A DNA stretch of 53,402 nucleotides, taken from the NCBI GenBank assembly GCA_943704425.1, contig CALSCP010002390.1, forward strand, positions 1 through 53,402, read 5' to 3'. The notes beneath the pieces were generated by a model that saw only the letters and a list, made by a program, of their open reading frames with translations, ran no database searches and was not told the DNA's origin. Each line of letters opens with the position of its first letter. Positions within the stretch are counted from its first letter, which is position 1. Positions 1 through 53,402 of the stretch are shown one piece after another. The position numbers and the translations under genes were made by a program. The stretch comes from Ministeria vibrans ATCC 50519 (Eukaryota > Protista > Filasterea).

Positions 1-578
1 ACAACGATGCACATGGCTCTACAAGCGTGCGCTGGTCCGCCAATCAGTCCAAATGGGATTTTGAGTTGACCCTCAAAAATTAAACAGTTCGTCTGTCCAT
101 TGAATATACATTGGTTTCCAGCGAAACCAGGTGGGGAAGGCACAATAAAGCGTGTGCGGCACAGCTAGGGGTCGCATGGGGGACTGTGTCTCGAAATGGA
201 CACAGAAAGAGAATTCGTCCAAACCCCAAACGTTTGAGGGCTCTTCAAAACGCACCAGCTGCGCGTCTTACCTGTACGGAATCGCTTACAATGCAGTCTC
301 GTATGTGTTCGTGACGCGTAACAGGAAAGCGTTCGCTGAGGTGAAGAGACAAACGTCAAAAACAGAATGAACTCACAGCTGTGCGACCCTTGCGCCGGGG
401 CTGTGGGTCTTCTGCGTCTCTTACTGCAGTGCTGCACCTGTCAGTCGGGCTGTCACAGAGAAGCAGAAACTCAATTGATAATATTTTGATTTTATTCATT
501 TCCAATTTTCCATTTTCTCGAGTGATTTCAAAGTAAAGAAGAAACCATTTAAACGATTAACGAACAGTAAGGCGCAAG

Positions 579-639
579 CACTCGCCACTCTCCACTCGCC
601 AGTCGCCACTTGCCACTCGCCACTTGCCACTTGCCACTC
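579..639. repeat. Tandem 7-bp repeat (CACTYGC, about 9 copies) upstream of BI-1
   Basis: cactcgc cactctc cactcgc cagtcgc cacttgc cactcgc cacttgc cacttgc cactc read directly. Confidence 0.9.
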
Positions 640-765
640 TGCGTCCTGCGATCGCATTATTCGCAATACAAAAAAAAAATCGAAATTCAAAAGCAATTAA
701 TAATTATCAAAAATTCAAAATATTTAATTCCATCTCCACAGCTACGTTACAGAAGGTCATCTACA

Positions 766-1991
766 ATGGACATGTTCAGCCGACGCATCAACTGGCACGC
801 CGTGGGCAGCATGGCGCCCCTGACGCCCCACATCCGGTCTCATCTTCGCAATGTCTATCTCCTTCTCGCCGCAACGACCGTGGCCGCCGCCGCCGGTGCC
901 TCTGTGCACCTCTTCACCAACTTGCTGCAGGTATCGGTTTTGGGCGTTGAGACAATGTGCGACTGTTCGCGAAGGAAACCAATAGAACAACGTTTCGACT
1001 TTCGCACTGCCACATCAGCACTCTGCGTGCACGCCACACGCCCCGCTCTGCCCTATGCCCACGCGTGCCATTGCCCCCTGCGTCGCTGCTCGCCTGACCG
1101 CTCACTCTCTTCTGAACTTTTTGTTTTTTCGTTTCTTTTTTTTGTGTGTGTGAACTTTTGGTTCATACGAATTGCGTTTGACACAATTATACATAATGAT
1201 GTGTCAACGCATCCAAACTCCGCCTCACAAGCCACATGACACAACTCATATACTGTTTTGCATTGCTTTGTATGATCGTGTCTGTTCCAATCTACTTATT
1301 GTTCATTGTGATTATTGTGATTGTCTCACGCACTCACTCACTCAATTTCGCAGGGCGGCACATGGTCGGCCATCGCGGCGATCGGCATGCTGTTTGTGCT
1401 TGGACTGAACCCGCCCAATGGGAAGAACGCAACGTCGCGCATTCTGATGCTGCTCTCGTTTGGCTTCCTCAAAGGACTGTCGCTGGGCCCTCTGCTTGGC
1501 ATGGTTCTGCTTATCGACCCGGCCATTGTCACCACTGCGCTCACCATGAGCACTGTACTCTTTACGACTCTCTCCCTCTCAGCGATGTTTGCGCAGCGAA
1601 GGGAAATGCTCTTTCTCGGAGGTACCACAAAGAACGATTAGAACGTCCACAATAATAATTGTAATAATTATATTACTGACAACAAATTTCCATTGTGTTG
1701 ACAGGAATGCTCTCGTCGGCTCTCTCAATGATGTTCTGGATGTCGATTGGGTCGTTGTTCTTCGGACCATCGCTGTTCATGTTCAACATTCAGCTGTACG
1801 TTGGTCTGTTGGTCTTCTGCGGATTTGTCCTCTTTGATACGCAAATGGTCATTGAGAAGTGCGCCATGGGCAATTCCGACCCTGTGTCACCCGCTGCTGA
1901 GCTCTTTATCGATTTTGTCGCTATTTTTGTCCGCATTCTCATCATTCTTGCAAAGGACGGCGGAAAGAAGAAGAAGAACGATCGTCGTTAG
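766..1991 (+). CDS. TMBIM6: Bax inhibitor-1 (TMBIM6 family), 3 exons: about 766-930, 1354-1621, 1705-1991
   Basis: Spliced translation: HIRSHLRNVYLLL...GFLKGLSLGPLL...IDPAIVTTA...RREMLFLGGMLSSALS...LYVGLLVFCGFVLFDTQMVIEK...LFIDFVAIFVRILIIL plus a basic tail KKKKNDRR. GT-AG boundaries are in phase. Confidence 0.95.
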
Positions 1992-2032
1992 GAGAAAGCG
2001 AATGAAAGTTAAAATTGATTGATTGGATTGTT

Positions 2033-2455
2033 TTATTTTGAACCGCCCACAATGGCCAAAATATAGAGAAACAGATTGACAATGTCCAAATAGAGATTCA
2101 GAGCGGCAAAAACGTATTCTGCACAGATAAAACAAAAATGATTATTTGCGACTTTTCTCTGTCGCTTGGCTTCAACTGACCTTCGGGCGACACTGCCAGT
2201 TTGTGCTTTCCGCCAAGCATAATTTGTGTATCGTAGACCAGATAGAGTGCAAAAATGATTGCGCCCAGAGAGGCATAAACCATATTCACCACCTAAACCA
2301 AGAATGGGTACATTGAGTGTTATAGGAAGTCATCAAATGAAATTTGATTGCTATTGAGTCCCAATGAGTGGAATTTTGAGTTTCAATGAAAATGAAATGC
2401 ATTGATTGTTGTTATGGAGATGTCTCACTTGCATCTCACGTTGCTTCTTTTTCTT

Positions 2456-2496
<41 letters not shown>

Positions 2497-3102
2497 TTTT
2501 TTTTTTTTTTCTGTTCTAACCTGATTGGAAAAGGGAATGCAGAGAAATCCAAACATGAGCAGACCAAAGAGCAGAACAAAAAGATAGGGACCAGCGCCAG
2601 TAAAATCGTACTTGGTCTAACAAACAATGACAGTGAGTGACAAATCAAGAGACTGGACGTATAAGATCACACAGATACAGTGAGAGACACACCTGGAAGG
2701 CAAAGAGAGTGAGGCCCAGCACAAGGACTGCGACAACACCAATGGCAATGAGCACTTCGTCAATGGAATAGAATGAGCTGATGACGCCTACAAGGTAGGC
2801 CTCCGCCAGCGTAAATATGCCCAGGAAGATGTAGTTGTGGGGAGTTTTGCGACGCAGGCCGGGACAACATGCCAGGCCGATCAGTGCGCCCAGCGAGATG
2901 CCCCACGCAGACCAAAACATGGAGTTGTTGCCCTGGATGTAGTTCTTGACGGTGTCGTTGAAAATGAACAGACACGTAATGGCGCCCGTCACAAGAAGCT
3001 GCAAAAACAGCAAGCCGTACACCTACAAGCACACAAAAATCTCTTTGAGTTTCTAATACATACCACAAGAAAAACACACGTACCACAGACACCTACCACA
3101 AG

Positions 3103-3158
<56 letters not shown>

Positions 3159-3429
3159 GCACACACACACACACACACACACAGCGACACACGCGTACCT
3201 TCTTAAGAAACGCCCGACGAATGTCACGTTCTGAGAAGCTCGCTAGGAAATCTGTTGGAACTTCGCCCATTGGCACTGACGTCTGCTGGCCATACTGCGG
3301 TTGCTGGTGGGACTGCTGGTGCTGCTTGTAAGGGTCTTCGGCCAGCAGCAGCGCCTGGTTGGGTGATTCGCCGTACGTCGCCATTGACTGCAAACCATTG
3401 GTTACAGAGACGTCTCGTAAACTCTCTCA

Positions 3430-3463
<34 letters not shown>

Positions 3464-3694
3464 AACTCAAACTCAAACTCTCTCAATCTCTCTCAATATC
3501 TCTCTCAAACTCTCTCTCTCAAACTCTCTCTCTCCAAACCCCAAAACACTCCTCCGAGACCCAGACCAACCTCAGCACCATCATGCCCACCCGCCCATGC
3601 GCTTGTGGCACCGCGGGTGGCGTAGCGTGCCCCAAACGAAAGTTGAAGAAAAATTCCCAACCAGTCAACCACCATAAAAAGTTTTTTTTTCTCC

Positions 3695-3727
<33 letters not shown>

Positions 3728-3891
3728 CTTCTTCGCCCCTGGCAGTCGCGCATGCTCTGTTTTACCTCGTCGTAGTTGGGCGGGGCATCTGCGGCGTAGG
3801 CTGAGCCGGCTCCGGCTGAGTAACCGGCGGAATAAGGAGCTGACGGCTGTTCGTCCGCCTTGACGGGGATGTAACTCCCGGATCCCGACAT
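2033..3891 (-). CDS. Lifeguard/GRINA/FAIM2-like TMBIM protein, about 6 exons
   Basis: N-terminal APPNYDE (PPxY), [86 protein letters not shown]. The last exon (2118-2033) was translated manually. Confidence 0.93.
3104..3183. repeat. (CA)n microsatellite in a Lifeguard intron
   Basis: Direct reading. Confidence 0.95.
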
Positions 3892-4142
3892 TGCTTGCTG
3901 GATGGTATGCAGTTGATGCCTCACACAAGCGGAAAGGAGTATTAAATAAAATTGGTCGCGAGTCGAATAACAGTCGATTCCAATAACAGTCGATTCAGAA
4001 GTGATCAGTCGAGACACAAACCACCATAATAATAAAATTAATTAATAATAATATTAATAATAATAATTATATTAAATTTTTTTTATTATTATTATTATTA
4101 TTATTAATTATTATTTACTTTTCGGTCTTTTTCGTCCTGTGA

Positions 4143-7100
4143 ATGCGCCCACTCCGCCTTTCTCCAGTCCTCCTGGTTGCCACACTGTGGTGTCTTCAGT
4201 CCACGTCAGATGCTGCGTCCATAGTGGGCCATATTGTGCCCCACTCGCACGACGGTAAGACCCGCAAGCACAGCGCACACTCACTCGCACACTAACAATG
4301 CTCCCCCTGCCTCCCCCGCTCAACAGACGTCGGCTGGCTCGTCACCCTCGACCAGTACTACGACGCGTATGTGCGACGCATCTACTCGTCGGTCGTCGAG
4401 GCTCTCGGGCAGGCGCCTGCGCGGCGGTTCATCTCCGTCGAGATGGCCTTCTTCAGCAAATGGTGGCACGACACAGCGCACGTCAACGACACGATGCGCG
4501 CCGGGGCACGACAGGCCGTGGAGCGGGGCCAACTTGAATTTGTGGTGGGCGGCTGGACCATGCAAGACGAGGCGTGCACGACGTACGGAGCAAACATTGC
4601 GCAGATGGCGCACGGACATGCCTTCATCGACAGTACGTTCGGTGAGCGTGCCAGACCCCGTCGCGGCTGGCAAATCGATCCCTTTGGCGCAAGCAGCTCG
4701 TGTCATGCTCACTTTCGCGAAATGGGCTTTGAGAGCACCCTGCTCGATCGGGTGTACAAGCCGCTGAAGGAGGAGCTCGAGCAGACGAAACAGCTGCAGT
4801 TCCACTGGACGCCACTCCACGGCAACAACGACACTCGCATCTTCACACACATAATGGACTCACACGGCTACCCCACTGCAGTCCCCGAACTCGCCTGGTC
4901 GCGCCGCTCTGAGCCCATCACGGACCAAAATATTCACAAACGCGCTCAGTCCATTGTCGACAACCTGGTCAAGCGCCAAGAGTGGTTCGAGACCAATCAG
5001 ATTCTCTTTCCGTGGGGCGACGACTTTGCTCACTCGCGTGCAGTCCTTGACTTTGACAACATGGACAAACTGGTTGCGTACATCAACGCACACTCCGCCA
5101 GTGACTTTGCCAATGTGACAGTGCGCTACTCGACGCTCAGCGAATTTTTCACCGCACTCACTCACTCGTCGTCTCGTCCCTTCCCGTCCGTCCCACCCCG
5201 CGACTACTTTCCTTACTCGGACGTTGGCAATCTGACTTTTTGGAGCGGCTACTTCACCAGTCGACCGGCTCTCAAACGGACAGCACGTCAATCGGAGTCA
5301 TTCCAACGCACAGCGGAACTCACTCAGTCAATCTCCGGCGCTTCCTCTGCCCTCCCAGCACTCGCACAGCTGCGCGACGCATGTGCCATTCTCACGCACC
5401 ACGACGCTGTCGCAGGCACAGCTCAGGTGCTGGTCAATCGTGACTACTTTGACCGAGTCCACTCCGCTCAGTCTGCCGTCACTCCCATCCTCGAACAGTC
5501 CATCTCCTCTCTTCTCAATGCCACCGTGCCCCTCTCACTCGACCCAAATCACATGAAATCACTTTCGACAGACTCTCCAGGTTAACACGCATTGCAAATC
5601 AATCACAACGCACTCAAGCTTTCATCGAATTCAATCAAACTCAAACTATCGACTAAACAAATTTTCCAAACTGATACGCTTGTCGATACTTCTGTAGTGA
5701 CTGTGACTGTCTTCAATCCGTCTTCTTGGACCCTCACCCAATTTATTTCAGTCCCTCTCTTTGCACTGCCCTCTCAATCCCACTCCGTTCTCACCGTCCA
5801 CTCACTCAACGACTCTCCCCATTCCAATGAGTCTCCTCTTCCCACTGACATTCTCCCTCAGATTCCCTCTCACCCACAGTACTGTCAAAGTCCCCTTTCG
5901 TGCGGCTACCCTCAAACCAACGCCACTCATTCCCTCTTCTTCCCAATCACTATTCCTCCTTTGGCCTTCCGTTCCTATCGCATCCAACTTGCTCCCTCAC
6001 CCAAATCAAATCCACTTCCGATCGTCTCTTCCTCTCTCCGTTCCATTCAAAATGGTCAGATTCAACTCAATTTTGATCCACAGTCCAATTTGCTCATGTC
6101 ACTCACTCACATTGAGAAAAATTGGACTCAAAATGTGCAACAGAATTTTTTTGAGGTACAAAAGCAAAACAGACAAGGAGATAGTTTGTGTGACGAGAGT
6201 GATTTTTAGTATGAAGATATGGGAGATTTGCACATTAAAAAAGCGCCAGGAGGTAATTTCAATAGGCACAGAAACCCCACCCAATGTGTCACTCATTCAA
6301 GCCACCACCACCTTTAATGTGTTTTCAAACAGTCAATGTGTCAATCATCTTAATGCCCTTCTCATGCCCACACTAATACATTTCACCCAGGCGCATACAT
6401 CTTCCACCCAAAGGGACCAGCAGACGCACTCACCGGACAGCCCACACTGCACACAGTCCACGGCCAGTTTGTCTCTGAAGCCCATCAGTCTTTCACATCG
6501 CACTGCGACGATCCTCTCCTCCACTCTCACTCCTGTGGCGTCTCTCAGGTCTTTCGTGTCTACCGCTTCCCGTCTGAAGAGAGTCGGAGCACTGTACACT
6601 CAGAGAGCGTTCAGATTCTCAATCAAATGGGCCCTCTGAAAATGCAGAGAAATATTGTCTCTCGTTGGTCTCTGTCTGACTTTAACAATGGAAAACAGGT
6701 CGAGACGGACGATAACTGCTTTACAATGCTCAAACGTCCCTACGTCAATGGATTGCCCAGTACACACACACATACCCACCACAAAGATACACCACACACA
6801 CTCACCACAAAGATACACCACTCGCACACACACACACTCACTCACACACACACTCACACACACACTCATACAATCGAGACAGAGAGTGAGAGAGAGACAC
6901 ACACTGAGTGACTCCCTTTTATTTTTGCAGTTGCGGGTCAATATCATCCAATGACGTGTCGTGTGTCGAGCACAAGCAGTAATACCAATAGAACGATTGC
7001 ACTGTTTACAGATCGCACTCGAGGCGCATCAGCGCTTAATCAAGAGGGACAGGTACACTCATACTATTGGCAGACACTCAGTCAGTCACTCGCCCACTCA

Positions 7101-7623
7101 CTGACTCACGGTGCAGATCGAGATGATGATGCACCGTCGTGTGGTGTCAATTGATGGACGTGGACCACTGGACTTGGACGACGAAGACCGTCTGGAGAAC
7201 ATGGAGACGCTGTTTGTGCTCAACGAGCGAGAACGTGTGCACACACAGGCGCATGTGTTGCAGTACCAGCAGCAGCTCACGCCCACCGTGCTCTTTGCCG
7301 AGGGTACCCATGCCCATGCCGCACCGTATGCTATTATTCATCCTAATGTGCTTCCCGAGTCGCTCCATCTGCTGACACTGCAACAGACGAATGAGACCAT
7401 GATCAGTGAACGTGTCGTGCGCATTGCGAACGTCTCACCGGACTCGACAGACTCGGTTGACCTTGCGCGTCTCTTTGCCTTTGCCCAAGTTGTGTCCGTC
7501 CGTGTCCGTGCCCTCTCTGTTGTTGCCCCTCCCAGTACCTCCCAATCGTCCGCTGTCGTCGGCACAGTGGTGACCCTCAAGCCACTCGAGATCACCACAC
7601 TCATTGTCACCTTCAAAATATGA
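4143..7623 (+). CDS. Lysosomal-type alpha-mannosidase (GH38), multi-exon, signal peptide
   Basis: MRPLRLSPVLLVATLWCL signal; spliced HSHD|DVGWL zinc motif; LEFVVGGWTMQDEA; WQIDPFG nucleophile motif; PWGDDF; FWSGYFTSRPALK; THHDAVAGT; C-terminal LKPLEITT. Confidence 0.93.
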
Positions 7624-7696
7624 AATGATCCAAATACAATTATTATTATTATTATTTATTATTACATTTTCTCTTGTTTTTAACATAATCACAACA

Positions 7697-8736
7697 ATGC
7701 CTCGCCGACGATCCACGTCTGCTCCCTTGATGGTGTCTATTGATACTCTGGTACCGATCTAAAAAAAANNNNNNNNNNTCGAAATCGACTGTATTGGGAT
7801 TAGTATCGTATCAGAGTGACGCCAATTATACAATTGCACTTTCTCTTAGATGGACAACTTACCCCCAATCAGGGAAGTGGCGGGTCCCTCAAGCACGCAG
7901 ATGTCCACTGCGTCTGAACATCGCTCTTCAGGATCGGTCACGGCCACGCAAACGGGCGAGGAGGCGCGCGACTGGGGTTTCATTTTCGACCAGGTTGTCA
8001 ACACTGACCCGCACGACAAAGATCCCACTTTCACCGCTCGCGACCTCGCCGCCATGGGCCTGCCCATCTCAGCGCGCGAGACGTCCGCCATGGACATCGC
8101 AGCGACGTCGCAGGACCTGCTGGAGGGCCTGGAGGGGCTGCGCAGACAGTCGGGCGCTGTGCTGTCGCCATCGACGTCAACGCGAATGAGCCTGACAGTG
8201 CCGTCCACCACGGCCGCAACAGCACCCACTCCACGCACTCCTCGCGAGTTTCAGGACGCCATGCAGCGTCTCGCACAACTCCAAGACTTGCGTCAGAGCT
8301 TCCGCAAAGTCTCACTGCAAGAGACGACCGACCAGAGAGGAGAAGCAGCAGCAGCAGTCGAAGATGAAGACGAAGACGAAGACGAAGACGACGACGAGAC
8401 TAGCGCTACTCCAACAAGCACTCACAATATCAAAGAGGAGCGTCGCAAGAACCACGTGCTGAACGAACAGCGGCGCAGGCGCAACATGAAAGAGGCATAC
8501 GACACACTCGCGCGCATTGTCCCATCGCTTCAACACCGATCAACCCCAAAGGTCGACTAGTTTATTCTGACTCTCATCATCTCAACGTTTTGCATCTGTT
8601 GCTATAGACTCAACTCGAGATTCTCAATAAGACTCTGGACTACATTGGATACTTGAGGAGGCAGTGCGAGCGCGTGCATTTGGAGAACATTCAAGTCAAG
8701 GAAGCTTACTTGAAACTCGCAACGGAAAAGAAATAG
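7697..8736 (+). CDS. bHLH-leucine zipper transcription factor (Mlx/Max/Ino4-like). The start is uncertain because of the N gap at 7769-7778.
   Basis: ERRKNHVLNEQRRRRNMKEAYDTLARIVPSL...K|TQLEILNKTLDYIGYLRRQCERVHLEN: basic H-E-R motif, helix 2 after an intron, short zipper. Confidence 0.85.
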
Positions 8737-8793
8737 AGTCGTAGCATGAATAAAACTATATTTTATTTGTGTGTGTGTAATGCCACTGGTTGA

Positions 8794-9829
8794 TCATTTG
8801 CACTGACACTGATTGTCGTGACAGGTGAAAAGGGAATGGGAATGAGCACAGTGGGCAAAGAGGACCGCACCGGAGGCGCTGTCGACAGCAGCGACACGCA
8901 GAGGGACGGACGGCGCAATGGCAAAGGACGGGCTAAGGGACGCACTGAGTGTGCCCGTGGAGGGGTCGCATTGGACGCGCGTGAAGAGCTGGCGGGATGA
9001 GGAGACGTAAAAGTCAACTGCGCCAATAAGCTGATGGGCACAGTGGGGCTGCGCGGGCGGCACAATGAGCAGAATGGAATGGTCCGTGTGGCGGTACGGG
9101 AGCAGACCTGACTGGGCGGGCGGGTCATGGTACGTGGTGTTGCTGATTTGGGTGGGGAGGTGGATGGGCTGGGCACTGCTGAAGGGTGGTGCAACGGTGT
9201 CAGGCTCGGCGTACGACAGAGTGTGGGGCGAGAAGGAGAACACGCGTGATTGTTTGCCGCTCTCCGTGAGATTGGTCAGCTCAAAGTCAGACGGAGTAAG
9301 AGTGAAAGGTGCACTGAGATTGGCCGCCAGTGCGTAGTAGAGTCGCGCTTGCGTGTCAGAGTCGGAAAGAGAGCGAAAGGTGATGGAAATGTGGCCCTGA
9401 GGTCGTCGCAAGGGCAAATAGCTCTTCTCAATGGCCATTGCGGGCAAATCGGGCTTTAGAATGAGTCCTTCAGAATCGGCAATGCCCTTGAGCAGCGATG
9501 CATTCACATACGTAATGGCATCCGCCAGCGCAATGGGCCCCGCTGAGAACACGGCCGCTGCAACCTCCAATGCCGGGTTGGGCTCCACGCCAGGTGTGAA
9601 GCGGTTGCCCGGCTCACGTTTGCTCGTCCAAAAGTTGTCTGCAAAACAACGAAAACAAAAAAGAAGTGAGTTGAATTTTCAAGAAAATGCGTTAAACGAT
9701 GATGAACTCAGTGAGTCAGACAATGAGTACAAATAGTGAAATGATTAGCGCGAGTTCGAGTCCATTTGAAATGGATTACTAGTTGGAGAGTTTGTAGAAA
9801 CAGAAAACACGACAACAACAACAAAATGC

Positions 9830-9867
<38 letters not shown>

Positions 9868-12288
9868 TTTATTCTAGTGCAGACCTTTAAAGGGAATCAG
9901 ACCGAGGCTCCAGGCCCAACGACTGGTCATGCCAATCTGCCACTGGGGTTTCTTGCCTGGCTGGTAGTCGTCACTGGCGCGGATCTGCGTCACCGGTACA
10001 TGCAAAGTGGACTCAAGATAGTCCATGGGGAGGGGCATGCAGTATCTAAGAGAGGCGGTGAGTGTGAGTGAGGCACCGACACAGAGAGAGCACAACGAGA
10101 AAGTAGAATATTAAGTTGATAATTGATTCAACAAAGACCCACACAATGTCGTCAGAAAAAAACACTAATATTAAAGTGACTCACTGGATATGGAGATTGT
10201 TCTGTTGCGCTGCAATCGACATGTTGGTCATCCACTCGTGTGCCACAAACGTATTGTTCTGTGTGATTTGCATTCCCGAATACTGATCAATCAACCTATT
10301 GTGTGAAGGATACAAAAAGGATCAGTTTCCAATACTATCACCACTTATTGCTTTCTTTCTGGTTGCTTTGGCTGACCAATCTTGTTCGTAAACTGTCACT
10401 TTCCACTTTTTCGCTTCGCTCATAATCATTTGCCAAAACTCAAACGTTTTCGGAAGTGCGTACTAAGAGCACAAGCAAAGATGAAATGAATCGAAACTGA
10501 ACCTTGACAAAATTTACCTTTCCCTCTTTCCAAAAAGGGTATTGGGTCTCATTGTACATTGTGTCTGAGGCCCAGTAGCGATTGTGAAGGGTCCAAGTGG
10601 CATTCATTCTGGAGGAGGGGATTGGGAGGAGGAGGGGAGGAAAATGGTGTTTCGCTTTGCATTCGGGTTAGGGCTTATCGTTGCTTACTTCTCCGCATAG
10701 GCAGTGAATCCGCTCGGGAACTGGTCTGGTCGTGGCTCCCACAGTGCCACTCCTCCGTCTTTTCCTTTGTAGTACCACCAAGAATCAAACTAATACAAAA
10801 ATAATTATAATATTATTAAAATTTAACTATTATTAATAATAAATCGAAATAGTTGCTCAGTCGTTTCTCTCGTACCTGAAAATATTTATACGCATTAATC
10901 CCAATCGATTCCAAATACGTTTTCACATCCAAAAAGGTTTCTTCCACAGTCTTTCCTTTTTCCGTCTGATAATAATAATACGCTCCGTTGTCGGTCCAAT
11001 ACCCTAGAAGAGACAATCAGTGCCCGTTTAATGTTGACGCGTTGTACCCAAATGAGTAGTGGTGACGTCGGAATCCAAAGGAGTTGCAGTTTTATTTCCA
11101 AGTTTGAGCAGTAACTGTCCCCTAAGTCAAACAAGAAACAAATTGATTGTGTCACATTAATTGTGCTGAAGGAAGATGAAAAGAATACCACTCAAAGAAC
11201 GTTTGATTCATTCCTGAACCGTAATAGAGTATTTCTTCGTGATGAAAGCCCTTCTCAATGTTGTCAACAAGTCCATTGAGTCCAAACGTGAGCATTCGAC
11301 TTTCGCGATTCGAACTGTGAAATCCAACCTACAAGACAAAGTAAATGTCATCATGTTATTTTCATTCTTGTTGTTGTGCGGCAACATTTCATACTTTGAA
11401 GTTGGTGATGGGAGAGAGAATCACAATGTTTTCCAGGGTGTCATCATAAATACAGAGAGGAACTCCCCCTAAGCACAAGAACATTGTTACATAATAATTA
11501 TAATCAAATCAAAGGAGTAAACAAAGTGTAAACAACCCCTTTTCGTGCGTTACCGTCAATTCCGCCCACGAGAGTGTCTACGCCGCGAGCAATGGTGCCA
11601 GTGTCCCACATCTTGGAGAAGGTGAAGGTGTTCAGGTCGCCGAGAATAGAGAGTTCGTTGAAGGAGATGGAAGGAAACTCCGTCGCAAGAGCGGACGAAT
11701 TGCCAGTGGACGTGCCGGTCAGATCTACGCAGAATCGCACGCGTGAGGGTCTTGTCGCACGGAGTGCACTCGAAGGGGGCACCTGTGAGCGCCGTTTGCT
11801 CAAAGACAAACGCTGTGGCGTCCGAGTATGATCGCAGAGCCGTTTCAAACACTTCGCTGCCGTCCGCAGTCCACGTCCACGCTGTCCGCCTGGAGAGACG
11901 GTCCAGGGTCGTTAGTATGGTGCATGGGGGTGGCGGTGGCGCGGGCCATCTTCTACGAGACGTACGAGAAAGTGCCGATGCGATCAGCGCCCGTCGAGTG
12001 TTGCGTGCTCTTGATCTGCAGGTTGTTGCTATTCTGCGAATAGCGCTTGCCGTTCATGTGCATCGCCGTGTCCATGCTGCACCACCAGCAGTCGTCGCCT
12101 TGGACCAGACAGAAGTGTGCGTCGCCCTCGCTAGTTGCGAAAGAGAGACGAGAGATGAGTTGGATGACATTCAAATGTAACAAAGTGTCAAACTTGGTTT
12201 CAATCGCGAAATCTCCGCCACTTGCGAGGCATTCCGAGACCAGCAAAGTCGCTAGCAAGGCCAACGTGAGATACAGGTGTCGAGACAT
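8794..12288 (-). CDS. Secreted clan GH-D-like glycoside hydrolase (raffinose synthase/GH36-like TIM barrel), many exons
   Basis: Signal peptide MSRHLYLTLALLATLLVSECLA; YWTDNGAYYY, Q|FDSWWY, YEQDW, YCMPLP, QIRASDDY (cf. RASDDF of raffinose synthases), FK|DNFWT, SAGPIALAD, GLILKPD. Confidence 0.7.
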
Positions 12289-12443
12289 GAGAATAATTTG
12301 ATTTATGAAAAAGTAAGTCATATGATAATTATGATTTTTACTTGACTCTGTGCCGGAAATGTTACTGACTCTGCCGGTCTCAAAAATCTCATTCTTCAAA
12401 TTAATAGCTATTACGTTTCGAGAGAGACTGAGGGGGCTCTCTG

Positions 12444-12445
<2 letters not shown>

Positions 12446-12495
<50 letters not shown>

Positions 12496-12579
12496 ATTNN
12501 NNNNNNNNNNNNNNNNNNNNNNNNNNNNNNNNNNNNNNNNNNNNNNNNNNNNNNNNNNNNNNNNNNNNNNNNNNNNNNN

Positions 12580-12650
<71 letters not shown>
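12446..12650. repeat. (CT)n microsatellite interrupted by an assembly gap (N 12499-12579)
   Basis: Direct reading. Confidence 0.95.
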
Positions 12651-12652
<2 letters not shown>

Positions 12653-12686
12653 TCGAGTGTACTCAACACCCAAAACAAAAAAAGTC

Positions 12687-15385
12687 TCATTCACCCTCAT
12701 AATCTGGGTCGCTGTCGTCGCCAACGGCACCGGCACCACTGTCGTCACCGTCGCCATCGTTCTCGTCCTCGTCGTCATCATCTTCATCACTCTCGCACTC
12801 ATCAAAGGGTTCCGTGGCGACGTCTTGCAAGGGGCAGCGACGGCGGTTGTGGCCTATTGCACCACAGATACTACAATGGTACGTGCGAGTGCGACGATGG
12901 CCCGCGTCTTCGTCGGCTGCGGCCGCTGCGTCGCGGATGTTGGCAATCGTTATGGTGACGTGCTGTTGCGTGGCAGGGAGCTCATGTTCACCAGCTGAAA
13001 GTACACGGCTGCCACCACCGGCGACTTGTTTATTGCGCCCGATGTACTGGCCACCGACGACGACCTTGGCGAGAGTTTGCACGGCCGGAACGAGTTTCTC
13101 GCGGGCCATAGTGAAGCGAATAAAATCAGGAATTGGAACCGTGCTGATATCCTCCTCACGTGGGTTGACAGGCTCGTAGTCCGGGAGAACAAACGGTTGC
13201 AAGTTACGTAGCACAGGCAACGTGGAGCCGGCGAAACAAAGCGACTGTAGGGGCACAGCCCAGGCGCAGTCGCGAAGTGCCACAAGTACATGCTCGCACG
13301 GCAGAAGCGACTGCCGGTTGCATTTCCGGCTACACCATTTCTAAATGAACAGTTATATTGTGTGTTAAATTCATGCAGATTAGAGGCCGTTATATAAGTG
13401 TACCTCGCGCTGCTGCAGGTCGAGAGGGTTGATCGGGCCACTGAGGTCGACTTTGATGCGCAGCAGCGGGACATTGAAGTTCTTCAACACTGCTGTCAAT
13501 CCTGCCTGAGACTGCACTGTATATGTAGAAGAGCGAATTGTTGAGTCGATCTCTTCCTGCAGCGCTGCGGGCAAGATGCCTCCACCGGGTTCGTAGTTGG
13601 TGCTTTCCTCCAAGATGCTGGCCAAGCGCGTCGACGCGCTCTCATGAAAACACATTATCGTGCTCGAAATCGGAGTGTTGCAGCGGCGAACTTCCTGAAC
13701 AGTCGCAAACGATCCTTCCACATCGTTACTACTGGTCTTGCCAAACAGGTTGTGACGCACGGCAGAGAGGGAGAAGCTGGCTGGGTCGTGTCTGCAATAA
13801 ATAAATGAAACCAACTGTTAACATTATTCAGAAGGGAAGAATTTCATACTTTTCAAGACTGTCTGCAACGGTGGAAGATATTTCTCGGAGTGCCTGTCGT
13901 GCCTCGTTGTACTTCTCAGGCGTGAGTGCCTTCACCATGTTTTGAAAACACTTCAGCGTTTGGGGGCGGTCCTTGGCAGGCACGTTTAGCTTCGTCATCT
14001 TACGAGTCAGTGAGCGCTCCAAGTGTTTGCTATAGTAAAACGAAGGTGTGAGTTGTCAATTTTAACAAAAAGTCGCGTGATACCACACACGACACACTTA
14101 CGAGCAGTGGAAAATGTCCGCCTGCTCACCGAACACCTCGTTGACGGCTGCAATGAGTGAGCGACCTTGATCACAGATAAAGACGATGCGGCGTTCGGGG
14201 TGTTGCTCAAGGTTGAGGGCGTCTTTGACGCGTTGAAGCAATGTCGCCGCGGTAACAGAGCTCTCGCCGTCCATGACTGCAATAGCAATGGGTACTTTCG
14301 AGTTGTAAAAGGTGCGAACAGTCACCGCCCCGATTCGACCCGGCTCAGCATCCGCTTTTTTCGGATGCCCTCTGCTGGCTTTCAACGGTATTGGATCACC
14401 GTTGGCGTCGAATGGGCCATGGAACTGGCTTTGAAGCGTGAGCACATCTTTTTCGTGTACGGTGGTGGTTGTGTGAGCGAAATCAATGCAGAAAATGTTG
14501 GTGAGTAGACCGCTCTGAAACATCTTCACCACATTTCCATACACGAACGTGCCGGATACAAACGTGCTTGGGCGAAACTCGTTATCGGTGCTTTCAAGGT
14601 GAAATTCGTTGTCACGGTCAGCGCTTGAGAAGAGTGGGCCGAACTTGAGAAGGTTGGCAAAATCGTTACGCACTCCAAAGAAAAGCATACTTTGGCGCAC
14701 AGGGAGTATGGCTCCTGCTCGACAGTCTGCAACCGCGCAACATATTGTACTTTTCGCAAGTACGGCAGGTAGTTTCAACGTCGCCATCGTTGAAGCGACG
14801 ACCTGATGTCCTTTGCGTCGCATAAGCTCTTGTTGACCCAAGAAAGGCGACACGAAAGACGCCAACGAAGACTCCGTCGTGAGGCCAATCCTGCGCTTCT
14901 TGCGGCTCTCGGTCCCGTCCGCGGCTGCACCGTTGGCAACGACGGTGAGCTCGGGCAGCGCAGCGCACGTATGCTCGATCGTCGCAACAGAGCAACGCCA
15001 CTGTGAGAATGAATCGGCGCGCTCGAAGCACACACGATACTGGCAGCCGCCAGTAGCAAAGCTGCCCGGTGAAGATCCCTGCGGGGCGGCGGTGGCGCAC
15101 ATATAGCGACGACGGAAGGGGTTGTTGTTGGGCAGTGGCGTCGTCTTGCGTCGGAGAACAATTTCGTCATGTCGCACGAAATTCAGTGGATCTGCCGTTG
15201 CAGGCAGAAGAACACCAAGTGTGCACTTCACAGGGGGTGGCTAAAAGCAGAAGAGTGAAGAGAAATCGTCAGCGACCTGCCTCTTGCTGGGACTGAACGG
15301 AAAGCGCGCCAAAACTCAAAAGTCGCAAAAAAAGTAAGGAAATTCGCACCTCTTCGTTAACAATATCAAGGGTACCGCCTTGCAT
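12687..15385 (-). CDS. Mutator-like (MULE) DDE transposase with N-terminal WRKY/GCM1-type zinc finger, SWIM domain and CCHC zinc knuckle; about 5 exons
   Basis: RRYMC...CQYRV...W...IEHTC DNA-binding finger; IFCIDFAH (D1); FICDQGRSLIAAVNEVF (D2); spliced FHCS|KHL (CxxH); SSNDVEGSF (E); spliced KWCSRKCNRQSLLPCEHV (SWIM); YHCSICGAIGHNRRRC. Confidence 0.88.
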
Positions 15386-15613
15386 GGTAATACGGGACAA
15401 AGAAAAGAGGAAATTTAGTGTAATAGTGTTGAGTGTCGACATGGGACATGTCTGACAGCGGTCGATCAGCCGTGATTCTACTCTTTCCGGTAGCACAATG
15501 GCGCCGATGCTGAGACAGGCTGGCCGTTGTGTTTGCTGTGATTGTTGGCTCAGTTTCCTTGCAAACCCTGACGGCAAAAAGAGGCATAGTGGACTTCCAG
15601 TGGACTCCCATGT

Positions 15614-15699
15614 GGATTTTGAATAGATGGGGGATGGATTTTGAATAGATAGGGGATTTTGAATAGATGGGCTGAAAAATTGATGGATTTTGAATAGAT
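15614..15699. repeat. Four copies of GGATTTTGAATAGAT (15614, 15636, 15654, 15685)
   Basis: Exact 15-bp direct repeats read directly. Confidence 0.92.
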
Positions 15700-15809
15700 C
15701 AATAGAACCCTTGTTTTAATGTACATCACCTTTTGTTCATTATATTATTATCAATTATTATTCGATCACACTCTTCTTTCTCGCTCTTCTTTCTCTCTCC
15801 CGTCGCGTC

Positions 15810-17564
15810 TCACAGTTCACCGGCCGTAAAGGCGCGCATGACCTCGGGCGCTGCGGTGTCAAAGCCCACCACATCGAGCATTCCGCGGTCGTCCGGATCG
15901 GCAATGGTGAACCCGTTGGAGCACATGCCAACGACAATGAGACGCGCATCGGGCAGATTCATCCGTGAGCGGTATCGCTGGAGAGCCACTGTCGGATGGA
16001 TCTTTCCGGCCCACGTCTCACTGTCCGTGTACACGACAAACGTGTCAATGGCAAGTCGGTGCTTGAGCGCATAGAGCATCGGCTGAGCACAGTCAGTGCC
16101 ACCAAAAGGCATGCGAGAGGTCTTGGCAAGGACCTGTGCAAGCGACATGGACGCGTCAAGGGCCAAGGGCACGAGCGTGTCGGTGAACGCCATTGTCTTG
16201 CACAGAGGCTCGGTGCGCAATGCAACCATCGCCATGGCGGCAGACGCTTCTCGGCACGAGAGCACGTTGGAGCCGGCGCACGGCGTGCACATGGAGCCAC
16301 TCACGTCGAGTGCGAGCAGGTGGCGCTTGCCCGTCGACTTGATGGCGCCAAAGGCCAAGTAGAAGGCGGCATCAAGGGCTGCCGATACCTCGGGGTGCAC
16401 CGTCCAGGTAAGGGAGCCCTTGACGCCACGGCCGCGCTCGTAGGTGCGCAGCGCCACCAGCACACTCATTGGGTGCACGCGCGCCTGGATGAGCCGGTTC
16501 GCGTCTCTAAGCTGCGCACACACACGCTCGAGTTTGTCAGCACGGTCAAGCACACCGTTGGACGAGAGGCGACCGAGGTTGCGCATGAGTGCCGTCATGG
16601 GCATGTCCTCGAGAAGGGCGCACCAGACCTCCGGCTGGCGGAGCAATGGCGAAGGAACGTGCTCCCACGCGAGGTGGTGTCCTTTGATGAGTCCGCAAGC
16701 CTGTTCAATCACCTCCTCGGCAACAATCTCGGCACTGCCCGCCTGCTCGAGACCACGCAGTTCCTCGACGCCACGCAAAAAGACCACTGTGCGCACGCCT
16801 TCGGCCGCCACTTGAGAGCTCTGCTCATCTTCCGCCATGTCCATGTGCAGGCGAGTCACCAGGTCGTTTTCGCCGACCGCACTGGCACCCTTGACACAGT
16901 AGCGGAACACCAGCTCGTGACCGTTGGTGAGAGCCTTGGGATGTGCCAGACGCAGCACATCGCGGTGCTTCCAGCCGAGACGCTCGCGGTACTTGGTCAC
17001 TGTGTAGGCGAGCTTTTGTGGGCTGCGTCCCGTGTACCACTGCGAGACGGCGCGGCGCTGGGCACGGCCCCAGCCAGTGCCCCCGGTGCGGCTTCCACGT
17101 GAGAGTTTCTCACTGGCAGCGAGAAAGCCAAAGAGCATGGTGGGGGTGCGGCACACTTCGGAGAGGACGGCGAGCGCGGCGCGGCGCACCTCTTCGTCTT
17201 CGGCACGGTGGGCACAGTAGGCAAGCGAGAAGATGAGCGTGTCCTGCTTGCACGTGCGCCCGGCAACACTCATGTCGCGCACCGTCTGGACCACTTGGGG
17301 CCCCTTGCCGTCGGCGAGCATTCGCTGGAGCACCTCGACGTTTTCAATGTTGAGATCGCGCTCCTTGGCGTAAAAGGTGCCGCCTTCGGTGCCGAGCACA
17401 AGGAAGCGCGCAAGGCGCTCTTCGTCGCTGGCCTGGTACGAGTGGCCGCTTGCGCTGTTGGCAACCTGGCCCGGCAGCGGCTTGGACTGGGGAACGTCGT
17501 CGCACGTCGGCGGAAAAGTTGGAGCGGAAAACGCCTGAGCCAAACGGGTCAAAAGAGAACTCAT
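15810..17564 (-). CDS. RO60: Ro60 / TROVE-vWA RNA-binding protein, intronless
   Basis: QVANSASGHSY, RLARFLVLGTEGGTFY, VCRTPTMLFGF, GWGRAQRRAVSQWY, KYRERLGWKHRDVLRLAHPK, MPMTALMRNLG, ARVHP, LALDVSGSM (MIDAS), GGTDCAQPM, VYTDSETWAGKIHP, IADPDDRGMLDVVGFD. Confidence 0.97.
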   Translation of the reverse strand: MSSLLTRLAQAFSAPTFPPTCDDVPQSKPLPGQVANSASGHSYQASDEERLARFLVLGTEGGTFYAKERDLNIENVEVLQRMLADGKGPQVVQTVRDMSVAGRTCKQDTLIFSLAYCAHRAEDEEVRRAALAVLSEVCRTPTMLFGFLAASEKLSRGSRTGGTGWGRAQRRAVSQWYTGRSPQKLAYTVTKYRERLGWKHRDVLRLAHPKALTNGHELVFRYCVKGASAVGENDLVTRLHMDMAEDEQSSQVAAEGVRTVVFLRGVEELRGLEQAGSAEIVAEEVIEQACGLIKGHHLAWEHVPSPLLRQPEVWCALLEDMPMTALMRNLGRLSSNGVLDRADKLERVCAQLRDANRLIQARVHPMSVLVALRTYERGRGVKGSLTWTVHPEVSAALDAAFYLAFGAIKSTGKRHLLALDVSGSMCTPCAGSNVLSCREASAAMAMVALRTEPLCKTMAFTDTLVPLALDASMSLAQVLAKTSRMPFGGTDCAQPMLYALKHRLAIDTFVVYTDSETWAGKIHPTVALQRYRSRMNLPDARLIVVGMCSNGFTIADPDDRGMLDVVGFDTAAPEVMRAFTAGEL

Positions 17565-18283
17565 GTGGGAGTGTGAGGAGGCGGACCCGGGTTGGGTTGG
17601 GCTGGTGGGGTCGGTGAAGGACGGGAAAGAGAGAATAAAAGTGATGGGCGAGCAGGAGAGCGGTTGTTCAATGTGGCGGGAGGAGAGGGTTGAGCAAAGC
17701 ATCTTTCGTCATGGCGACGAAGCCTCATGATGATGTGAGCACATCCAAAGGACGACAAAGCGTCGGGCGACGTTGGCCTTGCCATGTGCTTTATCTGCTG
17801 TACACGTAACACGTGTGCATCTGGTCGTACTAAGGTCGAAGTAGCTTGTCAGAGAGTGAACGTGTGGAGTTTAAAAAAGTCAGGTTTGGTTGTTTGTTTC
17901 GGAGTTGAGAAGTTTGTGTATTGACAGTATTGACATGGGCAGACTGAATAGCTTCTTGTTGACGTGTGTGTCCCGTGCTTATCAAGGGCTCTTTACTATG
18001 TGCTTTTGGTGATTGTGTGTCGCCGTCAAACTGAAACTCCCTCTGGGACTCAATTCACACCTGTCTCGAGAATTACGGCAAAGTGAAGGTGTTGCGCAGT
18101 TGTAGGAGCACTTGAAAGATGATTTGAACAAGATTATTACGCTTGCTTGGCATACAGACCCCGAAAAAGCTTCTTTTCTTGGTGGTTGGAAATTGGTGTC
18201 TTGTGAATCTTGAAGCTTGGTCAACTTTCTTGTGTATAAAAGCGCTCACACAATTCATTCTCTCATCATTAAAATTCATCATC

Positions 18284-19345
18284 ATGAGCTCCACAACATC
18301 AACCAACACTACTACATTGCCGACGCCCCAGAGGGCACAGATCAAGCTCGCACGCTTTTTTGAGCGAGCCGCCAAAATTTCAACCCACATCCAAAACAAA
18401 CTCGAACAGGATCCCGAGTTGATCCAACGCCGCCTGCGCATGTGCCATCTTCGCGGCGTCAAGAGGACGGAAGCCATGAAAGAGAAGCACGAAGAGTGCC
18501 GGCGGCACTGGCGTCGCCGGGCAGCGCAGCCGGAGGAGACCAACGAGGAGCACAACAACACGAGCGGACCAGCACGTTGTGGCCGCAAGCGCTGCCTCAT
18601 TGTGCGTCTGGAGCGCCGCCGTCGCTGCCATTCGGCTCCGACCTGCCATTCGGCTCCGACGGCCAAACACCCTGCTGATGAGCAAGCATCGGCCGAGACA
18701 GCGACACCTTCGACTGAGGAGACCACGGTGCATGACGTGGTCGTGACACCTGTTGACGCAGCGCAGCCACTGCGTGACGAAGTGGACACGCTTGTGGCAG
18801 AGACAACGCAGCTGCAGGAAAAACTCAAGGCAGTGCAAGAGAAGCGCAAGGCTGTCATGGAAAAGACGCGTGCGGAGATTCAGGCGACGCGCGAGCTTGA
18901 GGCCACTTTGCGCTCGAATTTCAAGGCGGCGCGACCTGCAGTGAGCGCCACAGCGACCAAGGAGGAAAAGATTGCAGCACGCGAGACTACGACAGCGGAA
19001 CGCCAAGCAATCCAAGAGCACCTGGTGGTGGTAAAGGCGAAGCGCGAGGCACTGGTGGCCGCGCTTGCGCCATTCAAGGGCGACAAGAAGAAGAATCCTG
19101 AGGCGGAAGAACCACGCAATCCTGTCGAAGTGGAAGCGGTGAGTGCGGAGGCGGAGGAAACGCCCGAGGAAATACCCGCACCTGTGACAGTGGCACAGCT
19201 CAAAGAATCTCTCGAGAAGATCCGGCAGAGCATCAAGGCACAGCCCAACCCCAAGGCACGTCAGGCGGCGTTGAAGGCGACCGAGGCTGAGCGGGCAAGC
19301 GTTCGCGCGCAAATTCAGCACAAGCGAAAGGAAAACGGAAAATAA
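18284..19345 (+). CDS. Hypothetical charged coiled-coil protein
   Basis: Single long ORF with E/K/R/A-rich helical composition, AT-rich flanks and an internal CHSAPT duplication. No family recognised. Confidence 0.7.
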   Translation: MSSTTSTNTTTLPTPQRAQIKLARFFERAAKISTHIQNKLEQDPELIQRRLRMCHLRGVKRTEAMKEKHEECRRHWRRRAAQPEETNEEHNNTSGPARCGRKRCLIVRLERRRRCHSAPTCHSAPTAKHPADEQASAETATPSTEETTVHDVVVTPVDAAQPLRDEVDTLVAETTQLQEKLKAVQEKRKAVMEKTRAEIQATRELEATLRSNFKAARPAVSATATKEEKIAARETTTAERQAIQEHLVVVKAKREALVAALAPFKGDKKKNPEAEEPRNPVEVEAVSAEAEETPEEIPAPVTVAQLKESLEKIRQSIKAQPNPKARQAALKATEAERASVRAQIQHKRKENGK

Positions 19346-19512
19346 AATGAAAAGCTCTTTTTTTTTGCATCACAAGCACGCAACATCAGAAAAAAATGAG
19401 AAAAAAACGGTCCTTTCAGCGTTTTCATAGTGCCGTATATTTTTCGACTAGCACACAAATTTTGAAGTACTACTCATATCACCTCTTGAAAAATGTACAC
19501 GTTTTCTATTTT

Positions 19513-22334
19513 TCACAAGTCAAACATGACTCTGAGACCAGCCTCAATGCGCCAGTGCACATAGAACGCAATCTCGCCCTGCGTATACGGACCGCCCAAC
19601 GAGTCACTCTCGAGCGCAGTCGCATCGCGTTCAGAGTCACTGCGCACTCCGCCCTTTCGTTTCGATCCTTCAGCAGCGTAGAACAACGGTCGATGGTCCG
19701 TCGAGTCAACGATAGTCACGAGAGATGGCTTGCGCCCGTGATCGTCATACAACGTCCGCACAATCTACAATCAACCAAGAAAAGAGATGAAGAGACAGAC
19801 AGAAACAAAGTGTTAGAGAGAAAGAAAGAAACAAAGTCCTAATGCTGGAGAGAGACGCACAAATGAGAACAAGTTCAAAATTCCTCTATTCGATATACCT
19901 TTAAAATGTAGTCAATGCGCTCATCGAGCTTGGTCAGCACTGCGCCACTGGCGGGTCTGGACCGCTCGCGTGACACATCATCCGCCCACAGCTGATTGGC
20001 CCTGCGCGACGCAGTGCGCCACTGTCGCCACAGTCCACGACAAAACTTGTGCTTCTCCGAGACCGCGCGTGACGCGCGAACCCTCAAATACGTCTCACTC
20101 AGGTCAAACAAATGCGCACAAATTCGATGAGCCACAAACTGTCTCTTCTGCTGCTTTCTCCTCCGCTTCTTCGTCTTCTTGTTCGTATTATCATCTTCGT
20201 CGTCTTCTTCCTCAAAATCAATCGGGCCATTCGCAGTAAGCGCTGACGCTGATTGAAGATCCAGCACACCCGGCGAGTCCCGCATTGAAAAGTAGTCCAA
20301 ATCCACGTCCAAAATGTACCCCTTGCCTATTCCAAGTCCGCGCGTCGCCGCCTCCTCCTCCTCCTCTCCTCCAGTTGCGCTCGCGTCAAACAGAAACCGA
20401 TCAAGTCGGCGCGCAGTCTCCCTCTGATGCATCTCATGACTGCGCTGTGTCTTCATCACGAGCAGTCGCACTGGCACACTGTCCCCAACTTCCGTATCTC
20501 CACAGTGCCACGCAATCTGGTGGGGTCGCTCAGAGGGACACTCTTGCGTCTGGAAACTCGCGTCCAGTCCCATTATAATACGTGAATCACTCTGCACCGT
20601 TCGCGCATTCCACACTTGAGAGCCCTATTATATACAATTAATAAAGAGAGTGTAAAAAATAATAAAATCATAATAATGATAATTGTGCAATGAATATTAC
20701 CGATCCAAACGAATATTTCATCCAAGGATTCTCATGGAGCAACAACTCACCCACATTCGGAGACAAATCCTCCTCTTCGCCACTCTCGCTTGCCCCATTC
20801 TCACTTGTCTCCTTCTCACTGTGACTCTCACTTGTCTCGTCGCTCTCACCCGTCTCCTTCTCACTCGCTTCATCTCTTCTTCTTCTTCTTCTTCTCTCCG
20901 GCTGCGTTTGCGGCAATCCCACAAAGAGCGGCACTTGAGGCGTATCGAGAATGAGCAAGTCTTCGCCCATCTGACACACTCGCTGGATCGTCTCAATCTG
21001 CTCTTGCTCCTCGGGCGGAAAAGGCGCAATCCAGCTCACCTGAGGATCATCACAGGCACTCATCGCATCCGCGTCCTCTCCGTCAAGAATGCGTGCGAGG
21101 TCCACCAGAGGCTCGTCAGTGCACCGTTTGGACATGCGTGTGTGGAGCATGTCGAGCTCAAACTCGGCAGTCGCCTCGTACTCGGCGTGAAGCCAGGCGA
21201 CGCGACGCACTCGCGCGTGCTCCATGCCGTACGAAATGGGCTCGGCCCGCCAGAGCCGCAAGAACTGCTCGTCACGCTCCTGTTGCGATAGCGGTGTTTG
21301 CTTGGCACTTTGGCGAGTGGCAAAGGGTGGCACGGGCGAGAGGTCGCCGTGCGAGTCGATGTGGAGCAGTGCGCGTGTGTCCCCGTGCGGCAGTCGTTCG
21401 CCCGCGCGAAGCCAGTAGCGAGGAGCATACTGGTGGCTGTTCATGTGAAAGATGGGTAACCGCCTGCTGTGGGGTGAGTTCGGCTCGGCTGGCATATCCC
21501 GCACTTCTTGTGCGTTCTTCAGCTCGTACAGACTGGCGTGCAGTTTGTACAGCGCCACGCCCATCACACCTAAAACGTGCTTGTCGCGCCCGTCTGTCTC
21601 CAGCGTCCACTCGGTGCCCATCTCGGAACGTTTCTCAAACTCAACCAAGCTCCCGGAGAAGGTAGGTACGCGCTGTTCAAACGGACGACGCGCTTCGAAG
21701 CGCGCATAGGCCAGACCAAACGCATGGGCAGCGCGATCAAACGCACGGTCGCACGCTCGTCCGTCCAGCGCTGGAGCCTGTGCCAATGTCGCATACCGAC
21801 TTTGCTGTGCTTTGTTCCATAAAAGCTTCTTGTTGCGTACGACGCGATGGTGCTCAGCGACGAGCTGGAGAGCGTCGTTGCTGTACAGCTCCTCTTCCAG
21901 CTTGCGCGGTGTCTCTTCGCGACGCGTCTCGTCCTGCTTTCCCTGATCCGTGCGATCAATCTTGGCCAGTCGTTCGACGTCACTCAACAGCTGGGTTCGG
22001 AGAGGGCGCAAAGGAGTCAAGGTGAGCGACAAAGAGACACGAACTACATTTTCAACACCTTTTGAAGGGACTTTTCGGGAGTTCCTACGGGCACAAGCGC
22101 GAATTGAGCAGACACGCACTCGTGAACAGCCGACAGTGCATCCCGCACATCCATTAGATGCGCAGCGGTGCGCTGATTCGCCACGGATTCTTGGCTCTGA
22201 GAGAAACTTGTGTGTGTTGGCGGAGTTTGCGAAGTGTTCAACTGCAGAACCACAACGACAGCCCCCACTAGCAGGACGAATCCGCCAAGACGACGCACGC
22301 CCAACGTCCCCAAGTGCCGTTCCAGCGATCGCAT
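19513..22334 (-). CDS. UPF0489/C5orf22-like (arginase/deacetylase-fold) protein with N-terminal signal anchor, about 4 exons
   Basis: LPIFHMNSHQYAPRYW, LLHIDSHGDL, YILDVDLDYFS, PSLVTIVDS resemble UPF0489 motifs; N-terminal LGGFVLLVGAVVVVL. Confidence 0.7.
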
Positions 22335-22564
22335 CGCTTGTGTCGCCGCTTTGTCGAGTTGAGTTGGAAATGAGTGATCTTGAAAAATATTAAAAATATT
22401 CAATCACTGTATTTGTCTCTTACCACAACTCTCTGGTGCCCGTGTAACTTCACGGCACCACACAAGCACGCGTGTACCCGCCCATCCCTCCGATCTCCGT
22501 GTGTGCGGCGTGTGTGTGCCTCTGAGAGTGTCTGAGCGTGTGTGTGTGTGTCTCTGGCAGTGCA

Positions 22565-25500
22565 ATGTGGTTGCGCTCACTCCCTCTGCTGCCAGTCCTT
22601 CTCCTCGTCGCCCTCCACCCCCTCTCAAGTACGCCCTCCCCTGCTGTGTCTCTCCCCTCCCCCCTCCACCCTCCCCCCACTCCCCATTCTTCTCATACGT
22701 CTTTCCTCCAACTTACACACATTTCGCTTAAAAAAAAAACTCTCTCTTTATCACCAAAGTAAAACCACAGCCCATTGCAACATGCCTCTGTTTGCTCCAT
22801 ATGGCACATGCCAAAGACCACAGACGCTTGCGGCCACCCGTGCGGCGGGTTGGCGTTCGCACAAGGCGCAAACCCAAAAGAGGCTTTGCGTGGAATGTTC
22901 CCTTGACCCTTCACGCTCACCCCACTCTCCTCCCTCTCCCTCTCTCCCTCTCCCTCTCTCTGCCCCCCCACGCATAGGCGACGCGTCATGCGCCACCACG
23001 CCCTGCTTCAACTCGCCCATCTCGTGCACCGACGTCCAAGGCGGCGGTGTGCTCTGCGAATGCTCTGCCGGCTGGACCGGCGCGCGCTGCCTCGACAAGC
23101 TTGACGAGTAAGAAGACGTCTCCTCTCTTTCCCTTCCCTCTCTGACTCCCCCTCCCGCGTCCGCCTTCCCCCTTGCCCTCTCTTGAACTCCCTCGCCCCC
23201 CCCACGCACGCGCGCGCTCTCTCTCTCTATCTCTCTCTCTCTCTGTCTTTGTCTGCAATCGCTTCCAAAACAGCAGAGCAACACAGAAAAAAAAATTAGG
23301 AAAAAAAAAAGTTCGCAGTCTTGTGCCGTATGCACTGTCGTTTTCTGTCCCTCTACACTCTCCCCCACACCACACTTGGCGGTGGAGCAGCGTCTGTCAA
23401 CGAGACCCGCGCTGTGTGGCCCTCATGCTCTCCCTGTAGGTGTGCATCGTCCCCCTGTCAAAACGGCGCCTCCTGCTACGACGGATTCCGACGCTTCACG
23501 TGCCAATGCACCGTCGGATTTGCCGGGGATGCGTGTGAGGTCAACATCGACGAGTGTGCGAGCACCCCGTGTTTCCATCAGGGCACTTGCATCGATGGAA
23601 TCGACGGCTATTCGTGCCAGTGTCTGACTGGATTCTCGGGGCTCCGCTGCCTTGAAAACATCAAGGAATGCGCTTCGAGTCCGTGTGCCCTTGGAAGCAC
23701 TTGCGTCGACCAAATTGGCACTTATCAGTGTATCTGTTCATTTGGATTTGAGGGCCACGACTGCACCCAACAGATTGATTGGGTACCCAACCAAACACAA
23801 TAATTATTATCATCAAAATAATCATAATAATAATAATATTAATAATAACAATAATAATATAAGAGACTTCCTCATACCATCGTTTGATGAGTGTATAATA
23901 ATTGTTTAGTGTATAGTAATTGTTTATTATATAATTTTTTGACCCTGGCCCTGTCACATTTTCTATTGTGTGTAGTGTGCGTCTTCGCCATGTCTCAATG
24001 GGGCTCTGTGCAACGGGACTGCAACACCTATTGGGTGCACATGTTTGGAGGGATTCACCGGACTTACATGCGAGTCGGAAATTGACGCGTGTATCAGCAG
24101 CCCCTGTCAAAACGCCGCAACGTGTGTGCGAAACCTGGGAGCGTACACATGCGCATGTGCAGACAACTTTTCGGGAGTGTTATGCGAGCTAGAGCTCGAC
24201 GCGTGTAGCAGTTCCCCCTGTACCATGGGTTCCACATGTATGCTTGTGGGGAGCACTGGCCTGACGTGCTTGTGCCCAGCAACGCAGTACGGTTTGCGCT
24301 GTGAAGAGGTCACGGTGGATGGCTTTATCAAGGGCTACGTCGACTCGATGGTGCACACGCCCATTGAGACGCTTTCGGTCGCCGAATCACTCTTACGGGC
24401 CACGCTTCAGCCACAGCTGCTTGACGACACGGCCATTGACGAGTCTGTACGCATTCTCAAGACCCTCGTTGATGCCGCGACTGCCGAAAGCGCCACTCCC
24501 GAGGGCCTCTCCCTGAACACGGCGCAGATCCTCGTGGATATTCTGGGCAACATGATGGAGGTGGGTTTTGTCAATCGCACCCAGACGCCGCCAGAGGGCG
24601 CATCCATGCTCGAGCGCTTGGTGCTCGCCTACCTTGGCGACGGCTGTCCCGTCAACACAACCCTCTCCTCTGCTAGCAACAACGTCTTTGGCTCGGCATT
24701 TGCTCTGTCCGCCTCAGATCTTGCCACCTCCGGCGGCCTCTCATTCACGTATGGCAACACACGATTTGACTACCCTGCCGAGCTTGTGCCGCTCCTCACC
24801 AGCTCTCAGTCACTCACCAACGTGACGGGCGCAACCGAAAACTGCACGCGTATCTACTTCAATGTTCTCGAGCAGGCATCCTTCTTTCGACCGTCCGACG
24901 ACGCCGAGGGTCTCACACTTATCTCATCGCCCGTCATCAGCACGGGACTCGACATGGGCCTGCACGACCTTCAGGGCAACTTTGTGCAATACACTGTCAC
25001 GTTCAGTACGCCCGCTGATCCCGCCGACGTACCGTTTCTTCAGTGTGTTGCCTGGGTGCCATCGCCCGTCTCGGTGTGGAGCAACGCCGGCTGTGAGGTT
25101 CACACGGCGTCCACCACTCAGCTAGAGTGTCGCTGCTCGCATTTGACCAACTTTGCAGTGCTCCTTGACACGCGAGGCTCACTCAAGGGCTCCGAGGCTA
25201 TCTCGGTCGCGAGTTATGTGGGTTCCGCCATTTGCATTGCTGCCTGTGCCGCCGTCATTGTCCTCTACCTGCTGGCCGGCCGCAAGTTTATCACGCCTCC
25301 CTTTCGCGTCGTTCTTTTGCTCTGCGGTTCAATTGTTGCGACACAAATCATGTTTATCATCACGACGGCTGCCTCGTCGAGTCTTTCGCGTGCCGGTTGC
25401 AACATTATGGGTCTCTTTTTGCACTACTCGCTACTCTGGCAAATATGTGTGCTTGTCATTGTTGCCTTTAACATGTGGATGATGATTGCCCGCCTCAAAA

Positions 25501-27001
25501 AGATCTCCGATTCAATCTACCGCTGGGAAATTGTTCTCATGCTTGGTACGATTATTAATTTATTATTATTCATAATATCTGTCTATCTGTCTGTCAGTTT
25601 ACTTATTTTTAATAATAATACTAATAACAATAATAACAATCGTAATATTAATAATATTCATCAATATTAATATATTTTTCTTGTTTTTGTAGTGATTCCG
25701 CTCGTCGTTATTGTTCTGTACCTAATTGGAGCAGCTGCGGCAAACGGCGATGGACCCTACAACCCGTATTCGACGCGCACAGATACCACTACAGCGGGTG
25801 CAATGTAAATCAAAACAAAAAAGAAACAAATTAATACCCCTCTTATCTTACCTGTGCTTGTTATTGTTTTCGTTTTAGCTGCTTTCTTCCTACTGCGGAG
25901 GCGATTGGGATTGCATTTTTGATGCCGCTGTGCCTGATGGTACTGCTCAACATGACAGTGTTTTTACTTGTGGCCCATTCGGTGTACAGTGTGCGAGCAA
26001 ACATTCGACGAAGCTCTGCAAGTTCGGCGAACGATATTCGCGCGATGAGTGGAGGGAGTCAAGGAGATGTGAAGAAGAAGAGTAAGGCGGAGCGTGCGCT
26101 GTCGACGGCGTCACGCAAGTCGAATACCAGCACGAGTATGCGCACGGGAGACCGGCAAAAAAGCCTGTTGCGTGTCTACATCTCGGTGGGCATTTGCCTG
26201 GGCTTCTCCTGGCTCTTTGGTGTGCTCACCGTGGCCACCAATAGCCTCGCCATGGCCTGGCTTTTTGTCATTGCCAATGCGCTTCAGGGCATTGCACTCT
26301 TTGTCAACTACGGCATGGTGCCCAACGTGTACCACGCGGCGCGCTCGACACTTCAGTCCAGCCACGATACAACCTCGACGTACGCAGGCAATTCCTCAAC
26401 CGCGTCCAACACGCGACGGTCCAACCCAGCCATCCAGACGCCAAGTCGCACGCAGAGCATTGCTTCAAGCGCCCATGACACCGAGTACATCAGTGCGCTC
26501 AGGGATCTCGAGCAGCAAAATGCCAAGGCAGAGCTCGACGAAATTGCGGCGCGTCGCAAAGACTCACAAATGTCCTCCGTATCGGGCCAGTCGTACGAGT
26601 CGTCGCACGAGGCAGTGAGCGACCGCAAAGACAGTTCGGCGTGGACCGAAGACGTCTCCATTCACTTCTCGCTGGGCGAGGCAGTGCGTCCGGGCGCCTC
26701 CCCCGTCACGACCACGCCCATCTCCAAATCCAACAGCGGCTCACTGCCACGACTCACCAAAAAGAAATTCTCCAGCAAACCGCAACTGTCGACCGCACCA
26801 GCGAGCATCTCAGGCACCCCCATAGCGTCCGCAACTGTCCGCCGTCCCTCCGTCACCTTCCGCGAGCCAAGCGAGACTGCTTACAGGGGCGTTGACATTG
26901 ACTTTGTCGACACCGAGGACGACACGGAGGAGGAACAAGAGGACGACGGTGTACGCAGGAAACGCGCCGCAACCGGCGTTTTAAACACTTCCGAAGTTTA
27001 A
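22565..27001 (+). CDS. Adhesion GPCR: signal peptide, 7 EGF repeats, GAIN/GPS, secretin-like 7TM, Ser-rich tail ending TSEV
   Basis: EGF repeats such as NIDECASTPCFHQGTC; GPS CVAW...WSNAGC...CRCSHL/TNFAVLL; ISVASYVGSAICIAAC, CNIMGLFLHYSLL, LGFSWLFGVL, WLFVIANALQG. Confidence 0.93.
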
Positions 27002-27034
27002 GCGAACGTTAAGAAGTTTAAGCGAAGTTTAAGC
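26992..27034. repeat. Short degenerate tandem repeat (GAAGTTTAAGC, 3-4 copies) spanning the aGPCR stop codon
   Basis: cgaagtttaag cgaacgttaa gaagtttaag cgaagtttaagc. Confidence 0.75.
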
Positions 27035-27215
27035 TCGAAAAGAGGAAGAAAAAAACCAAGTCATTGCAAGATCTATCAAAAATTGAATATTAATAAAAAC
27101 ATACAGTCATAATTATTCCTACAATATATTTTAGAATAATCGGAGTGCATTTGAGATTATTTGCTTCTTTGAGGAGAGTCATAATTATTATTAATAATAA
27201 GACGGAAAATAATGA

Positions 27216-27249
<34 letters not shown>

Positions 27250-27408
27250 TTTACTCTCTTTTATATGTGTATTAATATTTCTCTCTCTCTCTCTCCTTTT
27301 TGAGTAAACTTTTCGACTTCATTTATTCCTAATAATAATTATTATTATTTTATTGTTACAATTTATTTTAATACACACTATACATTCATACATTTCTACA
27401 ATTGAGGT

Positions 27409-28167
27409 CTATTTAAGACTCTTTGCTTTGAGAAGAGTCATTTTGTGTTCCTGAAGGAAAAACGTAACGGCCAAAGTGATGTTACGGCGAATCTTAATTT
27501 CGGTCTTTGACGCAGAAACAGGACATTTTTTTGTCATGAGCTGCGAAAGGGTGCGATATTCCTCCATTTGTGTCTCAATCTCAGTCGTCTCCGCATTACG
27601 TTTCCGCTCCATTTCCATCCGATACGCTCTCTCTTCCCGCTCGACCTTCTTTGCTTCCGCCTCAAAATACTCCGCACCAAACGCAACAAACCCACTCGCA
27701 CTGACCAATTCCTCAGCCATCTCACTCCCCTTCTTCGCGTTGCGATCCCCGCCACCACCACCACCACCACCACCACCACTGCTCTCCGTCTCGTCTTCTC
27801 GTGGAGCAAACCGAAAGAGCAGCTCGTCAAGTTGCTCTTTCATCCGACGCAGTCGCTCGTACATCCGGCTCAGCTGCTTCACACTCTCACTTGCACTCTC
27901 GTCCGTTCCTCCTTTTGCCTTGCGCTTCTCTCGCTCCCACACAATGTTCCGCCACGACAAAACCTCGTCGCAATCAACGCAAATTCGTGTCGATATCGCA
28001 TCACTGCCAATCACAACCGTCTCCGTGCGCGAAGGTAATTTGCCCGTGAAGTCACTTTCGCTCAGAATCTCACTCGGGACCGACTCAATTGTGCCTAAAA
28101 TAACGGCAGAATTGTATATTAGTTGGATTTTTAAATAATATATATAAAAAAGACACTGTGTGCGTGT

Positions 28168-28198
<31 letters not shown>

Positions 28199-28970
28199 CT
28201 GACCGAGTTGTCGGACGCGAACAGGAGCACAATCGGCACAGCAGACGGACCCACAAGTGCGACAGTGATGCTTGCGTCGTTGGACTAGGGTGAAAGGACG
28301 CACACAGGAGTGGCAGAGGAGTGCTGACTTGTCCGAGGCCCATTCGACAACGCTATGAAAGGAATAGGGGGGGGGATGACTCAGATAAAGAGGGGAACGG
28401 GGGAAATCTCCACTTTCTTTTTGTGACGGGGGTTTGTACCATTGCTCAGCTTGTTTTAACTTGACGCGTTTGACTGTCTCGTGAAGACGTTCGAGAGCAC
28501 TGATGACGCGTGTGGCGCTGATGTTGCGTGATTGGACAATCTCGGAGCGAAGTGAAATGAACGGACCAGTGTGGGAGCGAGTGACGGGCTCCTGCAAAGC
28601 AATTGTAGGATGTCAGGAGACTCAGAACCACTGCGATTTGTACCTGCTGTTGCCACGACGGCTGTGCAGTGTAGCAGGCTGTGCACACGCGCACAGGGGT
28701 TCCTCTTGGATCGGGTGTGGTGTCTGGCAGGAGTCTCAAGGTGAGGACAACGTGTGTGGCGCAGAAGATGCGTCCGCATTTTCGACAGTGTTGGCGAAGC
28801 AGCGCCGGTCCAAACGGACGCTGGCAGTCGGCGCAGGCGCTCACGAGGGCGTCCGGCACCCAGTGCTTTCGAGATATCCCATCACTGGGCAGGGTGACGG
28901 AGGTGGCGGCGGCGACTGCCGTTGCGGTGGGGCCAGCGAGAGCCTTTTTGACTGAGTTGAGGAAGTCCAT
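27409..28970 (-). CDS. Rabenosyn-5 / Pep7(Vac1)-like double-FYVE protein
   Basis: FYVE1 HWVPD...RQHCRKCGRIFC...RVCTAC; linker VTRSHTGPFISLR...LERL; FYVE2 VVEWASD...RRKHHCRTCGSVCCADC...RICVDC; C-terminal IRRNITLAVTFFLQEH resembles rabenosyn. Confidence 0.82.
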
Positions 28971-29200
28971 TGGAAATGTACACGAAAATATCAAGATCGG
29001 AAAAGAAAGGCGCGCGAGAAGGAAGCGCGTGCAAAGCGCCACTCAAAGCGGTTGTGATCCAAAAAGGTGCCTAAAAGTTGAAGCGATAAATAAATCTGAG
29101 AAATTATAATAGAGCAATCATTAAAGAAACAGTAAACACTGATCAAATTTAAAAAATTAATAATTAAAATAATTATTATTATTTTTATCATTGAAGGAGT

Positions 29201-29775
29201 ATGGGATTCGAGAAGACAGTGTTGAAAGAAGGCACGGGGGCGCAGGTGAAGAGCGGGCAGACGGTCGATGTGCACTGCACTGGATACGGAAAGAACCGCG
29301 ACATGAACCTGAAGTTCTGGAGGTACGGCGGGCGGGCGGGTGGGTATGGGTGGGTGGGTGGAGGGAGGGAGGGAGAGAGGGCGCGAGAGCGGGCGCGGGA
29401 GGAGAGAGAGTGATTGACAAAGTTGACGATTTGATTTCGATGAGTTTGCGACGATTGCGAAGTGGTCTTGCCGCTGCATAGCATAGCATGAGACGTGGGT
29501 GTGTGTGTGTGTGTGTGATTAGGGTGCCCGAATGCGGGAAATTGGCGCTGGCAAGGCAGAACGAGAGATGTGAAAGTGACCAGTGCGTTTGTGTTGGCTT
29601 TTCACTTTGACTGTGTCCAACTGCGTTGCTGTGGGACGGCGCGTGCCGCGGGGGTGGGCTGCATGTGCCGTGGGTGTGTGTGCGGCGTGCACGGCAGTCC
29701 GTCTGACGTCTGTTTGAGTGTAGCACCAAAGACCCGGGCCAGAAGGTCTTCAGCTTCCAGTGTGGCCAAGGACAG
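29201..29775 (+). CDS. FKBP12-type peptidyl-prolyl isomerase, N-terminal two exons only (29201-29322, 29724-29775); the C-terminal half is absent
   Basis: MGFEKTVLKEGTGAQVKSGQTVDVHCTGYGKNRDMNLKFW|STKDPGQKVFSFQCGQGQ (plant/protist FKBP12 type). No VIKGWDEG exon follows. Confidence 0.85.
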
Positions 29776-29814
29776 GTGCGCAGCCCATCGACGCACGCTG
29801 GTGCACGCCCCTTG

Positions 29815-29817
<3 letters not shown>

Positions 29818-29910
<93 letters not shown>

Positions 29911-29940
29911 TCTCTCTCTCTCTCCTTCTCTCTCTCTCTT
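29818..29940. repeat. Long (CT)n microsatellite at the FKBP12/GH2 junction
   Basis: Direct reading. Confidence 0.95.
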
Positions 29941-30064
29941 ATTTTCTATTTCTATCACTTGTTTCTTTCTCCTCCCTCCGTCACTTCCCTTTGTTTCTCT
30001 CTCTATCACTTTGTCTTTCTGTCACACACACACACACATACTTACTCGCTCACTATGTGTGTAG

Positions 30065-31927
30065 GACTGTTGTTGGAGAGGACATGTCGCGCGTGGTGTG
30101 GCCCAGCTCACCGTCAACGGGCTGGGAAAGTGGTGTGGACCGCCTGACAGGACTGCCCAATGGACAGCCTATCAAACCACGCATGGCAAGCGAGCGTATT
30201 GATAACAGTCTAAGCAGAAGTGGTGGCAGTGGTGCCGACGAGTGTACGTATGTGTATGGCGTGGACTACAACCACGGGACGACGGGTGAGCATCCCATTG
30301 CGGCCGACGAGCACATCTGCTGCACGCTGTGTGCCCAAGCCCCGTCGGGTGACTGTCTCGCGGCCGTCTTTAATAACGGCGAGTGCTGGTTCAAGCCGGC
30401 CAGCGCCGTGCCCTTTAACGTCACAGCCATGCCCGGCCGTATTGCCGTCTGGCCCAAGGGCCACGGACCCATCCCCCCGTCGCCCCCACCAGGTCCTCCG
30501 CCCCCTGGGCCCATCGAGACCCACGGCCCGTACCGCCATGGCGCCGGCTTCAAGACAGTCAACTCCAAAGCAGACTACGTTGTCTTTGACGCCAACTTGC
30601 CTCCGCAACTGCCCGCTCCAATGCTCACCGGACCCCAGCAACACGGCATTTTTGCCTCTGAGTTTGGCTGTGTTGTCTTCAGCTCCTTTGAGAGTATGAC
30701 CGGCACCCTCTCCGCCGACCACTGGGGCATCCACTCGACGCCCGTTTTTGAACAACGCAACTACTGCTGTGACAACATCATTGGAATCTACTTTGGCAAA
30801 CAGGTCCAAGATCATAATATATTTATAGTTTTACTCATGAACTGACCATTTTCTTGTGTAGAACTGGAATGAGACTGGACAGGCAGTCTTTCACAAGCAA
30901 CTCTACCAATGTATGATTGGACAGGCACTTGAAATGAAGGTTAATCGACAAAACAGAGCGAGCGTGTGTCATTTCGCACACTCACACACCAACTCTCACA
31001 TTGACAGTCTGACATTGAGACGCGGCTGTCGTACAACACCTGGGGCACTCTGATCTGGCAGTACAACGAGATCTGGCCCACAGGCGGATGGGGCTGCATC
31101 GAGTATGGAACGCCCGTCGAGGGGCAGGTTGTGGGCGGCCGATGGAAACCCCTGATGCACTGGCTCGAGAAGAGTACAAACACACTCTTACTGGACATCT
31201 GCTCACGAATGTATGTTTAGGTATCTATCGTGATGTGACATCCACGTGCGGTGCAAGTGGAGTGTGTTTTGTGCGCAACAATGGCATTGAGCCGCGCGTG
31301 AGTCTACATGTTGCCCTTGAACTGGTCCACTTTGACACGGGAAAGCGCTCTGTCATCAACCAAATCACCGTATTCCCAGTCCATACCCTTCTTCGTTGTT
31401 GACCCTCATGCTTGCGTTTTTTGTTTTGTTTTTCTTTTCTTGTGTAGACGTCGCTGAGCCAAGGCGGTGGCATCACCAAAGTCTTTTGTGCGTATGGCAA
31501 GAGCACCACTGGCTCAGCGGACTGTGCACCCTGGAGCGACGCCTATGCGGCCGCAGGGTGTGCTGCGGGCGGACGCGACTGCATTCTGGCCATCACTGTC
31601 AGTGACGGTCTCACCCACGCACTCGTGACAGAGAACATTGTGGCCCTGGCCACTCCTGGCGAGTGGAATCTGCACAGTGGCGTCCAGGTGAATGTGACCG
31701 TCTTCGAGACGTCGGACGAAGGTGCCCGTCTGACCGTCACCGCGCCGCACGTCGCCGTCTTTGTCACCCTCACCACCGCGGCGCCCGGTCGCTTCTCGGA
31801 CAATGCCTTTCTCGTCACTCCACAGGGCACCACCATCATTCGCTTTATTCCCTCCCCTACTGCCCCCTTTGACCGCCATCTTTTCCGTTCCACCCTTCGC
31901 GCCGAACACGTTGGCTCATACCAATAA
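30065..31927 (+). CDS. GH2 beta-mannosidase-like protein, C-terminal portion only, with an inserted PAN/apple-like module
   Basis: EDMSRVVWPSSPSTG, ETHGPY, FASEFG (nucleophile), LIWQYNEIWPTGGWGCIEY...RWKPLMHW, FVTLTTAAPGRFSDNAF. No upstream WGG/acid-base (NE) exons or signal peptide are present. Confidence 0.82.
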
Positions 31928-32000
31928 ACTGAAACAATATTTTATTTTTATTTTTTATATAGTCTACATGAGATTTTTATAAGATTGTTCCCTTAATATG

Positions 32001-32090
32001 GCTTTAGCCACAGTGGTTGGTGTGTTAGTTGAAGTGCCGGTGATGTTGTCTCTGGTGTGGTTTGCCAATCGTACCCGTCATTGGTTTGAT
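32001..32090 (+). pseudogene. acr3: 90-bp fragment encoding the C-terminus of a bacterial-type Acr3 arsenite efflux transporter
   Basis: Translates as [30 protein letters not shown], recognised as the last TM helix of proteobacterial Acr3. It sits in an AT-rich intergenic spacer. Confidence 0.85.
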
Positions 32091-32117
32091 ATATATTATA
32101 ATTATATATAATATATA

Positions 32118-33549
32118 TTAAATGGCAGTGGCCGCAAGCACAGCGGCAAGTGCTGCGTCTTGCTCTTCCTGCGTCATGGGCATCTGTACAGGCACCGCCT
32201 GGCTCGGTCGTGTCAACGCCGCTGCCGTTGTCGTCGTCGTCGTTGCTGTTGCTGCTGCATGCTGACGCTGCTCTTCCAGTCGTGCAGCTTTCCGTCGCAT
32301 CTTTGCCAGCTCTTTCTCGCGACGCGCACTTTTACGGACTTCACGCAACTCCTTGGGCTTCAGCACACACGCCTCCACTTCACCTCCGCGCTTTTCTGCA
32401 CCAGAGTCTGTTGTGCTCGTTTCCACTTGATCCAGCCCTAAGCTCATTGCCAGCGCCGCCTCCAACATCGCATCGTCACTTGTACTCTCCCCTCCCTCGT
32501 CGATATGGTCCGACCTCGAACTCGCACTCACTGCCATTGCCATCTCCAGTGCCTCGGCCTCTTGGCGTGCCGTCTCACTTGCAGACGACGCCATCACCGC
32601 ACGACACACTGCATCATCACTATCATCATCACGAGCAGCAGCAGTAGCACTCGCACCAGAGCCACTGGTCATCAACTCATCACGTCTCGCTGCCACTGCC
32701 GCAGCCACCGTCGCTTCTTCCTTCTTCCTCTCTGACCCCAGTGCCTGTCGCGATGTCACTCGAATATTCGATGGCCCATCGCCCGTCTCGTCAATGCGTC
32801 GAATCGAGCTGTAATGTTCACCATCCGAGTAGGCAATGTGTAACATCACTGGAGAATCTCCTCTGCAACAAACACTCGTTCAGTTGCGCAATCTCAACTG
32901 TACACTCTTACGTTGGTGCATCTACGACCCACGGAGGAAAGTTCAGCTGGTGAATACACACAGGAATGTTGTGTAGCCGTACGAAGGCCACAATGGCGTC
33001 GTTGCCGGCAAAGGTGCCATCCTACACCGTCACAAACGCATCAATACTTTGGCCTCCACTGCGCCACTCTCACCTTGGCTAACGTCTCCATGTGCCTGTC
33101 AAAAGACACGTCGTCTTCAATAAACGGCTCAAAGTCTTCGCGGTGTGCACGGATAAAGGCCACGACCGCTGCGCGGTGATGGCTGTGGCGCGACACATCC
33201 CCATCCAGTTGATCCCCCAACGAGCGAAATAAGCAATTCCCATCGCCTGCAATTGACTTGATGCGTAGATTAAGCGTCGCTACTTGTTGTTTCAACGAAT
33301 GGAAATCGCCAGAGTCCTCGCTACGAGCGACAAGGTGCAAAAAACGAGAAAAATTAATTAGGTCGAGTCAGCGAATATTTCTCGACAGAGGCAGAAACGA
33401 CCTTACTCGTGCTTTCGCTGGCGCATCGCCCTCTTGGCCTCTCGCCGTTCCTTCTTCTGGCTCGCATGCACGTTCTGAGCGCTATTCGACCCACCACCGC
33501 GACTTTTGGTCGTCTTTCCCTTTCCCTTGCCTTTGTGTCCCTTCGCCAT
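32118..33549 (-). CDS. OTU-domain deubiquitinase (OTUD3-like) with UIM-like helices
   Basis: [63 protein letters not shown]; UIM-like [13 protein letters not shown] and [13 protein letters not shown]. Confidence 0.92.
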
Positions 33550-33777
33550 CGCCACGACGCTGCAGACACACCACCAGACTCTCTCAAGGTAAAAGAACAA
33601 TTACCAAAGCAGTGAAAACGAAAAATAAAAGTAAAATTTAAATTAGAAGAAGAAGAAGACATTTCCAATTTTATACGAAGTATCAAATAAGAAGGATGTC
33701 GTGATGTATAGAAACGGCTATGAATAAATGCTCTCTCTCTCTCTCTCTATCTATCTCTCTATCTCTCTTCCCCTCAC

Positions 33778-36700
33778 TCAGAGATCATCCGCTGATTTCA
33801 ATCCAATGGTTCCGCCACCCTTGCCTCCGTAAATGTCGCGTGTCGAGCTGCCCCACTCGTAGTTGGGTGCAGGTGCGCTGCTACCACCGCCACCGGGACC
33901 CTGCAACGTAAGCGCACCGCCCACCACCTGTCCGCCATCCTGTTCGTCCTCGAGTCCGTCGGCGGGCGCTCGCTGGCGCGCAAAGAAACCCATCTTCCAA
34001 GCAACCACAATGACAACAATAAGAAGGACCAACGAGCCGGCAACGGCACCCGCAACGGCCCCCGTGTTGATACCGCCGCTGGACGCACCCGTGTTTACAT
34101 TGTCCACCGTCGAGTCTTCGGTCACATTGTACGTTGCAATCTCCATGATGGACGGCAACATGTCGGGCCGGTCCGTCGACGAGACAACAGTCACATTGTA
34201 GTGCAGGGTAAAGTCATTGTCAATGGTGCTGGCAATGGTGCCAGCAACGACAAAGGAAGAGACGGTGCCGGGCGCACTACGCCCAAAGACACAGGCGGTG
34301 GTGGTGCTCGCCGACTGCAACTGGCACTTGGAGTCGACAATGCGCATGGTGTAGCGAGCACGGTGGGCGTCGTCAATGGGCGCCACAATGAGCACGCCCT
34401 CGTTGGCAAGCAGCGTGTTGGGGCCGTTGTTCACGACCGTCACCGTCATCGTAAAGTTGGACGAGGGGCCCACCAGCGCACTGGCGGGCGTCAGACGGAT
34501 CGACGAGTACTGCAGGTCGCTCGAGGGCACCGATAGCGTCACCGTCTTCGTGACTGCATTGTTGGTGAAGCTGCGCTCGGGCGTGCTCGAACTCGCCGTC
34601 ACCGAGCCCGTCAATGAGAACACCGTGCCAATAGGCGTGCCTGTTACGGGCACAAAGACCATCTGGACTGTCGAGAGTGCGTTGAGGGCCATGTCGCCAA
34701 AGCGAAAGGTCGAACCAGCAAACGTCACGTTGGCTGGCAGCGCCGCAAGCGTCGCGGTAACGTCGAGTGTGAGCAGCGTGGCATTGTACGGCACGGTGAG
34801 TGACGCGTTGGCAGCCAAAAAGGGACCCAGGTTGCGGACGGTGTAGGGCACGCGGAAGTTAGTGTCGGTGAAGGAAACGGGTGACGGGGAGGCAGCGCCC
34901 GCCGTCAGGGCAAGGTCACACGGCCGCGAGATGGTCGACGACAGGGTCACTTGGTTGTTGCTGGTGAACGAGTCGGTGGCAACGCTCTGCGCCGAGGCCG
35001 TCGACGAGAAGAAGCCCGACACGCTGCCCACAGTGTGTACCAAAACTACAACGATGTCGCTGCCGCCCTTGGCCAGCGAAATGCCCGTGCACGAAATGTC
35101 CCAGCCACCCGGCGAGCCAGAGCGCGCTGTGGGGACACACGTGCCGCGCGACGAATCAACCAACGCACCCGACGACGGCTGGGCCATTTCCAGGTTGATG
35201 GTGAAGGTGGCGGTCACACTGGTGGCGTCGTTGGCACCCGTGTTTCGAAGGGTCGCACGCAAGTAGATGTCATCGTTGAGGAAGATAGGCGGTGTCGGTG
35301 TGAGCGTGTACGACACGCTCACGTCGACCGTCTTGTCGATGGAGACGCGTGTGGTCAACGCATTGTTGCTCGACACGGTGTCGTCGCTGCTCGCGCCCGT
35401 CGACACCACAGCCGAAATGTTAAACGCATCCGCAGGCGACGCGGTCACAACAAAGGCCATGTCGAGAACCTTACGCTCGTTCAAGACGAGTCCGCCAAGT
35501 GTACACTCGACCGTGCCCGACGATGGGTTGGTGCACCCCGAGGGAAGTGCCTCGGCCGGGTTCACGCCTACGCTCGCCACGGGGAAGGTCACGGTGACAA
35601 GGCCCGAGTCGCCCACAAGCAGATCACTGGGTCCTTGGTTCACGGCAACCACACGTAACGTCAAGGTCTCGCCCTGCGTCGGCATGGCACTACCCGAGCT
35701 CGAGGTCACACGCAAATCGTTCATCGCAACATCTGAGCGACGACACACCGCCGGTCCGAACACAGATAGTTCACTCGTGGTCACGTTGACGGTGGCGTCG
35801 GCCCGCAGTGTAAACGTCGCGGGAATACGGTCAACGACGGTGGTGGTGGAAAGCACGCGCACCGTGTTGATCACCTCGATATTGGCGCCCTTGCCCACAC
35901 TGCCAAGCAGACATGTCACATAGGAGCCGGTGGTGTTGAGCACGCAGGGAGCGCCGTTGGAGACAAAGGCACGAATGAAAGAAACGCGCGTCAGGTCGAG
36001 CGTTTGCACAAGGACCACATTGGAGGCGGAGTTGGGACCCTTGCCGGTCACAATCGCACGGTAATTGTACAGGTTGCCGGCGCACACAATGCCGTCAAGT
36101 GCCGTGTTGTTGGTTGCCGTCATGGTGATGACCGCCGACGTCAAGTCAATGGTACGGCTCGTGGTGGTGATTGAGTTCTGACTGCTGTTCTGGTCGAGTG
36201 ACTGCGAAGCGGACGCCGAAAAGGTGATGCTGACTACGCTCGCGGCGAGACCCACATCAAAGCCAAAAGTGAGGTTCTGGAAGACGGTGTAGGCGGCGCT
36301 CACTTCAAGCGAGTCGGCCAGACACGACAAACGACCGACAACAGCGCTGCAGTCAAATCCTGACGCACCCGGGCCCGAAATATGGATACGACCAGTGTCC
36401 ATGGCAAACACACCGGTACTCAGCACCGCAGCAAACTCAATGCCAAACGCCGGCGAGGGTCCCACGTTACGGAAACGCACCATGGGTACAAAGAGACTAT
36501 TGCTGTCGCTGAGCAGTGCCACCGATGAAATCTGGTTACCGTCCTCGTCGATGGCCTCCAGTTGAATGGACGATTGATCGACTTCCAGGTCGGCCACAGC
36601 CACAACCGAGCCAGTCTCGGTAGCACTCCAGTCGGTCGCGGTGGCGTCGTACAGAGTGGTCGAGACGGGCAGGGCCACCGTCGCAGCAGTCGTAATGGTG

Positions 36701-37156
36701 GGCGACGGGGGCGCATTTGCCTCAGACAGGGGCTCGTAGTTGACGGTGATGACACGAGAGGCGCTGCTCGCAATGGTTCCAATAGAGGTACACACCACCG
36801 GATTTGAGGTAGTCACACATGAGAACTCGCCGACCGAATATGACACGGAAGACAGATTGAAAGAGGGATCAAGCGTGATGCTGACCGTGACCACATCGGT
36901 GATGATGGCAGGTCCGCCATTGCCAACGGTGACAGTGAACACAATAAGACCGGGACTCTCCGTGACAAATTGCTTCGAGCCAGCGCCAGTGTACACTCCC
37001 GCAACAGTCGTGTACAGATCGACATTAGGACGACCCGAAAGCGCCACTACACGTCCCGTTTTGCTGTTCGCTCCTGGTTGTCCAATCACCAAGTCAAGTG
37101 TCTACGAAATTTAATAACAACGTTGCAAAATCAGTAAGAATTTATTATTATATTAA

Positions 37157-37209
<53 letters not shown>

Positions 37210-39643
37210 TATTATCATTATTATTAAAAATTCTTACTTGACTGCTGCTGGAGAGATCGTCCAGGTAGACGCCGTTGGAGAGGGAGTAGCCAAAAAGACC
37301 GTTCGCAAGGTTACCCGTGATCGTCTGAGTGGCGGTCGTGGCAAGACCGGTGGGCGAGGCAGCGCCGAGGTAGATAAAAACCTTGCCGAGACCGCTGCTG
37401 GCGTACGGCGCACCCACCACCAGGTCCATGATGCCGTCCTGGTTGGTGTCGATGTGTGCAAGAGAATAGCCAAAGCGACCGGACGAGTCCGATCCGGAGA
37501 GGGTGGTACCAGCGGAAAGCCTCAGCGAAGTGGCACCCGATCGTTCACGGCCATAGTAAATGGTGACCTTGCCGGTCTCGGGTGCACCGTTGGTGAAGAA
37601 GGGCGAGCCGACAGCGAGATCGGGGTACGAGTCACCATCAAAGTCGGCAACATGCAACGACATGCCATAACCGGCGCCCATTTGAGAGCCGTCGCCGCGC
37701 CAGAGGCGTGCATTGCCGCTCGCCGAGGCACGCACCTCAACGTAGCCGGCATACGACGAGACGTACGAGGCACGCGGTGCGCCCACGACAAGATCCATGG
37801 CGTCGCTGCGAGAGCTTGCATCCGTTGTAAAGTAGCCCTTATCCATGGCCTGGCCATAGTAGATGTTGTTGGTATGATCGCCTGACGGCGGCGACACGAC
37901 AGTGCGACCCGCACCGGTATTGCCGGCACCCATGTTGTTGTTGGTGCCAAACTCGGTGTAGCCCTGCGACGAGCCGCCCTCCTGGCCGACTGACGAGACA
38001 ACGAGGGAGCCGTCGCTGTTAATGAGTGTAGCACTGCCAAATCCATTGTAGGCGTAGCGATTGGTCGAAGCAAGGTCACTGACGGTACCGGGAAACGAGG
38101 CGCCACCGGCAACGGAGTAGGCGCGACCGTCGTCGCTCGATTGACACGACGACGAAAAGCCGTAGTCGACGGTGGCGGTACCCTCGGCGAAACCCTGAAC
38201 GCGAACCTTGAGTTCCTTGTTGGTGACACCTGTGATCTCAATCCATTCGTCGCAGGGACAGCCAGTGCCCGTCTCAATGAAGGGACAGTAATGACCACTG
38301 TACTTGTAAGAGACGCCGTCGTAGCTGACCGTGTCGTGCTGACAGTGCGGCTGCGACGACGGTGCCGAGTTGACACAGTAGTTGCACAGCCAGTTGGGAA
38401 TGGCATAGCCGCCCGGAGGCAAGTTGTTCGTCTAAAATGGATGCATTTGGTGAGCTCACAACAACAACAAAAAAAAAATGTTCCGTTTTAACAATGATCA
38501 TATTTTCATACTTGATAGTAGCCGACAATGCGCTTGACGGTGCTGTCGGTAATGTCTTCAAGGTAGGTGTCAATATCGACGCCGCCGAGCGCCTTCATGC
38601 GCACAAAAACATCCTTGCGGTTGATGGGAATGATACCAACATCGATCCAGGCATTCAAGGCGATGAAGCTGGTAAAGGTACCGGTGCCTGACGAGCACTC
38701 GGAGCCCCAGTTGAACTCGGAGTCACTTGAACCGCCGCCTTCCGGTGCAAAGATGCGGCCATCGTCAGACGAGCAGCCTGCCGCGCTAATGAGCAGATCA
38801 TCGTACGAGTCGCCGTTGATGTTGCCCAGCGCCAGGTTTCGCCCAAAGTACGAGCGGTACTTGCAGGTGATGTCGCCATTGAGCGTTGGACCCACCGTTG
38901 CCTCAGGCTGCACAGCAACTCCCGGGTCTGTGACATCCTGGTACACATACACACGTCCCATCCATGTCTCCGAGTCGGTCGGGCTCGTTCCGGCCGAGCC
39001 GGAGTAGTTGGGCGCACTAACAACAACTTCCAGAAAGCTACACAACGTACAAAGGGAGAGAGAGAGAGAGGAAAAAAAAAAAAAATCAGTGACGAAGTGG
39101 CTCGTACGGCATCTACAGATGATGTCAGGTGTTGTTCGAGTACGGAATACACCCGTAGAGTGTGCTACGCCGGTGTTGAGGCGACAAGACACGCCCACAG
39201 AGCGGTAGTAAGGCGGAAAGTGGATACGGACGACGACAGGTCAAAAAAAAAAAAAAGGCTCTTTTCTCTTTTTGGTTTCCCATTGTGAACAAAGGACACT
39301 GAGCTCTCAGTAGGTGTGTACAGCGTTAAACAAGAATGAGGCGAAAAGCGGGGGCGCGGGCAGGGAAAAGACGGCAAAACAGGACGGATGCAAAGCATTT
39401 CTGATTTCTCTCTCTCTCTCTCTCTCACTCTCTCTCGAGAGAGAGACGATTTTGATTGCGTTTTTTTATTTCTTACTTTGCAGTGCCGGTGACTTGCCCG
39501 ACAACGATGGACGAGCCGTAGAGAGAGTCGGCTTGGCTTCCGTCATGGCTCCACAGAGGCGAAGCGAGATTGTCCTGAAGGACTCCGCGAGAGCCTGTCG
39601 CAAAGAGCGCCAGCACGCCCGCTGCAACAATCAAGAGTCGCAT
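33778..39643 (-). CDS. Integrin alpha subunit: 7-blade FG-GAP propeller with an inserted domain, about 7 DUF11/Ig-like leg domains, TM, KMGFFAR; 4 exons (about 39643-39477, 39037-38512, 38431-37238, 37101-33778)
   Basis: Signal peptide; FG-GAP repeats with Ca2+ loops (NINGDSYDDLLISA, DFDGDSYPDLAVGSP, DTNQDGIMDLVVGAP); repeated N-x-G-P Ig domains; LVLLIVVIVVAWKMGFFAR. Confidence 0.93.
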
Positions 39644-39966
39644 AGGGACAGAAGAAAGGAAAAGAGAAAAATTGATCAGTTGTGTCTTTGGAGTTTGAAG
39701 TTTTAAACTTCTGATGATACCGCGAGACACACAGGCCCGAAATGGAACAAAAGGAAAGCGGTGTTATCCATGACGTCAATTCGAGAGAAATATTGCCTCT
39801 GCGACTCTTTTTGCCCCCGTATCATATCATATATAGCTATTAACTCCAATTAGGAGCTATTGGTTGCAGATTGAGGGCCAGACGAAGAGGAAGTGAAAAA
39901 AGGGAACGATGATCAGAACTTTCAGAAGAGTTGAGCCTCATTTTTATTCGTCCCCCTGCGCCGACC
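39644..39966. promoter_or_regulatory. Probable bidirectional promoter shared by integrin alpha and beta
   Basis: 323 bp between divergent predicted ATGs (39643 minus, 39967 plus). Confidence 0.7.
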
Positions 39967-42900
39967 ATGGTAGCACGTCGTGTTTTTATGGCCATCATAG
40001 CTGCCGCCATGATCAGCAGTGTCTGTGGACAAGCTTGCTCAACGTACACGACATGCGATACGTGTCTGGGACAGGTAAATAGTGAGTGTGATCTCTCTCT
40101 CTCTCTCTCTCTCTCGCGCGCTCTCTGCGCTCTCTCTTTCGCTTCCTTCCATCTCCCGTGGCACTTCTTCTCTCCCTCCAATCCGCATATACTAACCCCC
40201 TCGGTGTGCTACCATTGATGACTCGTGCGACGCCCATTAGGCCTTGCGACAGTCAGAATGCGACGAGTTCTTCTTTCGTTTTTTTTTTCTCGTCCTTTCA
40301 TCCTCTACCGCCCCTTGTTTTCAATATGTTCTGTGTCGTACGTCCTGGCATGTTGCGGACGTTGTGAGGGAGAGACGAAGGCAAAGCAGAGTCTTTCTTT
40401 TTTGCTCAGAGAAGTCGGGAAACGATTCGCGGAAANNNNNNNNNNTTCTTTTTTTTTTTTTTTTTTTTTCTCTTCTCTCTGGTCATAATTTCATCTGCTG
40501 CCATGTCGAAAGTGGACGTTGCGCACCGTGCTGCTGCTCTGAGTGGGGCTCTTGATGGGTGTTTTGTGTGCTGCGTGTCTTTCGTTGTCCGCCGTCTCAT
40601 GTCTTGTCTCTTGGGCAGGTCAACACGGCCACTTCACCCAACTCCGTTTGTGGCTGGTGCGTCACCAGCACAACCGCCTACTGCTCGAGCTCTTCGTCGG
40701 GATGTGTCTCGTATGAAGACTACAAGGTACGCACGACGCAAGAGAACACGATAATGAGAATGCATAATCATCACCTTACCTGTCTGTGTTATGATGATGG
40801 GTCACACAGGTGAATGGCGTCGCCGGCAGCACTGTCGCCGTCACGGCCAACGACACCGCTCTGGAAGCCTACCCGCAAGAATTCAATGTCTACTTGCGCA
40901 AGCGTACGACTACCATACTTGTTTGTTTCGTTCTTTTTGTTTTGCTCCGTTTCTAAAAAGTCTTTTTGTCTTTGTCTTTTTTTTTGTCTTCATAATAATA
41001 TTAATAATAATTATTATTATTTTCTTATTCCTAAATATTTTCTTAATTTCTTCTTCTTCTTCTTCTAATTATATTCTTTTTGTAGACGAACCTGTTTCGC
41101 TGACAATTAGTGTCAAGAGTCAGGGATGCAAGAAACTCGACTTGTACTACCTGATGGATTTGTCGCAGTCGATGCTCAACGATAAAAACACACTGGAGAG
41201 TCTGGCGACGGATCTGTCAAACAAAGCGACAGAGTTGTGCGAGGCAGGCTGTCCCGGCGGTGCACCCGCCGACTGTGTCTCGCTTGGCTTTGGCTCCTTC
41301 ATTGACAAGCCCATCTCGCCCTTTGGCTACTGGACACAAACGACCAACGAGGCGCTTACGGGCCCGCTTCCTGGTCTGCCATTCTTCGAGACGTCGTCGC
41401 CTGCATGGGACTACGTCTGGCGTAACTCTGCGCCTCTTCTGGCCGCCAACAGTGGTGGTACGGATGCATTTCGTCTTGGTGTGAGCAACTCGGAGACACG
41501 TGAGAACATAGACCAGCCCGAGTCGGGTCTGGAGGCGCTTTTGCAAGTGGCCGCGTGCGACACCGAGGTCGGCTGGCGCTCCGATGCGCGACGCATTGTT
41601 TTTTACGCGTCCGACGCTGACTTTCACATTGCTGGCGACGGCGCACGTGCCGGTATTTACGCCAAAAATGATGGTACTTGCTACGTCACGTCGCCCAGTG
41701 GCACCGACACAGTCAAGAACCGCGAGATTGACGCTGCCAGCATTCGCCAGGACTACCCCTCCATCAGTCAATTGAGTCAGTCGCTCATTGGCTCGAACAT
41801 TGTGCCCATTTTTGCCTACAAGGAAACGACCCTCCTTGCCGAGGCCAAAAACTCCCTCGTCTATCCCAACCTTGTGACTCAGCTAGGCTTTGGTTTCCAC
41901 GGTCAGCTCGCCGAGTCGTCGGGCAACGTTGTGGCGCTTCTCGAGTCCGCCTACGCCTCCATTTCAACAACCATTCGTTTGGAGACTCAACGCAACGGCA
42001 ACGAGGCGCTTGTCTCGTCCATTTCGCCGTCGCAGTTTACCAACATTGCAACGGACGTGGTATACTCCTTCACCGTCACCCTTGAGTACGACGGCACCAC
42101 CGCCTACGGCACCAATCTTCCCGTGGTCTTCACGCCCCTCGGCTTTAACCAGGTGACCGTGCACGTGACCACTCAGCCCGACGCCACCTGCTCCTGTGCT
42201 TCCAACTCCGACTACTGTCCCGCCCTTCACTGTGGCAACAGCGGCTCCTGCGAATGCGGCAAATGCACCTGCCCAACGGGCTCCTCGGGGGACAATTGTG
42301 AATGTTCCAACGATGTCACTCCCTGTCGCCAGGGCCAGACCACTTGTGGCGGTCGTGGTGTCTGTGAGTGTGGCGTATGTGTCTGTGATGCGGTAAGCGG
42401 AAAAACGATTATAATAATATTATTATTATTTTATTACTTTTATTAATTTTTCTTTTTGTTTCGTTTGGTAGGGTTTTACCGGTCAATTTTGTGACTGTTC
42501 CACCGCATCGTGTCCCACGTCGCTGACGGCGCTCGGAGATTGTTCAGGCAATGGAATTTGTGAGTGTGGTACTTGCAACTGTACCAATGGCTACACTGGT
42601 TTTGACTGCAGTTGCCCACCAAACGACCCGTCTCAGCAGTGCAACGCGACCATTTGCGGCAATTTTGGTGCATCGACGGGCTTTTGTGCGACGGCGTCGG
42701 GCCAGTGCAACACGCAACAGTGCGAGTGTGTGTCCGGCTGGCAAATAGACAGCAATGGTGCGTGTTCGTGCCAGCTACTCCCTTGCCCTCTTGGTCCCAA
42801 CGACCAACCGTGTAACTCTCAAGGTACCTGCGGCTGTGGTGGGCTTTGTCAGTGCAACGCTGGCTGGACCAGTACCGCGGCGAATGCTGCGGACGGAAGC

Positions 42901-44355
42901 TGTGACTGTGATTCGACTGCGGTGTGCCCGAGCGACGAAAACGGACTCGAGTGTGGCGGCATTGGTACGTGCAACTGTGGCACGTGCGAGTGTCCGCAGG
43001 AATACGAGTTGCCTGCAAACTCAGAAGACCCCAGCTATGCATGCACCTGTCTGAACACAGAGTGCCCCTCGTCGGCAACCGCCGAGTGTTCGGGCCATGG
43101 TAACTGTACGTGCGGCGTGTGTGTGTGTGAGGCGGGGTTTGCCGGCTCAGACTGCTCGCAGCCTTGCAACGTGGGTGGTTCGTGCCCCGTCGACAGCGTG
43201 AGTGGTCTCGACTGTGGCGGCGCATCGCAGGGCACGTGCAACACTGAGTGTTCGTACTGTGTGTGCGAGCGTGATTGGACCGGTGCCGCTTGCAACTGCT
43301 CGGAGGCCCAGTGTCTGTCGGTGACGGCGGGCGAGTGCAGTGACCACGGCAGTTGTGTGTGTGGCGCATGCGAATGCGACGCAGGCTATGGCAATGCGGC
43401 CGAGGGATGCCGCTGTGACCTGTCGACGCCCTGCCCGACGACGGCATTGGGCGCGTGCGATGGCTCGCTGCACGGTAGGTGTATTGTCGGCGACTATGAC
43501 AGCGACGGCCGCTTCCAATGTGGCTCTTGCGAGTGTCTCACCGGCTGGAGCGGCACCTTCTGCAACTGTTCGACTGCGTCGTGTCCCGTCGACTCGGATG
43601 GTATTGAGTGTGGACCGCAGGGCACGTGCAACGGCTGTGGCGAGTGCGAGTGCAACTCGGGCTGGTCACTGAGTGAGTCTGAGGTGTGTGACTGCGAGGA
43701 CAACGCGCTGTGCGGCGGTGTGATCACGGTCAACGGCACACAGGTGGACTGTAACGGCCGCGGTTCTTGCCAATGTGGTATCTCCTGTGAATGCGTCAAG
43801 CCTTACAGCGGCTCCAACTGTGAACTGTGTGACTCGGACCTGGCTGCAACACTCAACACAACGTGTCCCAACGACGTGTGTTCGTCGATTTTGTCGTGCG
43901 AAACGTGTGCGCAAAACAGCCTTTGTGGCTACTGCGTGACTCTGGGTGCGTGCTATACGCTGACGGAAATTGGTAGCGTGTGTGCGGGTGGCACGACGGC
44001 GCTGAGCGGCTCGGAGACGAGTAACTGTGTGACGACGGGCAAGTCGCTATCACAGGAAGCCAAGGTGGGTATTGCGGCGGGCGTGGCTGGCGCCATCATC
44101 GGCATTGGGCTGTTGTGCATTGTTATTTTCAAGCTGGCACAGGTTGCGGCAGACAAGCGAGAGTGGAAGGAGTGGGAGAAGCAGCGCGGACGGGCCGCCT
44201 GGTCGTCGAACGGCAACCCGCTCTTCCAGCCCAACACCAAGGAATTTGACAATCCCCTCTTCCAGAGCAAGACACAGAAGGCCTCGAGAAAGTCGAGTTT
44301 GTACCATTCGCAATCACCTACGGCGCCTGAAGCAGTGGAGCAGAGTGACTTGTGA
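39967..44355 (+). CDS. Integrin beta subunit: PSI, hybrid, beta-I (vWA), about 12 I-EGF, PSI-like tail, TM, two NPxF motifs
   Basis: LDLYYLMDLSQSM (MIDAS), GFGSFIDKP, NIDQPESGLEALLQVAAC..VGWR..ARRIVFYASDADFHIAGDG, DYPSISQL; tail KLAQVAADKREWKEWEKQRGRAAWSSNGNPLFQPNTKEFDNPLF. Confidence 0.97.
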
Positions 44356-44466
44356 ACAAATGATGGAGCTCAAGCAGCGAGAGAGAGATGGAGAGAGAAA
44401 CCTTTTATTCATGCAGTATACACGATATTTTTTTCTACTTTAATTATTCATTTTCTCGATGCTGTA

Positions 44467-46159
44467 ATGAAGAGAAAGCCATTGTTGCTTGGCATGTTGA
44501 TATTTGTATGCGCGGCCGCGGTGTTTACATTTTACGATGTGGCTGAGATAGCTTCCGATTCCGTGCGACGTGTGACATCTCGTCGCTTTGCGATCATTGT
44601 GTCCACCCCAGACAGACTCATGTGCCAGTCTCGATTTCTGGTGAGAAACGGAGCATTGAGCGTGTGCGTGTGTGAGAGTGAGAGAGGGAGACTCCACACG
44701 CACACAGACAGACAGAGGCCACTGACTGTCGCATGCTCCCGTTCAGAAATCAATGAGTCTGTACGCCCACCAACACAATCGGACGCTTGTCGTGCCAGCA
44801 CTGACTAAAGGTCGGGCGACCGCCTCCTCTGTCAAGCGTCCCGACGTGTACCGTGCCTTCTCAGCCCGAAACTACCCGTGGGACATCCACACGGTGTTTG
44901 CGTCGCCTGTGATGGCTCCTCGCGAATTTGCCGACTTGGCCGGGAACGACAACGACAACGACAACGACGACGACGACAGCAACAACAACAACAACACAAC
45001 GACGACGACGACGACTCTGAAAGCCTTTCCTCCTTGAAAATTACCACCATCACGTTGAGCAAAGGTGACAAGTAAGTTTTGCAGTGAGTGACTTGTCTTT
45101 GTTCGTTTACTCTCTTCTTTGTCTCTCTTTTCACTCGCAGCTGTGATGTGAACGCCTATGAGACACTTCTTCCGAGTCCTTGTCGTCACGAATCCATTTA
45201 CCAGTACTCTGTCGACAAGTGCTACTCCTACTGCACCAAAAGGGGGGTATGAGAGTACTATGAGCGATGAGTGAGTTGCGTCTGACCACTCTTACTACGC
45301 CCATCGAATAGGTCGATCAACTGGCCATGTACATGCGGTTCCCTTTCCTCGACGACACACCAGCGCTCGCGTTCTACATTGAAGTGTCCATGCCTCCGCC
45401 TTATCCGATACGAATGTACCCGTTGCTGCCAAACCGGCACTACCGCGAGTGTGCGGCGCACCTGAGCAACCACCCAGCCTTTGTGCAGGGAGAGGGGGGG
45501 CATGTTGTGGCACGTGTGCGCGCTGGACGCATGCTCAACGAGCTGCAGCGCCACCAACACTTATTACAGCCTCACGGGGGCCACGACGAGATGTGGACAG
45601 CCGAGCGCCAAGTGGCGCTTGAGAGTCACGTCAATGCTGTGTTTGATAAACTGCATCGTCACCTGGCGCGCCATGCGACGCCACCCGTGTCCTGCGTGCT
45701 TCTCTCGGACTGGGACCACTTCCCGTGTGTCATCAGCGGCAAGGCAGACGAGCTTATTGCACAGCCCCGCGAGGCACTCATGAACGTGTCGTTTGGCGAA
45801 GAGTGCGACAGCCCCGACCTGCGCGCCCACAGTCAAGGCGCGCTTGTCATGGCCTCCATTGCCCGTCACATGCGCACTCTCCACCAGTCATGTCTTGCAG
45901 GCTCTCTTGCCTTTTACAGTTCCCACTGTGCGCCCCAGCTCAAAGCGTTGGGTCCCGTTTACGACTCTAACAGTACGACTAGTGTGCATGGCAACTGTGT
46001 TGTGTAGTCGCGAGTGATAATCGCCCTTTTGTAGTTATTGTGACAATGATGGATGCCGAGTGGCTCAGGACCGCAGATCGGTCGTTTCATACGTCGCGCA
46101 AGAGCTGCTGGACAATGATGGTTGGTGATAAGTCCAAGATGAGATCCATGTCTCTGTAA
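44467..46159 (+). CDS. Type II membrane glycosyltransferase-like protein (O-fucosyltransferase/GT-B-like), with an apparent 1-nt frameshift at about 44996
   Basis: MKRKPLLLGMLIFVCAAAVF signal anchor; CQSRFL|KSMSLYAHQHNRTLVVP; VVARVRAG; VLLSD; final exon MMDAEWLRTADRSFHTSRKSCWT parallels O-FucT motifs. The family call is by motif resemblance only. Confidence 0.5.
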
Positions 46160-46838
46160 GTAATTAATGAAGAATCCGTAAATCTGTATTATTAATAATG
46201 GGCTGTGTTGTGTTCTTCTTCTAATAATTATTAATTATTAATTGAGTTTGGGGGTTAGAGTATGATGCGGTTCAGTCATTTGAGCTTTGACGTGAGTCTT
46301 TGTGGCTTTGGGCGGCTGCTGAGCACAATGTGTTTGTTTGATTGTTCTTGTGTTTGTTATTGTAGTGTTTTGTGTCACTTTTGTGTGTGAATGTTTTGTT
46401 TTGTTATTGTTCGTGATTGTTTGTTTTTGATATGTGTGTTGTCTTGGAATTTGTTCTTTGGTGTTGCTTGTAATATCCTCTTGTGTGTGTTTTTGTTTGA
46501 TGTGTGTGTGTTGAGGATCGCGATGTATTCCGAGTGGGCCCCATAAGCTGCTTGAGTATGTGTTAAACGTCTGAAAACAATCGTAAAGTTCATGTTTTGG
46601 GTTAGAGTATATACTTTATATTTTGCACTTTGTACTCCGTAGTCGCTAGTCTCGAGTCCGTACCGACGGCTGAGTGGGAAGTGCTAAGTACACTTTTGTT
46701 ATCAAACGAACAAATTATAAAACGTCAAAATTCAAATAAATTTACTCTCCACCACAACCGACAAGGAACAGTAACGCAATCCTACTGCCCCCCCCACACA
46801 CACACCCTAGTCCCTACTGATCCTTGCGCCGTCTAGAA

Positions 46839-48956
46839 ATGGAAGTGTGTCGACGATTGAGCGTTCAAAACAGCGCAGGATTTGCTCCTCTGCTCAGCGA
46901 GGAGCACACGGTCGAGTCCATCGTCGCCTCTGCTAAAGAGTAAGTGTATGTTGTGGTCTTTGTCATGTGTGCGGTGTGTCTTCAACACTAATTCGTCATT
47001 TTTCGTCGACACAAATTCAAAAAAAAAATTCAAAAAAACCGCTCATTGTCAAAATGGCACACTCGCTTTCATTTCCTATGCTGCCGTGTCCAACTGGGCA
47101 TGCATTGATATTCCTGTCGATGTACATCCAAGCGGAATCGCGCGGCGTGTCCTCAACCTCTCCATTTACGTTCCGTTCGTGTTCGCGACAGAGCCCTTGA
47201 AAGTGCGCAGTCGTACAAATCGTATGTGGAGCAGGCGTTGGAGGCACTGACGCCCGAGAACATGGACGGCGAGGTGCAGCTCTTCTCCACCAAGGTAGGC
47301 GGTGCAGCAAGGCTCTGTGCAGTGTCATCGCCTGAGCGTTTGTTTGCGCCATAGGAACATTTTGCTAAGCTCAAGTTCAACTTCACCGAAATGGAGACCA
47401 AGCAGGGGTTTATGCAGCATCTTGCAAACGACAAGGAGAATGGCCGGGTGGCCGGCATGCCCGAGGTGAAGCAGCTCGAGGAAGTGACGCAGCGCGAAAA
47501 GATGCAACTCAAAGCAATCAAGAACAAAAACGAAACACTGCGTCAACAGATTGTGTTGTTGGCCAATTCGGTCGCGCAAGGTACAAACAAAATAGAAACA
47601 ATTATATTGGAGTAAAAAGGCTCTTATTTTAATTGTTGTGCGTGCGTGCGTGCGTGTGGATAGATCAAGAGGCGATTGCACAGGCACGTCAGATGCTCGA
47701 AGAAAAGCTGGCGCAGATGGAACAGGACCAGCGCGAAATCGAAACGCTCTCGGACGCACAGCAGTCCGCACCCGAGAAACTGTTTGTCGCCGACACGGAA
47801 ATCACTCTTAGCAATGCGCAAGCTGTACGTTTGACAAACGATTATATTAATATAATTATTATTGATGTTTTTTTTTCTCTTTTTTTGTTTTCGTGTGTTT
47901 CTTTAAAACAGGTTTTGGATGAACAACTCAATGAAATCGCACAGCTGAAACAACGCCAGAGCGAACTGCACTTGCATAAGTCTACACACGAGTCAACGCT
48001 CTCTTCACTTGCAGATCACAGTGAGACGGTGCGCTCTCAGCTCGAAACCGCTCAGAGACAGCTCAATCAACTTTTGGGTGATCCTTCAAACGGTATTTAT
48101 AATATAATTATATATAATAGTTGTCTCAATCAATCAATCACACTGTTGTTTTGGATAGTGAGCGAGGGACGTGTTGAGAAGGAACGCAAAGCACACGAAT
48201 GGGCCACTGAAATGGAACGGGCAATGGAATCACTGAGTGGCATCAAAATTATTGCGACAACGGATGAGACAAGCGCAACCGCTGAGAGTGCATCGTCTTT
48301 TGTCGTTGAGTTTGGGGCGGCTGAGGGTGCTTTGCAATTGCTCTTTACTGATACGCAACTGACTGATGCAAAGGTTGGAAAAGTCGATTAGTTCTCCTGC
48401 GTCTTTCTGAATTTTCGAATCGTTTTTTTTTTCAGTTGCTCAGTCCCCCTCTGAATGTTTCTGACATTTTCCAATATGCTCTGCGCACCCAAAATGTCCC
48501 CTTTCTGTTGCGTGAAACAAAACAGCGCATCTCAAATTATCAGTCGCTTAAACGCGAAATTGATCAGCTCAGTGAGAGTTTTGCCATTGTGACGAATCTA
48601 CTGAGAAACGAAGTTACAGTGACATTTGGCGGAAAAGACAGGTAACAGAGTGAGAGCGACGAGATGAGCCGTAACTGACCCGGTTTGCTATGCACAGTGG
48701 AATTGAGTGTGTGTTGAAAGTGGGAATGGACTATCCTCTGGCGCACAGTGGTGTCACCCTTCAGTCGGTCGATGATCGGTTTGGAGTGACGCGCGAGCAC
48801 ATTACCGTACGAGAGAAGGGAGAGAGTGAGAGAGAGAAAGAGATGGTTGTCATTAACGGCCGTGGTGTGTAGGAGATGGCTGGTGCACCACGGACCGTTG
48901 AGGAGTGGGTGACTGCGCTGCATGCGAGCTACATTGAAGCTGCGTCCTGTCAATAA
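46839..48956 (+). CDS. Zwint-1/Sos7/Kre28-like kinetochore protein (coiled coil plus tandem RWD); the 5' end may extend upstream
   Basis: EHFAKLKFNFTEMETKQGFMQHL resembles the Sos7 motif (ELFSKLRFSYLEQVTKEKF); long coiled coil; SLSGIKII; C-terminal VLKVGMDYPLAHSGVTL (RWD YP loop). Confidence 0.7.
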
Positions 48957-49874
48957 ACGTAATAATGGGAAAGGAAGATTTTTTTAGATTTGCGAAATGC
49001 GTGGCTTATTCAACTTTTTAAAAGGATTTTGAATTTGTTGAACAAAGTATAGCCTATTAATTATTGCTAGGACTTCGGAGTTGCATAGAGTACGTTATTT
49101 GTTATAATAAATTGAAATTGCAAGATGCCTCATATTCAAGAGTCATAATTAGTATTAAGATAACTCAAAAGACTAAAGACATCAAATCATCAATCATTAC
49201 AGTTTTGTTACGACATCTTTCGTACGTAACCCGCCCTTTGAATTACTTGTCATCTTTGAGCATTCCATGCTCTGTCACCTGACTTTGGTTCTTCTGACTT
49301 TTGCGGTCACAGGTACAAAAAAACACGACAGGTCACTTATCAGACCTCAATACTCTCCCTACTCGCTTCTTGATCCGCCTGCCTCTCTGCTGTGGTTGAT
49401 CTTCGACATTCTCCACGGCAATATCGCCCATCCGATCACTACACGCGCGGCTACGTTCAAATCCCCAAAAAAAAAAAAAAAGTGCTGTTGGTGTCGCGTC
49501 TCCACTGCTCGCCATTGCGCGCCTCTGTCGTCACCCACTGCCCTCGGAAATCACCCCTTGTCTTAGTTCCACCGATGCAGCCCGCTCTGGTCCCTGTCGC
49601 TGCCCTTCCCGTCCCTTCCGAAGCAAAAGTAGCAGTCGTGGTGGCATCGCTTATCATTCGCCCACACACAACACACACACACACTATCCCTCTCCCTCTC
49701 GCCCCCCACCCGTGCCCACACACACCCAACACCATTCTTCTCCATGCCCATTTCGCCATGACGGGCTCTGTCGTCACACAATCAGACGTCTCATTCTTTT
49801 CTTTTTTTTTTTTTTTTTAAAAAAATCATTCCTATTCAACGTCTTTTTTTTTTTGGTTTGTTTGTTGAATATAG

Positions 49875-52800
49875 CAAATGCAATTGGACCGGGTGACCTG
49901 ATGATTGTGGGCGGTGATCTGCGCCAAAACGTGATTGCGCTGGTGACAACAACGGTGATTCCGTCGGGCACAACCATCTCCATCACGACCAAAGGATGGG
50001 ACTCCACAACCAACTCCTTTCTGGCCAACTCCGGCACGACTGCCTCCGGCCAACTGCCGGAGGGCGGCAACACCCCTCCTTGGTACATCGTCACGTCGGT
50101 GGACACTTCACAAATGACCTTCAACGCCGACCAGGACCAGATTCTTGTCTTCATTGGTTCCGAGCAGGCGCCTTCCTTCATCTGCGGCTGTGCCTACGGC
50201 AGCAGCTGGACCAACGCCGTCGATGCAATGACGTCCGCACTACCCTCGGGGCTTGAGGAAGGCACGACCGCCCTGGATTTTTCTCAGAACCTCCAGGGAT
50301 TCGCCTACGACGGCGTCACGTCGACCAACCGTGCACAAATGCTGTCGCGTCTCTCAAACTCGGCCCAGTACAGTACATTCGCGTCGACAGCGGGTGGCGT
50401 CGACATTGCCTCTTTGCTCTCTGCCAAGTTTCCCTTCTTTAACCCCGACGACTTTTTCACGGTGCCTGTGCCGCTGCCCACAGGCGCCCCACTTCCCGGC
50501 CTGTTGCCCGCCGGCGACTTTGCACCGGTCGCCATCGTCACGGGCACCAACTCCATGGTGACCATCTTCTGTCTCAGTGAATGGCCCTCCACCGAGAGTG
50601 TCTTTTTTACTACACGTGGTTGGTCGAGTCTGGGCGACCAGCAGGGTGAATTTCGCGCTGGTGGACCCTTCGTCACCGTATCGCCCTCGACGAACATTGC
50701 CGCCGGCAGCGTCGTCTCTGTCGACCTTGCCGCACTCGGTGTCATTGTCCCTTCGACTGGTGGTCAGCTCTTTATGGGTCAGGGCGAGGCGAGCTACCCC
50801 AAGTTTCTCTTTGGTCTCAAAATGACCAATACAGGGGCGTGGGATGGTGCGTCGACGAGCGCCACGACGTCCGCCGAGCCCGATCAGGTGGCGTCGACCA
50901 GCACGGGTCTGGTCATTGGGACGGGTCTGTATGCGTCGTACGCGGGCATCACAGACCTTGCCAATCCCATTCCCGCCATCTTCTTTCCGTCCAACTGGGC
51001 CGTTGGGAACACTCCCTTTAGCGACATTGGCTCGCCTCCCTTCGAAGTCATCGACGGTCTCTTTACGCCAATAGCGACCTTCACCGTCTTGGGCACGACA
51101 CAGGGGCCGCCATCGCCCACCACTAATCTGTTCCCGGTCGAGGTGCAGCCAGTGTTGCAGCCGGGCGACCTTGCCGTTGTGGGCCTGAGCTCAAGTGGCT
51201 CGCCCATCGTTGCCATCTTCACGACGGTGTACATCCCCTGCGGCACTCGCATTGGCATCACTAACCGTGGTTGGCTTGCCGACCAATCGGGCTTTGAGCT
51301 CAACAACTTTGCCGAATGGGAGTCGCCCTTTATCTTTCGCGAGGCGGTCGAGGCGCACACGCTCTTTAACGTGTCGCTTGTCGAGCTCGAGCTCACCATG
51401 CAGCAGATGGGCGACCAACTGTTCCTTTTCCAGTCGTCGCTCGACGCCCCGTCATTCATCTACGCCTTTGGTTGGGGCACCGGCACCGCCTGGTCGGGCG
51501 CCGTCGACGCGTCCACATCGGCCTTGCCCACTCAGCTGGCCTCGACCAACGCGTACGTGTGGGTCAGTAGCGACTTGCCTATCTATGCTTATGTGGGTTC
51601 GTACTTTCCGAGCGAGGAGCGCACTCCGTTGCTCAACGACATTGCAATGCCCTCCAACTTTTTTGGCATTGCCTCGACCACCTTTGACATTTACACCAGT
51701 ATCAGCATGGCACTGTCGAGTCCTCCCATCAACCCACCGCCGGCGCATACTCCCTACGAGTGTCCGCCCATCACGTCCGCACAGGTTCCCACCACACAGG
51801 CGCCTGAGACCACCCATGCACCCGAGACGACCGTCCTTGTCGCGCCCAGCTCGCAATACCCCGTCATTTCCGCGGCACCAGCACCGGCCACTGACGGCGA
51901 AGTTCGTCTCATTGGCGGCACATCACCCATGAACGGTCGTCTCGAAGTGTCGTACAACGGTACGTGGGGATCCGTTTGCGACGACGGCTTCAGTTCCGTC
52001 TCGGCAAGTGTGGTCTGTCGCCAGCTCGGCTTTGGCTACGACGGTGCGGTTGTGCTGGGTCACGACAGTTCCGCCCAGACTGTGCCCGACATGGTGTGGT
52101 CGCCGCTTCAGGCCGGCAACATTTGGCTGGACCAGGTGTCGTGTGCGCCCGAGGTGCTCACCATCGACGAATGCTTCCACAATCCCTACGGCGTCACCGA
52201 CTGCAGCCACGCCGAAGACGTGGGTCTCGAGTGCCCGCCTCTTCCGCCGCGCACCATCAACTCGGCCGAGACCACACAAATTCCCTTTACCACCTGGGTC
52301 GCCACGACCCAGCTGCCCGAGACCACCCAGCTGCCCGAAACGACCGTTCTCGGCACCACCATCATTCCAGGTCCCGCACTGCCCACTGGCATTGTGGTCA
52401 ACCTCAACTGGTGCCTCTTTATCATCTGCAACCCCAGCGGCAACAACCTTGTGACGACCATTCAGCCGGGCGACACGGTCACCTGGACGGTGAGCGATGC
52501 CTTCACGCACACCGTCACGTCGACGTCGATGCCGTCGCTGTTTGCAAGTGGTGACCTCACAAATAGTATGTCCTACTCGCACACCTTCTACGACGTGGGC
52601 GTCTACCCCTACAACTGTTTCTACCACACGACGCTCATGCAGGGCGTCATCATTGTTGCAGTCGAGACAACACAACTGGGTGTCGCGGAGACCACACAGT
52701 TGTTTGTCCCTGAGACAACCCAGCTTGCCGTTGCTGCTCCCGTCACCACGGTGGTGGTGCCCGCTTTCGTCGCTCAAACTACGCAGGCCGATCCCATTTC

Positions 52801-53402
52801 CGCGGCACAGACCACAGCTGCGCCTGTAGTGGTGGGTGCCGAGACAACACAAGTTGTGGTGGCCGTGCAAACTTCCGCTGCCCCCGCCGTGGCAGTCGAG
52901 ACTACTGTGGAAGCCGCGATTGTCACTTCTGCTGTCGTTGTTTCTCATGCAACTACTGTTGTTCCTGCTGTTGTGCCTGCTGTCACCAGTGCTGCTCCTG
53001 CTGTAGCAGTGCAGACCTCTGCTGCAGTGAATGCGGTAGTAGCCACAACTGTGGTGGCTCCTGTCGTTCAGGAGACAACACAGGCAGCTGTGGTTGTGGC
53101 TGAGACAACCCAGGCAGCTGTGGTTGTCGCTGAGACGACTCAAGCAGCTGTGGCTGTCGCTGAGACGTCTCAAGCAGCTGTGGCTGTCGCTGAGACGTCT
53201 CAAGCAGCTGTGGTTGGCGCTGAGACGACTCAGGCAGCTGTTGTTGTCGCTGAGACGACTCAGGCAGCTGTGGTTGTCGCTGAGACGACTCAGGCAGCTG
53301 TTGTTGTGGCGGAGACGACTCAGGCAGCTGTTGTTGTGGCGGAGACCACGCAAGCAGCTGTCGCAGCTGCTGAGACCACGCAGGCAGCTGTCGCAGCTGC
53401 GG
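49875..53402 (+). CDS. Large mosaic extracellular protein (partial): 3 tandem bacterial-type beta domains, SRCR, cupredoxin, Thr/Ala/Val repeats. First exon unresolved; runs off the window.
   Basis: Open frame from the acceptor at 49874 to the window end (missed by the ORF track because it has no stop). xPGD..I/V...TxxGW three times; VRLIGGTSPMNGRLEVSYNGTWGSVCDDGF...VVCRQLG...IWLDQVSC...CSHAEDVGLEC; IQPGDTVTW..HTVT...YPYNCFYHTTLMQGVIIV. Confidence 0.88.
53071..53402 (+). repeat. 30-bp coding tandem repeat (ETTQAAVVVA), at least 11 copies
   Basis: gagacgactcaggcagctgtggttgtcgct period seen directly. Confidence 0.95.

Follow-up and report, generated by a model that had tools for sequence, protein, structure and literature searches.

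A head-to-head integrin alpha/beta gene pair in the filasterean Ministeria vibrans, with one canonical alpha, three betas and a probably ancestral linkage

Background

Integrins belong to the core adhesion toolkit of animals, and their history before the animals is under active study. The alpha and beta genes of animals are not known to be linked head-to-head. On contig CALSCP010002390.1 of the filasterean Ministeria vibrans, of which 53,402 nucleotides were analysed (the window), an integrin alpha gene (minus strand) and an integrin beta gene (plus strand), both complete, are neighbours whose 5' ends face each other. Such a locus raises the question of whether the arrangement is genuine, whether the two products are partners in one receptor, where their linkage comes from and what it serves.

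The arrangement itself is already known in two related protists, and Ministeria presents a further example. What is new here is an asymmetry: the genome contains three betas and one canonical alpha, and linkage is limited to one of the betas. We propose, with a probability of roughly 85%, that the single canonical alpha of this filasterean stands head-to-head with one of three betas, that the two receptor subunits are made together and that their layout was inherited from a holozoan ancestor.

Results and discussion

Layout of the locus

The start codon of the alpha gene (39643, minus strand) is separated from that of the beta gene (39967, plus strand) by 323 bp (39644-39966). All introns of both genes have GT..AG ends and all frames are open. 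The features of the locus are as follows.

33778..37101, minus strand: alpha exon 4; 1107 aa and stop; end of blade 7, leg, transmembrane segment, KMGFFAR, tail
37238..38431, minus strand: alpha exon 3; 398 aa; second half of the insert, blades 3-7 with Ca-binding loops; FG-GAP 1.3e-21
38512..39037, minus strand: alpha exon 2; 175 aa; blades 1-2, start of the inserted domain; FG-GAP 1.4e-06
39477..39643, minus strand: alpha exon 1; ATG at 39643, signal peptide, first FG strand; GT donor
39644..39966, unstranded: shared spacer; 323 bp; presumed bidirectional promoter and both 5' UTRs
39967..40074, plus strand: beta exon 1; 36 aa; signal peptide, first half of putative PSI; open frame, GT donor
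40075..40618, plus strand: beta intron 1; N gap, misplaced 32 bp, long poly-T tract; GT..AG ends
40619..40726, plus strand: beta exon 2; 36 aa; second half of putative PSI (CGWC); junction to exon 3 in RNA contigs X13 and X18
40810..40903, plus strand: beta exon 3; 94 nt; N-terminal strand of the hybrid domain; X18 pieces at 40808-40903 and from 41086 onward
41086..42392, plus strand: beta exon 4; 435 aa; beta-I/VWA, hybrid domain, first I-EGF; Integrin_beta (PF00362) 4.1e-53
42472..44355, plus strand: beta exon 5; 627 aa and stop; about a dozen I-EGF, transmembrane segment, tail; EGF_2 9.6e-16, I-EGF_1

The preliminary description of this DNA had reported a full-length alpha and a full-length beta, divergent and 323 bp apart, in a probable protist, and both Pfam domains and gene models agree with it. 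It had also named an assembly artefact as one circumstance that would undo the observation. In both of two independent runs, a single DNA contig spans 39449-40080 and hence both first exons with the spacer between them. Because these contigs carry all three parts unbroken, the geometry is not an artefact of assembly. An N gap is present at 40436-40445, within beta intron 1 (40075-40618); as it is intronic, no reading frame depends on it.

A false scaffold join at this gap might nevertheless have set the body of the beta gene beside the alpha gene. The gap is bridged by no DNA or RNA contig of the searched runs, and the 32 bp at its left edge (40404-40435) match C2759:111491-111522 letter for letter, an identity that marks them as a misplaced fragment of another contig. 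Against a false join, beta exon 1, with the signal peptide and the first PSI half, shares its unbroken contig with alpha exon 1 in both runs, and beta exons 1 and 2 appear to encode collinear halves of one PSI domain. Contigs on both sides of the gap terminate in the same poly-T tract; those of two independent runs (X1 and X6) pass from 40403 into poly-T, with sequence resuming at 40485. As Capsaspora displays the same layout, too, we consider such a misassembly highly improbable. For comparison, we estimate the odds of an alpha and a beta becoming divergent neighbours by chance at about one in several thousand, in a genome of about 10^4 genes with a single alpha and three betas.

The alpha gene

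The alpha gene consists of four exons (5211 nt) coding for 1736 amino acids. Its model is backed by RNA contigs and by a public spliced product, P0120, to which it is 100% identical. RNA came from Ministeria's own RNA run and from a marine poly-A metatranscriptome, and the searches used either single exons or P0120 as queries. Contig X13 links 39477 to 39037, joining exon 1 to exon 2, and residues 4-51 of P0120 match exon 1. Exon 2 is present entire in P0120 (residues 53-227), with its junctions in RNA contigs. Both junctions of exon 3 are found in contigs X13 and X18, and P0120 residues 228-625 match it; the 37101/37238 junction leading to exon 4 is contained in X18 and in P0120.

Seven FG...GAP units with Ca-binding loops of the DxDxDxxxD type can be read from the translation of the propeller. 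A transmembrane segment is followed by KMGFFAR (33976-33996); of the genome's 16 FG-GAP loci, this one alone has a GFFKR-type motif accompanied by a transmembrane segment. Between propeller and membrane lies a leg of about 1000 amino acids composed of DUF11-type Ig-like repeats. Pfam recognised three DUF11 domains in it (5.4e-24) instead of the integrin leg (thigh/calf) families. Bacterial DUF11 proteins that match this leg also bear precomputed PF20806 matches.

The beta gene

The beta gene model has five exons (3501 nt, 1166 amino acids). Introns 2, 3 and 4 are confirmed by RNA contigs and RNA support is confined to them, so that exon 1 and its junction with exon 2 lie outside the RNA contig cover. 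The 42392/42472 junction, which opens exon 5, is contained in both X13 and X18; this exon also has a match in its own genome. The putative PSI domain is split across exons, and Pfam gave no PSI match on either the exon 1 or the exon 2 piece. The two pieces are collinear with the PSI domain of Capsaspora CAOG_01283, exon 1 with residues 27-41 and exon 2 with residues 45-67, each match being weak by itself, as is the evidence of the cysteine pattern.

The MIDAS motif DLSQS is located at 41157-41171 and NIDQPE can also be read in exon 4. In an alignment of 46 sequences, D24 and E145 match invariant metal-site columns, and S26, S28, D142 and D176 match near-invariant ones. The tail gives an Integrin_b_cyt match (6.2e-11, 44131-44262) and contains two NPLF motifs. 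Spliced alpha and beta sequences occur together in two RNA libraries. Both genes are intact, transcribed and spliced, beta exon 1 being the part of the model beyond RNA cover.

Comparison with animal integrins and a model of the complex

Numerous traits are common to the Ministeria pair and animal integrins such as alphaV/beta3: a seven-bladed Ca-binding propeller in alpha, MIDAS, SyMBS and ADMIDAS-type residues in the beta-I domain, hybrid and I-EGF domains beside a probable PSI domain, transmembrane segments, the GFFxR clasp of alpha and, in the beta tail, NPx[YF] motifs. Unlike in animals, the alpha leg gives no Pfam match to thigh/calf domains, both legs are much longer and an insert that is not a vWA domain interrupts the alpha propeller.

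The preliminary description had claimed an alpha/beta heterodimer and suggested modelling it. Modelled together, the alpha head and the beta-I domain reached an ipSAE of 0.79, against 0.36 for the best of three controls. Between runs of the complex at least 58% of contacts recur, and partner pLDDT is at least 79. In the calibration of the tool, 51 of 78 solved complexes attain the mark that this model passes, as do 2 of 108 mismatched pairs. Alpha contacts lie between residues 37 and 639, on every side of the propeller ring, and the predicted head interface would resemble that of animal integrins, around the propeller axis. The predicted heterodimer is plausible. The high score may stem from solved integrin heads that the model has memorised, and it does not distinguish between the three betas as partners of the alpha.

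If the propeller and the beta-I domain join in this way, the product would be an adhesion receptor at the cell surface. The receptor could then be coupled to talin-type adaptors and actin by its KMGFFAR clasp and its pair of NPLF motifs.

Integrin complement of the genome

A search of the genome (2860 contigs) yielded one canonical alpha and three complete betas. The preliminary description had advised checking whether the other integrins are paired as well. The linked beta is one of the three; the remaining two, on C749 and C376, are unlinked to an alpha. In the beta tree, the C749 and C376 betas group with animal betas. The linked beta represents a distinct, protist-type lineage and falls among linked betas of unicellular holozoans, in a group whose own support is weak (82/67).

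This complement bears on the earlier suggestion that linkage fixes the choice of partner. As only one canonical alpha faces three complete betas, choice among alphas is impossible. Linkage cannot select among them and co-regulation is its likelier role, so the suggestion is not supported in that form.

Selection could still operate on the beta side, if linkage confined the alpha to its neighbour and the unlinked betas used another partner or none. This beta alone is linked and belongs to a lineage unlike that of both C749 and C376, and its complex model passes; all three observations would fit such a dedicated module. On the other hand, with the sole transmembrane GFFxR alpha occupied, the C749 and C376 betas would be left with no other canonical partner. 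Gene linkage alone does not enforce protein pairing, and the complex test cannot tell family members apart. We therefore judge exclusive use of the neighbouring beta to be unlikely, and prefer co-production of alpha and linked beta without such confinement.

It is this asymmetry, one alpha and three betas with the protist-type beta alone linked, that offers the more useful lead. It bears on the timing of the unlinking of animal-type integrins and on partner use before alpha genes multiplied.

Relatives and origin of the linkage

The best relatives of the linked beta are those of Pigoraptor (40%, 285 bits), Capsaspora (CAOG_01283, 43%) and Syssomonas. The closest betas, filasterean and pluriformean, place the host among the unicellular holozoans. 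The genome of Ministeria vibrans also contains a collagen IV C4-C4 gene, reported in the literature from no other organism outside animals. The collagen gene and the filasterean relatives set the host apart from Thecamonas, and three betas with a single pair, on 2860 contigs, together with identities of only about 40% to its betas, set it apart from Capsaspora.

Four head-to-head alpha/beta pairs have been published from Capsaspora and one from Corallochytrium (PMC5560861, Grau-Bove et al. 2017). The single Capsaspora pair named in the preliminary description was correct in kind and too low in number. We re-verified two of the four in the Capsaspora assembly. When these two are ranked by similarity to Ministeria, alphas and betas give the same order: the nearer alpha is linked to the nearer beta.

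Capsaspora is a different filasterean species, and its CAOG_01283 pair is divergent, too, the neighbour being a 1717-aa FG-GAP protein on KE346361. The alpha is long in both species (about 1720 amino acids in Capsaspora), with homologous DUF11-like legs that align over 1128 amino acids. CAOG_01283, the nearest named beta by identity, has about 1060 amino acids and, as in Ministeria, combines VWA, many EGF repeats and a cytoplasmic tail. The two species differ in extent of linkage, since all four Capsaspora betas are reportedly paired (PMC5560861) and one of three is in Ministeria. Spacing differs as well: about 1.1-1.4 kb between gene ranges in two Capsaspora pairs, versus 323 bp between start codons in Ministeria. 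Corallochytrium limacisporum, likewise a unicellular holozoan but of a different lineage (Teretosporea), possesses a single head-to-head pair. In the beta tree, a Corallochytrium beta, not necessarily its paired one, falls to the same side as the linked beta of Ministeria. No alpha neighbour was found at two environmental beta loci (L025 and L026).

The layout in Ministeria would accordingly correspond to the microsynteny of Capsaspora and Corallochytrium, descended from a common holozoan ancestor instead of being newly formed. A third holozoan genus with such a pair adds weight to the published view of an ancestral linkage, probably retained for co-regulation.

A further, tentative possibility is that two old beta lineages coexist in Ministeria. 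The protist-type lineage would have been welded to the long-legged alpha since before the split of filastereans and Corallochytrium, and the unlinked animal-type lineage (C749, C376) would be ancestral to animal betas. If so, unlinking of integrin genes is older than animals. Either a single alpha would then have to be shared by three betas from two lineages, or those of animal type would rely on a non-canonical partner.

The shared spacer and its possible role

Alpha and beta would be read outward from a short common spacer, and their subunits could thus be made together. We consider co-regulation from this spacer, in stoichiometric amounts, plausible. The pairs of COL4A1/COL4A2-type collagen IV genes in animals, which share a bidirectional promoter, present an analogous case: two subunits of one extracellular assembly encoded head-to-head. 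The protein family is unrelated and the analogy is one of layout only.

Three motifs were noted in the spacer: the palindrome TGACGTCA at 39771-39778, TATATA at 39830 and CCAAT-N8-ATTGG at 39846-39863. The palindrome occurs as a single copy in the whole window, within the spacer, and once also in the spacer of locus L029. It is absent from the two Capsaspora spacers examined, which have no motif in common with the spacer described here. Having been picked from the sequence post hoc, TGACGTCA may serve as a lead only. CCAAT-N-ATTGG was rejected as a promoter-specific motif, since its other two copies in the window lie at 3' ends of genes. A scan for bacterial-type promoters was set aside because the host is eukaryotic.

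The adjacency could also be inherited and neutral now, a historical relic in which separate core promoters regulate both genes independently. The compact Ministeria genome has many divergent neighbours separated by short spacers, as the preliminary description cautioned and the ORF map displays, and the missing motif shared with Capsaspora would agree with independent promoters. However, the layout was kept in at least three holozoan lineages, among which synteny is reportedly rare, and the Capsaspora pairs are reportedly co-expressed (PMC5560861). The joint presence of spliced alpha and beta in the same RNA libraries also speaks against a mere relic, which we regard as quite improbable. Co-regulation remains our preferred reading, and the very compact spacer of 323 bp is suited to a test of bidirectional promoter activity. 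A published data set on aggregation in Ministeria displays ITGA and ITGB among its genes (PMC13366479).

Gene models and integrity of the pair

The preliminary description of an alpha/beta integrin pair was right as an observation, and the genes are real: alpha and beta are both intact, transcribed and spliced, with their first exons facing each other across 323 bp. Pfam searches of the long open frames found FG-GAP repeats in both propeller exons of the minus-strand alpha and three DUF11-type repeats in its last exon (1107 aa). The plus-strand beta matches Integrin_beta VWA (4.1e-53), EGF_2/I-EGF_1 and Integrin_b_cyt (6.2e-11). Read directly, the alpha translation contains seven FG...GAP blades with Ca-binding loops and a transmembrane segment followed by KMGFFAR, while that of beta contains DLSQS and NIDQPE in beta-I, a transmembrane segment and two NPLF motifs in the tail. 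Of the metal-site columns of a 46-sequence alignment, beta matches D24 and E145, which are invariant, and S26, S28, D142 and D176, which are nearly so.

Splice joints were obtained from public-run contigs placed on 37000-42999.

Introns of the integrin pair
37102-37237, minus strand, alpha intron, contig-derived joint
38432-38511, minus strand, alpha intron, contig-derived joint
39038-39476, minus strand, alpha intron, contig-derived joint
40075-40618, plus strand, beta intron 1, modelled (GT..AG, phases open)
40727-40809, plus strand, beta intron, contig-derived joint
40904-41085, plus strand, beta intron, contig-derived joint
42393-42471, plus strand, beta intron, contig-derived joint

With beta intron 1 placed at 40075-40618, all introns of both genes have GT..AG ends and the frame stays open through each exon; alpha totals 5211 nt and encodes 1736 aa, and beta totals 3501 nt and encodes 1166 aa. 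Searches were run exon by exon, the whole alpha being represented only by P0120, a public spliced product of 1561 aa from a JGI sample. P0120 is 100% identical to alpha across the search-matched region and contains exons 1-4 in order, with junctions exactly as in the gene model; at least two residues differ, only inside one 25-residue stretch of exon 3. G>A changes at 37491 and 37563 are common to X6, an algal metagenome, and X13, a marine metatranscriptome. The codons of these two sites form the ends of the divergent stretch of P0120, and together these sequence differences suggest that the environmental samples hold a strain other than the assembled one. The public runs in which this DNA occurs are marine or come from algal cultures.

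No RNA contig from the public runs covers beta exon 1 or the exon 1-2 junction. Exons 1 and 2 each carry one half of a PSI-like cysteine pattern and are collinear with residues 27-41 and 45-67 of the Capsaspora beta CAOG_01283, each match being weak alone; exon 1 is therefore assigned to the same gene as exon 2. Inside beta intron 1, at 40141-40288, lies a 174-base contig from a poly-A RNA library, for which unspliced RNA, DNA carry-over and an internal start site are possible sources.

The gap in beta intron 1

The Ns at 40436-40445 had been named as a possible sign that the arrangement is an assembly artefact. They sit within beta intron 1, so that no reading frame depends on them, and the head-to-head geometry is independent of them: in each of the DNA runs X1 and X6, a single contig runs across 39449-40080 and takes in both first exons together with the spacer. 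Around the gap, 40404-40484 is spanned by no DNA or RNA contig of the public runs. Contigs of X1 and X6 exit at 40403 into a T run and resume at 40485 past a T/CT tract; a long homopolymer is our reading of this break. Independent contigs give no support at this place to the 32 bases at 40404-40435, on the left edge of the gap; these bases are identical to a segment inside another contig of the same genome (C2759:111491-111522), and X1 holds them in a 2412-base contig whose flanks differ from those of the window. We read them as an assembly artefact, probably a chimeric end that the assembler left on the contig.

Integrin complement of the genome

The assembly (29.7 Mb, 2860 contigs) encodes three betas and one canonical alpha, among which a single alpha/beta pair is linked. 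All three betas, the linked one and those at C749:6890-9554 and C376:51948-54950, have beta-I, EGF repeats and a cytoplasmic tail. As to whether the other integrins are paired, neither remaining beta has an FG-GAP gene alongside. Going upstream from the C749 beta, a divergent AAT-domain gene comes first and then a Fuz/Mon1-type longin gene; the C376 beta has a flavoprotein gene on that side. Among 16 FG-GAP-repeat loci, only the linked alpha has a transmembrane stretch and GFFxR, and no paralogue of its leg was found in the genome. The proposal that linkage fixes partner choice is not compatible with a genome of a single alpha. A published account of Ministeria ITGA paralogues (bioRxiv 10.1101/2020.04.29.069435) reports just one alpha with a transmembrane segment and a GFFKR-type tail. 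Also encoded, at C372:34129-34714, is a collagen IV-type gene in which the C4 (NC1) domain occurs twice in tandem; outside animals, a two-C4 collagen IV gene has been described only in the filasterean Ministeria vibrans (PMC5560861; PMC13366479). Gene content, the nearest beta relatives and the sample sources speak for a filasterean, with Ministeria vibrans the most probable species.

Relatives and other head-to-head pairs

When beta exon 4 was used in an exhaustive HMMER search, five proteins scored far above animal betas.

Matches of beta exon 4 above animal betas
Pigoraptor chileana protein, 285 bits, 40%
Capsaspora CAOG_01283, 245 bits, 43%
Second Pigoraptor protein
Syssomonas protein
One Logan protein

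In Capsaspora (GCA_000151315.2), the divergent neighbour of CAOG_01283 is an FG-GAP protein of 1717 aa, with a faint match to PF01345, and that of a second beta, CAOG_05058, is an FG-GAP protein of 1721 aa. The alignment of the Ministeria alpha to the one linked to CAOG_01283 extends for 1128 aa and takes in the entire leg (E 4e-33), while the other Capsaspora alpha gives a weaker alignment; the ranking of the alphas by similarity is the same as that of the betas. As the leg aligns, a long DUF11-like leg is no peculiarity of this gene but is shared with Capsaspora. Beyond Capsaspora, the leg (33778-37101) is best matched by bacterial TIGR01451/DUF11 repeat proteins (25-29% identity), which carry precomputed Pfam Integrin_A_Ig_3 matches.

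A further pair lies on L029, a Logan contig of 6405 bp (SRR33270664) from a GC-rich organism, where an intron-less beta of 1078 aa faces a partial gene.

Features of the L029 pair (spacer 623 bp)
2-1684, minus strand, FG-GAP-like gene, partial
2308-5544, plus strand, beta

The literature searched makes no mention of the Ministeria pair. The head-to-head integrin arrangement is of a known kind, published for four pairs of Capsaspora and one of Corallochytrium (Grau-Bove et al., PMC5560861) and found here in a further genus.

A tree of 26 beta rows (LG+C20+F+G4, rooted on bacterial beta-like proteins) contains one branch with support 100/98, which separates animal betas, the unlinked C749 and C376 betas and one ENA protein from the linked beta of Ministeria, CAOG_01283, CAOG_05058, the Logan linked beta, two Pigoraptor betas, one Syssomonas and one Corallochytrium beta. 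The unicellular-holozoan betas' own clade is weakly supported (82/67). Forcing the C749 and C376 betas into this group, which was named only after the tree was seen, costs 24.75 log-likelihood units (p-AU 0.0085). Both unlinked betas have long branches (1.8 and 2.25).

The shared spacer

The start codons at 39643 (minus) and 39967 (plus) delimit the 323-bp spacer. Inside it, at 39771-39778, is a perfect CRE-type palindrome, TGACGTCA, present once in the 53-kb window against 1.39 copies expected window-wide; its distance to the start codon is 128 bp for alpha and 189 bp for beta. Also in the spacer are TATATA and an inverted CCAAT/ATTGG pair. On the L029 contig the palindrome again occurs just once, in the spacer, and it is absent from both Capsaspora spacers examined; we take it as no more than a lead. 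Divergent transcription from the spacer would provide a coordinated supply of both subunits. Capsaspora integrin pairs are co-expressed, according to Grau-Bove et al. (PMC5560861).

Model of the dimer

The modelling proposed for the dimer was carried out with the alpha head (P0120 residues 16-655) and residues 1-345 of beta exon 4. Over three runs the median ipSAE of alpha head and beta-I was 0.79, whereas the highest-scoring of three controls reached 0.36. At least 58% of contacts are common to the runs, and the pLDDT of the partner does not fall below 79. In the calibration of the tool, 51 of 78 solved complexes and 2 of 108 mismatched pairs attained this mark. Because integrin heads have already been solved, the pass may mirror likeness to known structures, and the model does not tell which beta is the partner of alpha. 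Modelled contacts encircle the propeller (residues 37 to 639) and involve beta residues 76-265. The subunits would dimerise through propeller and beta-I, and their tails may couple to talin-type adaptors, as has been reported for Capsaspora beta (review PMC9453864).

What the first reader, a model, noticed from the sequence alone, without database searches (positions are those of the whole stretch)
38123..38772. Non-vWA domain inserted on the ligand-facing side of the integrin alpha propeller, bracketed by duplicated SSDDGR
Seen: right after the second FG-GAP (…DDLLISAAGCSSDDGRIF) about 185 aa of non-propeller sequence intervene (GTGTFTSFIALNAWIDVGIIPINRKDVFVRMKALGGVDIDTYLED…YDGVSYKYSGHY…EWIEITGVTNKELKVRVQGFAEGTATVDYGF). 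The blade then resumes at a second SSDDGRAYSV. The two SSDDGR copies use different codons. Established: some animal alphas carry an alpha-I (vWA) domain between blades 2 and 3 that takes over ligand binding. This insert has no DxSxS and looks like a beta-sandwich; it reminds me of a domain in large proteins of marine bacteria (unverified). Inference: an independently acquired ligand-binding module, analogous to alpha-I, possibly for prey or substrate recognition.
Basis: partly seen in the sequence, partly recalled or inferred. Interest (0 to 1): 0.85.

Follow-up and report, generated by a model that had tools for sequence, protein, structure and literature searches.

The report
Jelly-roll domain inserted in integrin alpha
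A marine single-celled relative of animals makes an integrin alpha chain whose propeller head carries an extra, expressed beta-sandwich domain of a bacterial-type family, a second and independent way (besides the vertebrate vWA 'I domain') of grafting a likely binding module into an integrin head.

Summary
On the minus strand, an integrin alpha gene has 178 residues between two SSDDGR copies (38772-38755 and 38140-38123). An 80-nt GT-AG intron (38511-38432) splits this stretch.

The insert is in the mature mRNA. An intron-less contig (L003/P0001) and RNA contigs from three studies all keep it and remove only the intron.

It is neither propeller blades nor a vWA domain. It is one complete copy of an unnamed domain of about 150 aa:
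- 224 relatives at E<=1e-3, mostly as tandem pairs on secreted hydrolases.
- Found in marine bacterial MAGs and in a haptophyte.
- It folds as a 10-strand jelly roll. The closest solved structure is the ADAMTS13 spacer (Z 11.3), then PPC/collagen-binding domains.

In this 29.7-Mb genome the domain occurs only here. None of 120 FG-GAP/integrin relatives carries it.

It sits inside FG-GAP repeat 2, not between blades 2 and 3. It is bracketed by a duplicated host "loop + strand 3" segment. If the second copy forms strand 3, which I favour but did not show, the domain hangs from the W2 beta2-beta3 loop, a ligand-pocket loop in animal integrins.

A ligand-binding role is inferred, not shown. I rate it a new variant of a known kind.

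The parts
33778..39811 (-). Integrin alpha gene. Exons seen in cDNA: 39811-39721, 39622-39477, 39037-38512, 38431-37238 and 37101 onward; the last exon runs to the stop at 33778. The product has 7 FG-GAP blades, DUF11/CLIPPER-type leg repeats, a TM segment and a KMGFFARQ tail.
   Evidence: blastn of cDNA contig L003 to the window; RNA contigs; Pfam; ORF list; best PDB sequence hits are integrin alpha-IIb, alpha-V, alpha-5 and alpha-6 propellers, with blades 5-7 in register.
38755..38775 (-). Cys140 followed by the first SSDDGR copy (38772-38755). This is the end of strand 2 and the native-type beta2-beta3 loop of blade W2. It is followed by IFAPEGGGSSDSE, a decayed strand-3-like stretch and then a Gly/Ser linker.
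   Evidence: BLAST to FG-GAP relatives runs through this copy as loop + strand 3, and P0004 repeats natively read YSSDDGRVY.
38512..38715 (-). N-terminal half of the inserted jelly-roll domain, from FNWG to the end of the exon.
   Evidence: Family profile match of 77 bits in the own-genome search; HMM built from relatives gives 194 bits over the full length; strands 1-5 of the model.
38432..38511 (-). 80-nt GT-AG intron, phase 0, inside the variable central loop of the inserted domain.
   Evidence: Skipped in L003 and in RNA contigs of runs X1, X2 and X6; present in DNA run X18.
38156..38431 (-). C-terminal half of the inserted jelly-roll domain, ending at VDYGF. It includes a lineage-specific Cys-rich loop and the family's YSG and E-x-I-x-I-x-G motifs.
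   Evidence: (84 bits).
38123..38146 (-). Cys323-Gln followed by the second SSDDGR copy (38140-38123). It leads straight into AYSVAGG, the better strand-3 candidate, and then canonically on to strand 4 and blade W3.
41157..41171 (+). Context only: the MIDAS motif DLSQS of the divergently transcribed integrin beta gene.

Best explanation
SHOWN.
- The 178 residues between the two SSDDGR copies are a real, transcribed, in-frame part of an integrin alpha chain.
- They form one complete copy of an unnamed jelly-roll beta-sandwich domain. Its sequence hallmarks are FDWG-x2-C-x2-G-x-G-x-F, VG-x-IP-x-GK, DVD-x-QL, YSGYNG, E-x-I-x-I-x-G-x-TNR and GY-x-x-G-x-A-x-V-x-Y.
- This family is a distant relative of the ADAMTS spacer and of PPC-type domains.
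- Elsewhere the family occurs mostly as tandem pairs fused to secreted hydrolases of marine bacteria, and in a haptophyte. In this genome it occurs only here.

INFERRED.
1. A single copy was inserted long ago into blade W2 of the propeller, probably from a bacterial-type donor. The event duplicated about 18 residues of host 'beta2-beta3 loop + strand 3 + turn'. Signs of age: the insert's GC3 matches the rest of the gene, an intron has since arisen inside it, and the two flank copies share no DNA similarity.
2. The second copy (GRAYSVAG, continuous with strand 4) serves as strand 3. The first copy (GRIFAPEG, then Gly/Ser) has become the N-linker. Cys140 and Cys323 may staple the base of the insert.
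3. [quoted passage not shown]
4. There it works as an added ligand- or substrate-binding module (surface polymer, glycan or protein, possibly of prey bacteria). It supplements the beta-subunit MIDAS site rather than replacing it.
For: Transcription and splicing: (three independent RNA studies plus a JGI contig).

Domain identity:
- 224 relatives at E<=1e-3 and 76 at <=1e-10 among 1.84 billion representatives.
- An HMM built from relatives matches the insert end to end at 194 bits.
- All 6 invariant and 10 near-invariant family columns are kept in the insert.

Fold:
- AF2 model with pLDDT 76 and 10 strands.
- The same strands appear again in the 660-aa head model, even though misaligned integrin rows lay over the insert columns.
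- Best structural matches: ADAMTS13 spacer at Z 11.3 and Foldseek E 4e-4.
- 14 of 52 family members hit Pfam ADAMTS_spacer1 and 3 of 52 hit PPC.

Accessory-module context: family members are fused to Metallophos, GDSL lipase, subtilase, transglutaminase, PhoD and EEP domains. 114 of 146 proteins carry exactly two copies.

Taxa: bacterial MAGs and Prymnesium.

Uniqueness: the family profile hits only this locus in G000; 0 of 120 FG-GAP/integrin relatives have the domain; 0 of 149 family proteins have a propeller.

Position:
- Seven FG-GAP repeats, with blades 5-7 in register with alpha-IIb.
- The flanks align to loop + strand 3 of other FG-GAP repeats.

Composition: GC3 is 0.72 in the insert, 0.68 in the propeller and 0.74 in the leg.
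Against: - No ligand, binding site or phenotype is known for any member of the family, so function rests on analogy.
- Geometry is unresolved. Blades 1-2 of my head model have pLDDT of about 30.
- The first SSDDGR copy is itself a good FG-GAP loop + strand-3 motif. If it forms strand 3, the domain hangs from the beta3-beta4 turn on the lower or outer rim, away from the ligand site.
- Both copies keep six identical residues through different codons. This suggests both are constrained, which a mere linker would not need.
- The jelly roll holds an odd number of cysteines (7), so the C140-C323 staple is only one possible pairing.
- The donor is unknown. On a tree of 213 domain copies the insert sits on a very long branch without supported neighbours.
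- No orthologue with or without the insert was found, so conservation cannot be judged.
Confidence: 0.6

Rival explanations
1. Same domain, different geometry. The first SSDDGR-GRIF segment is the true strand 3. The jelly roll then hangs from the beta3-beta4 turn on the lower or outer rim of blade 2, and the second copy adds a fifth strand. The domain would act away from the ligand groove, for example in lateral (cis) contacts, clustering, or contact with the leg.
For: The first copy is contiguous with strand 2 through a native-type loop. It aligns with loop + strand 3 + turn of FG-GAP repeats in relatives, e.g. P0004 ...SSDDGRVY and P0035 ...GRAYVYLGGSS. Both copies are conserved at the amino-acid level despite different codons.
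Against: - The first copy has Pro at the position where the other blades have a hydrophobic residue (GRIFAPEG against GRVYVYQD, GKVIIYYG, GKVFIYLG and GRVVALSG). It runs into a Gly/Ser-rich stretch that is disordered in both models.
- The second copy keeps the G-R-x-h-x-h-x-G pattern and is continuous with strand 4.
- Large insertions in integrin propellers are known on the upper loops, not in beta3-beta4 turns. This last point is my own knowledge.
Confidence: 0.3
2. The domain is a tolerated passenger, or a purely structural cap. It either does nothing, or it shields or stiffens the alpha/beta groove. It does not bind an external ligand.
For: No binding function is known for the family. The insert is very diverged, on a long branch. 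It has a lineage-specific Cys-rich loop in place of the family's short loop.
Against: - The reading frame is intact over 534 nt.
- All invariant family columns are retained and the profile match is full-length at 194 bits.
- Codon composition is ameliorated.
- Expression is stable in three RNA data sets.
All of these point to long-term purifying selection on a folded domain.
Confidence: 0.2
3. Artefact: a retained intron, a misassembly, or a bacterial contaminant fused in silico.
For: The family is otherwise mostly bacterial. The organism is grown with bacteria; this is my own knowledge of filasterean cultures.
Against: - One DNA contig spans 37233-39044 without a break.
- RNA contigs from three studies run from blade 1 through the insert into blades 3-7 and carry a spliceosomal intron inside the insert.
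- The JGI contig L003 shows the same.
- GC3 is like the host gene.
Confidence: 0.01
4. The segment is ordinary extra propeller blades or a degenerate vWA (alpha-I) domain.
For: None beyond its position near the alpha-I site.
Against: - No FG-GAP or VWA Pfam hit in the insert.
- The model is an all-beta 10-strand sandwich.
- The best structural matches are jelly rolls.
- The full-length profile match is to a non-propeller, non-vWA family.
- There is no DxSxS in the insert (sequence).
Confidence: 0.01

Closest known systems
Alpha-I (alpha-A, vWA) domain of chordate integrin alpha chains (alpha1, 2, 10, 11, L, M, X, D, E)
   Same: A whole globular domain of about 180-200 aa is spliced into the N-terminal third of the 7-bladed propeller, in the blade 2 region, so both its ends leave and re-enter the propeller close together. 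In animals it is the ligand-binding unit (PMC3192720).
   Different: - The fold is a jelly-roll beta-sandwich, not a Rossmann-like vWA, and there is no MIDAS.
- The site is inside repeat 2, between its GAP-equivalent and strand 3 or strand 4, not between blades 2 and 3.
- The insert is flanked by a duplicated host segment.
- The lineage is a unicellular holozoan, so the acquisition was independent.
ADAMTS spacer domain (Pfam PF05986; ADAMTS13 spacer, PDB 3GHM/3GHN/3VN4)
   Same: It is the best structural match: Z 11.3, 115 residues aligned, rmsd 3.4, and Foldseek E 4e-4. 14 of 52 relatives of the insert hit the Pfam model, and one (P0123) scores above the gathering cut-off. In ADAMTS13 the spacer is a substrate-recognition exosite; that is my own knowledge.
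   Different: The insert itself gives no Pfam hit. Identity is about 12%. There is no preceding ADAMTS Cys-rich domain or TSR context. The conserved motifs differ.
Unnamed tandem jelly-roll family on secreted hydrolases of marine bacteria and a haptophyte (e.g. P0123, P0124, P0128, P0130, P0288)
   Same: Clear sequence homology: E as low as 1e-24, 26-42% identity, and a full-length profile match. All invariant positions are shared.
   Different: In the family the domain is terminal and usually doubled (114 of 146 proteins). Here it is a single copy, internal to a propeller blade, with a long Cys-rich central loop and an intron.
PPC / collagen-binding domains of bacterial collagenases and the C-terminal jelly rolls of subtilases (PF04151; ColG CBD 1NQD; Tk-SP 3AFG; Csp proteases)
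   Same: Same general jelly-roll architecture, Z 8-10. PPC was the language-model lead. 3 of 52 relatives hit PF04151. These domains are accessory binding or stabilising modules of secreted enzymes.
   Different: They score lower than the ADAMTS spacer, and Z of 8-9 is near the background for such folds. The insert gives no Pfam PPC hit.
Ministeria vibrans ITGA paralogue with 3 detected blades, TM and GFFKR-like tail (Kang et al. 2020, bioRxiv 10.1101/2020.04.29.069435)
   Same: Probably this very gene, if the genome is M. vibrans. The description fits in having few Pfam-detected blades, a TM segment, a tail motif and no predicted signal peptide in the transcript.
   Different: The survey lists domain architecture only and mentions no inserted domain.

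Membership tests
Integrin alpha subunit (host protein) | Seven FG-GAP blades forming the N-terminal propeller | tested here: met
   Seven FG..GAP-type repeats can be read in P0001 residues 35-650. Pfam FG-GAP scores 103 bits with 4 stretches. The top PDB sequence hits are integrin alpha-IIb, alpha-V, alpha-5 and alpha-6, with blades 5-7 in register.
Integrin alpha subunit (host protein) | Ca2+-binding D-x-D/N-x-D-G-x-x-D hairpins in the C-terminal blades | tested here: met
   DFDGDSYPD in blade 5 and DTNQDGIMD in blade 6 align to the alpha-IIb Ca sites. Blade 2 has NINGDSYDD. Blade 7 lacks the motif.
Integrin alpha subunit (host protein) | Single C-terminal TM segment followed by a KxGFFxR tail | tested here: met
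   The ORF 33778-37092 ends with ...VVAWKMGFFARQRAP... after a hydrophobic stretch.
Integrin alpha subunit (host protein) | Thigh/calf legs (Pfam Integrin_alpha2, Integrin_A_Ig) | tested here: not met
   The leg gives only PF01345 (DUF11/CLIPPER, 85 bits, 6 stretches) and a weak CARDB hit. It is Ig-like, but not the animal leg families.
Alpha-I (vWA) inserted domain | vWA fold with a DxSxS MIDAS | tested here: not met
   No Pfam VWA hit. The model is all-beta. No DxSxS in residues 147-324.
Alpha-I (vWA) inserted domain | Insertion between blades 2 and 3 | tested here: not met
   The insert follows the GAP-equivalent (SAAG) of repeat 2. It is followed by a strand-3-type segment and strand 4 before blade 3 begins at NGFGSA.
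ADAMTS_spacer1 (PF05986) | Pfam model at or above the gathering score | tested here: not met
   The insert gives no hit even at E<=10. Among relatives, 14 of 52 hit at E<0.01 with a best of 2.6e-6, and P0123 scores 31.6 bits against a cut-off of 23.6.
ADAMTS_spacer1 (PF05986) | 10-strand jelly-roll fold like the ADAMTS13 spacer | tested here: met
   The model has 10 strands. 3ghn_A residues 556-682 match at Z 11.3, rank 1 of 48,161 chains. Foldseek rank 1 is 3vn4.
Unnamed tandem jelly-roll family (FDWG...YSGYNG...) | Full-length profile match and conserved motif residues | tested here: met
   194 bits over HMM positions 2-181 of 182. All invariant columns G46, S132, G133, E149, I151 and G155 are shared. 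phmmer E as low as 1e-24.
Unnamed tandem jelly-roll family (FDWG...YSGYNG...) | Usual architecture: two tandem copies at an end of a secreted enzyme | tested here: not met
   There is a single copy, internal to a propeller blade. 114 of 146 relatives have two copies.
PPC (PF04151) | Pfam model or clear structural match | tested here: inconclusive
   No Pfam hit for the insert. 3 of 52 relatives hit. Z is 8.1-8.7 to ColG/ColH CBD and the B. anthracis PPC, which is near the background level. The atlas lead scored 0.92.

The most novel reading that the evidence does not exclude
A unicellular relative of animals has converged on the alpha-I solution. A jelly-roll adhesin module of bacterial origin, captured by horizontal transfer, was grafted onto the ligand face of an integrin. 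It serves as the primary recognition head, for example for prey bacteria or particle surfaces. The two conserved acidic SSDDGR linkers would act as hinges, or as an intrinsic ligand that relays occupancy to the intact beta-subunit MIDAS, as the C-linker glutamate does in alpha-I integrins.
Probability: 0.12. Interest if true: 0.85.

Novelty: new variant of a known kind. Interest (0 to 1): 0.62.

Why it matters
The alpha-I domain is the only whole-domain insertion known in integrin alpha propellers. It is treated as a chordate innovation that moved ligand binding onto a plug-in module.

A second, unrelated plug-in would show three things if confirmed. It has a different fold, sits at a neighbouring site, and occurs in a unicellular holozoan.
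- The blade-2 region of the propeller is a recurrent docking point for new binding modules.
- Pre-metazoan integrins were already diversifying their ligand range by capturing domains.
- Bacterial-type accessory domains can be recruited into the core of a eukaryotic adhesion receptor.

It also gives a first eukaryotic, membrane-receptor context for a large unnamed jelly-roll family that is remotely related to the ADAMTS spacer. That offers a handle for finding what the family binds.

Tried and rejected
- **Joined spliced model.** I did not type or join the spliced model. The exons were searched apart, by reference. The continuous insert was taken only from the natural intron-less contig L003, by reference.
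- **Pfam and NCBIfam on the insert.** Nothing.
- **phmmer of the insert against PDB.** Only noise.
- **Family profile against PDB.** 'CpcN' (8imn) scores E 2.8e-5, but this is the sum of five 2-6-bit matches to helical phycobilisome-linker repeats. I rejected it as spurious.
- **Long proteins (860-2730 aa) with the insert.** Only P0001 itself.
- **Metagenome scan for close relatives of the insert.** None.
- **Genome scan with alignment A1.** A scan with P0288 gave three bacterial MAGs.
- **Own-genome search for paralogues.** No paralogue of the domain or of blades 1-2. No pre-insertion state is therefore available.
- **Head model (660 aa, alignment A3).**
  - MAFFT put animal blades 1-3 under the insert columns.
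  - Blades 1-2 came out at pLDDT of about 30, so the model cannot place the insert.
  - A second mixed alignment (A4) was worse and was not used.
- **Tree of 213 domain copies.** The insert lies on a very long branch with no supported sister and no clear affinity to N- or C-copies. The donor is not identifiable.
- **Complex prediction.** Not used. It would not report where the insert sits, and blades 1-2 lack alignment depth.
- **Organism name.** It could not be verified with these tools.
Full report
**What is there**

On the minus strand of the window lies an integrin alpha gene. A JGI contig of 4777 nt (L003, protein P0001, 99.8% identical) has no introns. It aligns to the window as exons 39811-39721, 39622-39477, 39037-38512, 38431-37238 and 37101-34292.

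The product has these features:
- Seven FG-GAP repeats.
- Calcium-loop motifs in blades 5 and 6 that align in register with human alpha-IIb.
- A long leg of DUF11/CLIPPER-type repeats.
- A TM segment and a KMGFFARQ tail.

A beta gene with an intact MIDAS motif DLSQS lies head to head with it.

**The observation**

- The two SSDDGR copies are at 38772-38755 and 38140-38123, with different codons (5 of 18 bases differ).
- The 178 residues between them are split by an 80-nt GT-AG intron (38511-38432).
- SSDDGR is the only repeated hexamer in the protein besides the FG-GAP core.
- The similarity of the flanks extends to about 18 residues, with score 49 against 24.7 +/- 4.9 for shuffles.

**Is it expressed**

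Yes. RNA-derived contigs from three separate studies, one of them a polyA library from a marine sample, run from blade 1 through the insert into blades 3-7. The only joint inside is 38431|38512. A DNA run contains the intron. No contig skips the insert. Contigs can hide rare isoforms.

**What the insert is**

Pfam, NCBIfam and PDB sequence searches of the insert give nothing. An exhaustive HMMER search of 1.84 billion representatives gives 224 relatives at E<=1e-3 and 76 at <=1e-10.

The relatives share a domain of about 150 aa with strong motifs. It is usually present twice in tandem (114 of 146 proteins). It sits at one end of proteins that also carry a Metallophos, GDSL-lipase, subtilase, transglutaminase, PhoD or EEP domain. 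Members occur in bacterial MAGs (Deltaproteobacteria, Sulfurovum, SAR202) and in the haptophyte Prymnesium.

A profile built from the relatives alone matches the insert end to end at 194 bits. Every invariant family column is kept.

With a 52-row alignment AF2 gives a 10-strand beta-sandwich (pLDDT 76). The low-confidence parts are the N-linker and a lineage-specific Cys-rich central loop.

Structural matches:
- Best in an all-against-all comparison: the spacer domain of ADAMTS13 (Z 11.3).
- Next: the jelly rolls of Csp and Tk-SP subtilases, GOLD domains and collagenase CBD/PPC domains (Z 8-10).
- Foldseek agrees.

Fourteen of 52 relatives hit Pfam ADAMTS_spacer1 and three hit PPC. The insert is therefore a diverged member of an unnamed family in the ADAMTS-spacer/PPC-like jelly-roll class. 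It is neither blades nor vWA.

**How unusual it is**

- In the 29.7-Mb genome the family profile hits only this locus.
- None of 120 FG-GAP/integrin relatives, including 35 or more animal integrins, carries the domain.
- None of the 149 best family members has a propeller.
- No other long protein with the insert exists in the 5.8-billion-cluster collection.

An earlier AI note gives the genome as Ministeria vibrans. I could not verify this. The marine RNA/DNA runs are consistent with it. So is a 2020 survey that lists an M. vibrans ITGA with few detected blades, a TM segment and a GFFKR-like tail, and mentions no inserted domain.

**Where it sits**

In integrin propellers the Ca-type loop joins strands 1 and 2. 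The 'GAP' is in strand 2. The following G-[RK]-x-h-x-h is strand 3. These assignments are established knowledge and were not tested here.

The sequence runs in this order:
1. ...NINGDSYDD-LLISAAG-C-SSDD-GRIFAPEG-GGSSDSE
2. the jelly roll
3. SSS-C-Q-SSDD-GRAYSVAG-GAS...
4. strand 4
5. blade 3

Both SSDDGR-led segments align to 'loop + strand 3 + turn' of FG-GAP repeats in relatives. One relative natively reads YSSDDGRVY. So the host segment was duplicated around the insert.

The second copy keeps the hydrophobic pattern and is continuous with strand 4. The first has Pro in the strand and runs into a Gly/Ser stretch that is disordered in both models. I therefore favour (about 0.7) the second copy as strand 3.

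On that reading the domain lies in the W2 beta2-beta3 loop. [quoted passage not shown] The alternative, with the first copy as strand 3, puts the domain on the lower or outer rim.

My head model could not decide. Blades 1-2 had no alignment depth and came out at pLDDT of about 30. The insert again folded as the same jelly roll.

The alpha-I domain of chordates is inserted between blades 2 and 3 (PMC3192720). That is a neighbouring but different site.

**History**

- The insert is not bounded by introns. One intron lies inside it.
- GC3 equals that of the host gene.
- The flank copies share no DNA similarity.
- The domain sits on a very long branch.

Together these point to an old event. The donor was probably of bacterial type, by horizontal transfer. 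Loss of a eukaryotic donor gene cannot be excluded.

**Function**

Nothing is known experimentally for the family. Three things make an added binding module the most likely reading:
- The family's consistent role as a doubled accessory module on secreted hydrolases.
- Its kinship in fold to substrate- or collagen-recognition jelly rolls.
- Its probable place on the ligand face.

Because the beta MIDAS is intact, the insert probably supplements the canonical site rather than replacing it.

**Verdict**

The finding is a new variant of a known kind: an integrin alpha with a non-vWA inserted domain. Its geometry and ligand remain open.

Noticed in passing
window 39623-39720 (-), ATG at 39643-39641: The cDNA contig L003 splices out a 98-nt GT-AG intron that contains the only good start codon and signal peptide (MRLLIVAAGVLALFATGS...). 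The spliced form has stops upstream and no in-frame ATG. The gene may therefore use intron retention or an internal start site. This fits the published remark that no signal peptide was predicted for M. vibrans ITGA transcripts.
   Followed up: partly
window 33778-37092 (-): The alpha leg is built from DUF11/CLIPPER-type repeats (PF01345, 6 stretches) plus a weak CARDB hit, not from the animal thigh/calf families. Its best non-self relative is a bacterial-style multi-Ig protein, P0002.
   Followed up: partly
window 37102-37237 (-): This 136-nt intron is almost pure AAT/AAC repeat. If retained, it reads through in frame as a poly-Asn tract before a stop.
   Followed up: no
L003 4757-4777: The JGI contig ends in Illumina adapter sequence (AGATCGGAAGA). 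The public contig is therefore truncated by untrimmed adapter, and the called protein P0001 ends artificially.
   Followed up: no
window 40436-40445, also 7769-7778 and 12499-12579: There are runs of N (assembly gaps). One lies in the alpha/beta intergenic region, just upstream of the beta gene.
   Followed up: no
L004 7547-9830 and L004 4001-5830: In a 198-kb environmental contig, two neighbouring genes both carry the tandem jelly-roll module. One is a Metallophos enzyme and the other a phospholipase-D-type enzyme. This suggests the module is shared among co-located secreted hydrolases.
   Followed up: no
P0001 versus window: The environmental and RNA copies differ from the window at a few sites. 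Examples are G>A at 37491 and 37563 and A>G at 38653, giving amino-acid changes T/I, S/L, D/N and V/A. This is strain-level polymorphism rather than editing.
   Followed up: no
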